From contig NIVC01002124.1 in assembly GCA_002269645.1 (NCBI GenBank), positions 1-64,000 on the forward strand: DNA of 64,000 nt, written 5' to 3'. The stretch comes from Macrostomum lignano (Eukaryota). Position 1 is the stretch's first letter. Each line of letters opens with the position of its first letter. The notes beneath the pieces were generated by a model. The model had not been told where the DNA came from, ran no database searches, and saw nothing but the letters and a program-made list of their open reading frames with translations. The position numbers were made by a program, and so were the translations under genes. This document shows positions 1-64,000 of the stretch, piece after piece.

Positions 1-256
1 GTCGCAGATAATAATCAAAATCACCCTATAAATGTCCAAAACGCATCTCAAACGAATGAAGCCATTCTAAACGACAGAAAAGCATTCTTAATAGTCGAAA
101 ACTATTTTAGATGACCAAAGTTTTATTTTAAATGATCGACCCCAGTCAGAAATCAAATTAATTTAGATGGTAAAAGATCTAAAAAAAGACAAATTTTCTG
201 TAGTATTGATAGTTAAGCTAAAAAGAAAGTCAAAAACTTGCCTACTTCCAAACCAG

Positions 257-2239
257 AGCAAAGCACCTCCGTCTGTACACCTGGGCTCATCACTGGAAAC
301 TGTGGTCACCGGACACAACTGTTAAGCTGCTATTCCGCAACTACGGCTGGCCCTTTGTCGATTTATTTTTCTACGGCGAGAACAGCACGCACATACTCGA
401 AATGGATCCGAATTATAACGGACTCGCATACAAAAAAGAGCACGTACTGCCGCTGCACTACAGGCCGTTCATGGGCCGCTGGCTGCCAGCGCCCAGGGTA
501 CGTTGAGCACTTTCATCTTTCAACTTATTAAACTCAGTGTAAAAGAGTAAAACTTGTAAGGAATACCAAGCCATTTTTTGCCACGCTATGGTACAGAGTT
601 AACACACTCCAGTTCCGAATCTGAATCAGTGCCTAGTACAACTCTTTAAAGACATATTTAAGTGCCTGTATTCCAAACGGATTTCTCAATCATCTGACAG
701 ACCTTCGGAAATCTATCGCCAATCTTCGAAAAGATATTTACACTATAGAAGAGGCAGTTCCTGTCATCAAATTTCAAATTACCTGCCGCTTTCTGAGCTG
801 AAATTAATTCCGTTTTTGGTACTTCGGGCGTGTCATAAGTAATGTTACTGCAGGCTTCTGTCTAAAATATGTAGGCACATGGACTTGTGGGTAGCGTAGC
901 TGCAAAGGAGATACTTACGAGCGTAGTGAAGGCAATACCAGTGCATTTGAGACGTGCATAGGTTGTTTATGGCCCAAGCTATCGCAAGAATACGCCAAGC
1001 AGATTTAGCAAGTGCAACGCGATGAAAAATCGTCTATGCAGCGAAAAAAAATCACCATGAATCTCGACAAGACGCCTGCATCAAGCAGATCCGCAAGGTG
1101 TTCAGCAGGCGGGGCTTGAATGACATCCTAAACTGCCTGGTTGCTGAGGATGAAAGCTGGCTTCACCTGGATGGCAAGGGCAGCAAGGCAGACAATCGCT
1201 GCTGGCTGGGAGCTGGGGACTCCAGGGCGACTGTGACCAGGAAGTCCATCTTGGACAAGAAGACCATGCTGCTGGTAGCCTTCACGCCAAACAAACGAGT
1301 CTCCATCTGCACAACTCCACCGAACACCAAAGTCGATGGCCAGTATTTTATCGACTTTATCCGCACACTGGAGACCTCTGGCGCAATCTCCGGTCAAATC
1401 CATGTCACCTGGACGAGGTTCTGTGGCAGATGGACACCGCACGGCCGCACACCTGTAAGGCTTTTTCGAATTTTCTGCCTGCATGGCGAGTGAATCTGCT
1501 CTGACAGAGTCCCTACAGCCCGGACTTCAACTTTTGCAAGAGATTCCTGTTCAAATGGCTGAAGGCTGACTTTTCCAAGAAGAGTTTTCGCAAACCATGA
1601 AGAGGTCAAACAGGCCGCGTTGCACTGGTTACGGCAGTTGGAGGAAAAACACCTGTAGGCTGAGGTGGACAAGCTGTATGAGCACTGCCAGAGGGTGATT
1701 GATATTGGGGACTCTATGTTGTTGAGTGGTACAGTTTTGTTCATCTGCGATTGCAAGTTCGTCTGTTTTCACATCAGTGACATTACTTATGACACACCCG
1801 AAGTAGTTGCACCATTGCAAACCTCACCAATGCTAACATTGTTGGCATTGTTTTCTAAACACAAACGCATCATTCACCAACCGTCCAATTGGACCAACCA
1901 ATCCAAACGCAGGACACGGCCAAATTCTTAGTGCTGACGTACCGAGACCCGGACGGATGTCACAGCGCGTATTTCTACCATGACGTTGAGAAAATGGCTA
2001 AACGCAAGCAGAAAACCCGGTGCGACATGCTCGCTAAACGATTCCCGTTTGCTCTGAAGTCGCTACCATCGTCAACGCTAGACAACGGAATGACCGGCCT
2101 AGTGGAGACGCTGTACATTAGCGATAGGCCTCTGTACAGCGTGCTGGTGCAGGAGCCGAGCGCCTCACTGACCTACAATTACTCGATGCTGCTGATTAAC
2201 TCGGTTGGGGTCGAGTACCACGAACCGTTTTATAACTGA
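257..2239 (+). CDS. LicD/fukutin-related nucleotidyltransferase family protein, last two exons (5' part outside window)
   Basis: Exons 257-497 (..YGWPFVDLFFYGEN..YRPFMGRWLPAPR|gtacgt) and 1913-2239 (cgcag|DTAKFLVLTY..CHSAYFYHDVE..RCDMLAKRFPF..stop) join in phase 0. WPFVD(I/L)FFY and LPAPRD motifs are recalled from invertebrate LicD-like proteins. Confidence 0.7.
822..1803 (+). mobile_element. Degenerate mariner (DD34D-type) DNA transposon in the LicD-gene intron
   Basis: 29-bp TIRs (CTTCGGGCGTGTCATAAGTAATGTTACTG vs reverse complement at 1775-1803, 2 mismatches) with TA on both sides. Transposase motifs EDESW, QMDTARPH, PYSPDFNFC. Has a frameshift and a stop, and the third catalytic position (34 aa after D2) is K. 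Confidence 0.9.
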
Positions 2240-3265
2240 TTGCTTTAGTAGATAATTAGAACACATTTTAACAAGCGCAGAACTGTGTGTGAAAAGCAGT
2301 GTTAGCAAAGTTCCGGCGCAAAGACTTTGGTAACGGAAGTTACTTTTGATAAGTCCGGTACCTCCGCTACTTGGAAATGGAAATTTAGGTGCCAAACTGC
2401 CAATTTAACACTTAATATTCCCCAAAAGTGCAAAACTTTCACCAAAATTCAATTATACAAAGGTAACTACTCGTACTCAAACAAATTAACAGAATGACTT
2501 CTCCAGTGTAGGAGTTAAAGATAAAGGCAATATCTTTAGGCTTTGATGCGCTGTAAACCTGAACTTTACAACTTAAAACATGACGTGCAATTAAATTTCT
2601 GCGAGGATCGAAAGCATTCCCCTTTAATGCTTTATGCTCGTATTTGTTTCTTTTGCTTATAAATTGCTTTGTTAAACCCGACTTATCCAGAAACAAGATA
2701 CATTAAAAACAATAAACATCCTTGTATAACAACAACTCCTTGCAAGTTTTCTAGCAAGGACCACGTCTAGCAGTACAGCAGTACGCTCCACTCAAGATTC
2801 GTGGAAATTTTTCTAAGGCCGATTTATTCATTTCGTGCAGGACGAGCGATGCATTCTAAAAAGTGTTTTATGAGTAATTATATTTTTCTATTGCAGCGCG
2901 AAGGCAGTAATCAAATTGCAGCTGTTAGTTGTCATTTTATCCTTTTTCTTAATTGTTACCTGGTAATTCCAAGGCTGCCAGAAGATTATCATTGATTCTA
3001 AATGAGTAAGCGGTATAAAAGTATACTTATACTACTGTAAAAGTATAGCTGCTGTAAAACTACAGCACAGTACTAGTAGAGCAACGAGAATGAGCCGCAC
3101 GAACTAAAAGTCGGCTGAAGTATTCTACTCATTGTGACACAGCTACTGGCAAAAAATGATCTCCATCTATATTTGTGAAGAGTAAGAATCAACATTTGAA
3201 AATCGGCCTCCAGACAAGTTTTTCCACGAATCACGAGTGCAGAGTCCTGATATTGAAGAATATCA

Positions 3266-3603
<338 letters not shown>

Positions 3604-6174
3604 CTGTGATCAGTTGGTGTAAGTAGTCGACTAGAGAGTCTGGTATAGTTTTCTATGCTGCAAAATGTGAGTTTAATTTTATTTTAGTACACAGGATAGA
3701 CTTTTTAGCACTCGTCAACAACTAGCTCAACTGAACTCACGCTGTCACGAGATTTAAATGCTACTCCATGCCAATCGGTGATTCACGGGTTCGAAGGGTT
3801 TATCAACCACTTAGTGACAGGATGCTACACAGAGGCGTAGCCAATTGGGGGGGGGCTTTACAGTATAGCTTTGGGCTTTACAGTGTAGGGCCCTACTACA
3901 CCCTTGGCACTACTACACCCCTACTTTGATGATGCCGCGACTAGCTACATCACTTCTGCCCGCTCGTGGTTTTTCGAGGGGGTAGCGCTGTTGCTGAGTG
4001 TATATAGAGGAATCTATTGAAGTTTGCCTATTGGATAGAATAAAATTGATAATGATGAAGGAATGCCAAGCTGCTATCAAGTGCAACAATCAAATCCAAC
4101 CGCTTATACCTACGAGTAATACAATAAGGATCATGGGTATAAAGTTAAAGCCTTGTCAGTCACAAAATTTTTGAAAAAGATGTAACAAACGCAAGTTAAA
4201 ATTGTCGGTTTAAATGTGCTTAATAAAAACAACTTCAGAAATCTGTTCAGAATGAACTACTTTATAGTATATTTCAGCTGATAATAAAACTTATCTTCAA
4301 AATTGTGCAGACACCCACGTTTATTAAATAATTTATCTGGCTTTACAACTCACGAACGGGAAAATGAAATTAATTAACTTACTAGATCTAAAGTTACAAA
4401 AAACTATGCTGCAAAAAAACTGAGCAACTTAGTCAACCGTGCTTGCGATCCTCAGTCAAGTCAACGGTTTGGGAAAAAAGAAACAAATAGAAAACACACG
4501 ACAATCTATATTCAGTATACTTAATAGTGGTTGCATTAAGGTTCATTTTATACCGCCATTAGATGAGGCATCAGTTTACATCTGATGTACAACGCGACGA
4601 AAAATTATGTACACGCCACACAATGTGACCGTGCAAAATTGGCCGTATTTGATGGCGGCGTTAACAAGACTTGAGAGAGGCTGATGTAAAAACGAAAATA
4701 TTTTTTTAAACTTGCTCGCTGGACATAGATCTAGGTGGGCTAGGGAGGAAGGACTGTCCAGAAAATCGATAGTACAATTAATTCTCAAACAGCACGACCG
4801 GGGATAGAAAAATGGGTTGGGGTGGGGCTGATGGCTGACCAAAAAAATCGATAAAACCTTCAACCAGTGATATGGGACAGGAAGGGATGGGAGGGAAGGT
4901 TGTAGAGGGCTTGGCCTTGGGGGCCTTGGGGCTGACCATAAAAATCGATAAACCCACCCCATTAAACATACGTTTAATATAAGTGTTTTCCAGATTTAAA
5001 AAAAATTATGCTGTTAAAGCTACTGGATTGAGGTAATAAAATCACAGCTTTTTACTATTAAATTAGACTATTATAGATCTTAATATGCAGACATTTTAGC
5101 ACAGAACTATAAAATGGACGGCAAAAAATATAAACTGTTGTATTGCGTGCACCAGAATCGGTTTGCGCATTTATTGCAGATTTATACTTACTTATGCTAC
5201 TTAGCTCATAGTACACTGTAGTAGTATACATGGAGTCTTGACAGCTGTACAATTCTCGTACGAGCGTATATCAAATCGAAGCAGACAACGAATGAATCTG
5301 CGCGTTATCATGATGCGACACAATGGTCTACATGACTAGAAAACAAAATGACAAAAAACTTGTTTCACCAGACCAGACCAGGGAAAACTAATAAATAAAG
5401 TTTAGCAACCGAAAGCGTGCGCCATATGCCATTAGCAAAATTGGATATAAATATTGCAGGCTGGAATGTGGAAACGGCCGAGCAGAGAAAAAATACAAGA
5501 TTGAAAAACATTTCAAAATTGTTAATCATAAAGAGCATCTGAGTGATCGGAATTAATTGACAACTTGTGAAAGTCTTAATAAAGCACTATACGAGTAAAG
5601 GAAATCGAAAATGTAAAAAACGCAAATTATGTCAGATACAAAAATATTCAATAAAAGCAAGCTGCAACAAAAATAAGAAGCAAAAATAGGTTTTTTATTC
5701 ATCGAAACTGTTAAATTCACAACTGCAACAAACTGCCAGTTATTCTGTGATTGAACAGAGACAATCAACAGAAGAGTTATATCTGAAAAAATTAGGCTGT
5801 ATATCCAAGGTAGGAAATTGAACAAAAAAAAAACACTCGCTTTTAGATACCAAGGCCCAGTAACTCTTCTGCTTATCTCTAGTAGATAGGCAATTAGGCT
5901 TCAATAGAGCTTTTATCAACGACAATAGACAGATGGAGTTGGCGATGCACTAACAAAAACATACACGATTCTTTCACTCTTCATACAATCTGTTTATGTG
6001 TAATATGAATTTTGGAATGTGTGGAATGTGATAGTACTAGCTAAAACATATTGCCATTTCGAATGTGCTTTCTTTTCCTTTTAAAGCGTTGCATTTCGGA
6101 GCTTTGGGTAACTTTGGGAAACACGAACTTTCACACGAATATAGACAGTAGGACAAAGAAGCACAATTCATAAT

Positions 6175-7865
6175 TTAGAAGGCTTCAGTCCTGTCTCCAC
6201 CCAGGCCTAGCTGGGAAGCGCTAGACGGGCCAGCACCGAAGGCAGTCACATCGTAGCGCTTGTTTGTCTGGGCAATATAAGCCGTAGGATGCGGCGCGGT
6301 GTCCACAGTGTACATGCACCGACTGTCGGGCCTCTGGCTCAGTCTGGGCAACAAGCAGGCGAATAGAAAGTGCGCCAACACTAGAATGGCCGCCACTGGG
6401 CAGGCTGACGTCATGACGGCCATGTGCTGGCGGACGGCGAATTTCACCGGCCCAATACAGCCCTGGCCGTGCACTCGGTAGGGCGAGGACGACGATTTGC
6501 CGTTTAAAGACAGGCCACTAACTGGGACGCAGTTTGGTCCGCCACTGCCATTGTTGCTACCCGACTGTTGCCAGTTGTGAGACGGACAGGTGCAAGAGCT
6601 AGGCGCAATCAGGATTAGCTCGGCAACAACTGACACGCCTGTGCCTGTACCGGACGCTGTGGTAGTAGCGTCTTCAACGGTGGACGATGACTCGCTAGGC
6701 GTTGGCGCGTCACTTGTTGACAAATCGGACGGCGTGACAGTCTCGTCTAAAGAGGTTGGCAGAGACGGTCGCGGCGAGTCGTAGTAGCGAGTTCCGTTAC
6801 GATAAGAGTACCAATCGGCGTAGGACTCAGCGCCGCAGCAGCCGAATATGGACTGGAGCGATTCCCAGCACAGCAGGACGCTGGACGCTGTGGTTGACAG
6901 CGATGAAGAGGAACCGGCACCGCCGCTGCCTCCTTCGCCTCTGTTTAGGCCGTCCATATAGTCTAGCTTGGCTTGAACAAACAGGCTCTGCACCTCTTGA
7001 GCCGTGTCTCGGGCCTAAAAATGTTTAAACACAAGTAAAAATGAATATGTTAGCCCGGGAGATCTCTACGACAAGGGTATTTACGTCCTAAAGAAAGCCC
7101 TTTGTTAACAACGATCTTCCCTATATTCCGTCCAAATATTTGCATCTGCAGAAGCTTCTTTGGATTTCTATTGCACGTAAACAAAAATACCTTTGATTAA
7201 ATGACACAAAAGGTTCCCAAAAAGAAAAATTCCCATACACGATCGACTTCCAAGTTACTGTAGCTGCGCAGAGTTGAACCCAGGCAGTTTGACGAAAGTC
7301 AGGCGCGTTTAAGCGCTGAGCTACTCCCTACTGAAGCTTAAGAGAATCTGAAAAGAAAACGCACCTGCGCCTCGTTGCCATATTTAGCAGACAAAACCAG
7401 AGTTCCAAACAGGCCGCACACGGACAATACAAGCAGCGCCAGCAGGACGGTGGTCACCTGCTGCATCAGAGCCTGCTGCTGCTGCTGCTCCGGCTGTTGC
7501 TGGTGCTCTGGCTGTTGCTGATAGCGCTGCTGCATACAGCAGATAAATAGCAGGCCGAGCATGCCGGAAGCCAGCAGCAGGATACCGGAGGCTAAAAATA
7601 TCCACATCGGAGCGTAATAAGCGGCAAACACTGGGCAGGTCCAGAGCCGGATGCCAAGCAGCCAGGCTGACAGGCCCAGCAGGGTGAGGCCGGCTATCAG
7701 AAAGGAGGCATAGAAGGCGCACAGACAGAGGCCGAGTAGCTGCGAGCGGAACGGCTGATCGCGCAGCCCACCGCCGCTGCCGCCGTCGCCGCTCGGCTCG
7801 GAGACAGCGTCAACGTCACGACTGTCGAAGCTTTCGTGTATTGTAGCAATCCGACGGCCCGACAT
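6175..7865 (-). CDS. Tetraspanin-like protein (2 exons, ~446 aa)
   Basis: Exons 7365-7865 and 6175-7014 join in phase 0 (NEAQ|ARDTAQEVQ). Three N-terminal hydrophobic segments, CCG motif (FGCCGAESYADW), further Cys in the large loop, and a fourth TM segment. Confidence 0.8.
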
Positions 7866-8382
7866 GTCGATAGTTGACAAGAGCAGTCAGGTCAAGATTA
7901 GGTAAGCTCGAGCTTGTTAGAGTTTAAGCAGAAATACAACCCAAGTCTTGCCAGTAAATAATGAATTTTAATAAGCATCATGTAGTCTACTACATCATAC
8001 CCTATCTATATTACTTATAGCGGGCACATAAAACTTGTTAAAAACCCTACTGAGATTATTCAGGATTATGAAAGCTACCACACACTACTACTGAGATGAT
8101 CACGTGCTCTAGGGAAAGCCGTCCCATACTACTGAGATGATTATGAATTCTGACACTATCCTACAACAATCTACGACTTTCAGTCAATGCAGCAAATTTA
8201 ATCTGAAGTGACTGGAACTATGCTTCACCCCTGTACAGCAAAAATTTATACAGTTAAATAAGATAAGAAAACACATGGAAATTATTCCGCAATATAAATT
8301 TCTAATTTCATTCAGCATACCCGTATACTCGCGAATGCACACCAGTGTATTATAATAGTAACAATTAGCTATGCTCAAACAA

Positions 8383-8802
8383 CTAAGAATACAATGGCAT
8401 GCGCTGAAAGTGCACAGGCAAAGACGGATAGAATCTCGGACAGCTGGCCGAGTCCATCAACGAGTGCAGATGAGAAAACCAACGGGTGATGTTAGCAAAC
8501 CGCTCTTTCTCCTGACAAGTCCAACGTTCCGTAACATAGCCGCCAAGGTCTTTGTACAGCAGCAGATCGATAGCTGTTAACCGTTCCCCTAACAGGTAGG
8601 TCTGCCCAGCCAGGTAGCGTTCGTTAAGCAGCCGCAACGCTCTCTGCTCGTCCGCTTCATTGGCCATGCGCCTGAGCTGCAGAGCTCGGAACTCGAGCAG
8701 CTCGTAAGTGAGCAGTTCTTCGTCCGGCGTGGCGAAAGTCAATTTTCGGCCGGCCAGAGAGCCGCCGAATTCGCGCACCGTAGCCTGGTATGGGGCGAGC
8801 AT
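8383..8802 (-). CDS. EEF1E1: AIMP3/EEF1E1 (p18), GST-C-like scaffold of the multi-synthetase complex; single exon as seen
   Basis: LNERYLAGQTYLLGERLTAIDLLLY..QEKERFANITRWFSHL..PVHFQRMPLYS resembles the AIMP3 C-terminus (QEKEKYLNVSRWFCHIQ..LY). Confidence 0.75.
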   Translation of the reverse strand: MLAPYQATVREFGGSLAGRKLTFATPDEELLTYELLEFRALQLRRMANEADEQRALRLLNERYLAGQTYLLGERLTAIDLLLYKDLGGYVTERWTCQEKERFANITRWFSHLHSLMDSASCPRFYPSLPVHFQRMPLYS

Positions 8803-9046
8803 GGCAACGGCGGACAGAGCAGCAGCTCAGGAAGCTGAGAAGCTGCTCAGCATGCAACAATGCACGAGGGACGAGCAAACTCTAATAAGAATTGTTGCAA
8901 GCAATGGAGAGCTGCAAGCACATACAGCAAGTCTGTAAACCAATAATCCTTGATTTATTTATTATATTAAAGGTCACAACCTGATTAGACAAGGACGATT
9001 TAAGTAGTATGATTAGCACTTAATTTATTTCGTGAAATGAAGAAAC

Positions 9047-9048
<2 letters not shown>

Positions 9049-9080
<32 letters not shown>
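9049..9080. repeat. (CA)n microsatellite
   Basis: Uninterrupted acac.. run. Confidence 0.95.
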
Positions 9081-9082
<2 letters not shown>

Positions 9083-9142
9083 TAACCAGTATACTTTTTG
9101 TTTTTTTGCAAAAAAAGTAAGACAACCACTGTACCCTCACAG

Positions 9143-9790
9143 TGGCCCTAGAGACACCAGACACATTGGCCCTAGAGACCCCAGACACATTGGCCCTAGA
9201 GACACCAGACACATTGGCCCTAGAGACCCCAGACACATAGGCCCTAGAGACACCAGACACATTGGCCCTAGAGACACCAGACACATTGGCCCTAGAGACC
9301 CCAGACACATTAGCCCTAGAGACACCAGACACATTGGCCCTAGAGACACCAGACACATTGGCCCTAGAGACACCAGACACATTGGCCCTAGAGACACCAG
9401 ACACATTGGCCCTAGAGACCCTAGACACATTGGCCCTAGAGACCCTAGACACATTGGCCCTAGAGACCCTAGACACATTGGCCCTAGAGACCCTAGACAC
9501 ATTGGCCCTAGAGACCCTAGACACATTGGCCCTAGAGACCCTAGACACATTGGCCCTAGTGACCCTAGACACATTGGCCCTAGAGACCCTAGACACATTG
9601 GCCCTAGAGACCCTAGACACATTGGCCCTAGAGACCCTAGACACATTGGCCCTAGAGACCCTAGACACATTGGCCCTAGAGACCCTAGACACATTGGCCC
9701 TAGAGACCCTAGACACATTGGCCCTAGAGATCCCAGACACACAGAGCCCCAGAGCCCCAGAAACAGTGGCCCTAGAGCGCTAGACGCAGT
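9143..9790. repeat. 24-bp minisatellite (GCCCTAGAGACMCYAGACACATTG)
   Basis: About 26 tandem copies. Explains the 8-aa periodic ORFs at 9000-9826. Confidence 0.95.
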
Positions 9791-10534
9791 GGCCCTAAAC
9801 CAAAAATGTGTATCTATAAGACTCAACCTAGTTGAATGCTCTTTAATTTTTAGAAAAATAAGCCATAGAAGTGAACTCTCACCAATAGTTTAAAAAATGA
9901 GTATAACGGTTTTACTTGTTTCTTTGCAAGCAATAGTAAAATATACTGTATTAGAATAACTTGCTTACAAGAGAGAAAATGCTAACAATGAAAGAAGCTT
10001 TTAATCGCAGTTAATATTGGCACTCTAAGAGCTGGCTGTCTCATTCTAAGACTATAGAGTTTGATGCGTTTTCTGTAAAGACATATCTTTCTTAGTGCAA
10101 AATATCAGTGCAGAAAAGTACCAGCAGCGACTCACTACAGTTTAACAAGTAGTATAAATGTAGCAGGACGTAATATTTCAAACTGCAGAAAATTATGAGA
10201 AGGCTCAACCTCGCTTGCAAATGATTTTAATTTTCTTAATTTATAACTTAAATTAACTTACTATTAACTATTAATCTGTGTTGCAATTATGGATAACTAA
10301 AATCAAAGGACGCTATGCTCGCAAATGGGCAATATCTCACCTTTTGGAATTCCAAATTGCGTGCCTGTGCCCCATCTCTCCCCGAGGTGAATTTGCAAGT
10401 TTGTCAAACTATTTTTCCTGCAAGCTTCCAGTGTTCTTATCTGGCGTTCAGCAAAATTTTGCACGGTTTGCAAGTACAGCATCTTTCTACATTAGTTGTC
10501 CATGGCTATGTTCTTGTACAGTGGCCATCAGCAA

Positions 10535-13500
10535 TCAGCTGAACTGCATATCCCTTAACCGAATCTCCTCCTTAGCCGGATCAACCGAGTCAATAACGGC
10601 GATAAACCTGGCGCCCAGATGAAGCCGACTGCGCCCGGCCGGGTCCCGAGGATACCTGCTGACGTGCAGCAGAGCCGAGCAGGCGCAGCCAATATCGCAG
10701 AAGGCGCCAAATTCAGCTACATTTTTTATTACACCGGCGACGGACTGGCCGGCCGACAACGAGGCAACGTCGGTGACGCCGTCTAAGAATAGCGGCGCGC
10801 CTGGCTGCCCAGCCTCCGCCGATGTCGGACCGGCACCGGCTAGCAGTTCCAGAAGGCGCCGGTCATCGTCTGAATAGTCGGCATTAGCTGCCGACTGCTC
10901 GAGGAACTGACGACAAACTGTCGACAAATTGGGCGCGTCAGAGCGCAAACCCAGCCGAGCTAGCAGGCGCTCAGCTGCCGCGTAGGACTCCGGATGGACG
11001 CAGGTGGCGTCCAGCGGATTGGGTCGGTAGCTGACCGCCGACCGCTTGGCCCGCTTCCCGCCGGCCGTGTCCGGGCCGTCGTCGGTTGTCCGTTTTCGCT
11101 TGCCTCCCTTTGCAGCGGCTGGCGGAGGCGGCGCCGGCAGAGGCTGAGAACAGTCGTCAATGTCCATAGGTTCCTCCTGGTGCTGGTCGGGCACCTGCCG
11201 AAATGAAAATTAGTCATGTTGTTAGGAGTTGCTTAGATGGTAGGGAGGAGAGTGGGAGACAGATTCACCTGGGTATGGTGGGGAGAGTGGGACACTGATT
11301 CACCTGGGTATGGTAGGGAGGAGAGTGGGACACTGATTCACCTGGGTGTGGTAGGGAGGAGAGTGGGAGTAGATTCAGATTAACAAAAAAGTGAAGATTT
11401 AGAGATGGTATCCCGACAACTCTGCTACAAGAGCAGGTCAACAGAGAGAAGACAGAGGCCCATTGCGCACCGAGTGATCCCCGCTGGCCGGTGCCGGCGG
11501 AAGGACGCGAACAAATCCGGCGCACTGGTCGAAGATTGCCGGCCCGATGCCGCGTACCTCGCGCAGCTGGTCGCGGCACACGAAGGCACCATTGGAGCGG
11601 CGCCAGGCTGCGATTCGAGTTGCTAGGCCGCGGTTAAGTCCGGCAACGTGGGCTAACAGGTGCTCGGGTGCGTAGTTAAGATCGACGCCGGCGAAACTGA
11701 TCACCTCCTGTTGGACGGCGAGTGCCCGACGCTCCAGCGCCTTCTCGCTGATGTCGTGCTGGTACATACCGACGCCCAGATGGCGGGCGTCCAGCTTGGC
11801 CAGCTCAGCTAGGGGGTCCTGACCGGGAAACAGAAGCTTTTTATTAGAGACAAGAGGCAGGATTGTCACACAGCCGGCGAGAGGCATTACTGCCCATTCC
11901 ATAGACTCCTCTGAGCAGGCACACAAATCATGTACACTTCACTGTGCCTTAGGGGGAGGGGTTGGCTCTCAAGGGCGTTAATTGCACGAGCAGAGCCAAG
12001 CCGAGATTCCAATTAATGTGACTGCATTTGGAATCGAGCCTGGACCGCTGGCACATCAGAGCGCCGCGCCAGACCACTGGGCTAAGTTTTAATACTTATT
12101 GTTAATCATCATATTCATGATCATATTCAGGTTCATGAGGTAATATCGGAGCGGACAGGCAAGGGACACCCAACGAGATAAGAGTGTTAAAGTGACACAC
12201 CTGATACTACCCACAAAACTGATCCAAAACACCCCAGCTAACCCTAACTGAACCCTATACGAATTAGTCTGTCACGTGATTGAAACCAACCTGCAGTCGG
12301 CGAGCGATTGACACGGCACCCCGATGGGCGATGTCCACATTTGGTAGTTCTTTAACAGCCAGATCGGAGGCGCTGTACACCGAGGCGCCGTCCTCTGATA
12401 CCAGAGCGTAGCGAACTCCGCCAGGCAGACTGGGCAAGCAGGCGGAGACGAATTGCATAGACTCGCGCTTGCCCTGTGGTTAAGTGGGGTGTGCTTGAAA
12501 TTGGGGCCTGCGGTTTGGTCTGAGTGGTCTGAGAGTTGTCTGAGGTTTGGGGAAAAGGACAGTGTCTGTGGTTTGGGGGACAAGGACAGTGTCTGTGGTT
12601 TGGGGGACAAGGACAGTGTCTGGGGTTTGGGGGACAATGACAGTGTCTGGGGTTTGGGGGACAGCGTCTGTGGTTTGGGGGACAGTGTCTGGGGCTTGGG
12701 GGACAGTGTCTGTGGTTTGGGGGACAGCGTCTGTGGTTTGGTGGACCGTGTCTGGAGCTTGGGGGACAGTGTCTGTGGTCTGGAGGGATAGTGTTTCTGT
12801 GGTTTGGGGGACAGCGTCTGTGGTCTGGAGGGATAGTGTTTCTGTGGTTTGGGGGACAGTGTCTGTGGTCTGGAGGGATAGTGTTTCTGTGGTTTGGGGG
12901 ACAGTGTCTGTGGTCTGGAGGGATAGTGTTTCTGTGGTTTGGGGGACAGCGTCTGTGGTCTGGAGGGATAATGTCTGTGGTTTGGGGACAGCGTCTGTGG
13001 TTTGGGGACAGCGTCTGTGGTTTGGGGACAGCGTCTGTGGTCTGGAGGGATAGTGTTTCTGTGGTTTGGGGGACAGCGTCTGTGGTCTGGAGGATAGTGT
13101 TTATGTGGTTTGGGGGACAGTGTCTGTGGTTTGGGGGACACTGTGTTAGATTCTAGGGACACCGTGCCTGAGGTTCGGGTTTAGGGGCGAATTTTTCAGC
13201 AATCAGGCTCACCTGTCCATCGCCGATAGCAATGTAGCGAAAGCCGCCGCTCCGCTTATACAGGCCGACCAGGGCTGCACAGGCGGCGGCTTGTCGCTGC
13301 TGCCCGCCGTTAATATGCAGCGTCTCCGTGGCAACTACGCCGCCAGAGGCGTCAATTACGGCCAGCTTGCAGCCGTGCCTATAGCCAGGATCCCAGCCGG
13401 CTATCTGACAGCCGCGCACAGGCGACTGCAGCAGCAGATGGCGCAGATTGTCGGCGAACACGCGCAGCGCCTCCTCCTCGGCGAAGCGGGTCAGGGTGGC

Positions 13501-15389
13501 GCGCGCCTGCCGGGTCATGAATGGCAGCAGTAGCCGGTCGTAGCCGTCCTTGAAAGCGGAGCGGAGGAATTCGGCGACATTGTCGGGACGGTTGGCCGAT
13601 AGGAATCTAAAAAAGGAGAAAAACAGTCCTTTAGATTACTTAGTCGGTAACTTGAAAGTAGCTAGCTAGCCTATTACCCATAGCTTGGAATACCTCAAAG
13701 GAAAGGAAAGTTCTCCCAGTATGTTAGCTTGTTTCATGTTTTTATCTTTGTAATTTAAATGCATTTTGCTATCTAGAACCAGAGTATAACTTTAATAGCT
13801 TGAATAAAAAGATCTGATCTGAGCGATTCTCTATGAGCATTTGAAAGCTGCGACCAATACCGCAATACCCAATGACTCAGTCTTGGTGCCTTAAGAATAC
13901 CCAATGACTCCACAAGCCTTAGCATCTGAGCAATACCCAATGACTCCACAAGCCTTAGCATCTGAGCAATACCCAATGACTCCACAAGCCTTAGCATCTG
14001 AGCAATACCCAATGACTCCACAACCCTTAGTATCTGAGCAATACCCAATGACTCCACAAGCCTTAGCATCTGAGCAATACCCAATGACTCCACAAGCCTT
14101 AGCATCTGAGCAATACCCAATGACTCCACAACCCTTAGTATCTGAGCAATACCCAATGACTCCACAAGCCTTAGCATCTGAGCAATACCCAATGACTCCA
14201 CAATCCTTAGCATCTGAACAATACCCAATGACTCCACAAGCCTTAGCATCTGAGCAATACCCGATGACCCCGCCGCTAGCCTTAATTAACATCTTAGCAA
14301 TACCCGATGACCCCGCCGCTAGCCTTAATTAACATCTTAGCAATACGAAATGGCTCAGGATATATTTTCCCAAACCTATTCAAAGACCATTTAAGCTAGC
14401 TACAGGATCACACGACTGCATAAGCGGACGCACCTGCGATGCAGATGCAGACAGTAAAGCTTGTACACCTGCTCGGGAAACTCCAGTTTAACAGTTAACA
14501 ATTTCTTAGCCTCAAATCGATTTATTTTCAGTATCTGATGAGCGCGCAGGTGTTTAACATTGCAACGAAACTGCTCGCCATATTGGCCAAGCTTTTGCGC
14601 GTCTCGAACTAAGCGAGCAGCATCTGGCGCCGACAGAGACTGTTGCTGTTGTTGCTTCTGCCGCGACTTGTCTCCAGTCAGCAGCTTGTTGGCTAAGCGG
14701 CTGCGCTGACTGCACAGAAACGGGGCGTACAAAGTGCACAGCCGTTCCAGTTCCGCTAGCACTTCCGAGTCCTTAGCAACAGCATCCGCTACGATGTGGC
14801 GCATGCCAGCTAGACGCTGCTCATCAACTGAGCCTAGCGATGAACATTCGCCTTTGAGTAGGGCCAGCGCCGGCGCCTCCAGACCCTGTTGGCGAGCGCG
14901 CTGCGCCAATGTGGCGCCGCCGCTATCAGCGGATTTCTTACTAATTAGCGGCTCGGAAGCGGCCAGGTAGGCCACCTGCTGAGGCCGGGTGCAGCTGCGC
15001 AGCGCTTGCAGCAGGCTGGGTGCCAAGCCGGCGCCACCACTGCCACCGCCGCTGCTCTGCACTTTTTCAATTTTTTTCACCGTCTTCTTAACCAGCTCTG
15101 TGACTTCCATTAGTTCTTCGTAGCGCTCCTTGACCTGGCGCAGGACTTCAGTTGGCGCGTCTCTGGTCTGATCGCGCCTATATCGGGCTATAAATGGCAC
15201 AGTGGCGCCCTGGCTGAGCAGGCCGGCCAGATTGCGCGCTACTCGCGGCTCCAATCGGTAGCGCTGCTCTGCCGCCGATTCGCAATAGTACTCATCTTGG
15301 CTGAGCACCTCGGCGACTGTCCACGACACGGAGGCTGTGTTGCTGGTCACAGCCGCCGCTGCCGTAGTGACTGCAGACTTTGATGCCAT
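10535..15389 (-). CDS. SRBD1: S1 RNA-binding domain protein 1 (Tex-like; ~846 aa, 5 exons)
   Basis: Exons 14434-15389, 13213-13606, 12291-12473, 11471-11818 and 10535-11194 have GT-AG boundaries and total 2541 nt in frame. Motifs [52 protein letters not shown], HhH ([15 protein letters not shown]) and a C-terminal S1 domain. Confidence 0.93.
11240..11370. repeat. ~38-bp tandem repeat (3 copies) in SRBD1 intron 4
   Basis: Repeated GAGAGTGGGACACTGATTCACCTGGGTATGGT. Confidence 0.85.
11990..12090 (-). mobile_element. tRNA-derived SINE-like interspersed repeat (copy 1)
   Basis: Reverse complement CCCAGTGGTCTGGCGCGGCGCTCTGATGTGCCAGCGGTCCAGGCTCGATTCC is near-identical to 44568-44619. A-box-like TGGTCTGGCGCGG and B-box-like GCTCGATTCC. 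Confidence 0.6.
12547..13145. repeat. G/T-rich variable-unit minisatellite (core GTCTGTGGTTTGGGGGACAG) in SRBD1 intron 2
   Basis: Tandem units of about 20-37 bp. Source of repetitive spurious ORFs. Confidence 0.93.
13900..14345. repeat. 36-bp minisatellite in SRBD1 intron 1
   Basis: CAATACCCAATGACTCCACAAGCCTTAGCATCTGAG x~10, followed by a short 2-copy repeat. Confidence 0.95.
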
Positions 15390-16519
15390 GAATTATGTTA
15401 TGTTTGCTGATTATTCATCTTAAAATCTTTTAAAACTTGCCAAAAATTTGGACTTGCTCCATGAGCCAGCTACTTGTTAAAGTCCAGAGTGAGTGAGAAT
15501 ACCACTCGATGCCCTTAGTGTAGCAAGGCCTCTATACTAAACCATGACCAAACTTACCTAATTAAGCCACATATTAAACTAAAGGTTATGAATTTATTGA
15601 GAATTTACTTACTACTTGGATGTGTTATTTCCCTAAAAGATTTTTACTTAGACAGACAGTTGCGAAAGAACTAATGAAAATCTGCCATTATGAAATATCG
15701 GCCTTCAAAGATTTCCTTCAATGCATCGTATTATTACCGAAGTAGTTGGTTCGCTGCCACTCAAAGTCAAAACCAAAGGCGACAGTCGATTCACAGTCAT
15801 TCATGAACACGGATAGAGGGGGCATGATCGACTTGCTTATTAGGCATGTACGCTCTATGTGCCTTGAGGGTTAGCCAACGAGTGACTGTAGCTAATTTTT
15901 CACGAGAGCCCAAAATTGATGGGACTGCCCAAGCATGCGAACCCGGGTTCTTAGCCGGGTCTGTACGCTAATGGCCCACCTATGCAATAACAACTTATTT
16001 ACAAAATGTTTTTACTGTCGATAAAACACTTAAAGCAGTCTAATAATGTAGAAAATAATTCTAAGAAAAAAACGCTTGAAATACTTGAAACAGAACTTAA
16101 AGAGAAAAATATATAAATCAACTACTTTGTATTTTGTAAGCACAAGAGAAGTAAAAATGATGCAGCACCAAACAACCACCAAGCCATAGGAACTGCAGTA
16201 ATATAGGAAGGAACACAGTATTCAGTGCAATGAATCTTGTGATATTAAGATTCTATGGAGTCTTAGAGATGAGATAAGAGAGCCTCACATCAATGATTTT
16301 TGCGGGATCACACGTGAGCTTGGGCAGGCGAAAGATTTCATTTATAAAGGAACTAACAAGATAAAATAATAGATATTATATATAATTAACTAGAAATGCG
16401 CACTCGCAATTAATGTTGTGAAAAAGTCGAGCATTTACCTTTATTTTCCAGTAGTTTGTCTGCGCGGTGTCGCTTAAAATTATTCTGTCAGCTAAAATTT
16501 TCTTTCCTTCCTTGGGTTT

Positions 16520-17285
16520 TTTGCCTCACGACCATGCGTATGGGGTTCAGAATTAACAGCAAGCATTTAACTCAATGTGCACAAGTGAACGGAAGGCGGA
16601 CGAAACTCAGTCAAGGCAGCAGGTCCAATCTAGCTCAGCCAATGAGAGAGCAGTAAGGAGAAAGGTCAGTCTGGGGAGGGGGGCAGGCCCAATCTAGCTC
16701 AGCCAATGAGAGAGCAGTAAGGAGAAAGGTCAGTCTGGGGAGGGGGGCAGGCCCAATCTAGCTCAGCCAATGAGAGAGCAGTAAGGAGAAAGGTCAGTCT
16801 GGGGAGGGGGGCAGGCCCAATCTAGCTCAGCCAATGAGAGAGCAGTAAGGAGAAAGGTCAGTCTGGGGAGGGGGGCAGGCCCAATCTAGCTCAGCCAATG
16901 AGAGAGCAGTAAGGAGAAAGGTCAGTCAGACCACAAGCGGGCAAGATTTATCAGCGTGGCTACGCATTTTCTTTCTGAATAAATTTAAAAAAAACACTGG
17001 ATTACAGTTTTCAAGTTCTGCAATCTTCAGGCTTATATTAATTTCTTTTGACATATTATCGAGTCTAAGGCAGTCTGGAGTCAGTAAAGCTGGGTGAAGA
17101 TGCTAATATAATGGATCTGTTTGTAGAAAGCCAGAAGCAATTGTTGCAGCTTCAAAAGCTTGTAAAACATTGTAAATTTTTAAAAAAGTTTTTTAGTGTT
17201 ACAATCTAAAGACAAAAGCGCTAGTGTTGTCACTGAAAAAGTATATAAGTGCATTTTTTGCGAGTGACATCTCTAGTTATTCTAG
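16520..17285 (+). mobile_element. Non-autonomous interspersed element with an internal 64-bp tandem repeat (5 copies, 16621-16927)
   Basis: Homologous segments at 42665-43105 (+) and 48330-48550 (-). Shared motifs GCCCAATCTAGCTCAGCCAATGAGAGAGCAGTAAG, CTGCAATCTTCAG and TTTTGCGAGTGACATCT. Confidence 0.7.
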
Positions 17286-17623
17286 CTAGTACGAGTACGA
17301 GCTATCTGTGGATACAAATAAAAAGGCGGCCAACAAAAGAAAGTAAAGCAGTTATAGGACCGGGAAAGTAAACAGCAATTCAAACAGATACTCCTCCACT
17401 GGTAAATAGCAACGAAGAAAAATTCGTTCCTAACAGTTAAACTAATAGATCAAATGCAGCGACAGCAATTTGAGAATGCCTAATATTTCTAAGACAGTTT
17501 TGCAGACAACAATGTCTCATTGTGCTAAGGATCAAGAGAAGGCCGACTTGGTGCCACGTATTCTGAAATGGGTCAATGTTATTTTACTGTTTAATAAAGG
17601 CTCACTGTTTCCTACTTTAGAGA

Positions 17624-18040
17624 CCCGGTGAGAGCAGGTAACACAGGTGAAATAGGAAAGGACTCTAGACGACTCTAAAACGACAATATGCCCCGCTAAA
17701 AGTCGCCAAAAAGTCGTCAAAGAGACAGTTTGAGGCGTTTTATTGTCTGCGACTCTGAAACGACTCTGGGACCGTAAAGTCGCATCTGCGTCACTTTATG
17801 AGTTAGAATCGCATTTATAACAAATCTATAAGTCTATTTGGGTTAGTAGAAAGTTAAGAGCTAACTCGACTCTTGGACGACTTATTTGCGACTTCTCTAC
17901 GATTCTACAACTCACGTGATGCGCTCGTGACTCAAAAGTCGCCTCTCCATCGCATTGCAATCATCGAGTTGTTTAAAATCATAAGCCACCCTGAGTCGCA
18001 GGAGTTGTTTGCAATGACTATTTAGCGATTCTTTTCAGGG
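17624..18040. mobile_element. Possible non-autonomous DNA element with dense GCGACTC/GAGTCGC subterminal motifs (CMC/EnSpm-like)
   Basis: CCC..GGG ends and many short motifs in both orientations. Ends are imperfect. Confidence 0.3.
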
Positions 18041-18285
18041 TAACGTTTCTAACGGGAGATGTATCTCATTCTTTAATTCAGATGACTGACTAGGAATATT
18101 ATAAGTCCTCTTAGGTCATGGCTGTTTTACCAGGCATCTCTACCTCTACTTTAAATGCCCATTCTGCCTCTCCGGTGTCGAGAATGCGGAGAATTTCATC
18201 GGTGAACGCCCCGCCTTTACTCAGAACAGGCTCACCTACCTCGACCCAAACCTCGGCTCAAAAACTCAAAGTGGGCGCTAGCATG

Positions 18286-21200
18286 CTATAAGATGAAGCT
18301 TAATTCACTCTTAACCCAGGTTCCATCAAGAGAGACTTTTAACAGTTTAAACTCACCCTCTTCCTTGTATTTGTTATCGGAAGCATGTAGATCTTTGAAG
18401 GAATCAACTACGCCAATGATAAAATAATGAGTCTTGTCCTGACGCACCATGTCTTTGCAGGATTGCACGTCTAAATAGTCTTTTAAAGCGTCTGTTGTTC
18501 TAATGTAGTCTTGGATGCTGGAAACTAGGCTAGGACCGACACCAATCATACTGCAATAGTGCAGCGGCATCAGCTGGGCCAACGCGTTGGACAAGGCGCA
18601 GAGTAGCTGGAGGGATTTTGGAAATATAGTGCATCAATTACTTGTCAGATACGAGCGTAGGAATGCCGAGCCACCCATCTTAATCGTGAACCCTTTATAA
18701 TTATTTGATCAGTTACTGTAAGTAGCAAAATATGAGTTTTTAGCGCAATTTAGCATTCGCAGCAAATATTTTCAATTTTTTTACCTTAAAGAAGCACCTG
18801 TCCCGGCAGTCGCGATTGAGTAGAGTCAGACCGATATCGGGTTTGTGCAGTCTCTCCATGGCGATGCACTCGCGTATGAGACAGTTAATTGCATTGATAA
18901 GATGCAGCAGAGCCGGTTCCGGTCTGGTGTCAGGCCGGAGCTCAAGGCTCAAGACCAGTTCAGCAATACGGCAGGGATCTGCGAATTGCACATTTATGAC
19001 ACTGAATGTTGAATGGGCCACTGATGTGTCACTGATGTGGGACTGAACGTGCTATTAATTTGCTATTTTTATGGTACTGAATCAAAGATGACATTGAGCG
19101 GGTACTGAATACTGATACAGGAGCGAAAAACGAAATTTCGAAAGTCGCTTATTTAAAATACTGTAATAAAAAAGACTCACCATTGTGCTCAGCCAAAGTG
19201 ACGTAGCCGTCCTGTCTGGAGTGCACAAGCGTGAGTATCTTCACGTACAGGGTGACAGTGGGCAAGTAGCGCGATCGTACAAGCCGCTGACGCACTTCCG
19301 CATCCAGGCCGGTGCAGAAAAACTCAACTAATTGGTGACGCCGGTTTTCAGGCAGGCGCAGCAGTAGATAATGCAACACCTGCAGGCAGCAGTGCAGAGC
19401 TTCCGCATCGCAGTCAGTCACATGGTCGCCTGGAAGCAGGCGGACCAATTCGAATACATCGGCCACCAAAGCGGTCTCTCGTCGGCCAACATTGCGCAAC
19501 AGGCCGAGCGCCGCTTCGTCAGACAGCTGGCAGAGCCGCCACAGCTGGCGCAGGGCGTCCAGTCCCAACTGAGCCAGCTGCACTGGCGTCGGCATCGATC
19601 GTCGTGTAGGCGACGCGTCGGCCGAGGAGAAACCGCCGCCATCGACGGAACTGAAAGAATCGTCGGCTGAGCCGGCAGCGTCGAGCGACAAGGCCAGCTG
19701 CCTGGCGCACACGCCGGGGCTGGAGCCGCGCAGCCGCAGCGCCATCAGGTAGCCGGAGAGGCGGCTGCGAATCGGCGCCAAAAGTCGCTCAGCTTCGGCA
19801 GGTCCGCAGTTGGAGCTGGTCGAACTGTCCGACACCAGCGTCGGATCCAGCTCTCGCGTAGTCAGCCTAGCTAAGCAGTCTAAAGCGTCGGTAACTTTGC
19901 TGCGAGCATTCGGCGACCAAGCCGCGGCCGGCATGTCGTTCAGTATGTCGCCTGGCAGCAGGCGCTGATGCTGGAACTGCTGCGGCCGAGTCAGACAGCG
20001 AATAGCTCTGTCCGCGGTGGAGCACTGGACCAGCAGGCCCGGGTACAGAGCCAGTAGCTCGGCGCGACGCTTATGCCAGCCGGCCGACTCGGGCTGCTGG
20101 GAAACCGCTGGCCAAGTGTCCGAATCGTCCGATTCACCCGGCGTAGCCGACATTGAAGCGGCGACGTCCTCGTTCTCATCAAATTCCATGTCCTCAGTTG
20201 TGACTGAAGCGGTTGGGGAACCCGCTGGTATGGAATGAGGCGGCGGAGGCGGCGGCTGCTGCTGCTGTTGCTGCTGCGGTCGCAGAGGAGTGTGCGGCGA
20301 GCGCATACTCAAGGGCACAGGTCCAGATACAGGACTGCGGCTGCAAAAACTGGCCATGCTAGGGAATTGCTGCTGCTGGAACTGTGGCTGAAAAAACTGC
20401 GTGGCCGGTATTACATCACGATTTGTTAGCTGGGAAAACTGAGTTTGCTGCTGCTGCTCTTCCCTCTTGCGCAGTCGAATACTAAGAGATTGATTCTCAG
20501 ATTGCAGCGATTCAATCTCTTTAGCGCTGAAAGTTCGTTCTGTCTCCAATTTTCTAACGTCTAATTCGGCTTTCTGCCTGGCAGCCCGCTCGTTGGCCAG
20601 GGTCTGCTTTAACGCCTCAACGGATTCGTTCAAAGCCACGTACTGGCCCTGTACAGTGTGCAGGCGATCGCGCAACTCTGCGACAGCATCGGGCCCGGAA
20701 GGTTTTCGCATAGTGCTAGCCGAAACAGCAGCAGCGGCGGCAGCAGAGCCGCCGGCGGAATACCTGACCGTGGATCCGGACTGCGAAGGTGCGACTGCTG
20801 GCGCCGCGTGCGCCTGCGGCGGCGGATGCCTACGCGTCTGAAAATTATAGTACTGCGACGATGAGGTTGACGAAGTCGGCCGAGGACAGGCGGGAGCAGC
20901 AGCGGATGCACCGGCGGCGCCTGAGGCGTATCTGATGCCGGAGGCTGCCTGGTTGGATACGGAGCGGCGAATTGTCGGACTAGAGGCCACGGTTGGTCTC
21001 GGCTGCTGCGGTTGCTGATGAGGCTGCTGGGCGGGTAGCTGGAGCTGCTGCTGATGCTGCTGCGGCTGACTAGGATGCGAGCTTCTCCGATTAAATTTAT
21101 AATCGACAACAGAGATATTTTGCGAGCAGATCTGATCGAATTCTCGAACAAAATCGTCATCATCAAAGATGTTATCGTCGCCCCAAGGATCCTCCTCGTT

Positions 21201-21356
21201 GCCAATCTTATTAGCATTACTAATAATTGCATTATTATTGTTATTGCCGTGGCCGCCGCCGCTGCTACTAGAAGCTGCGCCGCCAGTGGTCGGAGGTCCC
21301 GCGGTCGATGCCGCGCGGGCATCGAATCTAAACCGCTTTGACGGCGGCTCGGCCAT
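18286..21356 (-). CDS. ATRIP: ATR-interacting protein (ATRIP)-like
   Basis: Exon 1 19181-21356: MAEPPSKRFR..EEDPWGDD..FDQICSQ plus a coiled coil (KLETERTFSAKEIESLQ) resemble ATRIP. In-frame exons 18785-19020 and 18286-18606 are plausible but less certain. Confidence 0.72.
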
Positions 21357-21569
21357 GTTTTTAGCGCGCTGCGAGCTGTCTATGGCAATTCCAGAATATT
21401 GGGGGGGGGGGGTAAAGTTAGCAGTCAATGGACTAATCCAAGGAATTCTAAATCCTACTAGATTTAGAATTTCTTGACTAATCATATCAAACACAGTTCC
21501 TAACACTTTAACTCTAAAATTTGACTCAATTCGAAGTTACCAGCCTAGTATTTGGGCTAGGTCTCTACC

Positions 21570-21745
21570 TTTGGGCTACACCCCTAACCCTTGGGCTACA
21601 CCCCTAACCCATGGGCTACACCCCTAACCCATGGGCTACACCCCTAAGCCATGGGCTACACCCCTAACCCTTGGGCTACACCCTTAGCCCTTGGACTACA
21701 CCCTTAGCCCTTGAGCCACATCCTTAAGCCTTAGGCTACACATTC
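21570..21745. repeat. 20-bp minisatellite (GGGCTACACCCCTAACCCWT)
   Basis: About 8 tandem copies. Confidence 0.9.
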
Positions 21746-21824
21746 CTTGGGCTACCGCCTACATACTTGATTATTAGTATATACTCGACTCTGTATATCC
21801 CTGACATTTAAGCTTGGAATAGGC

Positions 21825-22115
21825 CTCTGACCCTTGAACTCGACCCCTGACCCATGGACTCGACCCTGACCCTTAGACGACTAGACCCCTGACCCTTGGA
21901 CTGGACTCCTGACCCTTGGACTCGACCACTGACCCTTGGACTCGACCTCTGACCCTTGGACTCGACCCCTGACCCTTGGACTCGACTCCTGACCCTTAAG
22001 ACGACTAGACCCCTGACCCTTGAACTCGACTCCTGACCCTTGGACTAGACCCCTGACCCTTGGACTCGATCCCTGACCCTTAGACTCGACGCCTGACCCT
22101 TGGACTAATCCCCCG
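21825..22115. repeat. 20-bp minisatellite (GACCCTTGGACTCGACCCCT)
   Basis: About 13 tandem copies with variants. Confidence 0.9.
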
Positions 22116-23175
22116 ACTTTTTACTACCCTAATACTATCACACGTATTTACGTAAATTCAATCAACAAGCCTAAATAAGACTAAAAAATTCAGGTATTGT
22201 ATGCGTATGCAGCTATATTTGCTATTGTTTCCGCAGTGCCAAAACTGAACCTAAAAAAAGTTTTAAAAAGAGAATATATATATATGATAAATTATCAAAT
22301 AGAGGCGTAACGAACTCAATACATGCAATAATCGATTAGTATCAATAGAAACAATAATTGGCAGTGCGAGCCTAGAGGCTGGTGTTAGACTTGGTAGCAA
22401 TACCTAATAAACCAATTGACACTGCCCAGCAGACAATGATTAAATAGTCAGGCGGATTACATAAAAAGTGCATCGAATTCAATCTAAGTCTTATCTCATA
22501 AACTGTTGATTTACGATGCGATCCAGTTTAAACTTGAGGTGCAAATTTCTAAATTTGAGGTGTTAAAAAATTCCGAGTAAAGTACATTACATACTACTGT
22601 TTACCAACCTTGACTGTGCTACATAGTAGTACTCAGAAAGAATCGCTACAAAAATGGACCGGAAGCGTGAATATTTTAATTACTAAGCATATAGTGGATT
22701 AGTAAAGCAACAAGACAGTCCACTAGATAACAGAAATAAACACAAAAACATTGATTTGAAAGTTTGAAACCAAACGCATGCAGAATACGGAAACGGGGGT
22801 GATCAAATCGGCTGAGAGGTGAGTACAGATCGATTTATATATATAATATATTGGTTTAAGGCTTGGATATGCGATTCCTTTCAGTTACTAGTAGGCGCAG
22901 GTAGCAACCATTCAACCAAGTTTTGCCAAAGACTCCCCCGTCCAGTTTGTTGAAAACTGAAAACCGTATCCATAGCGGAATCCTTCCCGTTGCTATGCAG
23001 CTAGATATAAAAGAATTACTTCGACTCGCAAACTGTAGTCGGTGTGGCAAAAAGGCTAAGGGGTAAGAAAAAAGGCAGAATATTGGGATTTAGCAAGTAA
23101 TTAAAAAAGCACAGACACGCCCAGTCTAGTTGTGCATCCAGATTCCAAATACTGTTCATTCTCTTCTTGTGAGAA

Positions 23176-23619
23176 TCAGCCGCTCATGATATTCCTGACC
23201 AGATCTTCGTAATTTATGTTGCCATGAATGTCGTCCATGCCAGCCAGCAGCTGTTCCACCTCTTCGTCCTTGAGCTTCTCCCCTAGCGAGGTCAACAGGT
23301 GGCGCAGCTCGGCGGCGCTAATAGTGCCATTCTGGTCTTTGTCGAACACGCGGAAACCGTCGATAAATTGTTCGGGCTTCACTTTGTCGGCATTCTTAGC
23401 CAAGTCTTTGTAGATTGGTAGAAATGTTTCAAAAGTGATGCGCGTGTCCGGCTGTTTATCGTAGCCGGCCTTCTTAATCTCGGCTTCGGTCGGATTGAGG
23501 CCCAGAGCGCGAACAACTTCGCCAATTTGGCGGGCCTCGATTTTCTCGTCGCCGCGAATGTCAAATAGGCGAAAAGTGTCGCGAATCTCTTCAGTATCAA
23601 GCTCCGGCATCCTTGACAT
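23176..23619 (-). CDS. Myosin essential light chain (non-muscle MYL6/Mlc-c-like), intronless CDS, 147 aa
   Basis: [76 protein letters not shown]. Confidence 0.93.
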
Positions 23620-25139
23620 TATATTAGAGTTTTGACTGTCCGCCAAGCAGCGGGGAAGCAAGATTAGGTGGTGACTATTAGTTTGCAGAGGGTTTAGGGC
23701 ACTGCTGCAAATCACAGGCGACAGTTGGCCAGTCAGGGGGAAGCGGATATGCACATTCCACTGGCCACTGAGCATTTTGTCAGGAGCGTGCACTCTGCAT
23801 GTTGGACGTTAGCATTCATGGGAACAAATCGCACAAGGTCTTATTGAATTTTAGAAGATACCACAGATACTAAACAGCTATATACGTCACTTACAAAATT
23901 GTGCTTATTTACTGTTTCTCTCTTAATAGCAAAATTTGCATTTTTTGCTCATTTTGTCCATTTAAAAAACATTTCTTATGACAAGGCCTTTAGGGTAAAA
24001 AAACTTATAAGTATTGCTAAAAAATCTAAGTAATTCCTAAAGTTACTAAAGGAACTTATGTTGGTAAAAAATGTCTCCATGATCCACAAATGCAAGACTA
24101 TCTCTACATAGCATGCAATCATTTTAATAAATATTTAAATGTGTAATCATTTTGACTAAAGCATTTATATGAATATATATATAAATTGCCAAGTGAAAAA
24201 CAGCCTATTGAAGAAAATTGATGACACTGGCAAGATATACAAGATTAAGCAAGATAGCCTAAGCAGGAAAGAATTTGCCACCAACATCAACTTGAAAATG
24301 AGACCAATAGTCCATACCTAAAGAGAGAATTTGTTGTCAACCAGACCAATTAATGAGTGGCCAATGTTGTGGCCAATAGCTAAATTTAAAATTGTTGAGG
24401 CTGCTAACCAGATGAAAATGAGATGAAGATGAAAAACATATTAACAATATAAAAGATAAGACTAACAGTTATATAAGCAACAAGGCAAGCAACCAATTGA
24501 CAGATAAGAGAATAATGATTTGACAAGAAAACTAATAACAAATGCTATGATAGCATAGCATTTGCCAGCCTAACTAAATTTAATTCTAATTTCTAATCTG
24601 TATTATAGGTATTTTTATCCTTGTGTGCAGGCAAGTTTCCACTAATCATTATTTTCTATTGATTTTTGAAACTTTATTTTTTGTCAAAACATTTTTTGAA
24701 TGTTTCAACCCCTGGAAATTTTTCTTTTCCCCCAATCTTTGTCTATATGTCATTTTTATGGTTGCTGTCTTGTCCTTGTCCCAGTTGTGGTTTTCCATTT
24801 TCTCACCTTTGGCTTTGTTTTGCCCTATTTTTGGTTGCTTAATATTTTGTCATTGCTTCCTTCTTAACTTTGCTTGTGCCCAACTCTTTGTCCACCTTTT
24901 GTTCTGTGCTTGTTCAAGTCCTGTCCTATGAGTTGGAATTGTTATTTTTGCCTATATATTTATATTTTGTCTCCAATGCTAATGTCAGTATGCTGTTGGT
25001 CTCTCTCTCTACTCAGTTACATTTGATTAACCAGATTCTGTCAACTAAGTGACCATATTTTATTTGGCCTCTGTGCACTGTGGCTCTGCCAGATTTATTT
25101 GGTCTCATGTCTCGTGATAATATGAGCTAGCCAGTCCTA

Positions 25140-25735
25140 GAAAAGTGAGTTTTATTTAGTCAGCAGACGGGTTTTACCATAGACTATAGTAAAGAAATTA
25201 AATTAATTTAGTCAAGGTTCTCTAAATCTCTTTCATAACTTTTATTAAGTCAAAGTGAATTTTATTTAGTCGTTATATCTTTGAGAAAAACACAAATGAA
25301 CACAACACAACACAAGACACAACAGATTATTGTTACGACGCTTCACTTTTTAACTCAATCAACGATGTCTTTGATGTCTTTCGTGGCAATGCAGCGGGGT
25401 ATGTATCAAAGACTCTCACGATGCCAGGCTTCACAGTGAGGCAGCTGCTATACTGACCTCCAGTTCATGCTTAAGAAACAGAGAATAAGGTGATAAAGGC
25501 TTGAACTCTTGCTCTACCTCCATGGCTAATGGATTCCAATGGGCACAAGCATTGTCAAATAGAAGGCAGAATGACTAATGAACCAATGCAGACCGTTTAG
25601 CCATGAACTCTGCAACCAAACTCTGCAAGCCATGAACTCTGCCACCATTATGACTAAATAAAATTCACTTTGACAAAAATCAAGTCATGGAAGGGTTTAA
25701 ATACGAGTAATGACTAAATTAACTTCATTTATATC
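25140..25735. mobile_element. MITE-like foldback with nested inverted repeats
   Basis: GTCAAAGTGAATTTTATTTAGTC (~25249) pairs with its reverse complement at ~25652-25674. Weaker outer pair at ~25195 and ~25720. Confidence 0.5.
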
Positions 25736-27199
25736 CAAAAAAATTGTTAAAAGGTATAATAACTAAGATGTTAACCATATTTATTTGTTAACCAATTTAG
25801 CCCATAGACTATCTTGAGTTATTTGCCTGCGGGGCATAAAACAGTCATAAAGTTCTCATTTCAAAGAAAGCTCTAAAACTTCAACATTCTGTAATACATA
25901 AATTATGGTGGTAGCAGTGCTATTCTACTAAAAGTAATCAGCAAAGCATTACACTGCACATTGACTTCAGTGTCTTAGGAGCCAATTTGAATGACTATGC
26001 CTATTAAAAAAAGCAATCAATTACAATTTTGACTACCCTCCCCCAGAATTGAGGACCCTTGCAGCCAGAGTAAAACAGGATAATTGTCTGTATCTTTGTT
26101 GAGATTTGTCTAAACAATTATTCTAGAATTATTTGTGCAAACTCAATGCCAATGGAAATTCAAATTATCATACTGTCCCATTTTGTGTCAGCAATCGACA
26201 ACCACCAGAAAAAAATTTCTTTTCTCTGCCCCACCTCACTTGTTTAGATGTCATAAAAAGAAAAAGCCTAGAATACTCTTTAATTAGGGATAAAAGCAAA
26301 ATAATGTGGCAGCCAGATTGTACTAGTGCTACTAGTCGCGTACAGTCTGGCTGTCACAATAAACAATAAGTAGGGCAAAGGGCCCAATTGCCAAATGGAT
26401 ATAAGAAAAGAAGGCTAGAGAAAAAAAGACTAAGAAAGAGGCAAGATTGAAGAACCAACCATAAAGCAGGAAGAAGTAGATAAGAATAATAAGATTAAAC
26501 TAGACAAAAAGAAGAAAAAAACAGAATAAACACAAATGCAAATAAACTATAAAACTAAGAAAGTCATGACAAGAAATTAAAAATATTGATTTAAATGTTG
26601 ATTTTGATTTCTAAAAAAATTGCCAAGTTTTTAGTTTTTTTAAAAAATCTGCTTTGATTTAAATCTAATGCATTTATAGATTTTTTAAAAGCATAATAGA
26701 CTTAATATCTCTTTTTAGACCTAGTCTTAAGTTTGTTTTCTCAAAACATAGGTCTGGAAGTTTTTTTTATAAAAATAAAATAATTCTCATTTTACCCAGA
26801 ATAGCCTATATTGATACTTTAGAAGATATCATCTATTACAGATTTTTTCTTATATGCATTTGGCTTAATAAGAATTTTTTGCATTAGGTTCTGGCATGTG
26901 TTTTACACTTATTGCAAGACTAAATATGATCTAGAATATAGGCTTGATATTATCAAAGATACTACTTTAATGCAGCTATTTAATAATGATTTAATTATTT
27001 AATAATACAAGGTCCTAAAAAGTATAATACTATATGCATAGCATGCATAATGAAGTTAATGTTTTTTGTTATGCACCTTATAGAAGTATGTGCTAAATTC
27101 CTTAGCATATATACTATTACACATCAGTCATCAGAAGCACTTGGCCTTATGCCATATAGTTTCAGTAAGTACTTGGTTAAAAAAAAATTCTACAAGAAA

Positions 27200-27570
27200 G
27201 ATTTTGCAAAAATCTTTCAAGCAAACTTTGTCAAGGCAATTTGCAAGCAAACTTTGGCAAGTGAATTATTGCAAGCAATCATTATACAGGCAAAGTTTGG
27301 CAAGCAAATTTTGTCCAATAAACTTTAGCAAACACGCTACAACAAGCAAACTTTAGGCCTAGCAAGGCAATTTTTGCAGGCAAACTGCTATAAGCAGACT
27401 TTGACAAGCAAACTTGGGCAAGCAAATTTTAGCAAGCAAATTTTCAATAAACAACATTTGGCAAGCAGACTTTAGCAAGTAAACCTTTCTAAGCAAAATT
27501 TATCAAGCAAAATTTGGAACACAAATATTGGCAAGCCTGGCAAAAATCCTTGGTAAGCAAACTTTATACT
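27200..27570. repeat. Degenerate GCAAGCAAA-rich tandem repeat
   Basis: Recurrent GGCAAGCAAA(C/A)TTT units. Confidence 0.7.
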
Positions 27571-30500
27571 TTTCCTCTTGCCTACCTTGCAAACAACATT
27601 TTTCTCAATAAACCTAATAATATTAAATAAATATTACTAAGAATGACTATATATACCTTACTTATTCAACATTAATTATCAACCAATATAATACTTGAAC
27701 TAGACTAAAAAAGAGAAAGTAGGTCTAGCCTTAGCTACATAAAAATGTTTGCCAATATTGATGGCATTGGCATATAGCAAATAGTAATAGGACTAAGCTA
27801 TAAAAAAACTATACTTGATTAAATTTTGGCTAGGCCTATCTACCTATTCCCTTTTTATGTGACTTATCAATAACTAAGATTTAAATAAGTGAACATTTGA
27901 ATTATAACTAGACTAGAATATAATTTAAAATGCAAAAAATTAAAATAAATTTGAGACATGCTAGCAGGTTTTTTTTAATGCAAAGTGTATATACACCTTA
28001 AACTTTGAAATTGCTTTCTCAAATTAGATATAGGCACAAGATGCAACTTTGCATTTGTATATTGTCTTTTGCCAAAAAACCTTGCATGTTAGGCATAAGC
28101 TTTAAAGTCTAAACCTAATAGTTGGAAAATGGTCCATTTTGGTGATAAACCATTCTAGCATCTAACAATAGCCATTTCAATAACAACTCATTATAGCAAC
28201 AACCTATTTGGCAACATTTTTGATATATTCCATCAAATACCATCTAAATGAAGTGACAAACTTGCTATGCAAATACTATGATAGTTGAATTTAAAAAAGA
28301 AACATTTTATTAATATTATAGGGGCCTATGATAGTAACTTCTAGTGGTTCTTATCATGGTAGTTTACTTTAGGTAATCGTTAACTATTATCTTGTAATTT
28401 AACAGAAATGTCTTCTACATGACCATAAAAATAGCCATTTTGCTTCCTACCTACGATGATTGTAAAAATAACAGTTTTGCTATTTATATGATTACATTAA
28501 GTAAAGACCATAAGCCCGCATGATGTTTTATGCATTAACTATAAAAATAACCGTTTTATTATTTATATGGTCACTGCAACAATAACAACAATTAATTAGG
28601 CCCCTAATGATTATTAAGAATTACTGATAATAAAGAATTTATTGAAGATTTTTTACATAATTACACTTTGATTTGCTGCACTTTTTGTATACTGTGCCCA
28701 TGATTTGTCAACACCTAATTCGTCAATAGACCTAAAATGTGAGAAATTGGAAGAAGTCAAATTTGTCAATAGTTAAAACAAGCTGAGAGAATTTGCCAAC
28801 AAAATGAGGCAGAATTACTAAAAGTTGTTTTGTATCTCAATAATGTAAATTTCTTTTAAATTTAAAGATTTAGGCCTAGTATATAGAAAGATAGTATATT
28901 TGGAAGATTGAAGAGCCTTTGTACATCAGAATACACAAACCCAACTTGAATGTGCAACTAGCTGGCAATGGGGTGGAGCGTGAGCTAATTGAGTTCTGTG
29001 AGCAATGCCGTACCTATTTTTTCTCTCTCTCCCTTTGTTTTGTACTTAGGCTCTTTTGAAATTCTACTGGACTGCCTTTGACCCACCTAAGGATTGTACA
29101 ATTTGTTGTTCTTAAATATATTGGCGTATTGAATTAAGGTGAAGTGAATTAGCTCTGACTCTGTTAAGACGAGCACTGCACTTCTACAGTTCTTTGGACC
29201 AAACAAAACAAAGGTATTGTTTAGACTTCATATAGGCCTATCACTTCGTGAATGTTATGCATGCAATAAAAAAATTTACATAGTTGAGTATACAGATACA
29301 TAATTGTATATTGTACAACGCACATGTACATGTATATCCAGAGTGGCAGATCGCCAACTTAAGGCCTGCCTAGTAAGGCTGTCTACAATACAAGCTATGC
29401 AACAAAAATTTTACATGGGTCATGACTGTGAAAAAATGAAGCAAAGGAACCTAGCACGAAAAACTATTGTAAAAATACGCCACGTGAGTTGCGACAACAT
29501 ATTACCAATTATAAGAGTATAATTTACTCAACATGCTCATTTGAGTCATCTGCATTCAGCCGTCCTAAAATTAGATCGCGGCTAGAGGAAGAATCTTTCT
29601 AAGAAAGGAAATATAATTTTATTACGAAATTCAAACTAAATTTGATTTAGAAACAAAACTATATACTAGCAGTTAATCTAAATATTAATGCTAAATCTGA
29701 AAGTTTTTAAATTTTTCGACTTTCAAGACAACAATTTTGACGAAATATTATGCTACTACTTTGATTATGGCATCGTATTAAGATAAAGCCAAGATCTTGC
29801 TAGGATTTTTTTACTGTTCCTTTGACGGGTTTAGTGAAGTCTATGGGGTTAGGGTGTAGACCAGTTTAGCCAAACGGCCGTTCACTACTAGCCAAATCCT
29901 CATCACCAATAATGCTAACAATGCGTCAGAGGCCTATACTTGTACGTACTTGTACACGTAGCCATACTAATGCTTGATTTAATTTTTCCACTAGAAGTAC
30001 ATGGCAGGTTCTAAAAATGTGTCAATGAGCTGAGTTGAAAGCAAATTGTTGTGCCAGGGGTGTGGGGTCTGGTGACATACCCTCCCTATCCAATGACCAC
30101 TGTAAAAAATCCAAGCATCAATGTGCATTCTCGTACGTCTTTAGCGCACATGCCTTTCTCTCCTAATTCTAAAAATTCGCTGATGGAGGGGCAACCTCAC
30201 CGCTGGAGCTGCGCGCCGCCACTGGTTGAAGCTAGGTTGAAAGCCACTACATACAGAGCTGCAATGACTATATCCAAGGCCTACTAACAGATTTGCTAGT
30301 GGTACTAGTGAACGCCATTATAACAATTTAGCTATATAGCTACTTAAAAATACAGAGGCCAGGCGGCCCATGCCAGGGCTGCCATGTTTGTTATGTTTTT
30401 CGTTTGCATTCTGCGAAATATGCGTTTATCTATTTTCCGTGCTTAAAATGGTTTGACCAACTTGAGAGTCCTTTTTTGGTGTTCTTCAGTCAGTCAGTAT

Positions 30501-31899
30501 TTTACAACCTATGGCTAGTTAATTTTCATTCAATATATATAGTATTACATTGCAATCTCTAGAGCCTTATCGACAAGCATACAAACCTTGGAGATTTAGT
30601 ATATCAAGATTGTATTATTATGTATATATATATATTGTAATAACAATGACAATATGTCGTGTTTGTTTTAAGTTTCTGAGCCAAAATCTTAGCTTTTTTC
30701 ATAATTATCTAAGCCTTTCCCTACTTAGGCCTAAATCAGGAAGTTGGCAAAGTATATAGCCAGCCTAGGCAGGTAGTATAGGCCTAATAATTGTGCACTG
30801 TTTGTCTTGTTTGTCTTCGATTTTATTGTCTAGCTAAGTTTTTCAAATTTGCTTTAAAACAATAATTCACTTAAGCAATCATGTAATTGGGCCCACTTTT
30901 TATGAAAAAATTAAAATAAGAATAGGCCTAAATATATATAAAAACAATGTTTTTAAATTTAACCAGTTTAGTTCAACCATTTAAGCCTCTTTTTGGGCAT
31001 TTGGCCAATGTATTAATGTAGAATTACAATAGGCCTAAACTAAAGCTAAGCCTAAAAAGTTTTATAACCCATTACATGCATACATGCACAACAGTTGGCC
31101 AAGTTGGCCAATATGGCCAACCAATTTGTCAGCTAACCAATGCAAGTTGCAAAAATGCCCATCTGAATAAATACCCAAGTAATACTAAGTTAGACTAAGT
31201 AAATGATGAGGCATTTTACTTTATTAACATAATCATTGTTACTCCTAGTCCTACCGTCTGGGTTTTTTTGTGCAAATGGGTGCAAATAGCATCCTGTTCT
31301 TAAAAATTGCACTCTGAAATTTGACTCAGGGTATGAAAAGTGCACCAGAATTTTTTGCAAGGATGTGATATAGATTTTACAATTTAGTGTTATGGACATT
31401 GAGTAGGCCTAGTGTTATTTTAGACCAGTTTTTGTCTGCAGCAGTGCAGCACATCCTGGTCTTGAAAATTGCACCCTGAAATCTATCACCTAATAGGTAT
31501 TGAAAACCTAAGTTATAGACAAAAAACCTAGCTTACCATTTACCCAAAGTTGCCTTAGTTTTGCTTAGGGTTTTTTACATGTTAGGCATATTTTTGACCA
31601 AAAACTACATCACATTTTTGTTAAAACTAAGTCACATGGCCAACCAAATTTTGGAGGTTGCACATGTATGATTGCATGGCTTTACTCAAAAAGATATATA
31701 TATATATATTAGTAAAAACATGTCATTATATCAACATATCATGTCAAACGTTAAACATATAAAAGACACCATGTCATACAAAAGGGAGCCACCATGTCAA
31801 ACATAAAAAAGACACCATGTCAAACATAAAAAGAAGTGTCATGCCAAACAAAGTAGAGCCACTATAAAGCTAAAAAAATTGTTGTACTAGCTACTTGTT

Positions 31900-34360
31900 C
31901 TCTGGTAGATGCTTGCTATTTAAGGATAGATACTTGCTATCAAGGGGATGCTTGCTATCTGAGGGATACTTACTATTGGGGTTATTTGCTATTGGGAGAT
32001 GCTTGCTCTTGGGGATGGAGGGTAGGCCTTACTTGCTAACTGAGAGGGGCCTCCGGCTCCTCTCTTGGCCCCGAACCTCTTGTCCCAATTCCTGGCTGTG
32101 TCATCGACTCGCGCATCAAAGCGTGGATCAGGACTCAGCACTGCTCGACTTGGGCGAACCACACGAACTGCAGGCAATCCAGAGGCGCTGTCCCTCAGCC
32201 CTCTCACCAGCTCCGGAAGCTCCTCTTGCGCCTCTCGTGCAGAGACATCCAGGCTGCCATCATGACCCTCTCTGGTCACGGCTGCTTCTCTAGGCACCAG
32301 TACCTGCAGGGCAACGCCACCAACGCCACCTGTAGTTTCTGCAACTCAGATGACAAAACCGCTGAGCATTTCGTCAGCATCTGTCCCGCCTTCACGCGGG
32401 CCAGACTCACTTACCTTGGGCCACACACATCTATTACTGAAGCGTGCAAACCCGAAAACTTTAATCAGCTCATGCGCTACCTTTGGGCCACCCGCAGGGC
32501 TGAACTCTCCTTTCCAGAGAGCACTATAGCTGCTGGTGACACTGGGGGACCTCCCTAGGTGGCGCCAACCCTCCGTCCATAGCGATGCGTCGGCCGTTCA
32601 GGGACTAGCGGAATGGGCGCCTGCGCCTTCCCGCTGTGTCCCCTCCGAGACAGCCCTGCAGCTAAGTCAAGTAAGAGAGGGGGTTGCTAGATATCTACAA
32701 GGTCTCTTTTTATCCAGGTTATGTTTGTTATCTGGGGTTGCTTGCTATTTGGGGGATGCTTGCTATCTGGGGTTGCTTGCTATCTAGGAGATACTTGCTA
32801 TTTGGGGTTTGCTTGCTATCTAGAGGATGCTTGTCATCTGGGGGATGCTTGCTATCTGGGGTCTGGGGGATGCTTGCTATTTTGGAGGTTTATTCAATAA
32901 ATTGAGTCTTCACAGTAAGTGACTATTTTTCGGCTACTAGCCAAATGAACAAAAGCAACCAGCAAGTAAACTCTCTGTGGAGAGACTGATGTTTATATAT
33001 TGCAATACTTTAACCAAAAAATCAATTTTTTAGATAAATGGGATGGGTGTTGCTGAACATTAATAAATGGGGTCTAGGGCTAAAACATACATATTCCAAA
33101 ATTTTCAGATATGAAAAGTACACATAGGTGAATGAAAGTACATGTAAACCATCTTCTAAACACTTGCTAGCTGGGGGATGCTTGCTATCTAGGGTTGCTT
33201 GCTATCTGGGAGATGCTTGCTATCTGGGAGATATTTGCTATCCTGGGATATTTTGTTTTTTAGAGAGAATGTCTGTTGTTTTTTATGAAAGCTTTTTTTG
33301 CTGTCTATTTGTTACTTGTAAAGAACAAAGATTCTATCCAGATGTCCCCCATTGGGGGGGTGAAGATTGCTAGTCCATATATTAAAAATGGTTTGTTTGT
33401 TTGTACAAAATCAATTATCTCCCAAAAGGCTTGACCAATTTCTTCGAACTTGCACTGTTCAATTAGAATTTTTTGTGACAGTAAATGCATCATGGCTAAG
33501 AAATTACTCAATATTAAAAGGATTAAATATTCAAAAAACATGCTTTTTTTACAAAGGTCAAGCAGCTCTTTCAACTTGAAATGCATTGTAAGAATGCTAG
33601 AAAGAAAACTGACTAGTTGTATTCTAATTCTGAAATAGATTGCATCACACCAGGCTTTTTATTTATTCAGTCTATGTACTGGTTAAATTTTGACACTGAA
33701 TTGAATTGCATCATAGTATTGAAAATGCAATGTGGAAGCATAGTACAATACTTGATTTATATTGCAAAACCACAATGCTAACTTTGTTAGAGACTGGTAC
33801 TGACTTGCCTAAGAAATTGATTATGTCATAACTACTTTGTGTGACTTTTACTCAATTGACTTGTGTGAGTGTTGAATTATAAATGCTACTGTCACCAAGG
33901 ATTATTGTTATTGCACTTGATAGACCAAGGATTACTGCACTTGATAAACCAAGACTTACTGCACTTGATAAACCAATGATTATTGTGCTTGATAAACAAA
34001 TGATTATTGCACTTGATAAACCAAGACTTACTGCACTTGATGAACCAATGATTACTGCGCTTGATAAACCAATGATTATTGCACTTGATAAACCTAGACT
34101 TACTGCACTTGATAAACCTAGACTTACTGCACTTGATAAACCAAGGATTTCTGCACTTAATAATATCTAGGGGATGCTTACTATGTGCAGGATACTTGCT
34201 ATCTGGGTGGATGCTAGTACAATATTTGGGGGATGCTTGCTATCTGCAGGATGCTTATTGTCTAGGTAGATGCTTGCTATCTGGATGGATGCTTGCTATC
34301 TGGGTGGATGCTTGCTATCTGGGTGGATGCTTACTATCTAGGTGGATGCTTGCTATTGTT
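31900..34360. repeat. Degenerate ~17-bp satellite (GGGATGCTTGCTATCT) in patches, plus a 24-27-bp repeat at 33890-34160
   Basis: Patches at 31900-32040, 32690-32885, 33165-33250 and 34170-34355. ATTACTGCACTTGATAAACCAAG units in between. Confidence 0.8.
32050..32674 (+). mobile_element. 5'-truncated non-LTR retrotransposon (R1/LOA/I-group-like 3' end)
   Basis: C-terminal zinc-knuckle region GHGCFSRH..CSFCNSDDKTAEHFVSICPAF..R..YLG, then a GC-rich 3' UTR ending TAAGTCAAGTAA. Flanked by the direct repeat GAGAGGGG (32042-32049, 32675-32682). Confidence 0.8.
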
Positions 34361-34426
34361 GTACTATTGCTGGCTGGCCAACCCAAATATATATTTAGCG
34401 CGGTATAGCAGCAGTGAGGGACCAAC

Positions 34427-34677
34427 TGTGGCTGCTACTTTCCAATTCAACTCAGCTCTAAGTTTCCACTGCCCATATCGATTAGAACCAAGACACCCCT
34501 ATGGGTACATAACGTCTGAGAATCTGCGCTACCGGCTAGTCCTTCGCCACTGCTCCTGCCATGTTCATTCCTCAGTAAGAACTTGAGTCTCGTTGTGTTG
34601 TTTATTGTTTGGTATGGGACTTACTGTATCGGGTATTGCCGTAGGGATGAGCTGCTAGCTAGGAACAAGAAGTGACA
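34427..34677 (-). mobile_element. ~250-bp insertion, possible solo LTR
   Basis: TGT..ACA ends, AATAAA on the minus strand, CpG-rich relative to its flanks. ACCAAC at 34421 and 34681, offset by 3 nt from a clean TSD. Confidence 0.3.
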
Positions 34678-34802
34678 AATACCAACAGTTAATACTTTGT
34701 AACTCCACCTTTAGCATCAATAACAGCCCAAAATTGATTTCTATAACTGTCAATCAGTCAGCTGCACCACTCTGCAAGAATCTTTTCCCATTCTTCAATG
34801 TA

Positions 34803-36121
34803 CAGGGTGCGGACGATAAATTAGGAGTAACATTTATCTGTTACAGAAAACGCCATAACTCCTCCAAAAATGCTTGTATTGACCTGAAAATTGGTACACG
34901 GGTTCTTTGGGATGTCCTCTATCACCTTCACTCGATGAAGCCGCCATCGGCATCCACGACGCGCTCGATGCGGCTGCGGAACCGTCGGCATGCGTTGGCC
35001 ACCATGTCCTTGTCCAAGCCAGCCATTACCTGGGTGATCTTGGTCTTCAGAGATGCCTTGGTGTTGTGGGGGCACTTGTTGACTTCCCTTTCACAAACGC
35101 CCCACAGGAAGAAGTCGCAGGGATTGCAGTCTGGTGAGCTGGGGGGCCAGATGTTCTTCGGCCAGAATTCCTTCAGGTTGTTTGCCAGCCATGCCTGTGT
35201 CTTGTTGGCGGTGTGTGCAGGGGCACCGTCCTGCTGGAACACGTAGTGGCGGTCTCCAGCAATGCCCTCCATCCACGGCTTCACCACGGTGTCCATCACG
35301 TGGATGTAGGCATCTGCGTTCACCCTCAGACCCTCTTCGAAGAAGAATGGCGGCATGACATCGCCCTCACTTGAGATCACACCGAGGACCATCACAGTGG
35401 CTGGGAACTTCGTTGACATGACAACTGGTACCTCTTCGACATCAGCGCATAGCCAACGATCATTTCTCTTGTTCACCTTCTGATCTTGATAGAAGTTCTT
35501 TTCATCAGAGAAAAAAATCAGCTGGTTCTGGGCCTGAGGGTGCTTGAGCTTGACCAGGAGCTTGGCTGCCTTATCCGCCCTCCTCTCCATGGTAGCCTCA
35601 TTCATGAACTGATGCTTCTTGAGTGCATAGGACTTGTACCTGATGTCTTCATGGACACAGTTCCGGACAGTCTTCTCATCAACATTCAGCTCCCGCGCAA
35701 GGGCTCGGATTGACTTGCTTGGGTCCTCATCGATCATGTTTTGAAGCTGTTCGATGAACTCCGGTGTCCTGATGGCGTCTCTTCTCCTTTTGTGGGTCTT
35801 CCTGTCTACGGATATGTCGTCTGGGTCCTCCCCAGCAGCCACGCTTTCATCAAGCTTCTTCTTGACCCGATAACAGAGACTCTCGGGTAACTTGTTGAAC
35901 TCTGCTATCTCCGCGGCGGTCCTCCCGGCGCGGAGTCCAACAACAATGGCGGCTCTTTTCTGCTCTTCCATTGTTAAAAATGCAGAAATAGACTTGAAAT
36001 CAAAGCTGAAAGTCAGAAAAGACCGGTCAATATAGGGTACAATTTGATCTCACCATTTACGCAACGTTATGTCGGTCAAAACGCACTCTGAAATCACTCC
36101 TAATTTATTGTCCGCACCCTG
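34803..36121 (-). mobile_element. Intact Tc1/mariner DD37D (maT) transposon
   Basis: 26-bp TIRs CAGGGTGCGGAC(G/A)ATAAATTAGGAGT with 1 mismatch, TA target duplication at 34801-02 and 36122-23, and an uninterrupted transposase ORF. Confidence 0.96.
34928..35971 (-). CDS. DD37D transposase, 347 aa
   Basis: FSDEK, QQDGAPAH, WPPSSPDCNPCD with 37 residues between D2 and D3. N-terminal HTH region. Confidence 0.95.
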   Translation of the reverse strand: MEEQKRAAIVVGLRAGRTAAEIAEFNKLPESLCYRVKKKLDESVAAGEDPDDISVDRKTHKRRRDAIRTPEFIEQLQNMIDEDPSKSIRALARELNVDEKTVRNCVHEDIRYKSYALKKHQFMNEATMERRADKAAKLLVKLKHPQAQNQLIFFSDEKNFYQDQKVNKRNDRWLCADVEEVPVVMSTKFPATVMVLGVISSEGDVMPPFFFEEGLRVNADAYIHVMDTVVKPWMEGIAGDRHYVFQQDGAPAHTANKTQAWLANNLKEFWPKNIWPPSSPDCNPCDFFLWGVCEREVNKCPHNTKASLKTKITQVMAGLDKDMVANACRRFRSRIERVVDADGGFIE

Positions 36122-39100
36122 TAGAACCTCTTTAACTCATCCAGATTCTAAGGTCTGCATGCGTGAACAGCCTTCTTCAGATTGAACCAAAGATTTTCAA
36201 TAACATTCAAATCTGGGCTTTGACTTGGCCAGTCCATCAGCTTCACCTTTTTGTTCTGAAACCATGTTTGAGTTGATTTGCTAGTATGCTTTGGGTTGTT
36301 ATCTTGCTATATCAGCCAATCACGCCTAAGCTTCAGCTTTCTTATGCTAGGTTGGACATTAGCAGCCAGTATTCCTTGATATCTGGATATCTGATATCTT
36401 GATATCTGAGTTCATAATTCCATGAATTTGGACAATGTTTTTAGTTCCACTTGCAGCGCAACAGCCCCACAGCATGATGCTGCCACCTCCATGCTTTACA
36501 GTTGGCAGTACATTACTTTGTTTAAATGCTTGATTTGGCTTTCTCCATATATAATTGCTGCAAAATATGCCTAAACAGTTCATTTTTTGTCTCTTCTGTC
36601 TATAAGATATTTGGCAATAGCTATCTGGCTACTGCAGCTGCTGTTAAGCACATTTTAGGCAAGCTTGGCAATGCTTTTTGGACAGAAAAGGCTTCTTGCA
36701 AACAACTCATCCATGGTATCCTTGATAGTTCAAAGACTTCTACACCATTGATTTGTGAACCTCTATTCCGCATTGAGCAAGCTGATGTTGCAATTGACTA
36801 GCAGTCACAGTTGGATCACTGTCAACAGTCTAAGCTAGTCTTCTTGCTGTGCACTTAAAAAATTTGGCCGGTCATCTACAAGGCAGTGGTGTCACAGTGT
36901 TATGCCTCCACCATTTGTGTATGACAGCTCTAATAGTGGAAGCACTGAGTTGAAGTTGGCTGGCAATTTTCTTGTATCCAAGGCCAGTTTTGTGAGCTAA
37001 TACAACAAGTTGCTTCAAATGCTCTGGGTGCTCTTTGCCATAATATATGCTGGCATAAAGTACTGCTGTTAGCTAGCCTGCCTCTGAGGCTTTATATAGC
37101 TTTGTACAAGTGTATAATTGCATTCAAACTACAATGATGCAACAGATTTTGTGTGCAACGTGCCATGATGGTCTGAAATTGCATCATGCATTGTGGTTTC
37201 AATGGTTTGAATGATTACAATTAGCATGTTTGTAGTACAAACTTTTGGCTTTACTAACTTTTTTGATGGCAGTCTAACTGTATCCAAACTTTGTGATATT
37301 TTTGCTAACAATATACAAAATCAGTTACTAATTAAGCCATTTTTTCTCTAATCGATTACAAGCAAGCAAGCAAGCAAGATTTTCATTTTTAGTATATAGG
37401 ATATAAATACCTTTATTTGAATAAAATCTGAGAACATTTTCCTTAGGCTAAAAGAAGTTATTGGAATTTTTGTGACAGTTCAGTCAGGGTTCACTAACTT
37501 TTTCTTGCAACTGTATATATTAATAGACAAATGTAGGCCTTGGTGCACAAATTTGTATTTTAGCTTTGCATATAGTGCACACCAAAATATGCTAAAATAT
37601 ATTATTGCACACATGTGACACCTTAGGTATAGTATGAATAGTACTCATAGGCTTGCATTTTGTAATATTTTTATTTTTTGTTTATTAGTCTAATATTATT
37701 GTTGCTGAAAGGTTAGGCCCTATAAAGCTAACCTAAAATGCATTTATATGGAATGCAGATAAAATAAGCCTTTTTACCAACTCCTAATAAAAGACCTATT
37801 CCTATAAAGTGCTTTTATCTTATTTGCTATTTTATAACACAAAGGGTAATGCAGTTGCAAATATAAGGTTAGTTTAAAGCATTGGAATCATAACTTGAAT
37901 GTCAGGGGTTTTTACTAATAAAAAATTAATATAAAATTTTTGTTCTGTTCAAAACATAGAAAGTTTTCCTAAGACAATCAAGCATTAGCTATATTTTTTT
38001 TGTTAAATGCTTGGTAATTTTTCAAAACAACCTAAAGTTATTGCCTGTATACTTTATTATGTTACTTAAGCAATTATCACTGATAGTCATATTGCCAAAG
38101 TAACTAGTAGCCCTTGGTGCTAGATATTTTAGTATTACCATAGTCTAGTACTAGAGCAAAGGAAAAACTTATCCTATGTAAAGGCCATCTTCTAGACTAT
38201 GAAGTATAGTATTTGGACTTTTAGTGTTTATCATTTTTTATTTTAAAGTTTCCATTCTAAATCTTCTTAAAGCAGTCTACCAGTAAAAACATGATATAGA
38301 TTTCAACAACAATTGTCCAATTATCTGGCATTAGCATTGCTATTTTCTTTATTTATTAGTATATTAACATGGTTATTAGTTGTATATAAAATAGATTATT
38401 TTGCCTTAGAAATATAAAGACACTAATACAGTATTTTTCTACTTTGTTCCTTAGCTTAGATTTGATCTTTTTATTTTTAGTTTTTAAATAGGCATTTGAC
38501 TGTTTCCTTATAGCAGTAAAATAAATTTCCCTTTTGGTACTTAATAAGTTTCATATAAATGATATTAGCATCTTTCAATAAAAAAATTGATATTCATTTT
38601 TACTAGGTTGGTTAGCTAGCACAACAATTCTACCAAGTTACCAATAATAGTCAAAACCCATTTTTAATTGATTAGCTCTTTGTCTAAAGAAGCTTATTCA
38701 ATAGCATGCACTAGAGCCATATATAAACTCTAGAGCCTTGCCTTAGAATAAGATAGCATAGCAATAAGATTAGCTAATGTCTTTCTTTGGCTCTAAGTTT
38801 AATTATGCTTGTCTTTAGAGACTAGAATAAAGGGTTGCTTAGTGCTCAAAAAACAAGCTTAGCTTCTTGGTTAATACCAAAGCACTAGTTTTTTTAAGAC
38901 CAGATGTTACCTTTTCAAATGCCTTGCTCAAGACCATATCAAGAACTACTCAAATAGAAAGATGAGAAAAAACATTACTTAAAAATGTTTATAAGGCTAG
39001 TTGTTTTCAGAATATAGTTAACCAGCTCACAAACCAACTGTCATTTTAGTATATGTCTAGCACCTGAAAACCATTAAAATGGCACAGCTCAGCTCATTGC

Positions 39101-39925
39101 TTTTATGAATCTATTTTATCATTCTTAGCAGACTTTGTTATATTTATGTGTAACAAAAATGATAAAATAGATTCATAAAACCAATGAGCCAAGCTATGTC
39201 ATGCATTTTTATGATTCTTAGATATAGGGAATGTATATAAAATAAAACATTAGCATGAATCCTATTTCTAAATGAAAAGCTTTATGAATATCAATAAAGC
39301 TATAAAAAGAAAACATATGAAACAATATGTGCTGAAAAACTGAAAAGTTCATGCCATAGTATTTTTTAAGAAATGTAGTTTCTTATCTTTCTACTTAAGT
39401 AGTCCTTGGAGCACATTAGTTGCTTGCTACTAGTCACTTAGTGCCAAGACCATGGCTTGTTGCTGGGATAGATTTGCCTTAATGCTATAAGTATAACCAA
39501 TAGTGTCTTTGGCATCAGTGCTAGAGCCTGCAGCTTGTGGCCAATGGTATGTATAACTTTGATATTAGCAATATTTTGATGCCTCTGAAGTCTGAATGTT
39601 AGGATCCATTTTTAACATTAGCTTACTACTATGGAATCATAAAAACAAAACAATATTTACTAAAGTGTCTTAGGATTTACAATTTTTCTTGTGTATGAAT
39701 AACACAAAACAAAGTTATGGTTTTTGCATTGGTATTGCTTGAACTTTTGTTGAATTTCAAATTCAAATTCAAAAATTCAAATTTTGTTGAATTTCATGCT
39801 CTATTTGAATAGTTCCTAAACAAAACATGTATTCATGCTTCTGCTAATGCTTGTAAAAATATGGTAAATGAGAGGTTTTATTATCAGTATTTTTCTTATT
39901 GCATGCTGTAAAGCATCATAAATGG

Positions 39926-40318
39926 ATGGATTCTGATTCTGATGCTGAGTGTACAGTAGTATCAAAAGATTGCCAAAAACGGTTAGATCAAGTTGGTAAA
40001 CTTGGCTTCAAAGAGGGTGCAGCAAGCAAAAGTGAACTTGATCAGCAAGTTTGCTTTGACGAAGCCTTCAAAGTTTCGGAGCCACGCGCTGAAAGACTCG
40101 GTGCATTGAGGGCGCGCTTGTTGTGCAAACGCCAACTTGTCACTAATACTGTGGCCTTTGATAGTGTCCTGAGTGATATCGAGCAATACTGCTTGCGTGA
40201 ATTACCAACAAAGCTTCTTGTCAACGACACATTAAGTATTGATAACCACATCGATCAGCTAGAAACTCTTGTGGACTTTTTGTTGTTATCCGCTCAGACT
40301 CCAAGCAGCAATGTTTAG
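39926..40318 (+). CDS. YAE1-like protein (Yae1_N motif), 130 aa
   Basis: KRLDQVGKLGFKEGAASKSELDQQVCFDEAF matches the recalled Yae1 pattern (KxGY/FxxG..Q..F.xG/AF/Y), with an acidic N-terminus. Stop TAG at 40316-18 overlaps the TGS1 start. Confidence 0.6.
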   Translation: MDSDSDAECTVVSKDCQKRLDQVGKLGFKEGAASKSELDQQVCFDEAFKVSEPRAERLGALRARLLCKRQLVTNTVAFDSVLSDIEQYCLRELPTKLLVNDTLSIDNHIDQLETLVDFLLLSAQTPSSNV

Positions 40319-42513
40319 TGACAACAAAGCGCAGGAGTTTACAGCTCAACATTGGAAACGGCTGGCGCATCTGGCTGTCACTTATAAACAGTCAGGTGAT
40401 GACAATCCATTGCGCGCTTTTCTTACTAGGGCTTTTATAACAGATGGAAAAATTTACGACGGAAAATTTCATAAAGAAAAGCAGAATGAGGAGTGTCAAG
40501 TGGAGGTTGGCAAAAAGTATGACGATTCGCTGAATCCAGATGAAAGTGATGTCCAGCCTGTTGTAATGGCCGCAGTGCCTGCTGATGCTGTTTCTGACCG
40601 GCTGGCCGAATTGTGCATTTCAGCCGATTCTGGCACTGCCTGCGACGGCGAAGAGGAGACTCGTACTACAGAAAAAGAAATTGGGACGTCTACTAACTCG
40701 GAAATGAACAAGGAAGCCTGCGAAGTAATGAGTCCGAAAGATGAGGAGCGAATGATGGCTATGCTGGGTCTGCCAACTAATTTCGCTGTCCGTCAAAGGC
40801 GGCAACGCCGAGATGGCGGTGATTCAAGTCGAAAACCAGGAAAACGTCCAATGCAGCACCAAGATCGAGATGCCCCATTAATGGAACCAGAGAAAAATAT
40901 TTTAGAGGCTGCCGACGAGTCGCCAAAGCGACGCAAATCCATTCCCGAAGTTGTTTCTGAAGATTTCAAGGAAGACGCCAATGAGGAACAAGTTTACCAC
41001 GGCCCGCACTGGCCAGACTATGAATGGATTGCTGGCGAGTTCGAACGCTATTGGAACGCTAATCGCGATCGCTGCATCTGGCTAGCTTGGGTCCGCCGTT
41101 TCGGTGCTTACATGACCGAGGAGAGCTGGTCTGGTATGCCAGCTAGCCTGCGCGAAGATAAGGAGTTTCTGCAACTGCTGCGCGAACAACAAGGCTCGAA
41201 TTCGTCATCTGCCGGGTTGCCTGTTCAAGACTGGGATTTAGAGTGGCAGAGAAACAGTGAAACAGCCTACTGGGCCGAGATTCTCCGGTTTGTCTCCCGC
41301 TACCGACCAGGGTCCGGGGCCAAACAGTCGGCCCTGAGACTGGCTAAGCGGCTTGGATTTGTTTACAAAGCTCATCTTGATCAAGATCACGTGTCGGCTA
41401 GCAACTACCAGCTGCTTCCCGCTGGAGAGACTGCCGCTCATCTATCCTACAAAGACTATAAGGCGATTGAACGAGATGCCGAAACAGAGGTATTTTGATC
41501 TTGCTTATTTCCCTGCATATTAAAATTATTAAAAATCATGTACTATTTCTTGCTGCAGACTGTACAACTTATAATGAGTGAGGTACAGTATTCAACCTTA
41601 GTTTTAATACTTTGTAGGGGTCAGAAGAATCACTATAGACAAATAGGATTAGATTTCTGTTAATCTCTTTTATCACGCTTTGTTCCTGTGCAGTTCCATA
41701 CTGGTCTCTTAAGATCATAACTAAAGCCTTCTTCAACTAAAAGCCACCTTTTTGAGATTAGAGAACGCCGTTCCAGTTTACCTGTTGTCTTGTTAAGTTC
41801 CGCTACCTTCCTTCGTGTGTTTTATTTTATAGGCTGCTGAGGCTAAAACCGCCCTGCAAGATCCAATACTGAACAAGTACTGGAATCAGCGCTACCGGTT
41901 CTTCGACAAATTCGACGATGGCATCCAGCTGGATAGAGAGGCCTGGTTCAGCGTCACGCCGCAGAGAATCGCCCGCCATCAGGCTGAGCGACTAAAATGC
42001 CCTGGCATCCTGATTGATGCATTTTGCGGCGCCGGCGGCAATGTTATTCAATTTGCCCAGCTGAGCGGCCACGTTATCGCCATAGACATCGATCCCAGCC
42101 GCCTGGCCATGGCCGAGCACAATGCCGGCGTCTACGGTGTGCTTAACAATATCAGCTTCCTGTGCGAAGATTTTTTCGACGCTGTGCCCCGTCTCGGCGC
42201 CATTGCCGATGCCATCTTTCTATCGCCACCTTGGGGCGGTCCCAGCTATCTGGACAAGGACGTATTCGATCTGGACGAGCCGGTTCTGTCCGGCGGTCGC
42301 TCCGTTGCCGACTGCGTTCGCTCCGCCCTGGCCCACTGCGCCAGCGTTGCTATCTACCTGCCCCGCAATGTGGACCTGGGCCAGCTGACCCGCCTGCTGG
42401 CCAGCTGTCGGGCTGGTATTGTTGAGGTTGAGCAAAATATGCTCAATGGCCGGCTGAAGGCTATCACAGTCTACACCGGTGGCCTTGTGGACGCAGTGAC
42501 TGCTGACTATTAA
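40311..42513 (+). CDS. TGS1: Trimethylguanosine synthase (2 exons, ~619 aa)
   Basis: Exons 40311-41489 and 41833-42513, phase 0. N-terminus HWKRLAHL..LTRAFITDGKIY. Methyltransferase motifs KYWNQRYRFF, WFSVTP, DAFCGAGGNVIQFA, FLSPPWGGP, EVEQNMLNGRLKAITVY. Confidence 0.95.
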
Positions 42514-42664
42514 TTAGTGAAATGTACTGCATAATGCAATATTATTTTCTTATTCTGCTTCGCAGATACTAGAATAACTAGACATCTCACTTGCAATTAA
42601 ATTTGTGAAAAGATAGAGCGTCTACTACTCTTTTTTCAGTAGTTTGCCTATGAAGTTAGGAATA

Positions 42665-43105
42665 AAAACAAGCATTCAACCCGATGTACACAAGTGAATG
42701 CAAGACGGAAAAACTCAGCCTGGGGGGAGGCCCAATCTAGCTCAGCCAATGAGAGAGCAGTAAGAAGAAAGGTCAAAGTCAGACACGAGTGGGCGAGAGG
42801 AAAGCCAAGCTGTAATGGAATGGGTGATGGGGTTTATCGGCCTGGCTGGGGGCTGTGGAGCCATCCCTTTTCTCTCTTGCTCGTTACGCACAAGCACTGG
42901 ATTAGGGCTTTTCATGTTTTCCTGCAATCTTCAGTCGTGAATCAATTATTTTTTAATTATTTCAAGTCTGAGCAGGCTGGGGTTGGTAAAACAAGGTAAA
43001 GAATAAACATGCTCAAAATTAAAGTGGCAAAAACGCTAATTTTTATACTGAAAAAACCAGTAAACAAGCACATATTTTGCGAGTGACATCTAGCTATTCT
43101 ATTAT
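42665..43105 (+). mobile_element. Second copy of the CCAAT-module interspersed element (single unit)
   Basis: Co-linear similarity to 16520-17285. Confidence 0.65.
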
Positions 43106-43121
43106 GTGATCTGTTCTATCA

Positions 43122-43622
43122 GGGGCCGATTTCACAAAGAAACTACAAGTGACAAGTCGACAAATGACAAGTGACAAGTGTCAACGATTTTGGTTTCATA
43201 AACATGGGTCCTTGCTCGTGTTAAAAATAACTCAATTTTATGTCTATGGTTCAGATACCATATGAAATCGATCCAGCCTTTAGACCACAATTTTAGGATC
43301 TGAGTTTTAGACAGACTTGCTTTCAAGACGGCCTCTGCGTTCTTTTCGGGCTTGAATACACAGCTTTAATAAAGCTACAAGTGTCACAGCTACTTGTCAA
43401 AAACACAAGACAAGAGGAAGTATTTTCTCACAGAAGCATCCAGCTTAGTGCATGTCTATGGACGAAACCCCCGAAGGAGCGCTTGTAATTTGTCAAATTT
43501 CACTTGTCACTTGTAACTTGTCGATTTGTCAAGTTGTAGCTTGTTTTTATGAAACGCATTATTTAGCAGAATTGTCACTTGTCACTTGTAATTTGCCCGA
43601 CAAGTGCTTTATGAAATAGGCC
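43122..43622. mobile_element. MITE-like foldback, possibly Harbinger-related, with ACAAGTG subterminal repeats
   Basis: Ends GGCCGATTTCACAAAG and reverse-complement GGCCTATTTCATAAAG. GACAAGTGACAAG tracts on the left mirrored by CTTGTCACTTGT on the right. TSD not clean. Confidence 0.5.
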
Positions 43623-44559
43623 TTAGTTATATGGGGCCCATAGTTATATTTATGCCTTGAGACAATTTGCAATGTGAGTTTAAAAAAAAAACAGATTTTT
43701 TCGAAGCTCAGTCAGACAATAGCATTTTACTTTGTGTCTGAAATTTAAACGAAACTGGTATAAGATGATTCAAAGATACTGAAAACCTTCGTTTCGTAAT
43801 AATTTGCTATTTTTCTATCCAGGAAAGCATCATGAGCCAACCAACCACACTCCCTGTTTTCGTGTTTTCTGCTTTTGTCATCAAGCCACGATTTTGTTTG
43901 CCAGCTTAATCACCTCATCACTGGTTACGGGTCCGTTATTTAACAGCTTTTCTTTTGACTATACGGTATTTTTTCATTTTTCCATTCATCATCATCATCA
44001 CCCATCCGTTGATTGCATTCGATTCGAGGCTAAACAGCTTGTAATTCTTACCATAAATGATGCACAAGCATAGTTACTATTTTCTACTTTTTCTACTATT
44101 TCCTACAAATTAAATTATGAAATCTTCTAGAAAAGAAAATCTAATATTATTTATTGAGTCTCCGAGTGCTGTTTCAGCCAAACCGGTCCTTTATTGTTGC
44201 GAATCACGCCCTGCAATTGCTGTAACCGTTTTGTTAGCTGTTTTGTGTTTGCTAATTCGATAATTGCTAATATAAGCTGAAAGTAGGCTCTTTGTTGTTT
44301 TCTTTAATATTTTGATTATAATTTCGTCGTTCTGTTCATTTTTGTTGTCTTGTAGTTAGGTTATAAAGTCAAGGATCACATCTGTAGACAGATTAGATAA
44401 AACGCATAATTAGATGACTAAGCAGTGTCCTATCATGAAGTAGTCATATTTACTCTCGCCTTTTATCTAGGCAGTCTGCTGATTAGAACATAGAATGTTA
44501 TTTAACTACGTTAATAAATTGCTTATTTAGCTACTTAGGAACTGAAATAACCAGTAGTA

Positions 44560-44655
44560 AAAACTATCCGGTGGTCTTAGCCCGGCGCTCTGATGTGCCA
44601 GCGGCCCAGGCTCGATTCCTAGTGCATTAATTTGGGGCTGAATTGAAATCTCGAC
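44560..44655 (+). mobile_element. tRNA-derived SINE-like repeat (copy 2), just upstream of H2A.Z
   Basis: Matches the reverse complement of 11990-12090. Confidence 0.6.
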
Positions 44656-44707
44656 TATAAGCTGCCTATCCGCCTCCTTCAGCAATAAATCTGTCCCAAT
44701 AGCAACA

Positions 44708-45106
44708 ATGGCCGGTGGCAAAGCGGGCAAAGACAGCGGCAAGGCCAAGCAGAAGGCCATCTCTCGGTCAGCCAGGGCCGGCCTACAATTCCCAGTCGGC
44801 CGTATTCATCGCCATTTGAAGACCCGAACAACCAGCCACGGCCGGGTTGGCGCCACCGCCGCCGTGTACAGCGCCGCCATCTTGGAGTACCTCACCGCCG
44901 AAGTGCTGGAGCTGGCTGGCAACGCTAGCAAAGATCTGCGCGTTAAGCGCATCACGCCGCGCCATCTGCAGCTGGCTATTCGAGGCGACGAAGAGCTGGA
45001 CACGCTAATTAAAGCCACCATCGCTGGTGGCGGCGTGATCCCGCACATTCACAAGAGTCTGGTGAATAAGAAGGGCGCAGCCACTGTGCCGCCAAAGGGC
45101 CATTAA
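44708..45106 (+). CDS. H2A.Z: Histone H2A.Z (H2Av), intronless CDS, 132 aa
   Basis: [84 protein letters not shown]. Confidence 0.98.
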
Positions 45107-45604
45107 ACTCGCTAACTGACTCAAATTCGTTGTCGCGTCGATTATATTCCTTTTTTCAAGCCCGCCGGCAGCTTTAATTAGTTTTCAGGTAACCTCAGCC
45201 TCCTTTGTTCTTAATTCTAATCTATAATACTACTACTATAAGTCTGTCGAGTTTCTTATTTTTGTAATTCTTTTTAATTTTTTCCCTATTCATTTGACTA
45301 AGTATCGTTTTTTTGCCTATGTTGTTCCACTGCTTACATGTGCTATTGGTTAATCTGCAATGCAATTCTTTTCTGCTTTTAGCTAATTCTGTTTTTAACA
45401 AAAACTACATGCTACAATAATACTTATGCTGCCGTTTTTAGCATAATTTAGTCATTTTTAACTTTTAGTAGTATGCCTGACTACGCGAAGCTGTTCTAAT
45501 TAATTATTACACAATACATCAACTGCGTGAGTTGGACCCATAATATATCGCGTTTAATTATGCAATTGTTTTTTTGTGTTTTGCTTTTTAATTTACTTTC
45601 ACCA

Positions 45605-46390
45605 GTCATCCACTGATCCCTTCGAACTTATCAGTGACCCTACTGTCCCTGCAGATCCATCAGTGACCTCATTGACCCCCTGCATATCCACCAGTGACCC
45701 CACTGTCCCAGCAGATCCATCAGTGACCCACTGTCCCCGCAGATCCATCAGTGACCCCACTGTCCTTGCAGGTCCATCAGTGACCTCACTATTAATGCAG
45801 ATTCATCAGTGACCCCACTGTCCCTACAGACCCACCAGTGACCCAACTGTCCCTGCAGATCCATCAGTGACCTCATTGACCCCCTGCATATCCACCAGTG
45901 ACCCCACTGTCCCAGCAGATCCATCAGTGACCCCACTATTAATGCAGATTCATCAGTGACCCCACTGTCCCTACAGACCCACCAGTGACCCCACTGTCCC
46001 TGCAGATCCATCAGTGACCTCATTGACCCCCTGCATATCCACCAGTGACCCCACTGTCCCAGCAGATCCATCAGTGACCCCACTATTAATGCAGATTCAT
46101 CAGTGACCCCACTGTCCCTACAGACCCACCAGTGACCCCACTGTCCCTGCAGATCCATCAGTGACCTCATTGACCCCCTGCATATCCACCAGTGACCCCA
46201 CTGTCCCAGCAGATCCATCAGTGACCCCACTATTAATGCAGATTCATCAGTGACCCCACTGTCCCTACAGACCCACCAGTGACCCCACTGTCCCTGCAGA
46301 CCCACCAGTGACCCCACTGTCCCTACAGACCCATCAGTGACCCCACTGTCCCTGTAGATCCACCAGTGACCCCACCGTCCCTGCAGATCT
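45605..46390. repeat. ~29-bp minisatellite organised into a 147-bp higher-order repeat
   Basis: Subunit CAGTGACCCCACTGTCCCTGCAGATCCAT. Marker CCTCATTGAC recurs at 45871, 46018 and 46165. Confidence 0.92.
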
Positions 46391-46711
46391 CCACAACCCC
46401 TTTGTGAATCCATCACTGTCCTCACTACTCCACGTACATCATCTGTGACCCCGGTACAACCCATCTAAAGCATCATTGACCCTTAAAACCGTGAGTTATT
46501 TTACCTAAGTGGAATAATCAGACTAGTCCCTACGTAGACGATCAAAACCACCTATATATTACTACTAATCGATATAAATAATTAATTTTGCATTACTTGA
46601 AGTAGTACGCTATTTAAATTCTTTCCACTTCAGTTCAGCAGAGAGTTGCTAAATAAAGTCCGGCGTTTCCGCAGCACCGAAGCCATCAAATAGGTAAAAA
46701 AAGCGACAGCC

Positions 46712-49700
46712 ATGTCCGAAGCGGACCGTCAGCAGTATCAGCGACCCGGCGGCGAGCCGAGCGGCATCCACGACTCCGAGGTTGACTACAGCTCCCCGCT
46801 GCGCTACGGAACCGGCGGCGCTGGCGGCCCGCCGTCCGAGCAGCAGCCGACTTCGGTCTCCGGGGCCGGCGTCTCGTCCAATCGGTCCACCCAAAGGCCC
46901 GGCCTGCGCGAGGATCAGGCCGAGCGGCGCACCATCGCCTTGGAGCCGAACGCCGAGGACGGCGGCGTTGTCATCTGGGGCACCGATGTGAATGTCAGCC
47001 GGATTGAGCGGCTGTTCAGAACTTTTATTACTACATTCACTCCGCAGGTGAGCGCTTCATGAGAGTTGTGCTGAAATCTATATCGCCTTCCGCATCCTCA
47101 TTCTGTAAATCACCTTCCGCATCCTCATTCTGTAAATCGCCTTCCGCATCCTCATTCTGTAAATCACCTTCCGCTCCGCATCCTCATTCTGTAAATCGCC
47201 TTCCGCATCCTCATTCTGTAAATCACCTTCCGCATCCTCATTCTGTGAATCGCCTTCCGCATCCTCATTCTGTAAATCACCTTCCGCATCCTCATTCTGT
47301 AAATCGCCTTCCGCATCCTCATTCTGTAAATCACCTTCCGCATCCTCATTCTGTGAATCGCCTTCCGCATCCTCATTCTGTAAATCACCTTCCACATCCT
47401 TATTCTGTAAATCACCTTCCGCATATTTATTCTGTAAATCGCCTTTCGCATCTCATTCTGTAAATTGCCTTCCGCATCCATATTCTGTAACTCGCCTTCC
47501 GCATCCTCATTCTGTAAATTGTCTTCAACATCCTTATGCTATCAATCGCTTTCCACATCCTCATTCTGTACCTGTCTTCCTTAATCTCTTTCCAACTTCG
47601 TCTGTAACCTTCTGTACTACGGCGAATATTTTCTGCAGTTGCACATCTTTTTACTCTGCAGGAAGGCGCCCCGCCGCACTACATGGGCAAACTAGAAGAG
47701 ATCTACGTGCTTGGCGATCGTCACCTTGACATTGATTGCGTCCACCTGCGCCAGTACTCCGCTGAGCTGTACCGCCAACTGGTCACTTACCCGGGTGAGG
47801 TGATTCCGGCTCTGGACGTGGTCACTAATGCCATGTTCGCCGAGCAATACAGAGACGCAGTGCTCGAGCAAGAGATTATGGTGCGACCGTTTAACTGCGA
47901 TCGGGCCAGGTCTCTGCGCGCCTTGGATCCCGAAGATATTGACCAGCTGGTGACTGTGCGGGGCATGGTCACCCGGCTGTCTCCCATCATACCGGAGATG
48001 CGAGTAGGCCTGTTCACCTGCTCCCTGTGCGACCAGCAGGCGCAGAGTGTGCTAGACAGGGGCCGTATTGTTGAACCGGTGCTTTGTCCCACCTGTCAGG
48101 TGTGTGATTTATGATAATTGTAATTGTATCGAATTAGGCTTTACTGTAGACAATTTTTCGAACGATTTATAATTTGCCAGTCTCCGGCGGGTTATTTTAT
48201 TTAAATATCGAAAGTCGATAATATAAAAGCTACTTAAGACGTGAGTTATGGAATTTTCCGAATTTAGTTTATTAATTTATTAGATAGATTCATTCATTCA
48301 GAGAAAAAAGGCGCCTCAACACCCAGCTAGGCCGATAAACAGTTTGACTTGTGTCTGACTTTGCCCTCTCTCCTTACTGCTCTCTTATTGGCTGAGCCAG
48401 GTTAGGCCTGCCCCCTAGACGGAGTTTCGTCCGTCTCACATCTCTCCTTACCGCTCTCTCATTGGCTGAGCCAGATTGGGCCTGCTCCCATAGGCTGGGT
48501 TTCGTCTGTCTGGCGTTCACTTTTGTACATCGAGTTAAATGCTAGCTCATTATTAACCCCATACAAGTATGCTCCTGAGCAGATCTGAGGTCGAGGAAAG
48601 CAAGGGAAATTTCAGCTTCCACAATAAATTTTAGTGTCATTGCTTAGACGATCTACTGAAAAGAGTAGAAGCTACTTTTTCACAATTTTAGTTGTGAGTG
48701 ACTCTAGGAGTTTTTCTTTAAAAAATAGAACGATTTTCCGGGATACTATTTACTTTTATATCTTATGTTTTTTCCGAGATGAGACTTGCCTTTTTCGGGA
48801 GCTATTTTTGTAAAAACCTCTACATAAAAGTGTGTGTATAAAGGCTTCAATGATGACAGCTTGTAGCAATTTAAGTCCAGCTGTCGAAGAGCTAAAATAT
48901 GCAATGCCATCCGACTATTCAGGGTCGCAACAGTTTCGATCTGGTGCACAATCGGAGCAAATTCACCGACAAGCAGCGGGTTAAACTGCAAGAATCGCCG
49001 GATGAAATGCCAGCTGGACAGACGCCGCAGACTTTATTGGTATACGCCTACGGCGATCTGGTTGACACTGTGCTACCTGGAGACCGGGTCACCATCACCG
49101 GGATCTATCGGGCCACGCCAATGCGAGCTAATCCCAGGTATGAATGTCCAGTTCTAGGCTTAGCATCGATACTAATTAAAGTGAGCTGTTTATGCATTCT
49201 TTAAAGCCGTCGCATCGCCCACCCCCACCCTACGCAGGCAGACGTCCATTCTGTCCGTGTTCCAGACCCACATCGACGTGGTGCACTTCGAACGCGAGAA
49301 GAGCGGCCCAGACGATATTGGCGACGGTAGCAACTGTCTGACCCCGGCCCGGGTTGAACAGCTGCGCTCGCTCAATCAGAAGGCCGATCTGTACGAGCGA
49401 CTCAGCGCGGCCATAGCGCCGTCAATCTACGAGCACGAGGATATTAAAAAGGGCTTATTGCTGCAACTATTTGGTGGGGCTGATAAGCACTTTAAAGATG
49501 CTGGCCACTTCCGATCGGAGATTAACATTCTGCTGTGCGGAGACCCGGGCACGTCCAAGTCTCAGCTGCTGCACTATATCTACCGGCTCATGCCCAGGGG
49601 CCAGTACACGTCTGGCAAGGGCTCATCGGCTGTAGGATTGACAGCCTACGTTACTAAGGAGCCTGACACTGGCCAGGTGGCTCTGCAAACTGGTGCCCTG

Positions 49701-52568
49701 GTGCTGGCTGACAGGGGTAAGCGCTTAGTTGCTGGCGGCTGCGTGTGCGTAATGTTGCATGCCGACATGTCTGTCTGTCTGTTTGCATGTCCATGTGTCT
49801 TAGTGTCTGCTTGTATGCATGTCCATGTGTCTTAGTGTCTGCTTGTATGCATGTCCATGTGTCTTAGTGTCTGCTTGTATGCATGTCCATGTGTCTTAGT
49901 GTCTGCTTGTATGCATGTCCATGTGTCTTAGTGTCTGCTTGTATGCATGTCCATGTGTCTTAGTGTCTGCTTGTATGCTTGTCCATGTGTCTTAGTGTCT
50001 GCTTGTATGCATGTCCATGTGTCTTAGTGTCTGCCTGTATGCATGTCCATGTGTCTTAGTGTCTGCTTGTATGCATGTCCATGTGTCTTAGTGTCTGCTT
50101 GTATGCATGTCCATGTGTCTTAGTGTCTGCTTGTATGCTTGTCCATGTGTCTTAGTGTCTGCTTGTATGCATGTCCATGTGTCTTAGTGTCTGTATGCAT
50201 GTCAATTGTCAATGTGTCTAGTGTCTGCTTGTATGCATGTCCATGTGTCTTAGTGTCTGCTTGTATGCATGTCCATGTGTCTTAGTGTCTGTATGCATGT
50301 CAATTGTCAATGTGTCTAGTGTCTGCTTGTATGCATGTCCATGTGTCTTAGTGTCTGCTTGTATGCTTGTCCATGTGTCTTAGTGTCTGCTTGTATGCAT
50401 GTCCATGTGTCTTAGTGTCTGTATGCCTGTATGCATGTAAATTGTCAATGTGTCTAGTGTCTGCTTCTATGCATGTTTATGTGTCTTAGTGTCTGCTTGT
50501 ATGCATGTCCATGTGTCTCAGTGTTTGTCTGTATGCATGTCCATGTGTCTTAGTGTCTGCTTGTATACATGTCCATGTGTCTCAGTGTCTGTCTGTATGC
50601 ATTTCCATATGTCTTAGTGTCTGCTAGTATGCATGTCCATGTGTCTTTGGGTCTGTCTTCTTGTATGCATGTTCATGTGTATTAGTGTCTGCTTGTATGC
50701 ATGTCCATGTGTCTTAGTGTCTGCTTGTATGCATGTCCATGTGAATAAATATGTGTCTGTCTCTATCTCTGTTTTTATGCCTGTAGTATTTCAGAATCAC
50801 CGACCGGTCGTTTCTACTGAAAGCACGCACACACGTGTGGGTGGCTACTCACACGTGTTTGTGTTGCAAGTATAAAAACGAATGGATTGATTTCGAAAGT
50901 TGTCCAAATGTATTTGTATGCCGTTCATTTTCTACCAAGCCAGTCCTCATCCTTTAATTAATTAATCAACAGGCATCTGCTGCATCGACGAGTTCGACAA
51001 GATGACCGACCACACCCGGTCGATTCTGCACGAGGTGATGGAACAGCAGACCCTGTCTCTGGCCAAGGCCGGCATTATTTGCCAGCTGAACGCGCGCACT
51101 TCAATCCTAGCCGCCGCCAATCCTGCCCACTCCAATTGGGACATGCGCAAGAGCATAGTTGAGAATGTTCAACTAGGCCACGCCCTGCTCAGCCGTTTCG
51201 ATCTCATCTTTCTCATGCTGGATCCGCAGGACGAGATGTACGATGCCCGTCTGGCCAGACACCTGGTCAGCTGCTACTACCGCGGCCAGGACGCCATGGC
51301 CGATGAGTCGGCCGACGCGCAGCTTATGCGCGACTACATTGGCTACGCTAAGGCCAACTTCCAGCCGAAACTGTCCGAAGAAGCGCGCATCTATCTGGTG
51401 TCCGAGTACGTTGAGATGCGCCGCATTGCCGGCCGCGGCGCCGTGTCCGCCTATCCGCGCCAGCTCGAATCGTTGATCCGTCTGGCCGAGGCGCACGCCA
51501 GGATGCGCTGGAGCAGCGAGGTCACCAAGACCGATTGTCAGGAGGCGCGTAGACTGCAGCGGGAGGCCTTGAAACAGGCAGCCACTGATCCGGCTACAGG
51601 GCTCATTGATGTTAATATTCTCACTACGGGTGAGTGTTGCTTGTGTCTTGTGTAGACATTTAGGCTTTTGATCCCTTCTGTTGTCTGTTGATCTCGTATC
51701 GTGTCTGCATTTGTCTGTCTGTTGATATTGTATCATTTCTGTATTTGTCTGCTGTAAATATCGAGTCTGTAAATTTCTGCTATCAATCTCGAGTCTGTAA
51801 CTGTCTGCTGTCAATCTCGAGTCGGTAATGTCTGCTGTCAATCTCGAGTCGGTAATGTCTGCTGTCAATATCGAGTCTGTAACTGTCTGCTGTCAATCCT
51901 GAGTCTGTAACTGTCTGCTGTCAATCTCGAGTCGGTAATGTCTGCTGTCAATATCGAGTCTGTAACTGTCTGCTGTCAATCCTGAGTCTGTAACTGTCTG
52001 CTGTCAATCCTGAGTCTGTAACTGTCTGCTGTCAATCTCGAGTCGGTAATGTCTGCTGTCAATCTGGAGTCTGTTACTGTCTGCTGTCAATCTCGAGTCT
52101 GTAACTGTCTGCTGTCAATCTCGAGTCTGTAACTGTCTGCTGTCAATCCTGAGTCTGTTACTGTCTGCTGTCAATCTCGAGTCTGTAACTGTCTGCTGTC
52201 AATCCTGAGTCTGTTACTGTCTGCTGTCAATCTCGAGTCTGTAACTGTCTGCTGTCAACCTGTCTACACGGCGGCACTGGTCAGATTGACAGCAGATAGC
52301 CACCGGACAACCCTCAATAAGAGTCATGATACCATTTTTTGCAGGAATGTCTGCCTCCCTGCGCAAACGCCGCACAGAGGTGGCCCAGGCTGTGACCGCC
52401 TATCTGGAGGACAGCGGCGCCAAGGTGCTGACGATGCAGAAACTGCTGGAGGAGGTCCGCTCCCGCACAGAGCGACTCATTAGCCGCGACCTGCTGGAGG
52501 ACGCGCTCAACCAGCTGCGCGTTGAAGGCCGGATCGACTGGAGCGGCAACACGGTGCGGCGCAGATAG
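46712..52568 (+). CDS. MCM4: DNA replication licensing factor MCM4 (6 exons, ~782 aa)
   Basis: Exons 46712-47047, 47662-48099, 48923-49137, 49238-49716, 50973-51629 and 52345-52568 total 2349 nt in frame. VIWGTDVN, zinc finger, Walker [38 protein letters not shown]. Confidence 0.97.
47075..47560. repeat. 27-bp minisatellite in MCM4 intron 1
   Basis: AATCACCTTCCGCATCCTCATTCTGTA tandem copies. Confidence 0.93.
48330..48550 (-). mobile_element. Third (partial, inverted) copy of the CCAAT-module element in MCM4 intron 2
   Basis: CTTACTGCTCTCTTATTGGCTGAGCCAG is the reverse complement of the 64-bp unit, present in two diverged units. Confidence 0.65.
49770..50730. repeat. 32-bp minisatellite in MCM4 intron 4
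   Basis: GTCCATGTGTCTTAGTGTCTGCTTGTATGCAT tandem copies. Confidence 0.95.
51760..52260. repeat. 27/28-bp minisatellite in MCM4 intron 5
   Basis: CTGTCTGCTGTCAATCTCGAGTCTGTAA tandem copies. Confidence 0.95.
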
Positions 52569-53426
52569 GTAGGGAGGACGGCCTGATGTGAACGGGCGAT
52601 CTTGGACAAGAATTATCCATTCTAAATTATGCCATTTTTAAGCAAATTTATTTCTCAAATATTTTACTGACTTCGCTAGTATTGCTGCATTTTCAATTGA
52701 ATTATTTTTGCAATGTCCTTCTATTTCAGTGAGTCTTTTTAGGCAATAAGTTAAATTAATTAACTATTTTCTTTAACTCCCAATTTTACTGCATTTTGCT
52801 GGTTTTCAACCTTCCGCGATTCAACATTTTCAAGTGCGAGCTAGCACGAGTATTTAGTGCTTAATAAACTTTATTAAAATACAAATCGCGACTATGATAC
52901 GATTGGTGCTTCAAACGGTATTAAACCTACAATACAGAAATCGTTAGCCTTGCTTTTTCATTGCACTGTCTTCCTTCTGTGCAATTGGCATTCATACTAT
53001 ATAGCTGCAGTTGAATGAGGAGCACCTGAACTCGACATTGTACGAGCTAATGAAGTACGTTCTTGAAGTGACTCCCTTTAAGCCTTGCTCAATACCGCCA
53101 GATATTCGGTTGGATCGAAGAGGACTTGCTTAAAAAGTGCCGCTTGTACTATTGTTGCAAATAATTTCTGCCGTCGAGAGGCCTCGTACTGTCATGTCAA
53201 TTCATCGTCTTCAATTAGGAATTTAGATTCCACTGGAATTGAGGGATTTCTTATACAATGTAATTTTCTCCCTCGACGAAATGTTCTCGTTCGGGAAATG
53301 TCTGTGAAGGAAGCCAATTTGACCTTATTGACAATGGTAGTTTGCGGCGCGAGTGTTACGGTCATTATCTACGAGTACTGACGTAACCTACGACGCAGCG
53401 GCATTTATATATGACACACATTGGCC

Positions 53427-53797
53427 ATGATGTCAGGTCATCAAGGGTGGCCATAATGTCAGGTCATCAAGGGTGGCCATAATGTCAGGTCATCAAGGGT
53501 GGCCATAATGTCAGGTCATCAAGGGTGGCCATAATGTCAGGTCATCAAGGGTGGCCATAATGTCAGGTCATCAAGGGTGGCCATAATTTCAGGTCATCAA
53601 GGGTGGCCATAATGTCAGGTCATCAAGGGTGGCCATAATTTCAGGTCATCAAGGGTGGCCATAATGTCAGGTCATCAAGGGTGGCCATAATGTCTGGTCA
53701 TCAAGGGTGGCCATAATGTCAGGTCATCAAGGGTGGCCATAATGTCAGGTCATCAAGGGTGGCCATAATGTCAGGTCATCAAGGGTGGCCATAATGT
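53427..53797. repeat. 26-bp minisatellite between MCM4 and sGC
   Basis: GTCAGGTCATCAAGGGTGGCCATAAT x~14. Confidence 0.95.
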
Positions 53798-54063
53798 CTA
53801 TGCCTATGCCTGCTTATGCCTAAAGCTTTGTGCAACTCAATTTCTCATTGATTTAAAGCCTATAGAAAGCCATGTCTAAGTGTCGTTTGAGTCACCAATG
53901 CTTGCTCTTTTTAGATGCTGATTCATATTGCAATAAAAAATATGTAAATAGATTCCCATTCCCTTATCTGATTGATGGGGAAAACTGTCGAAAACAATTC
54001 GATGGGCAGGCGAAAGATTAGAAATGAATTTTCCTCTAAATATTAACGAAAATTTCTATCTCA

Positions 54064-54077
54064 GTTGCCATGGTAAC
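54064..54077. promoter_or_regulatory. RFX X-box motif GTTGCCATGGTAAC upstream of the sGC gene
   Basis: Near-perfect palindromic match to the X-box consensus, about 240 bp before the predicted ATG. Confidence 0.5.
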
Positions 54078-54317
54078 AGGGCGAAGGAGGTGTCTAATTA
54101 ACACAGCTACTGCTGGAGCCCCTGTTTCGTTTTTTCTCCAAGCACGCGAAAACCTAATCCCCTGGAGATAGCCATCTCTCCTTCATTGGCTGGAGTCTGG
54201 CTGCTCATCTGAGAATAAATCTTAGCTGCTCAGACTGCTCAGACCCTGGCTCGCTAGGAAAGCATCCATCTTAACCTCCTATACGCTTTGCGACAGCCAT
54301 CCTAGCTCAGTTCGAAA

Positions 54318-57300
54318 ATGGTGAGTCTTAAATTAATATGCATAGTGCATTTGAAACCAAATGCAAAAATGCAACTCCTGCGATCTTAGCAATCAAGTTT
54401 GTTCCCGACCTGTATATATATGAAGGGCAGTCCATGACCGAGATGTTTGTCTATGGTACAACCCCACGTGCACATGTATTTCCATCCGTCCAGCATACTA
54501 AAAGTGAATGCGCGTGTGACACGTTTGTTTGAAAGCGAACCCTTGGACTGATCTACTCCATTTTTGTACCATTTAATTGGAATTTGATCATAGATTGTAT
54601 GATTCATTTTTCTTTGCTTGGGTTAATGAAAAGTGCCTCTAAAAGGTCCTTAATTTAATTTCCTTTATGTCCATTTGCTTTGCGTCTATTGTTAACCGAG
54701 CTTTGCCATTATTCTATGGCCTACCCGAGCCTTAATGATTGTCCAAGGAACGCCATTATTCCAGGCTTCCAACGCGCATTTCAACCATAGACAATACAGT
54801 TTATTTAACAGAAGTGACGATAAATACACTAGGAAATTGAGAATATGCTCGTACATACATGTAAATATAAAACATGCGAATAACCTGGCCCTGCCTTAGA
54901 AAACAGACCCTTTAAAGAGTCTTTAGTCTAGGAAAATCATAGTCTATGGTCGACCGTATACCCTCTAACTCTTCCCTTTAGTCTTTCTATCCAAGCTCTA
55001 AAATTGTCTATGGCCAATCCTTTGAGAAAATTCTAGGCGGTACGCAATGAAAACATCTATGCGGTACGGAATGGAATGGTCGGTACGCAATGATCGCGGG
55101 ACTCGGGTAGGCCATAGAATAATGAGCGTTTTTGACGAGTGGCAGTCGATCATTATTCAAGGCTAATACATACTACACAATCTACCATTGATACTTGAAG
55201 ACTGCCCTGGAATTGTAACTTTATTCGAGACAACAGCAGAGCTAATTGCGGCTGTTTCTCTTGCTGAAGGGGCCTTAGGTGCATATGACATAGTTTCAAC
55301 ACTCATACATCTCATACTAAATGTCAATCATGAAATTTATCAGCGAGAGATGCTACTAATATCGAAATGCTTCGTTTGATTGAGAGAGGACACACCCCTA
55401 CGAGGTACTCAGCCATCTGTAATTACTCTTCGTCTCCTTTACGATCGGCATAGGATGCGTTATGAATCCCTGCGTATTTTTGACCCCGCAATCAATCGCG
55501 ATCCCTTGCACTTCTGATGCATCAAGTCAGCACTGATGGACACGTCATGCAGTCAATGTGGGTGACTATAACTGCTTTTTTCATGTGCAACTCTATTTGA
55601 ATTCCCAGTTCGGCCACATTCACTTCTGCGCCAAACAGATGGTGCTGGAGAAATTCGACGAGAAGACCTGGGCTAAAATCCTGTGAGTTTCAAAACAGTG
55701 AGATCGTTGCTTTCTAGAGATGATAGCACTCCGCAATCACTGCTGCTACTCAACTGTAACCTGTGAATGCCCATTGCAGCCTCACGGCAGAACTCGACGA
55801 CTACGAAGATTTCCAACTTTTAAAAGGCTACCCGGATCGGAAGACTTTTCTGCTGATTGAGACCATCTCTAAAGTTGTTGGTGAGCCAATGCGCTGATTT
55901 GTAGGCGAAATTGTATGAATACCAACTCAAGTCTTTTGATGTACCGTCACTCTTCCCTGTGGGTCTGTGATGTACCGTCACTCTTCCCTGCGGGTCTGTG
56001 ATGTACCGTCACTCTTCCCTGCGGGTCTGTGATGTACCGTCACTCTTCCCTGCGGGTCTGTGATGTACCGTCACTCTTCCCTGCGGGTCTGTGATGTACC
56101 GTCACTCTTCCCTGCGGGTCTGTGATGTACCGTCACTCTTCCCTGCGGGTCTGTGATGTACCGTCACTCTTCCCTGCGGGTCTGTGATGTACCGTCACTC
56201 TTCCCTGCGGGTCTGTGATGTACCGTCACTCTCCCCTGTGGGTCTGTGATGTACCATCACTCTTTCCTGTGGGTCTGTGATGTACCTTCACTCTTCCCTG
56301 CAGGTCTGTGATGTACCGTCACTCTTCCCTGCAGGTCTGTGATGTACTGTCACTCTTCCCTGCGGGTCTGTGATGTACTGTCACTCTTCCCTGCGGGTCT
56401 GTGATGCAAGGACTACTTAACAACTCACTAACATCAGAGGACCCACAGGGAAGAGTGACGGTACATCAAGACACAAGACAAGAGAGACAGTCAAGGACTA
56501 CTTATCAACTCAGGACGCTACACTCGCGAATGGTAGAAATTCTAGAAAAAGCCCCTTGCTTTAGCTGTCTATGGCAATGAAGCCTTTTCACTAACATTCT
56601 TTCATATTCTCAATGCTGGTTCAGACCAGCACTGCTGGTTTGTAGTAATAATTTGTTTCGTCTAAAATCTTGATAAATAGCAACACTCTTTTTCATCAAA
56701 ATGCCAATGAAGTGCTGCATCCCTGGATGCAGAAGCAATCATAAGAGCGGTGAAAAATGCACTGTTTTTGGCTTTCCAAAGGAAGAAGCTGAAGCTGAGG
56801 CATGGCTCAATGCGTTGCCTGTGCAAGTTAAGGTAATTTATGTAGCCTTTTGAACCTAATTTTTCGTTTCTACTATAAAGATACTTATATTAACTGAATT
56901 GTGATGATCATTCCATTCTATCTGTAGAAGGCTAGCATCTACACGGGAGTCTGCAAAAATCACTCGCCTGAAAATGCACCACTGAAACGAATTAACCACC
57001 ATACACGCCCCATCGACCCACCCTCAATCTTTAAAGATTTTTCATTGACTTCCCTGCGTCAGACTGTCTCAAGTAAGTATGAATGGTTGTGTACTTTGTT
57101 TACTTACTAAGTTGTATCAGCCTGTTTCAAATATTTTAGGACGCTCTAGAGATGCTGGTCGGCGAGGCGTGCTGTTAGTCGACAGAGCTAGGGCCCCTGA
57201 TGAATGCTGTCGACAGAATTGTCTCGTGGGCTCTATTCATTACGTCAGCTTTGAGCCTGGATTTTGTTACCTCCGGAGGCTGGATTTTTCAATGTCAGGA

Positions 57301-60300
57301 TTTGCGAGTCGATTTTTTGCTCATTCATGAGCGCACTGTTGAGTCCTTCGTTCGAGTTAAGAGCGAATTCACAGTCTTGGCGTATCGGCGCGATGTGCTT
57401 GTAAAGATTTCCATGACATATTAGGTTTTCAGCACAGGTTGCAGCGCTACAGTCAGCTGGAAGCAATTGCAAGCTCTACAATCTCTGCAAGCTCTGCAGC
57501 TCAGTCAAACATAGATGCGCTTCAGTCGATCTGTCTAGAATCATCTGATCCACGTCAGCAATATATTCTACGCCAATTTCAGCTAAGCTTTAAACCACCC
57601 GGTGGCGCTCGGTACAACTGCATGGATATTTTGATGGCGGCTAAGATATATTTTGCTGGAAGACAAGCGTATTGAGCTGCGAGAGAACTAGCGTGTCTGC
57701 CTCATCCAGCTACTCTAAAACGGCACATCGGCGGACTCGGTTCAGTTGGTACAGATAAAGATTGTCAGCTTATTATTGAAGCTCATTTAAAGTGCTGCAG
57801 CCCGTTGCAGCGTATCTGCTCTATTGTCTTCGACGAAGTTTACGTGCAGCCTTCCTTACGTCTTCGTGGAGGCCACGTTATTGGATATGCAGAGGATGCA
57901 CCATAAAATTTGGCAAGAACTACTCTAGCTATGATGGTTAAGCCATTTATGGGAGCTTCTGCTTTTGTCGCTCGACTCATTCCTATATACAGTCTACGAC
58001 CAGAATTTTTGTACGAGCAAATCGTGCGGCTGTTAGAAATTTTGCATGGCCTCGGTGGAACAGCCGTAGCCATAATCTGCGACAATCATTTCACTAATCA
58101 AAGCTGTTTCCGAAGATTTCAGCGGGAGAGTGACTCACAACCATGGAAGGCAGTGAATCCAGTAAACAAGAATAAACCTTTGTTTCTACTTTACGACAGT
58201 GTTCATTTGATGAAGAATATTCGCAACAACTGGTACACCCAATCGCACAGACAACTTGAGTTCCAGTCAATATCAGACAGCGGAGTATAGCTAGATGGAA
58301 TGATATTATTGAAATTGAGGAGCGATCGCGTGGTCACGTAGTTCGACCAACTACGCTCAGTCCGGTGTCTTGCCACCCGTCACCATTGGAACGACAGAAA
58401 GTTTCACTAGTGCTTGATGTGTTCAATGATAAAACGGTTGCTGCTCTTCGTTTGAATAGTCGTCTTGAAACAGCGGATTTCGTTGAAAGTGTACTAAAAT
58501 TCTGGAAAATCGTAAACTGCAAGTCGCCATCTGCACACGTCCTACTTAATGACAAATATAGAGAGCCAATTAAATCAAAAGAGTGCGAAAATTTGACATT
58601 TCTACTCCAATTTGCTACTCTGATTAAAGGGATGTCAGGCGGCCGAGGAGCGGGACGATTGCGTTCACTGACGACAGAGACACGAAACGCATTGTACCAA
58701 ACTGTAAGAGGCCTTGTAGATTTAAGTAGCCATCTCATACAATATTACGGCTTTTCTTAGGTGCTACTTGGTGAGTTTGATAATAATTAACAACTGCTAG
58801 ATGAATATGCACACCGTTGTTTTTTATGAAAATCGACAGTGATTGTACTAAACCTTTTAGGTGAATGCCAGTCGGACCGACTCGAGGGAGAGTTTTCCAT
58901 TTATCGTCAAGGTCATGGAGGCTGCTATCACATATCAGTGGATCAGATTATGGCTAGTGCTCGCCTCCGCCCCATGCAGCTCTATGCGCAGCTTCAAGCT
59001 TCGCCACCAGATCACTCGCCATCAGCATGATGTCAGCATGATGTCACCGATGAAGAGACTGTCAGTTTTGACGAGCTAAGTTTATCCGTTGCTCGAATTT
59101 CTACCGAAGAAAAAGCCTCTCTTTACTACATTTCTGGCTACGTTTCACACAAAGAAAATTTGCCTGACCGAACAATTGCAACAAGTTTGCCTGGTCTGGA
59201 TACTTCCACTGCTTCATTCTCTAGGTTCTGGGCAGCGTTGTGTTAACAGTTCCGTGCTTGTATTTGAGAAAATCTTCAGAAAATTTTTTGATGTTCAACT
59301 GGACCGAGATCTGCTGCGTGGAGTGTCTCGAAGACTGGCCAACTCCATCTATAAAGGCATGGTGCGCAGAGATTCCGAGACGTCCAGACAATCAACCACC
59401 GTTTGCTCTCGCCGACTCCGCAAACTGAAGCCTAGCTGAATGTTTCTTTCAAACACCTGCATATTTTCTTTGTTATAGCCATCTATGTTTTCCTTATACA
59501 GTTATGTACGGAGTTTCCCAATTCCTTGCATATCGTACTTTTCAATTGTCATTTACAATTCTTATGCTGGGAATATTTGCATATATTTATTGTTTGTATA
59601 ACTGTAAAAATAATTATTATAGCGCAAAACTTTTATAATCCATAGAAATAAAGACTTTCCGTGACAATATTTGCGTTCTCCGGGATTTTATTTGGTAATA
59701 TTCAATAATATCCCGTAAAGTCTTTATGTCTATGGTTTATACGAGATTACACATGCCTTTTTCGGGAGTTATTTTCATAAATCCCTCGGGCCTCAGGCCC
59801 TCGTGATTTATACAAATAACTCCCTCAAAAGGCATGTTTAATCTGATACATAATCATCTATCACTTAGTACTTGCTTCTTTATCCAAAAGGCTTATTAAA
59901 AAACCATAGACAGCCAAATCAAGCGGCCTTTTCTAGAATTTCTACCATTCGCGAGTGTAGCGTCCTGAGTTGTTAAGTAGTCCTTGACTGTCACTCTTGT
60001 CTTGTGTCTTGATGTACCGTCACTCTTCCCTGTGGGTCCTCTGATGTACCGTCACTCTCCCCTTGGGTCTTTGATGTGCCGTCACTCTTCCCTGTCAGTC
60101 TTTTGATGTACCGTCACTCTTCCCTACGGGTCTGTGATGTACCGTCACTCTTTCCTGTGGGTCTTTTGATGTACCGTCACTCTTCCCTGTGGATCTGTGA
60201 TGTACCGTCACTCTTCCCTGTGGGTCTGTGATGTACCGTCACTCTTCCCTGTGGGTCTTTGATGTACCGTCACTCTTCCCTGTGGGTCTTTGATGTACCG

Positions 60301-60681
60301 TCACTCTCTTCAATTAGTTCGTATTCAGAACTTTTTTAAAAATTGCGGGTTTCCTGACTTATTGCGAAATTTCCCAATAAATCTTTTTTTAAGTTCAACA
60401 TCGTAGAAATTAATCTCTCGTTCGGGGACAGCAGGAAACAGACAGCCTTAATTACAGATTGACTAATCACGCTCCGCTCAGTGCATTCAGCTCAGGCTGT
60501 TCGATAGAGATGAAACCAGGAGTATAATTTTTGCACTAAGACAGTGCAAAGCTGGGTAGTCTAGTTAGTGGCTAAAGCTCTGCTGCGAGAGAACGGACAT
60601 TAAGATTGAATTAGCATTGAAGCTAGCCTTGCTAATGAATGCTAAGTCATGCGATCTACTGTGTCTGTCCTTCTGTCTGAC

Positions 60682-60724
<43 letters not shown>

Positions 60725-60725
60725 T

Positions 60726-60801
<76 letters not shown>

Positions 60802-63800
60802 GCTCTTTCTGCTTCTATTTTGTTTCTCTGGCACTCAAGCCATTGCCATTGTTCTCAGCCTCTTCGTCTCTCACTGAATCCGCCTGCAGGCATCGAAGTG
60901 CCCGCCCTGCTCGAACTCTACGGCGAGTATTTTCTAACGTACGCCATTCGCATGAACTTCGCCTCCATGATCCGGTCGCTGGGAGACGATCTGAGCACCT
61001 TCATAGTTAACCTGGACTCGCTGCACAACCTGCTGCAGCTCACCTATACCGAAATGGTTCCGCCATCGTTTCTGTGAGTCCGACTCAAAAATAAACCCGT
61101 TAGCCTTCAGATGCGCCGCGCAATAGCTGCGGCTGAGCTGTCGGTTGCACATCTGCCCATTAGGACAGGTGTAATCAATTATTATTATTGTTGACGTTCC
61201 AGAAATGCATTTAATTGAAGTCTTTTAGGGTACTTTCTCCGCGAATAAATCGCCAATCCCTCCAACTATTTTCTAGTGGCGAGAGCGGCGGCCCAGTCAT
61301 GCTGGTCACTTATAACAGTACGCGAAGGGGCCTGTACCCCATTGCGGTTGGTGAGTCTCCTTTGTCAGCCACTGTCAAGTCTCTCTTGTCAGCCACTATC
61401 AAGTCTCCTTTGTCAGCCACTGTCAAGCCTCCTTTGTCAGCCAGCCACAGTCAAGTCTCCCTTGTCAGCCACTGTCAAGTCTCTTGTCAGACAGTCACTG
61501 TCAAGTCTCCCTTGTCAGCCAATATCAAGTCTCCCTTGTCAGCCAATGTCAAGTCTCCTTTCTCAGCCAATGTCAAGTCTCACTTGTCAGCCAATGTCAA
61601 GTCTTCCTTGTCAGCCACTCTGTCAAGTTTCTTGTCAGACAGCCACTGTCAAGTCTCCTTTCTCAGCCACTATCAAGTCTCCTTTGTCAGCCACTATCAA
61701 GTCTCCTTTCTCAGCCACTGTCAAGTCTCCTTTCTCAGGCACTATCAAGTCTCCTTTCTCAGCCACTATCAAGTCTCCTTTCTCAGGCACTATCAAGTCT
61801 CCTTTCTCAGCCTCTATCAAGTCTCCTTTCTCAGGCACTATCAAGTCTCCTTTCTCAGGCACTGTCAAGTCTCCTTTCTCAGCCACTATCAAGTCTCCTT
61901 TCTCAGCCACTATCAAGTCTCCTTTCTCAGGCACTATCAAGTCTCCTTTCTCAGCCACTGTCAAGTCTCCTTTCTCAGCCACTGTCAAGTCTCCTTTCTC
62001 AGCCACTGTCAAGTCTCCTTTCTCAGCCACTGTCAAGTCTCCTTTCTCAGCCACTGTCAAGTCTCCTTTCTCAGCCACTGTCAAGTCTCCTTTCTCAGCC
62101 ACTGTCAAGTCTCCTTTCTCAGCCACTGTCAAGTCTCCTTTCTCAGCCACTGTCAAGTTTCTTTTGTCAGACAGCCACTCCCTACAGCCTTCTACTGTAA
62201 GCAGCAGCCGCTCGAGGACTTCTAGACTAAAACGTATTCCTAGTAGTCCTTTGCAGCCAGCGGTAGTTCTGATGCAAACTACACCTGGAATCAACGCGCC
62301 CGCAGGTCTGCTCCGCGCGGTGGCTGCCCAAATCTACAACCAAGTCGTGGAAATCGTGGCCAAAAAGACAAATACTGAATTTCCAGAGGGCACAGCCTAC
62401 GTTGAACAGGTGCTCCTCGAGATACGAGTTGTGAGCGACTCCGCCGACTCGCCGAGTCCCCTGCCGTCGCGAAGCATCGAGCAAGAGTCCGAAGGCATCC
62501 TGGCCGAGTGCGCCGGGCCGCAACCGTTGCTAAGCAACGCTCAGCTGACCAGCCTGCTGCCCTACCACCTGGTGCTGGACAGGCAGATGCGGATTGTGCA
62601 GTGCGGCAGGAAGCTGCGCCAGTTCAACTCCGGCATCCGGCCGGGCGCCGCGTTCGGCGAAGCCTTCAGCATCGCCAATCCGCTGGTTGGCGCCGAGTTC
62701 GCCGAGATTCTGCGCTTCATCAACTCGGCCTTCACGCTGGCCTTCCGGAGGCTGCACACGTTGGAGCAGAGCAAACAGGTGGTGCCGCGAACGATATTCG
62801 TGAAAGGTGCGCTGGTGGGCGTTGGTGGATATCAGCTGGTCAAGTTTAGTCACGTGACTGTAGATCAGTGTCAGCTGGTCAAGTTTAGTCACGTGACTGT
62901 AGATCAGTGTCAGCTGGTCAAGTTTAGTCACGTGACTGTAGATCAGTGTCAGCTGGTCAAGTTTAGTCACGTGACTGTAGATCAGTGTCAGCTGGTCAAG
63001 TTTAGTCACGTGACTGTAGATCAGTGTCAGCTGGTCAAGTTTAGTCACGTGACTGTAGATCAGTGTCAGCTGGTCAAGTTTAGTCACGTGACTGTAGATC
63101 AGTGTCAGCTGGTCAAGTTTAGTCACGTGACTGTAGATCAGTGTCAGCTGGTCAAGTTTAGTCACGTGACTGTAGATCAGTGTCAGCTGGTCATATTTAG
63201 TCACGTGACTGTAGATCAGTGTCAGCTGGTCATGTTTAGTCACGTGACTGTAGATCAGTGTCAGCTGGTCATGTTTAGTCATGTGACTGTAGATCAGTGT
63301 CAGCCGGTTATTTCTAGTCACGTGACTGTAGATCAGTGTCAGCTGGTCATGTTTAGTCACGTGACTGTAGATCAGTGTCAGCTGGTCATGTTTAGTCATG
63401 TGACTGTAGATCAGTGTCAGCCGGTTATTTCTAGTCACGTGACTGTAGATCAGTGTCAGCTGGTCATGTTTAGTCACGTGACTGTAGATCAGTGTCAGCT
63501 GGTCATATTTAGTCACGTGACTGTAGATCAGTGTCAGCTGGTCATGTTTAGTCATGTGACTGTAGATCAGTGTCAGCCGGTTATTTCTAGTCACGTGACT
63601 GTAGATCAGTGTCAGCTGGTCATGTTTAGTCACGTGACTGTAGATCAGTGTCAGCTGGTCATATTTAGTCATGTGACTGTAGATCAGTGTCAGCCGGTTA
63701 TTTCTAGTCACGTGACTGTAGATCAGTGTCAGCTGGTCATGTTTAGTCACGTGACTGTAGATCAGTGTCAGCTGGTCATATTTAGTCACGTGACTGTAGA

Positions 63801-64000
63801 TCAGTGTCAGCTGGTCATATTTAATCACGTGACTGTAGATCAGTGTCAGCTGGTCATATTTAGTCACGTGATTGTAGATCAGTGTCAGCTGGTCACGTGT
63901 CTTACATTTTACCTGGAACAGGCCAGATGCGCCACCTGGCCGAGCCGGACCTCCTGGTGTTCCTGGGCTCTCTGCGGGTGGCCAACCTGGACCAGATGCA
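54318..64000 (+). CDS. Soluble (H-NOX) guanylate cyclase subunit, 5' part; runs off the window
   Basis: Exons 54318-20 (ATG|gtgagt), 55609-55682, 55780-55880, 60890-61073, 61277-61350, 62306-62806 and 63922->64000 are phase-consistent. Translation MFGHIHFCAKQMVLEKF.., NLDSLH (His105), YNSTR (YxSxR), LLPYHLVLDRQMRIVQCG, KGQMRHL..VFLGS. Confidence 0.92.
54707..55124. mobile_element. MITE-like element in sGC intron 1
   Basis: Perfect 23-bp inverted repeat CATTATTCTATGGCCTACCCGAG at 54707-54729 and 55102-55124. Internal CCATAGAC/GTCTATGG motifs. Confidence 0.6.
55937..56405. repeat. 31-bp minisatellite, left part
   Basis: GATGTACCGTCACTCTTCCCTGCGGGTCTGT x~15. Confidence 0.95.
56492..59986 (+). 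mobile_element. Defective P-superfamily (THAP9-like) transposon with ~83-bp TIRs, inside sGC intron 3
   Basis: TIRs CAAGGACTACTTA..GTCTATGG at 56492-56574 and 59904-59986, 5 mismatches. THAP remnants MPMKCCIPGC..FGFP (56701) and GVCKNH..PPSIF. Core IVFDEVYVQP, ICDNHFTN, YDSVHLMKNIRNNW, QSDRLEGEFS. Apparent GT-AG introns and several stops and frameshifts. Confidence 0.88.
60010..60306. repeat. 31-bp minisatellite, right part (same orientation as the left part)
   Basis: GATGTACCGTCACTCTTCCCTGTGGGTCT(G/T)T units. Confidence 0.92.
60661..60800. repeat. (TCTG)n microsatellite
   Basis: Long gtct/ctgt run. Confidence 0.95.
61355..62175. repeat. 24-bp minisatellite in sGC intron 5
   Basis: CAAGTCTCCTTTCTCAGCCACTGT tandem copies beginning at the splice donor. 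Confidence 0.95.
62826..63897. repeat. 39-bp minisatellite in sGC intron 6
   Basis: GTCACGTGACTGTAGATCAGTGTCAGCTGGTCAWRTTTA x~27. Explains the 13-aa periodic ORF 62530-63867. Confidence 0.96.

Follow-up and report, generated by a model that had tools for sequence, protein, structure and literature searches.

Organization of the locus

The window analyzed here, a 64,000-nt stretch of Macrostomum lignano assembly Mlig_3_7, carries a gene for trimethylguanosine synthase (TGS1) whose start overlaps the end of a shorter open reading frame (ORF) on the same strand (Table 1). The window copy was compared with two further M. lignano copies of the locus (L002 and L006) and with a Logan RNA-seq contig from a related species (L003; SRR30276804_55052, 2414 nt).

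Table 1. Coordinates of genes and candidate regulatory features at the TGS1 locus (window positions)
Feature	Position	Strand	Remarks
Spliced-leader (SL) trans-splice acceptor	39896..39905	+	Junction 39905/39906; window copy reads TTATTGCATG, the SL 3′ end
Mini-ORF 1	39922..39936	+	ATG GAT GGA TTC TGA; T at −3; overlaps upstream ORF start; same in L003 (17-31)
Upstream cistron	39926..40318	+	130 codons, frame 2; ATG at 39926; ends AGC AAT GTT TAG
Mini-ORF 3	39942..39959	+	ATG, 4 codons, and TAG; out of frame; C at −3; same length and stop position in L003 (37-54)
ATG-free stretch	39945..40310	+	366 nt, all frames; ends at TGS1 start; same in L003 (40-405)
Helix 5′ arm, predicted	40263..40271	+	AAACTCTTG; pairs with 40332-40340
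Candidate internal acceptor	40277..40297	+	TTTTTGTTGTTATCCGCTCAG; within upstream ORF codons F-L-L-L-S-A-Q
TGS1 coding exon 1	40311..41489	+	393 codons; lineage-specific N-terminal region
Helix 3′ arm, predicted	40332..40340	+	CAGGAGTTT; in TGS1 codons Q-E-F
TGS1 intron	41490..41832	+	Sole intron in coding region; from alignment with paralogue and protein P0002
TGS1 coding exon 2	41833..42513	+	Cap guanine-N2 methyltransferase domain; stop TAA at 42511-42513

The downstream gene is identified by homology as TGS1, the assignment also made in a preliminary description of this DNA. The exon 2 product matches PF09445 (Methyltransf_15) with an E value of 1.4e-24 (87 bits; cutoff, 22), the window TGS1 shares 98% identity with proteins from M. 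lignano that carry the name trimethylguanosine synthase in UniRef, and the domain shares 45-55% identity with arthropod and vertebrate TGS1. The intron donor reads GAG/GTA (41489/41490), and the spliced product of 619 aa is 62% identical overall to that encoded by L003.

The 8 nt shared by the two ORFs (ATGTTTAG, 40311-40318, plus strand) contain both the TGS1 ATG (40311-40313) and the TAG of the upstream ORF (40316-40318), with TGS1 shifted by one frame. The coordinates and frames agree with the preliminary description, as does its remark that no room is left for a separate promoter or poly(A) site between the ORFs, which overlap. The overlap is base-for-base alike in all three M. lignano copies, among which the upstream ORF differs at 0/393 and 1/393 positions (the single change being synonymous); elsewhere, the same copies diverge by 3.2-3.7% in flank and intron and by 1.7% in TGS1 exon 1. 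The earlier interpretation also depended on conservation of the upstream ORF and proposed a search for the same adjacency in a related flatworm, and both were borne out. In L003 the ORFs overlap by 11 nt (ATGCCAAGTAA), and the upstream ORF is 63% identical to that of M. lignano and gapless (no indels), with a dN/dS of 0.13 and a pS of 0.70, i.e., at saturated synonymous divergence. Both ORFs are under purifying selection, and by these comparisons the 130-codon ORF is a genuine conserved gene. The stop/start overlap likewise exceeds chance, because its layout is shared by two more M. lignano copies and by a relative at saturated divergence.

No related upstream ORF was found by tblastn or ORF listing at the TGS1 contigs or loci L004, L005, L007 (Daphnia), and L008 (Tigriopus). 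Because Daphnia and Tigriopus TGS1 have no comparable ORF upstream, arthropods do not generally share this arrangement.

The upstream protein

The upstream product is predicted to be a helical 130-aa protein without a detectable family. Single-sequence AlphaFold2 modeling gave five helices with a mean pLDDT of 63, and a Foldseek search of the model against the PDB returned no match with an E value of <2. The protein matched only itself in a word-indexed search of 5.8 billion proteins, and only itself and a spurious repeat protein (P0004) when 1.84 billion representatives were searched in full with HMMER; there was no match in a metagenome scan or in comparisons with PDB sequences, by sequence or by profile.

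The ORF had been labeled YAE1-like, an identity that is rejected here. Pfam Yae1_N (PF09811) matched neither species' ORF, nor the motif region alone, at an E value of ≤10, while the Yae1_N consensus, run as a positive control, scored 60 bits (E = 1.4e-16) against the same model; the consensus itself had no match in the PDB. A weak motif resemblance remains: hhalign aligned the ORF with the Yae1_N consensus at a probability of 57% over 28 columns, and residues 27-54 (GFKEGAASKSELDQQVCFDEAFKVSEPR) share 36% identity with the first 28 positions of that consensus. The upstream product resembles the deca-GX3 adaptors YAE1 and LTO1 (ORAOV1) as a small helical protein with a weak, degenerate motif at residues 27-54, but it differs from them in the silence of the family HMM and in the motif itself. 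Every fourth position from 27 to 63 reads G G K D C A S A G A in M. lignano (G, A, S, or C in 8/10 from G27, Gly in only 3/10) and G G K D L A S A G A in L003, rather than ten consecutive GX3 repeats as in the deca-GX3 class. Further features of this family are the binding of ABCE1/Rli1 and the CIA targeting complex and, in LTO1, a C-terminal aromatic residue; the flatworm proteins end in ...SSNV (M. lignano) and ...CENAK (L003), without a terminal Trp or Phe.

Transcript structure and the spliced-leader site

In the related species, both ORFs lie complete on one processed transcript. L003 carries the upstream ORF at 21-416 and TGS1 at 406-2292, both uninterrupted, and lacks the TGS1 intron; the contig terminates in an Illumina adapter and could represent RNA with incomplete processing. 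The mature mRNA of M. lignano is probably likewise bicistronic. Exact look-ups among RNA contigs recovered neither the 130-aa protein of M. lignano nor the TGS1 encoded by the spliced window gene, and the deposited annotation bears on the question in both directions. For the window copy, the annotated coding sequence (CDS) is the upstream ORF alone, which was counted against a bicistronic reading. In the other two M. lignano copies, the deposited TGS1 CDS is a complete ORF from its ATG and not 5′ partial, whereas the CDS of the neighboring H2A gene is 5′ partial and begins directly after its CCTCCTTCAG acceptor. This difference implies that the annotated TGS1 transcript extends 5′ past the in-frame TAG (40260-62) and is uncut at 40297. 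From 39926 up to the TGS1 intron, there is no AATAAA or ATTAAA.

A fusion of the two ORFs by +1 frameshifting was considered and rejected: the TGS1 frame is open for just 16-19 codons upstream of the conserved ATG, and we know of no slippery signal for such a fusion.

The demonstrable SL site at this locus is the 39905/39906 junction, upstream of both ORFs. The M. lignano SL ends in ...AATTTATTGCATG, the trans-acceptor motif of the species is YTNCAG, and ∼30% of its genes undergo SL trans-splicing and ∼15% lie in operons (PMC8629364); Mlig_3_7 was Pilon polished with RNA-seq reads (PMC5730564). The three copies read TTAT-TGCATG/CTG (window), TTAT-CTCATG/CTG (L006), and TTAT-CTTCAG/CTG (L002). 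The acceptor of L002, CTTCAG, conforms perfectly to YTNCAG, and the same hexamer at the H2A site fits the motif too. SL 3′-end bases occupy positions 39900-39905 in the window and, in part, in L006, such that two of the three copies bear an SL imprint.

Translation of TGS1

The evidence is suggestive and tips modestly toward expression of the locus as one SL-capped bicistronic mRNA from which TGS1 is translated through leaky scanning or reinitiation. Translation from a dicistronic mRNA had been the secondary alternative in the preliminary description; here it is the favored one. We predict the following. (i) The SL is joined at 39905/39906, 20 nt 5′ of the upstream ORF, and the mature mRNA is SL trans-spliced, hence presumably trimethylguanosine (TMG) capped, and bicistronic. 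(ii) The short ORFs that begin at the SL AUG (AUG-CUG-UAA), at 39922 (4 codons), and at 39942 (5 codons) span only 2-5 codons, and scanning could resume after them. (iii) TGS1 would be translated by 40S subunits that enter from the 5′ end and bypass the AUG of the upstream ORF; these would traverse the 366-nt AUG-free run and arrive at the TGS1 AUG, whose −3 base is a purine. (iv) Termination-reinitiation at the overlapping stop and start may contribute additional TGS1.

Several features are consistent with this proposal. First, the AUG layout is identical in M. lignano and L003. Second, position −3 is a pyrimidine at all four 5′ AUGs (T, T, T, and C at the SL AUG, 39922, 39926, and 39942, respectively) and a purine at the TGS1 AUG (G in M. 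lignano and A in L003), a weak-upstream, strong-downstream arrangement as judged by the −3 base; the G at +4 of the 39926 AUG partially offsets its weak −3. Third, dinucleotide content predicts 5.5-6.5 ATGs in the 366-nt stretch, and none is observed in either species. The P values for this depletion were 0.013 and 0.022 by codon shuffling and 0.09 and 0.05 by synonymous permutation, and the depletion is therefore weak when the encoded protein is kept constant. ATG-free gaps of at least 366 nt are, moreover, not rare in the window (10 on the plus strand and 12 on the minus strand), and TGS1 itself contains one of 340 nt. In algal bicistrons, the balance between the two products is adjusted by a weak context at the upstream start (PMC7896298). 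The weak 5′ AUGs, mini-ORFs, and AUG-free stretch of the flatworm mRNA suggest that leaky scanning plus reinitiation would similarly fix a low ratio of TGS1 to upstream protein.

Leaky scanning does not require the conserved tight overlap, which is more indicative of termination-reinitiation. TGS1 might therefore be produced from the same bicistronic mRNA mainly by 40S subunits that terminate at the UAG (40316-18) and move back 5 nt to the AUG, a process that has been reviewed elsewhere (PMC10275272, PMC3035654), although we regard this as unlikely to be the principal route. Even though synonymous divergence is saturated, stop and start have stayed close in both species (overlaps of 8 nt and 11 nt), and a predicted helix, in which 40263-71 pairs with 40332-40, surrounds the overlap. 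L003 conserves both arms and the 60-nt loop; its 3′ arm (CAAGAGTTT) differs by a single change, U.G to U-A, that keeps the pairing. However, helices of at least 9 bp are common (29 and 17 per mRNA), another is conserved inside the methyltransferase domain, and by itself the helix at the overlap falls short of significance, with fold z-scores of −0.5 to −0.8; local folds overall showed no extra stability over shuffles (z, −0.8 to +0.5), and Rfam reported no RNA element in the window. Ribosomes that have translated a long ORF normally require a tethering element to reinitiate, and UGGGA (TURBS motif 1, complementary to 18S rRNA) is absent from the ∼170 nt upstream in both species. Termination-reinitiation as the main route would also leave the ATG-free stretch and the weak 5′ AUG contexts unaccounted for.

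The preliminary description had given precedence to SL trans-splicing or alternative splicing within the upstream ORF. By this scheme, splicing at 40297/40298 would yield a monocistronic mRNA as the main source of TGS1 and the intact transcript would yield the upstream protein, the two outputs being mutually exclusive. We consider this unlikely. The pyrimidine-rich string on which it was based is present (TTTTTGTTGTTATCCGCTCAG) and ends at 40297, 13 nt and not 14 nt before the TGS1 ATG. Its T-rich tract and CAG/AC recur at the aligned position in L003, the background rates of SL trans-splicing and operons in M. lignano are appreciable (see above), and true SL acceptors, for which read support is usually low, lie inside coding sequences of parasitic flatworms (PMC12582326). 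Against this, L003 is unspliced through the site, although its TGS1 intron has been removed. The hexamers at the site (GCTCAG and ACACAG) mismatch YTNCAG, which both the upstream site (in L002) and the H2A site match, and the CAG encodes part of a conserved Gln-Thr in a region without synonymous constraint (pS of 0.78 in the last 20 codons). As an acceptor, the sequence at 40297 does not surpass what a Gln codon after Leu and Phe codons would give. An SL imprint occurs there in 0/3 copies, all unaltered, compared with 2/3 at 39905, but its absence is weak evidence because the H2A site bears no imprint either.

The expected products of splicing at 40297 present further difficulties. The terminal ATG of the SL, joined to ACTCCAAGCAGCAATGTTTAG, would open a reading frame of 7 codons (M-T-P-S-S-N-V-stop) that runs out of frame over the TGS1 AUG, and the same applies to L003. 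The deposited TGS1 CDSs are not 5′ partial, as noted above, and cis-splicing would have to dispense with a GTRAG donor, none being present within the upstream ORF. Minor trans-splicing at the internal acceptor may nevertheless occur. The accompanying suggestion that TGS1 supply feeds back on trans-splicing is pure speculation.

Transcription of TGS1 from its own promoter or start site inside the upstream ORF, which would give separate overlapping transcripts, is very improbable. Transcription starts inside upstream genes do occur, but nothing speaks directly for one here beyond the window-copy annotation with the upstream ORF as its only CDS, whereas the relative's spliced transcript spans both ORFs, the deposited TGS1 CDSs imply transcripts that extend upstream of 40260, and an upstream-only mRNA would have no obvious 3′ end because no canonical poly(A) signal precedes the TGS1 intron.

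Comparison with known systems

The closest parallel is CG31241 of Drosophila melanogaster (modigliani/DTL plus Tgs1), in which a small upstream ORF is likewise followed by TGS1 as the second cistron. A single transcript contains the moi and Tgs1 ORFs (PMC7289441), and their products are functionally independent proteins (PMC7289441, PMC4643883). This parallel, already drawn in the preliminary description, holds in that the relative's spliced transcript carries both ORFs. Moi is a fast-evolving telomere-capping protein without a known domain, and the flatworm ORF is likened to it by position, not by sequence. The flatworm arrangement differs from that of Drosophila in that the mRNA is predicted to be SL trans-spliced and the ORFs overlap by 8-11 nt.

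The locus shares with the SL-resolved operons of flatworms and nematodes an SL-using organism with operons, a shared promoter, and an SL acceptor at the locus. In the SL1-type operons of C. elegans, an intercistronic spacer is absent. The genes of M. lignano operons are typically ∼100 nt apart (mode), each with its own SL acceptor (PMC8629364). In contrast, the spacer here is −8 nt, without a 3′-end signal for the upstream gene; the only evidenced SL site is upstream of both ORFs, and the relative's mature transcript keeps both. Internal SL acceptors of the kind proposed at 40297 do exist in flatworms, i.e., in S. mansoni and H. microstoma (PMC12582326), but those are defined by SL-bearing reads, whereas the site at 40297 is a sequence-based candidate.

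Green-algal leaky-scanning mRNAs also place conserved gene pairs on one mature mRNA, with the upstream context setting the ratio (PMC7896298). They belong to another kingdom, involve no trans-splicing, and usually have separated ORFs, and the corresponding mechanism in the flatworm is predicted from sequence features. In the influenza B M1/BM2 (UAAUG) and calicivirus VP1/VP2 TURBS cassettes too, ORF1 ends and ORF2 begins within an overlap of a few nucleotides (PMC3035654, PMC10275272). Unlike these viral cassettes, the flatworm pair is cellular, has its AUG 5-8 nt upstream of the stop and not overlapping it, and lacks a UGGGA motif.

Implications

The locus provides a second, independent animal lineage in which a conserved mRNA for two proteins has TGS1 as its downstream cistron, and the moi-Tgs1 arrangement of Drosophila thereby appears less of a fly peculiarity. 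It also defines a conserved 130-aa protein without a detectable family. In a transgene-capable organism, it would offer a defined case for studying how an SL/TMG-capped mRNA could yield protein from a downstream ORF as well as from a long upstream one. For gene annotation in a trans-splicing flatworm, it suggests that not all tight gene pairs are resolved by the SL, which bears on both operon calls and gene models.

It might further be supposed that the second-cistron place of TGS1 is a selected control circuit and not a by-product of compaction, with autoregulation through the SL and TMG cap, or that it reflects convergent or very old selection in flies and macrostomids for low, coupled TGS1 output; we regard this as quite improbable. 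If such a circuit existed, translation of TGS1 would depend on a cap and leader supplied by TGS1 activity, and the terminal AUG of the SL would contribute a 2-codon mini-ORF to the TGS1 mRNA.

The SL-derived bases that RNA-seq polishing left in Mlig_3_7 call for caution when acceptor sites are read from this assembly, and they also mark, at no extra cost, SL sites in heavy use.

Organization of the locus

The preliminary description had the upstream ORF overlapping the start of TGS1 (trimethylguanosine synthase), and our reading of the sequence agrees (see the table). TGS1 exon 2 encodes a cap guanine-N2 methyltransferase domain (PF09445, E 1.4e-24). With the TGS1 N-terminal region as the query, one more relative, P0003, was found on Logan contig SRR30276804_55052 (L003, 2414 nt), from a related species. 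L003 terminates in an Illumina adapter and has no break where TGS1 of Macrostomum lignano has its intron; it is therefore RNA derived. The adjacency, which was to be sought in related flatworms, recurs there: L003 holds the upstream ORF and a complete TGS1 (406-2292), overlapping by 11 nt (ATGCCAAGTAA) in the same +1 frame relation as in the window, and the TGS1 proteins of the two species align from the first Met. One processed transcript thus holds both ORFs in the related species. GC3 differs between the cistrons, being 0.39 (window 39926-40315) and 0.40 (L003 21-413) for the upstream ORF and 0.54 (40311-42510) and 0.50 (406-2289) for TGS1.

Features of the locus and its surroundings (window coordinates unless stated)
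Feature	Position	Strand	Details
Tc1/mariner-type transposase	34928-35971	-	intact 347-aa ORF; DDE_3 3e-08, weak HTH_Tnp_Tc3_2
Trans-splice acceptor, window	39900-39905		TTAT-TGCATG, directly 5' of CTGTAAAGCATCATAA-ATG
Same, copy L002			TTAT-CTTCAG, directly 5' of CTGTAAAGCATCATAA-ATG
Same, copy L006	about 2591-2596 (L006)		TTAT-CTCATG, directly 5' of CTGTAAAGCATCATAA-ATG
4-codon ORF	start 39922	+	L003 17
Upstream 130-codon ORF	39926-40318	+	ATG 39926 (L003 21); end AGC AAT GTT TAG, stop 40316-40318
5-codon ORF	start 39942	+	L003 37
Candidate internal acceptor	ends 40297	+	TTTTTGTTGTTATCCGCTCAG
Stop/start overlap	40311-40318	+	ATGTTTAG; TGS1 ATG 40311, one frame over
TGS1 coding exons (n = 2)	40311-41489, 41833-42513	+	intact, 619 aa
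Histone H2A gene	44684-45106	+	3' of TGS1, same strand
MCM helicase gene	from 46712	+	after H2A, same strand

The annotation deposited for the window copy comprises just a 5'-partial CDS of the upstream ORF (132 aa, KW-MDSD from 39920), with no TGS1 CDS despite the intact gene; the two further M. lignano copies are annotated with a TGS1 CDS alone. Beyond the 3' end of the upstream ORF, no canonical poly(A) signal precedes two ATTAAA hexamers just within the TGS1 intron (41519 and 41528); a truncated transcript formed by intronic polyadenylation is conceivable.

Conservation and identity of the upstream ORF

The locus is present in M. lignano in three copies or more, namely, the window (NIVC01002124.1), L002 (NIVC01000487.1), and L006 (NIVC01001347.1). 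The upstream ORF product is recorded solely from NIVC01002124.1 (GCA_002269645.1), whose numbering is that of the window. Across its 393 nt, the upstream ORF of the window differs from that of L002 at no position and from that of L006 at one, synonymously; window and L002 differ by 3.2 to 3.7% plus indels in the 5' flank and TGS1 intron and by 1.7% in TGS1 exon 1. The L003 ORF (21-416) has 63% identity and 77% similarity to that of the window, with no gaps, and the Nei-Gojobori method gives a pN of 0.22 and a pS of 0.70 (dN/dS, ∼0.13), synonymous sites being near saturation. By these comparisons the upstream ORF is a genuine, conserved gene. pS is lowest in codons 1 to 30 (39926-40015; 0.30 to 0.33, about half of the 0.58 to 0.98 seen further along the ORF), which suggests RNA-level or initiation-related constraint near the cluster of three AUGs. 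Relative to L002, the window copy carries insertions of 28 nt (39747-39774) and 39 nt (39793-39831) in a short AT-rich repeat (TTGAATTTCAAATTCAAA...), about 100 to 180 nt 5' of the spliced-leader (SL) acceptor.

The label YAE1, originally given to this ORF, is not supported, as neither the window nor the L003 ORF matched any Pfam family, Yae1_N included, at an E value of ≤10. A Yae1_N-like consensus used as the control matched PF09811 at 1.4e-16, and the Pfam test therefore works. No homologue of the product was found among 5.8 billion proteins, in an exhaustive search of 1.84 billion representatives (the sole other match was a spurious repeat protein), in the PDB by sequence or by profile, or in metagenome contigs, and a low-confidence all-helical model had no Foldseek match. 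With hhalign, residues 27 to 54 of the two-species alignment fell on positions 1 to 28 of the control consensus (36% identity; probability, 57%; pairwise P, 1e-4), and every fourth residue from G27 is mostly small but Gly at only three positions. We regard this resemblance to Yae1_N as a lead, not as membership; the product is best called a Macrostomum-lineage 130-aa protein, predicted to be helical, family unassigned.

Probable spliced-leader addition upstream of both ORFs

In M. lignano, ∼30% of genes receive one 35-nt SL, CGGTCTCTTACTGCGAAGACTCAATTTATTGCATG, operons hold ∼15% of genes and have repeat-adjusted intergenic distances with a peak near 100 nt, and trans-acceptors are enriched for the motif [T/C]TNCAG (PMC8629364). 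The L002 acceptor, CTTCAG, fits this motif perfectly, while the last bases of the SL are present at the acceptors of L006 (four, CATG) and the window (six, TGCATG), so that genomic CTTCAG is overwritten by SL 3'-end bases in two of three copies. Because the assembly, Mlig_3_7, was polished by Pilon with RNA-seq as well as DNA reads (PMC5730564), these graded changes point to SL-bearing reads written into the consensus, and an RNA-seq polishing artifact is the most likely source of the SL bases at these two acceptors. The imprint marks 39905|39906, 20 nt 5' of the upstream ORF, as a putative, heavily used trans-splice junction. The 10-mer TTATTGCATG occurs three times in the window (0.26 expected), an excess consistent with SL-derived bases in the assembly. 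Its minus-strand sites (22322-22331 and 29260-29269) adjoin no obvious ORF.

Access to the TGS1 start codon

Both species share the same 5' AUG layout, followed by 366 nt free of ATG in all frames up to that of TGS1. Once attached, the SL contributes its own AUG, which opens AUG-CUG-UAA. Position -3 is a pyrimidine at all four early AUGs; at the TGS1 AUG it is G in M. lignano and A in L003. This anatomy is what would be expected of leaky scanning combined with reinitiation once very short ORFs have been read; leaky scanning has been argued for algal bicistrons (PMC7896298). Dinucleotide content predicts 5.5 to 6.5 ATGs in the 366-nt stretch; P values for their absence are 0.013 and 0.022 with codon shuffling and 0.09 and 0.05 with the protein sequence fixed, and ATG-free gaps this long are not rare across the window, so these statistics are only suggestive of leaky scanning. 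The best explanation, in which we have moderate confidence, is a bicistronic mRNA on which TGS1 is reached by scanning. The upstream stop lies >1.1 kb before the exon junction; a stop that far 5' would invite nonsense-mediated decay in some animals.

Reinitiation on a dicistronic mRNA had been offered as an alternative, and its dicistronic part is borne out by the shared transcript in L003. Termination-reinitiation as the main route to TGS1 ranks below scanning and is unlikely. It is suggested by the close, conserved stop/start overlap, which a helix encloses (40263-40271/40332-40340; L003 358-366/427-435), one change keeping the pair. The helix has 9 to 10 bp (AAACTCTTG with CAGGAGTTT or CAAGAGTTT); its arms are conserved in the two species, and in both a 60-nt loop takes in the candidate acceptor along with the stop/start overlap. 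However, these mRNAs are rich in helices of that size, this one is not significant alone, and no UGGGA motif lies within ∼170 nt 5' in either species.

Less likely again is production of TGS1 mainly by trans-splicing at 40297|40298. In its favor, the TGS1 ATG of L003 is also preceded, at exactly 13 nt, by CAG|AC with a T-rich tract, and flatworm internal SL sites exist, usually at low level (PMC12582326). However, the T-rich tract consists of Leu/Phe codons and CAG-AC encodes a Gln-Thr that is conserved; pS over the last 20 codons, 0.78, is as high as elsewhere; and GCTCAG (window) and ACACAG (L003) both fall outside YTNCAG. Since the SL ends in ATG, joining it at 40298 would create ATG ACT CCA AGC AGC AAT GTT TAG, a seven-codon ORF in the wrong frame that spans the TGS1 AUG, as it would in L003. 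The deposited TGS1 CDSs of L002 and L006 are complete ORFs from Met, unlike that of H2A, which implies, indirectly, that transcripts reach 5' of the in-frame TAG at 40260-40262. All three copies read CCGCTCAG|ACTCC at the site; this missing SL imprint argues weakly, as the neighboring H2A acceptor is also unimprinted. For cis-splicing, the M. lignano upstream ORF contains no GTRAG donor. The proposal that SL or alternative splicing within the upstream ORF yields TGS1 is therefore not supported as the main route, and the acceptor may see minor use. An internal promoter for TGS1 is highly improbable.

Comparison with known systems

Among known cases, Drosophila CG31241 comes closest: a single transcript carries the moi ORF and then Tgs1 (PMC7289441), and the likeness lies in this bicistronic logic. 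The TGS1 loci of Daphnia and Tigriopus have no such upstream ORF. The usual operons of M. lignano are SL resolved; the pair departs from them in having neither a spacer nor a supported internal SL site, and it belongs to a known class, conserved animal dicistronic genes. A notable coincidence is that here, as in Drosophila, the second cistron is TGS1, on an mRNA itself given a trimethylguanosine-capped leader; feedback between TGS1 and trans-splicing, as earlier envisaged, is not supported by any result.

Neighboring genes

The order TGS1-H2A-MCM is kept in the paralogous copies. H2A is probably SL trans-spliced, because its CDS, annotated as 5' partial, starts straight after a CCTCCTTCAG acceptor; a common operon with TGS1 is uncertain because of the ∼2.2-kb gap. 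The transposase ORF lies about 4 kb upstream, within AT-rich, repeat-rich DNA.
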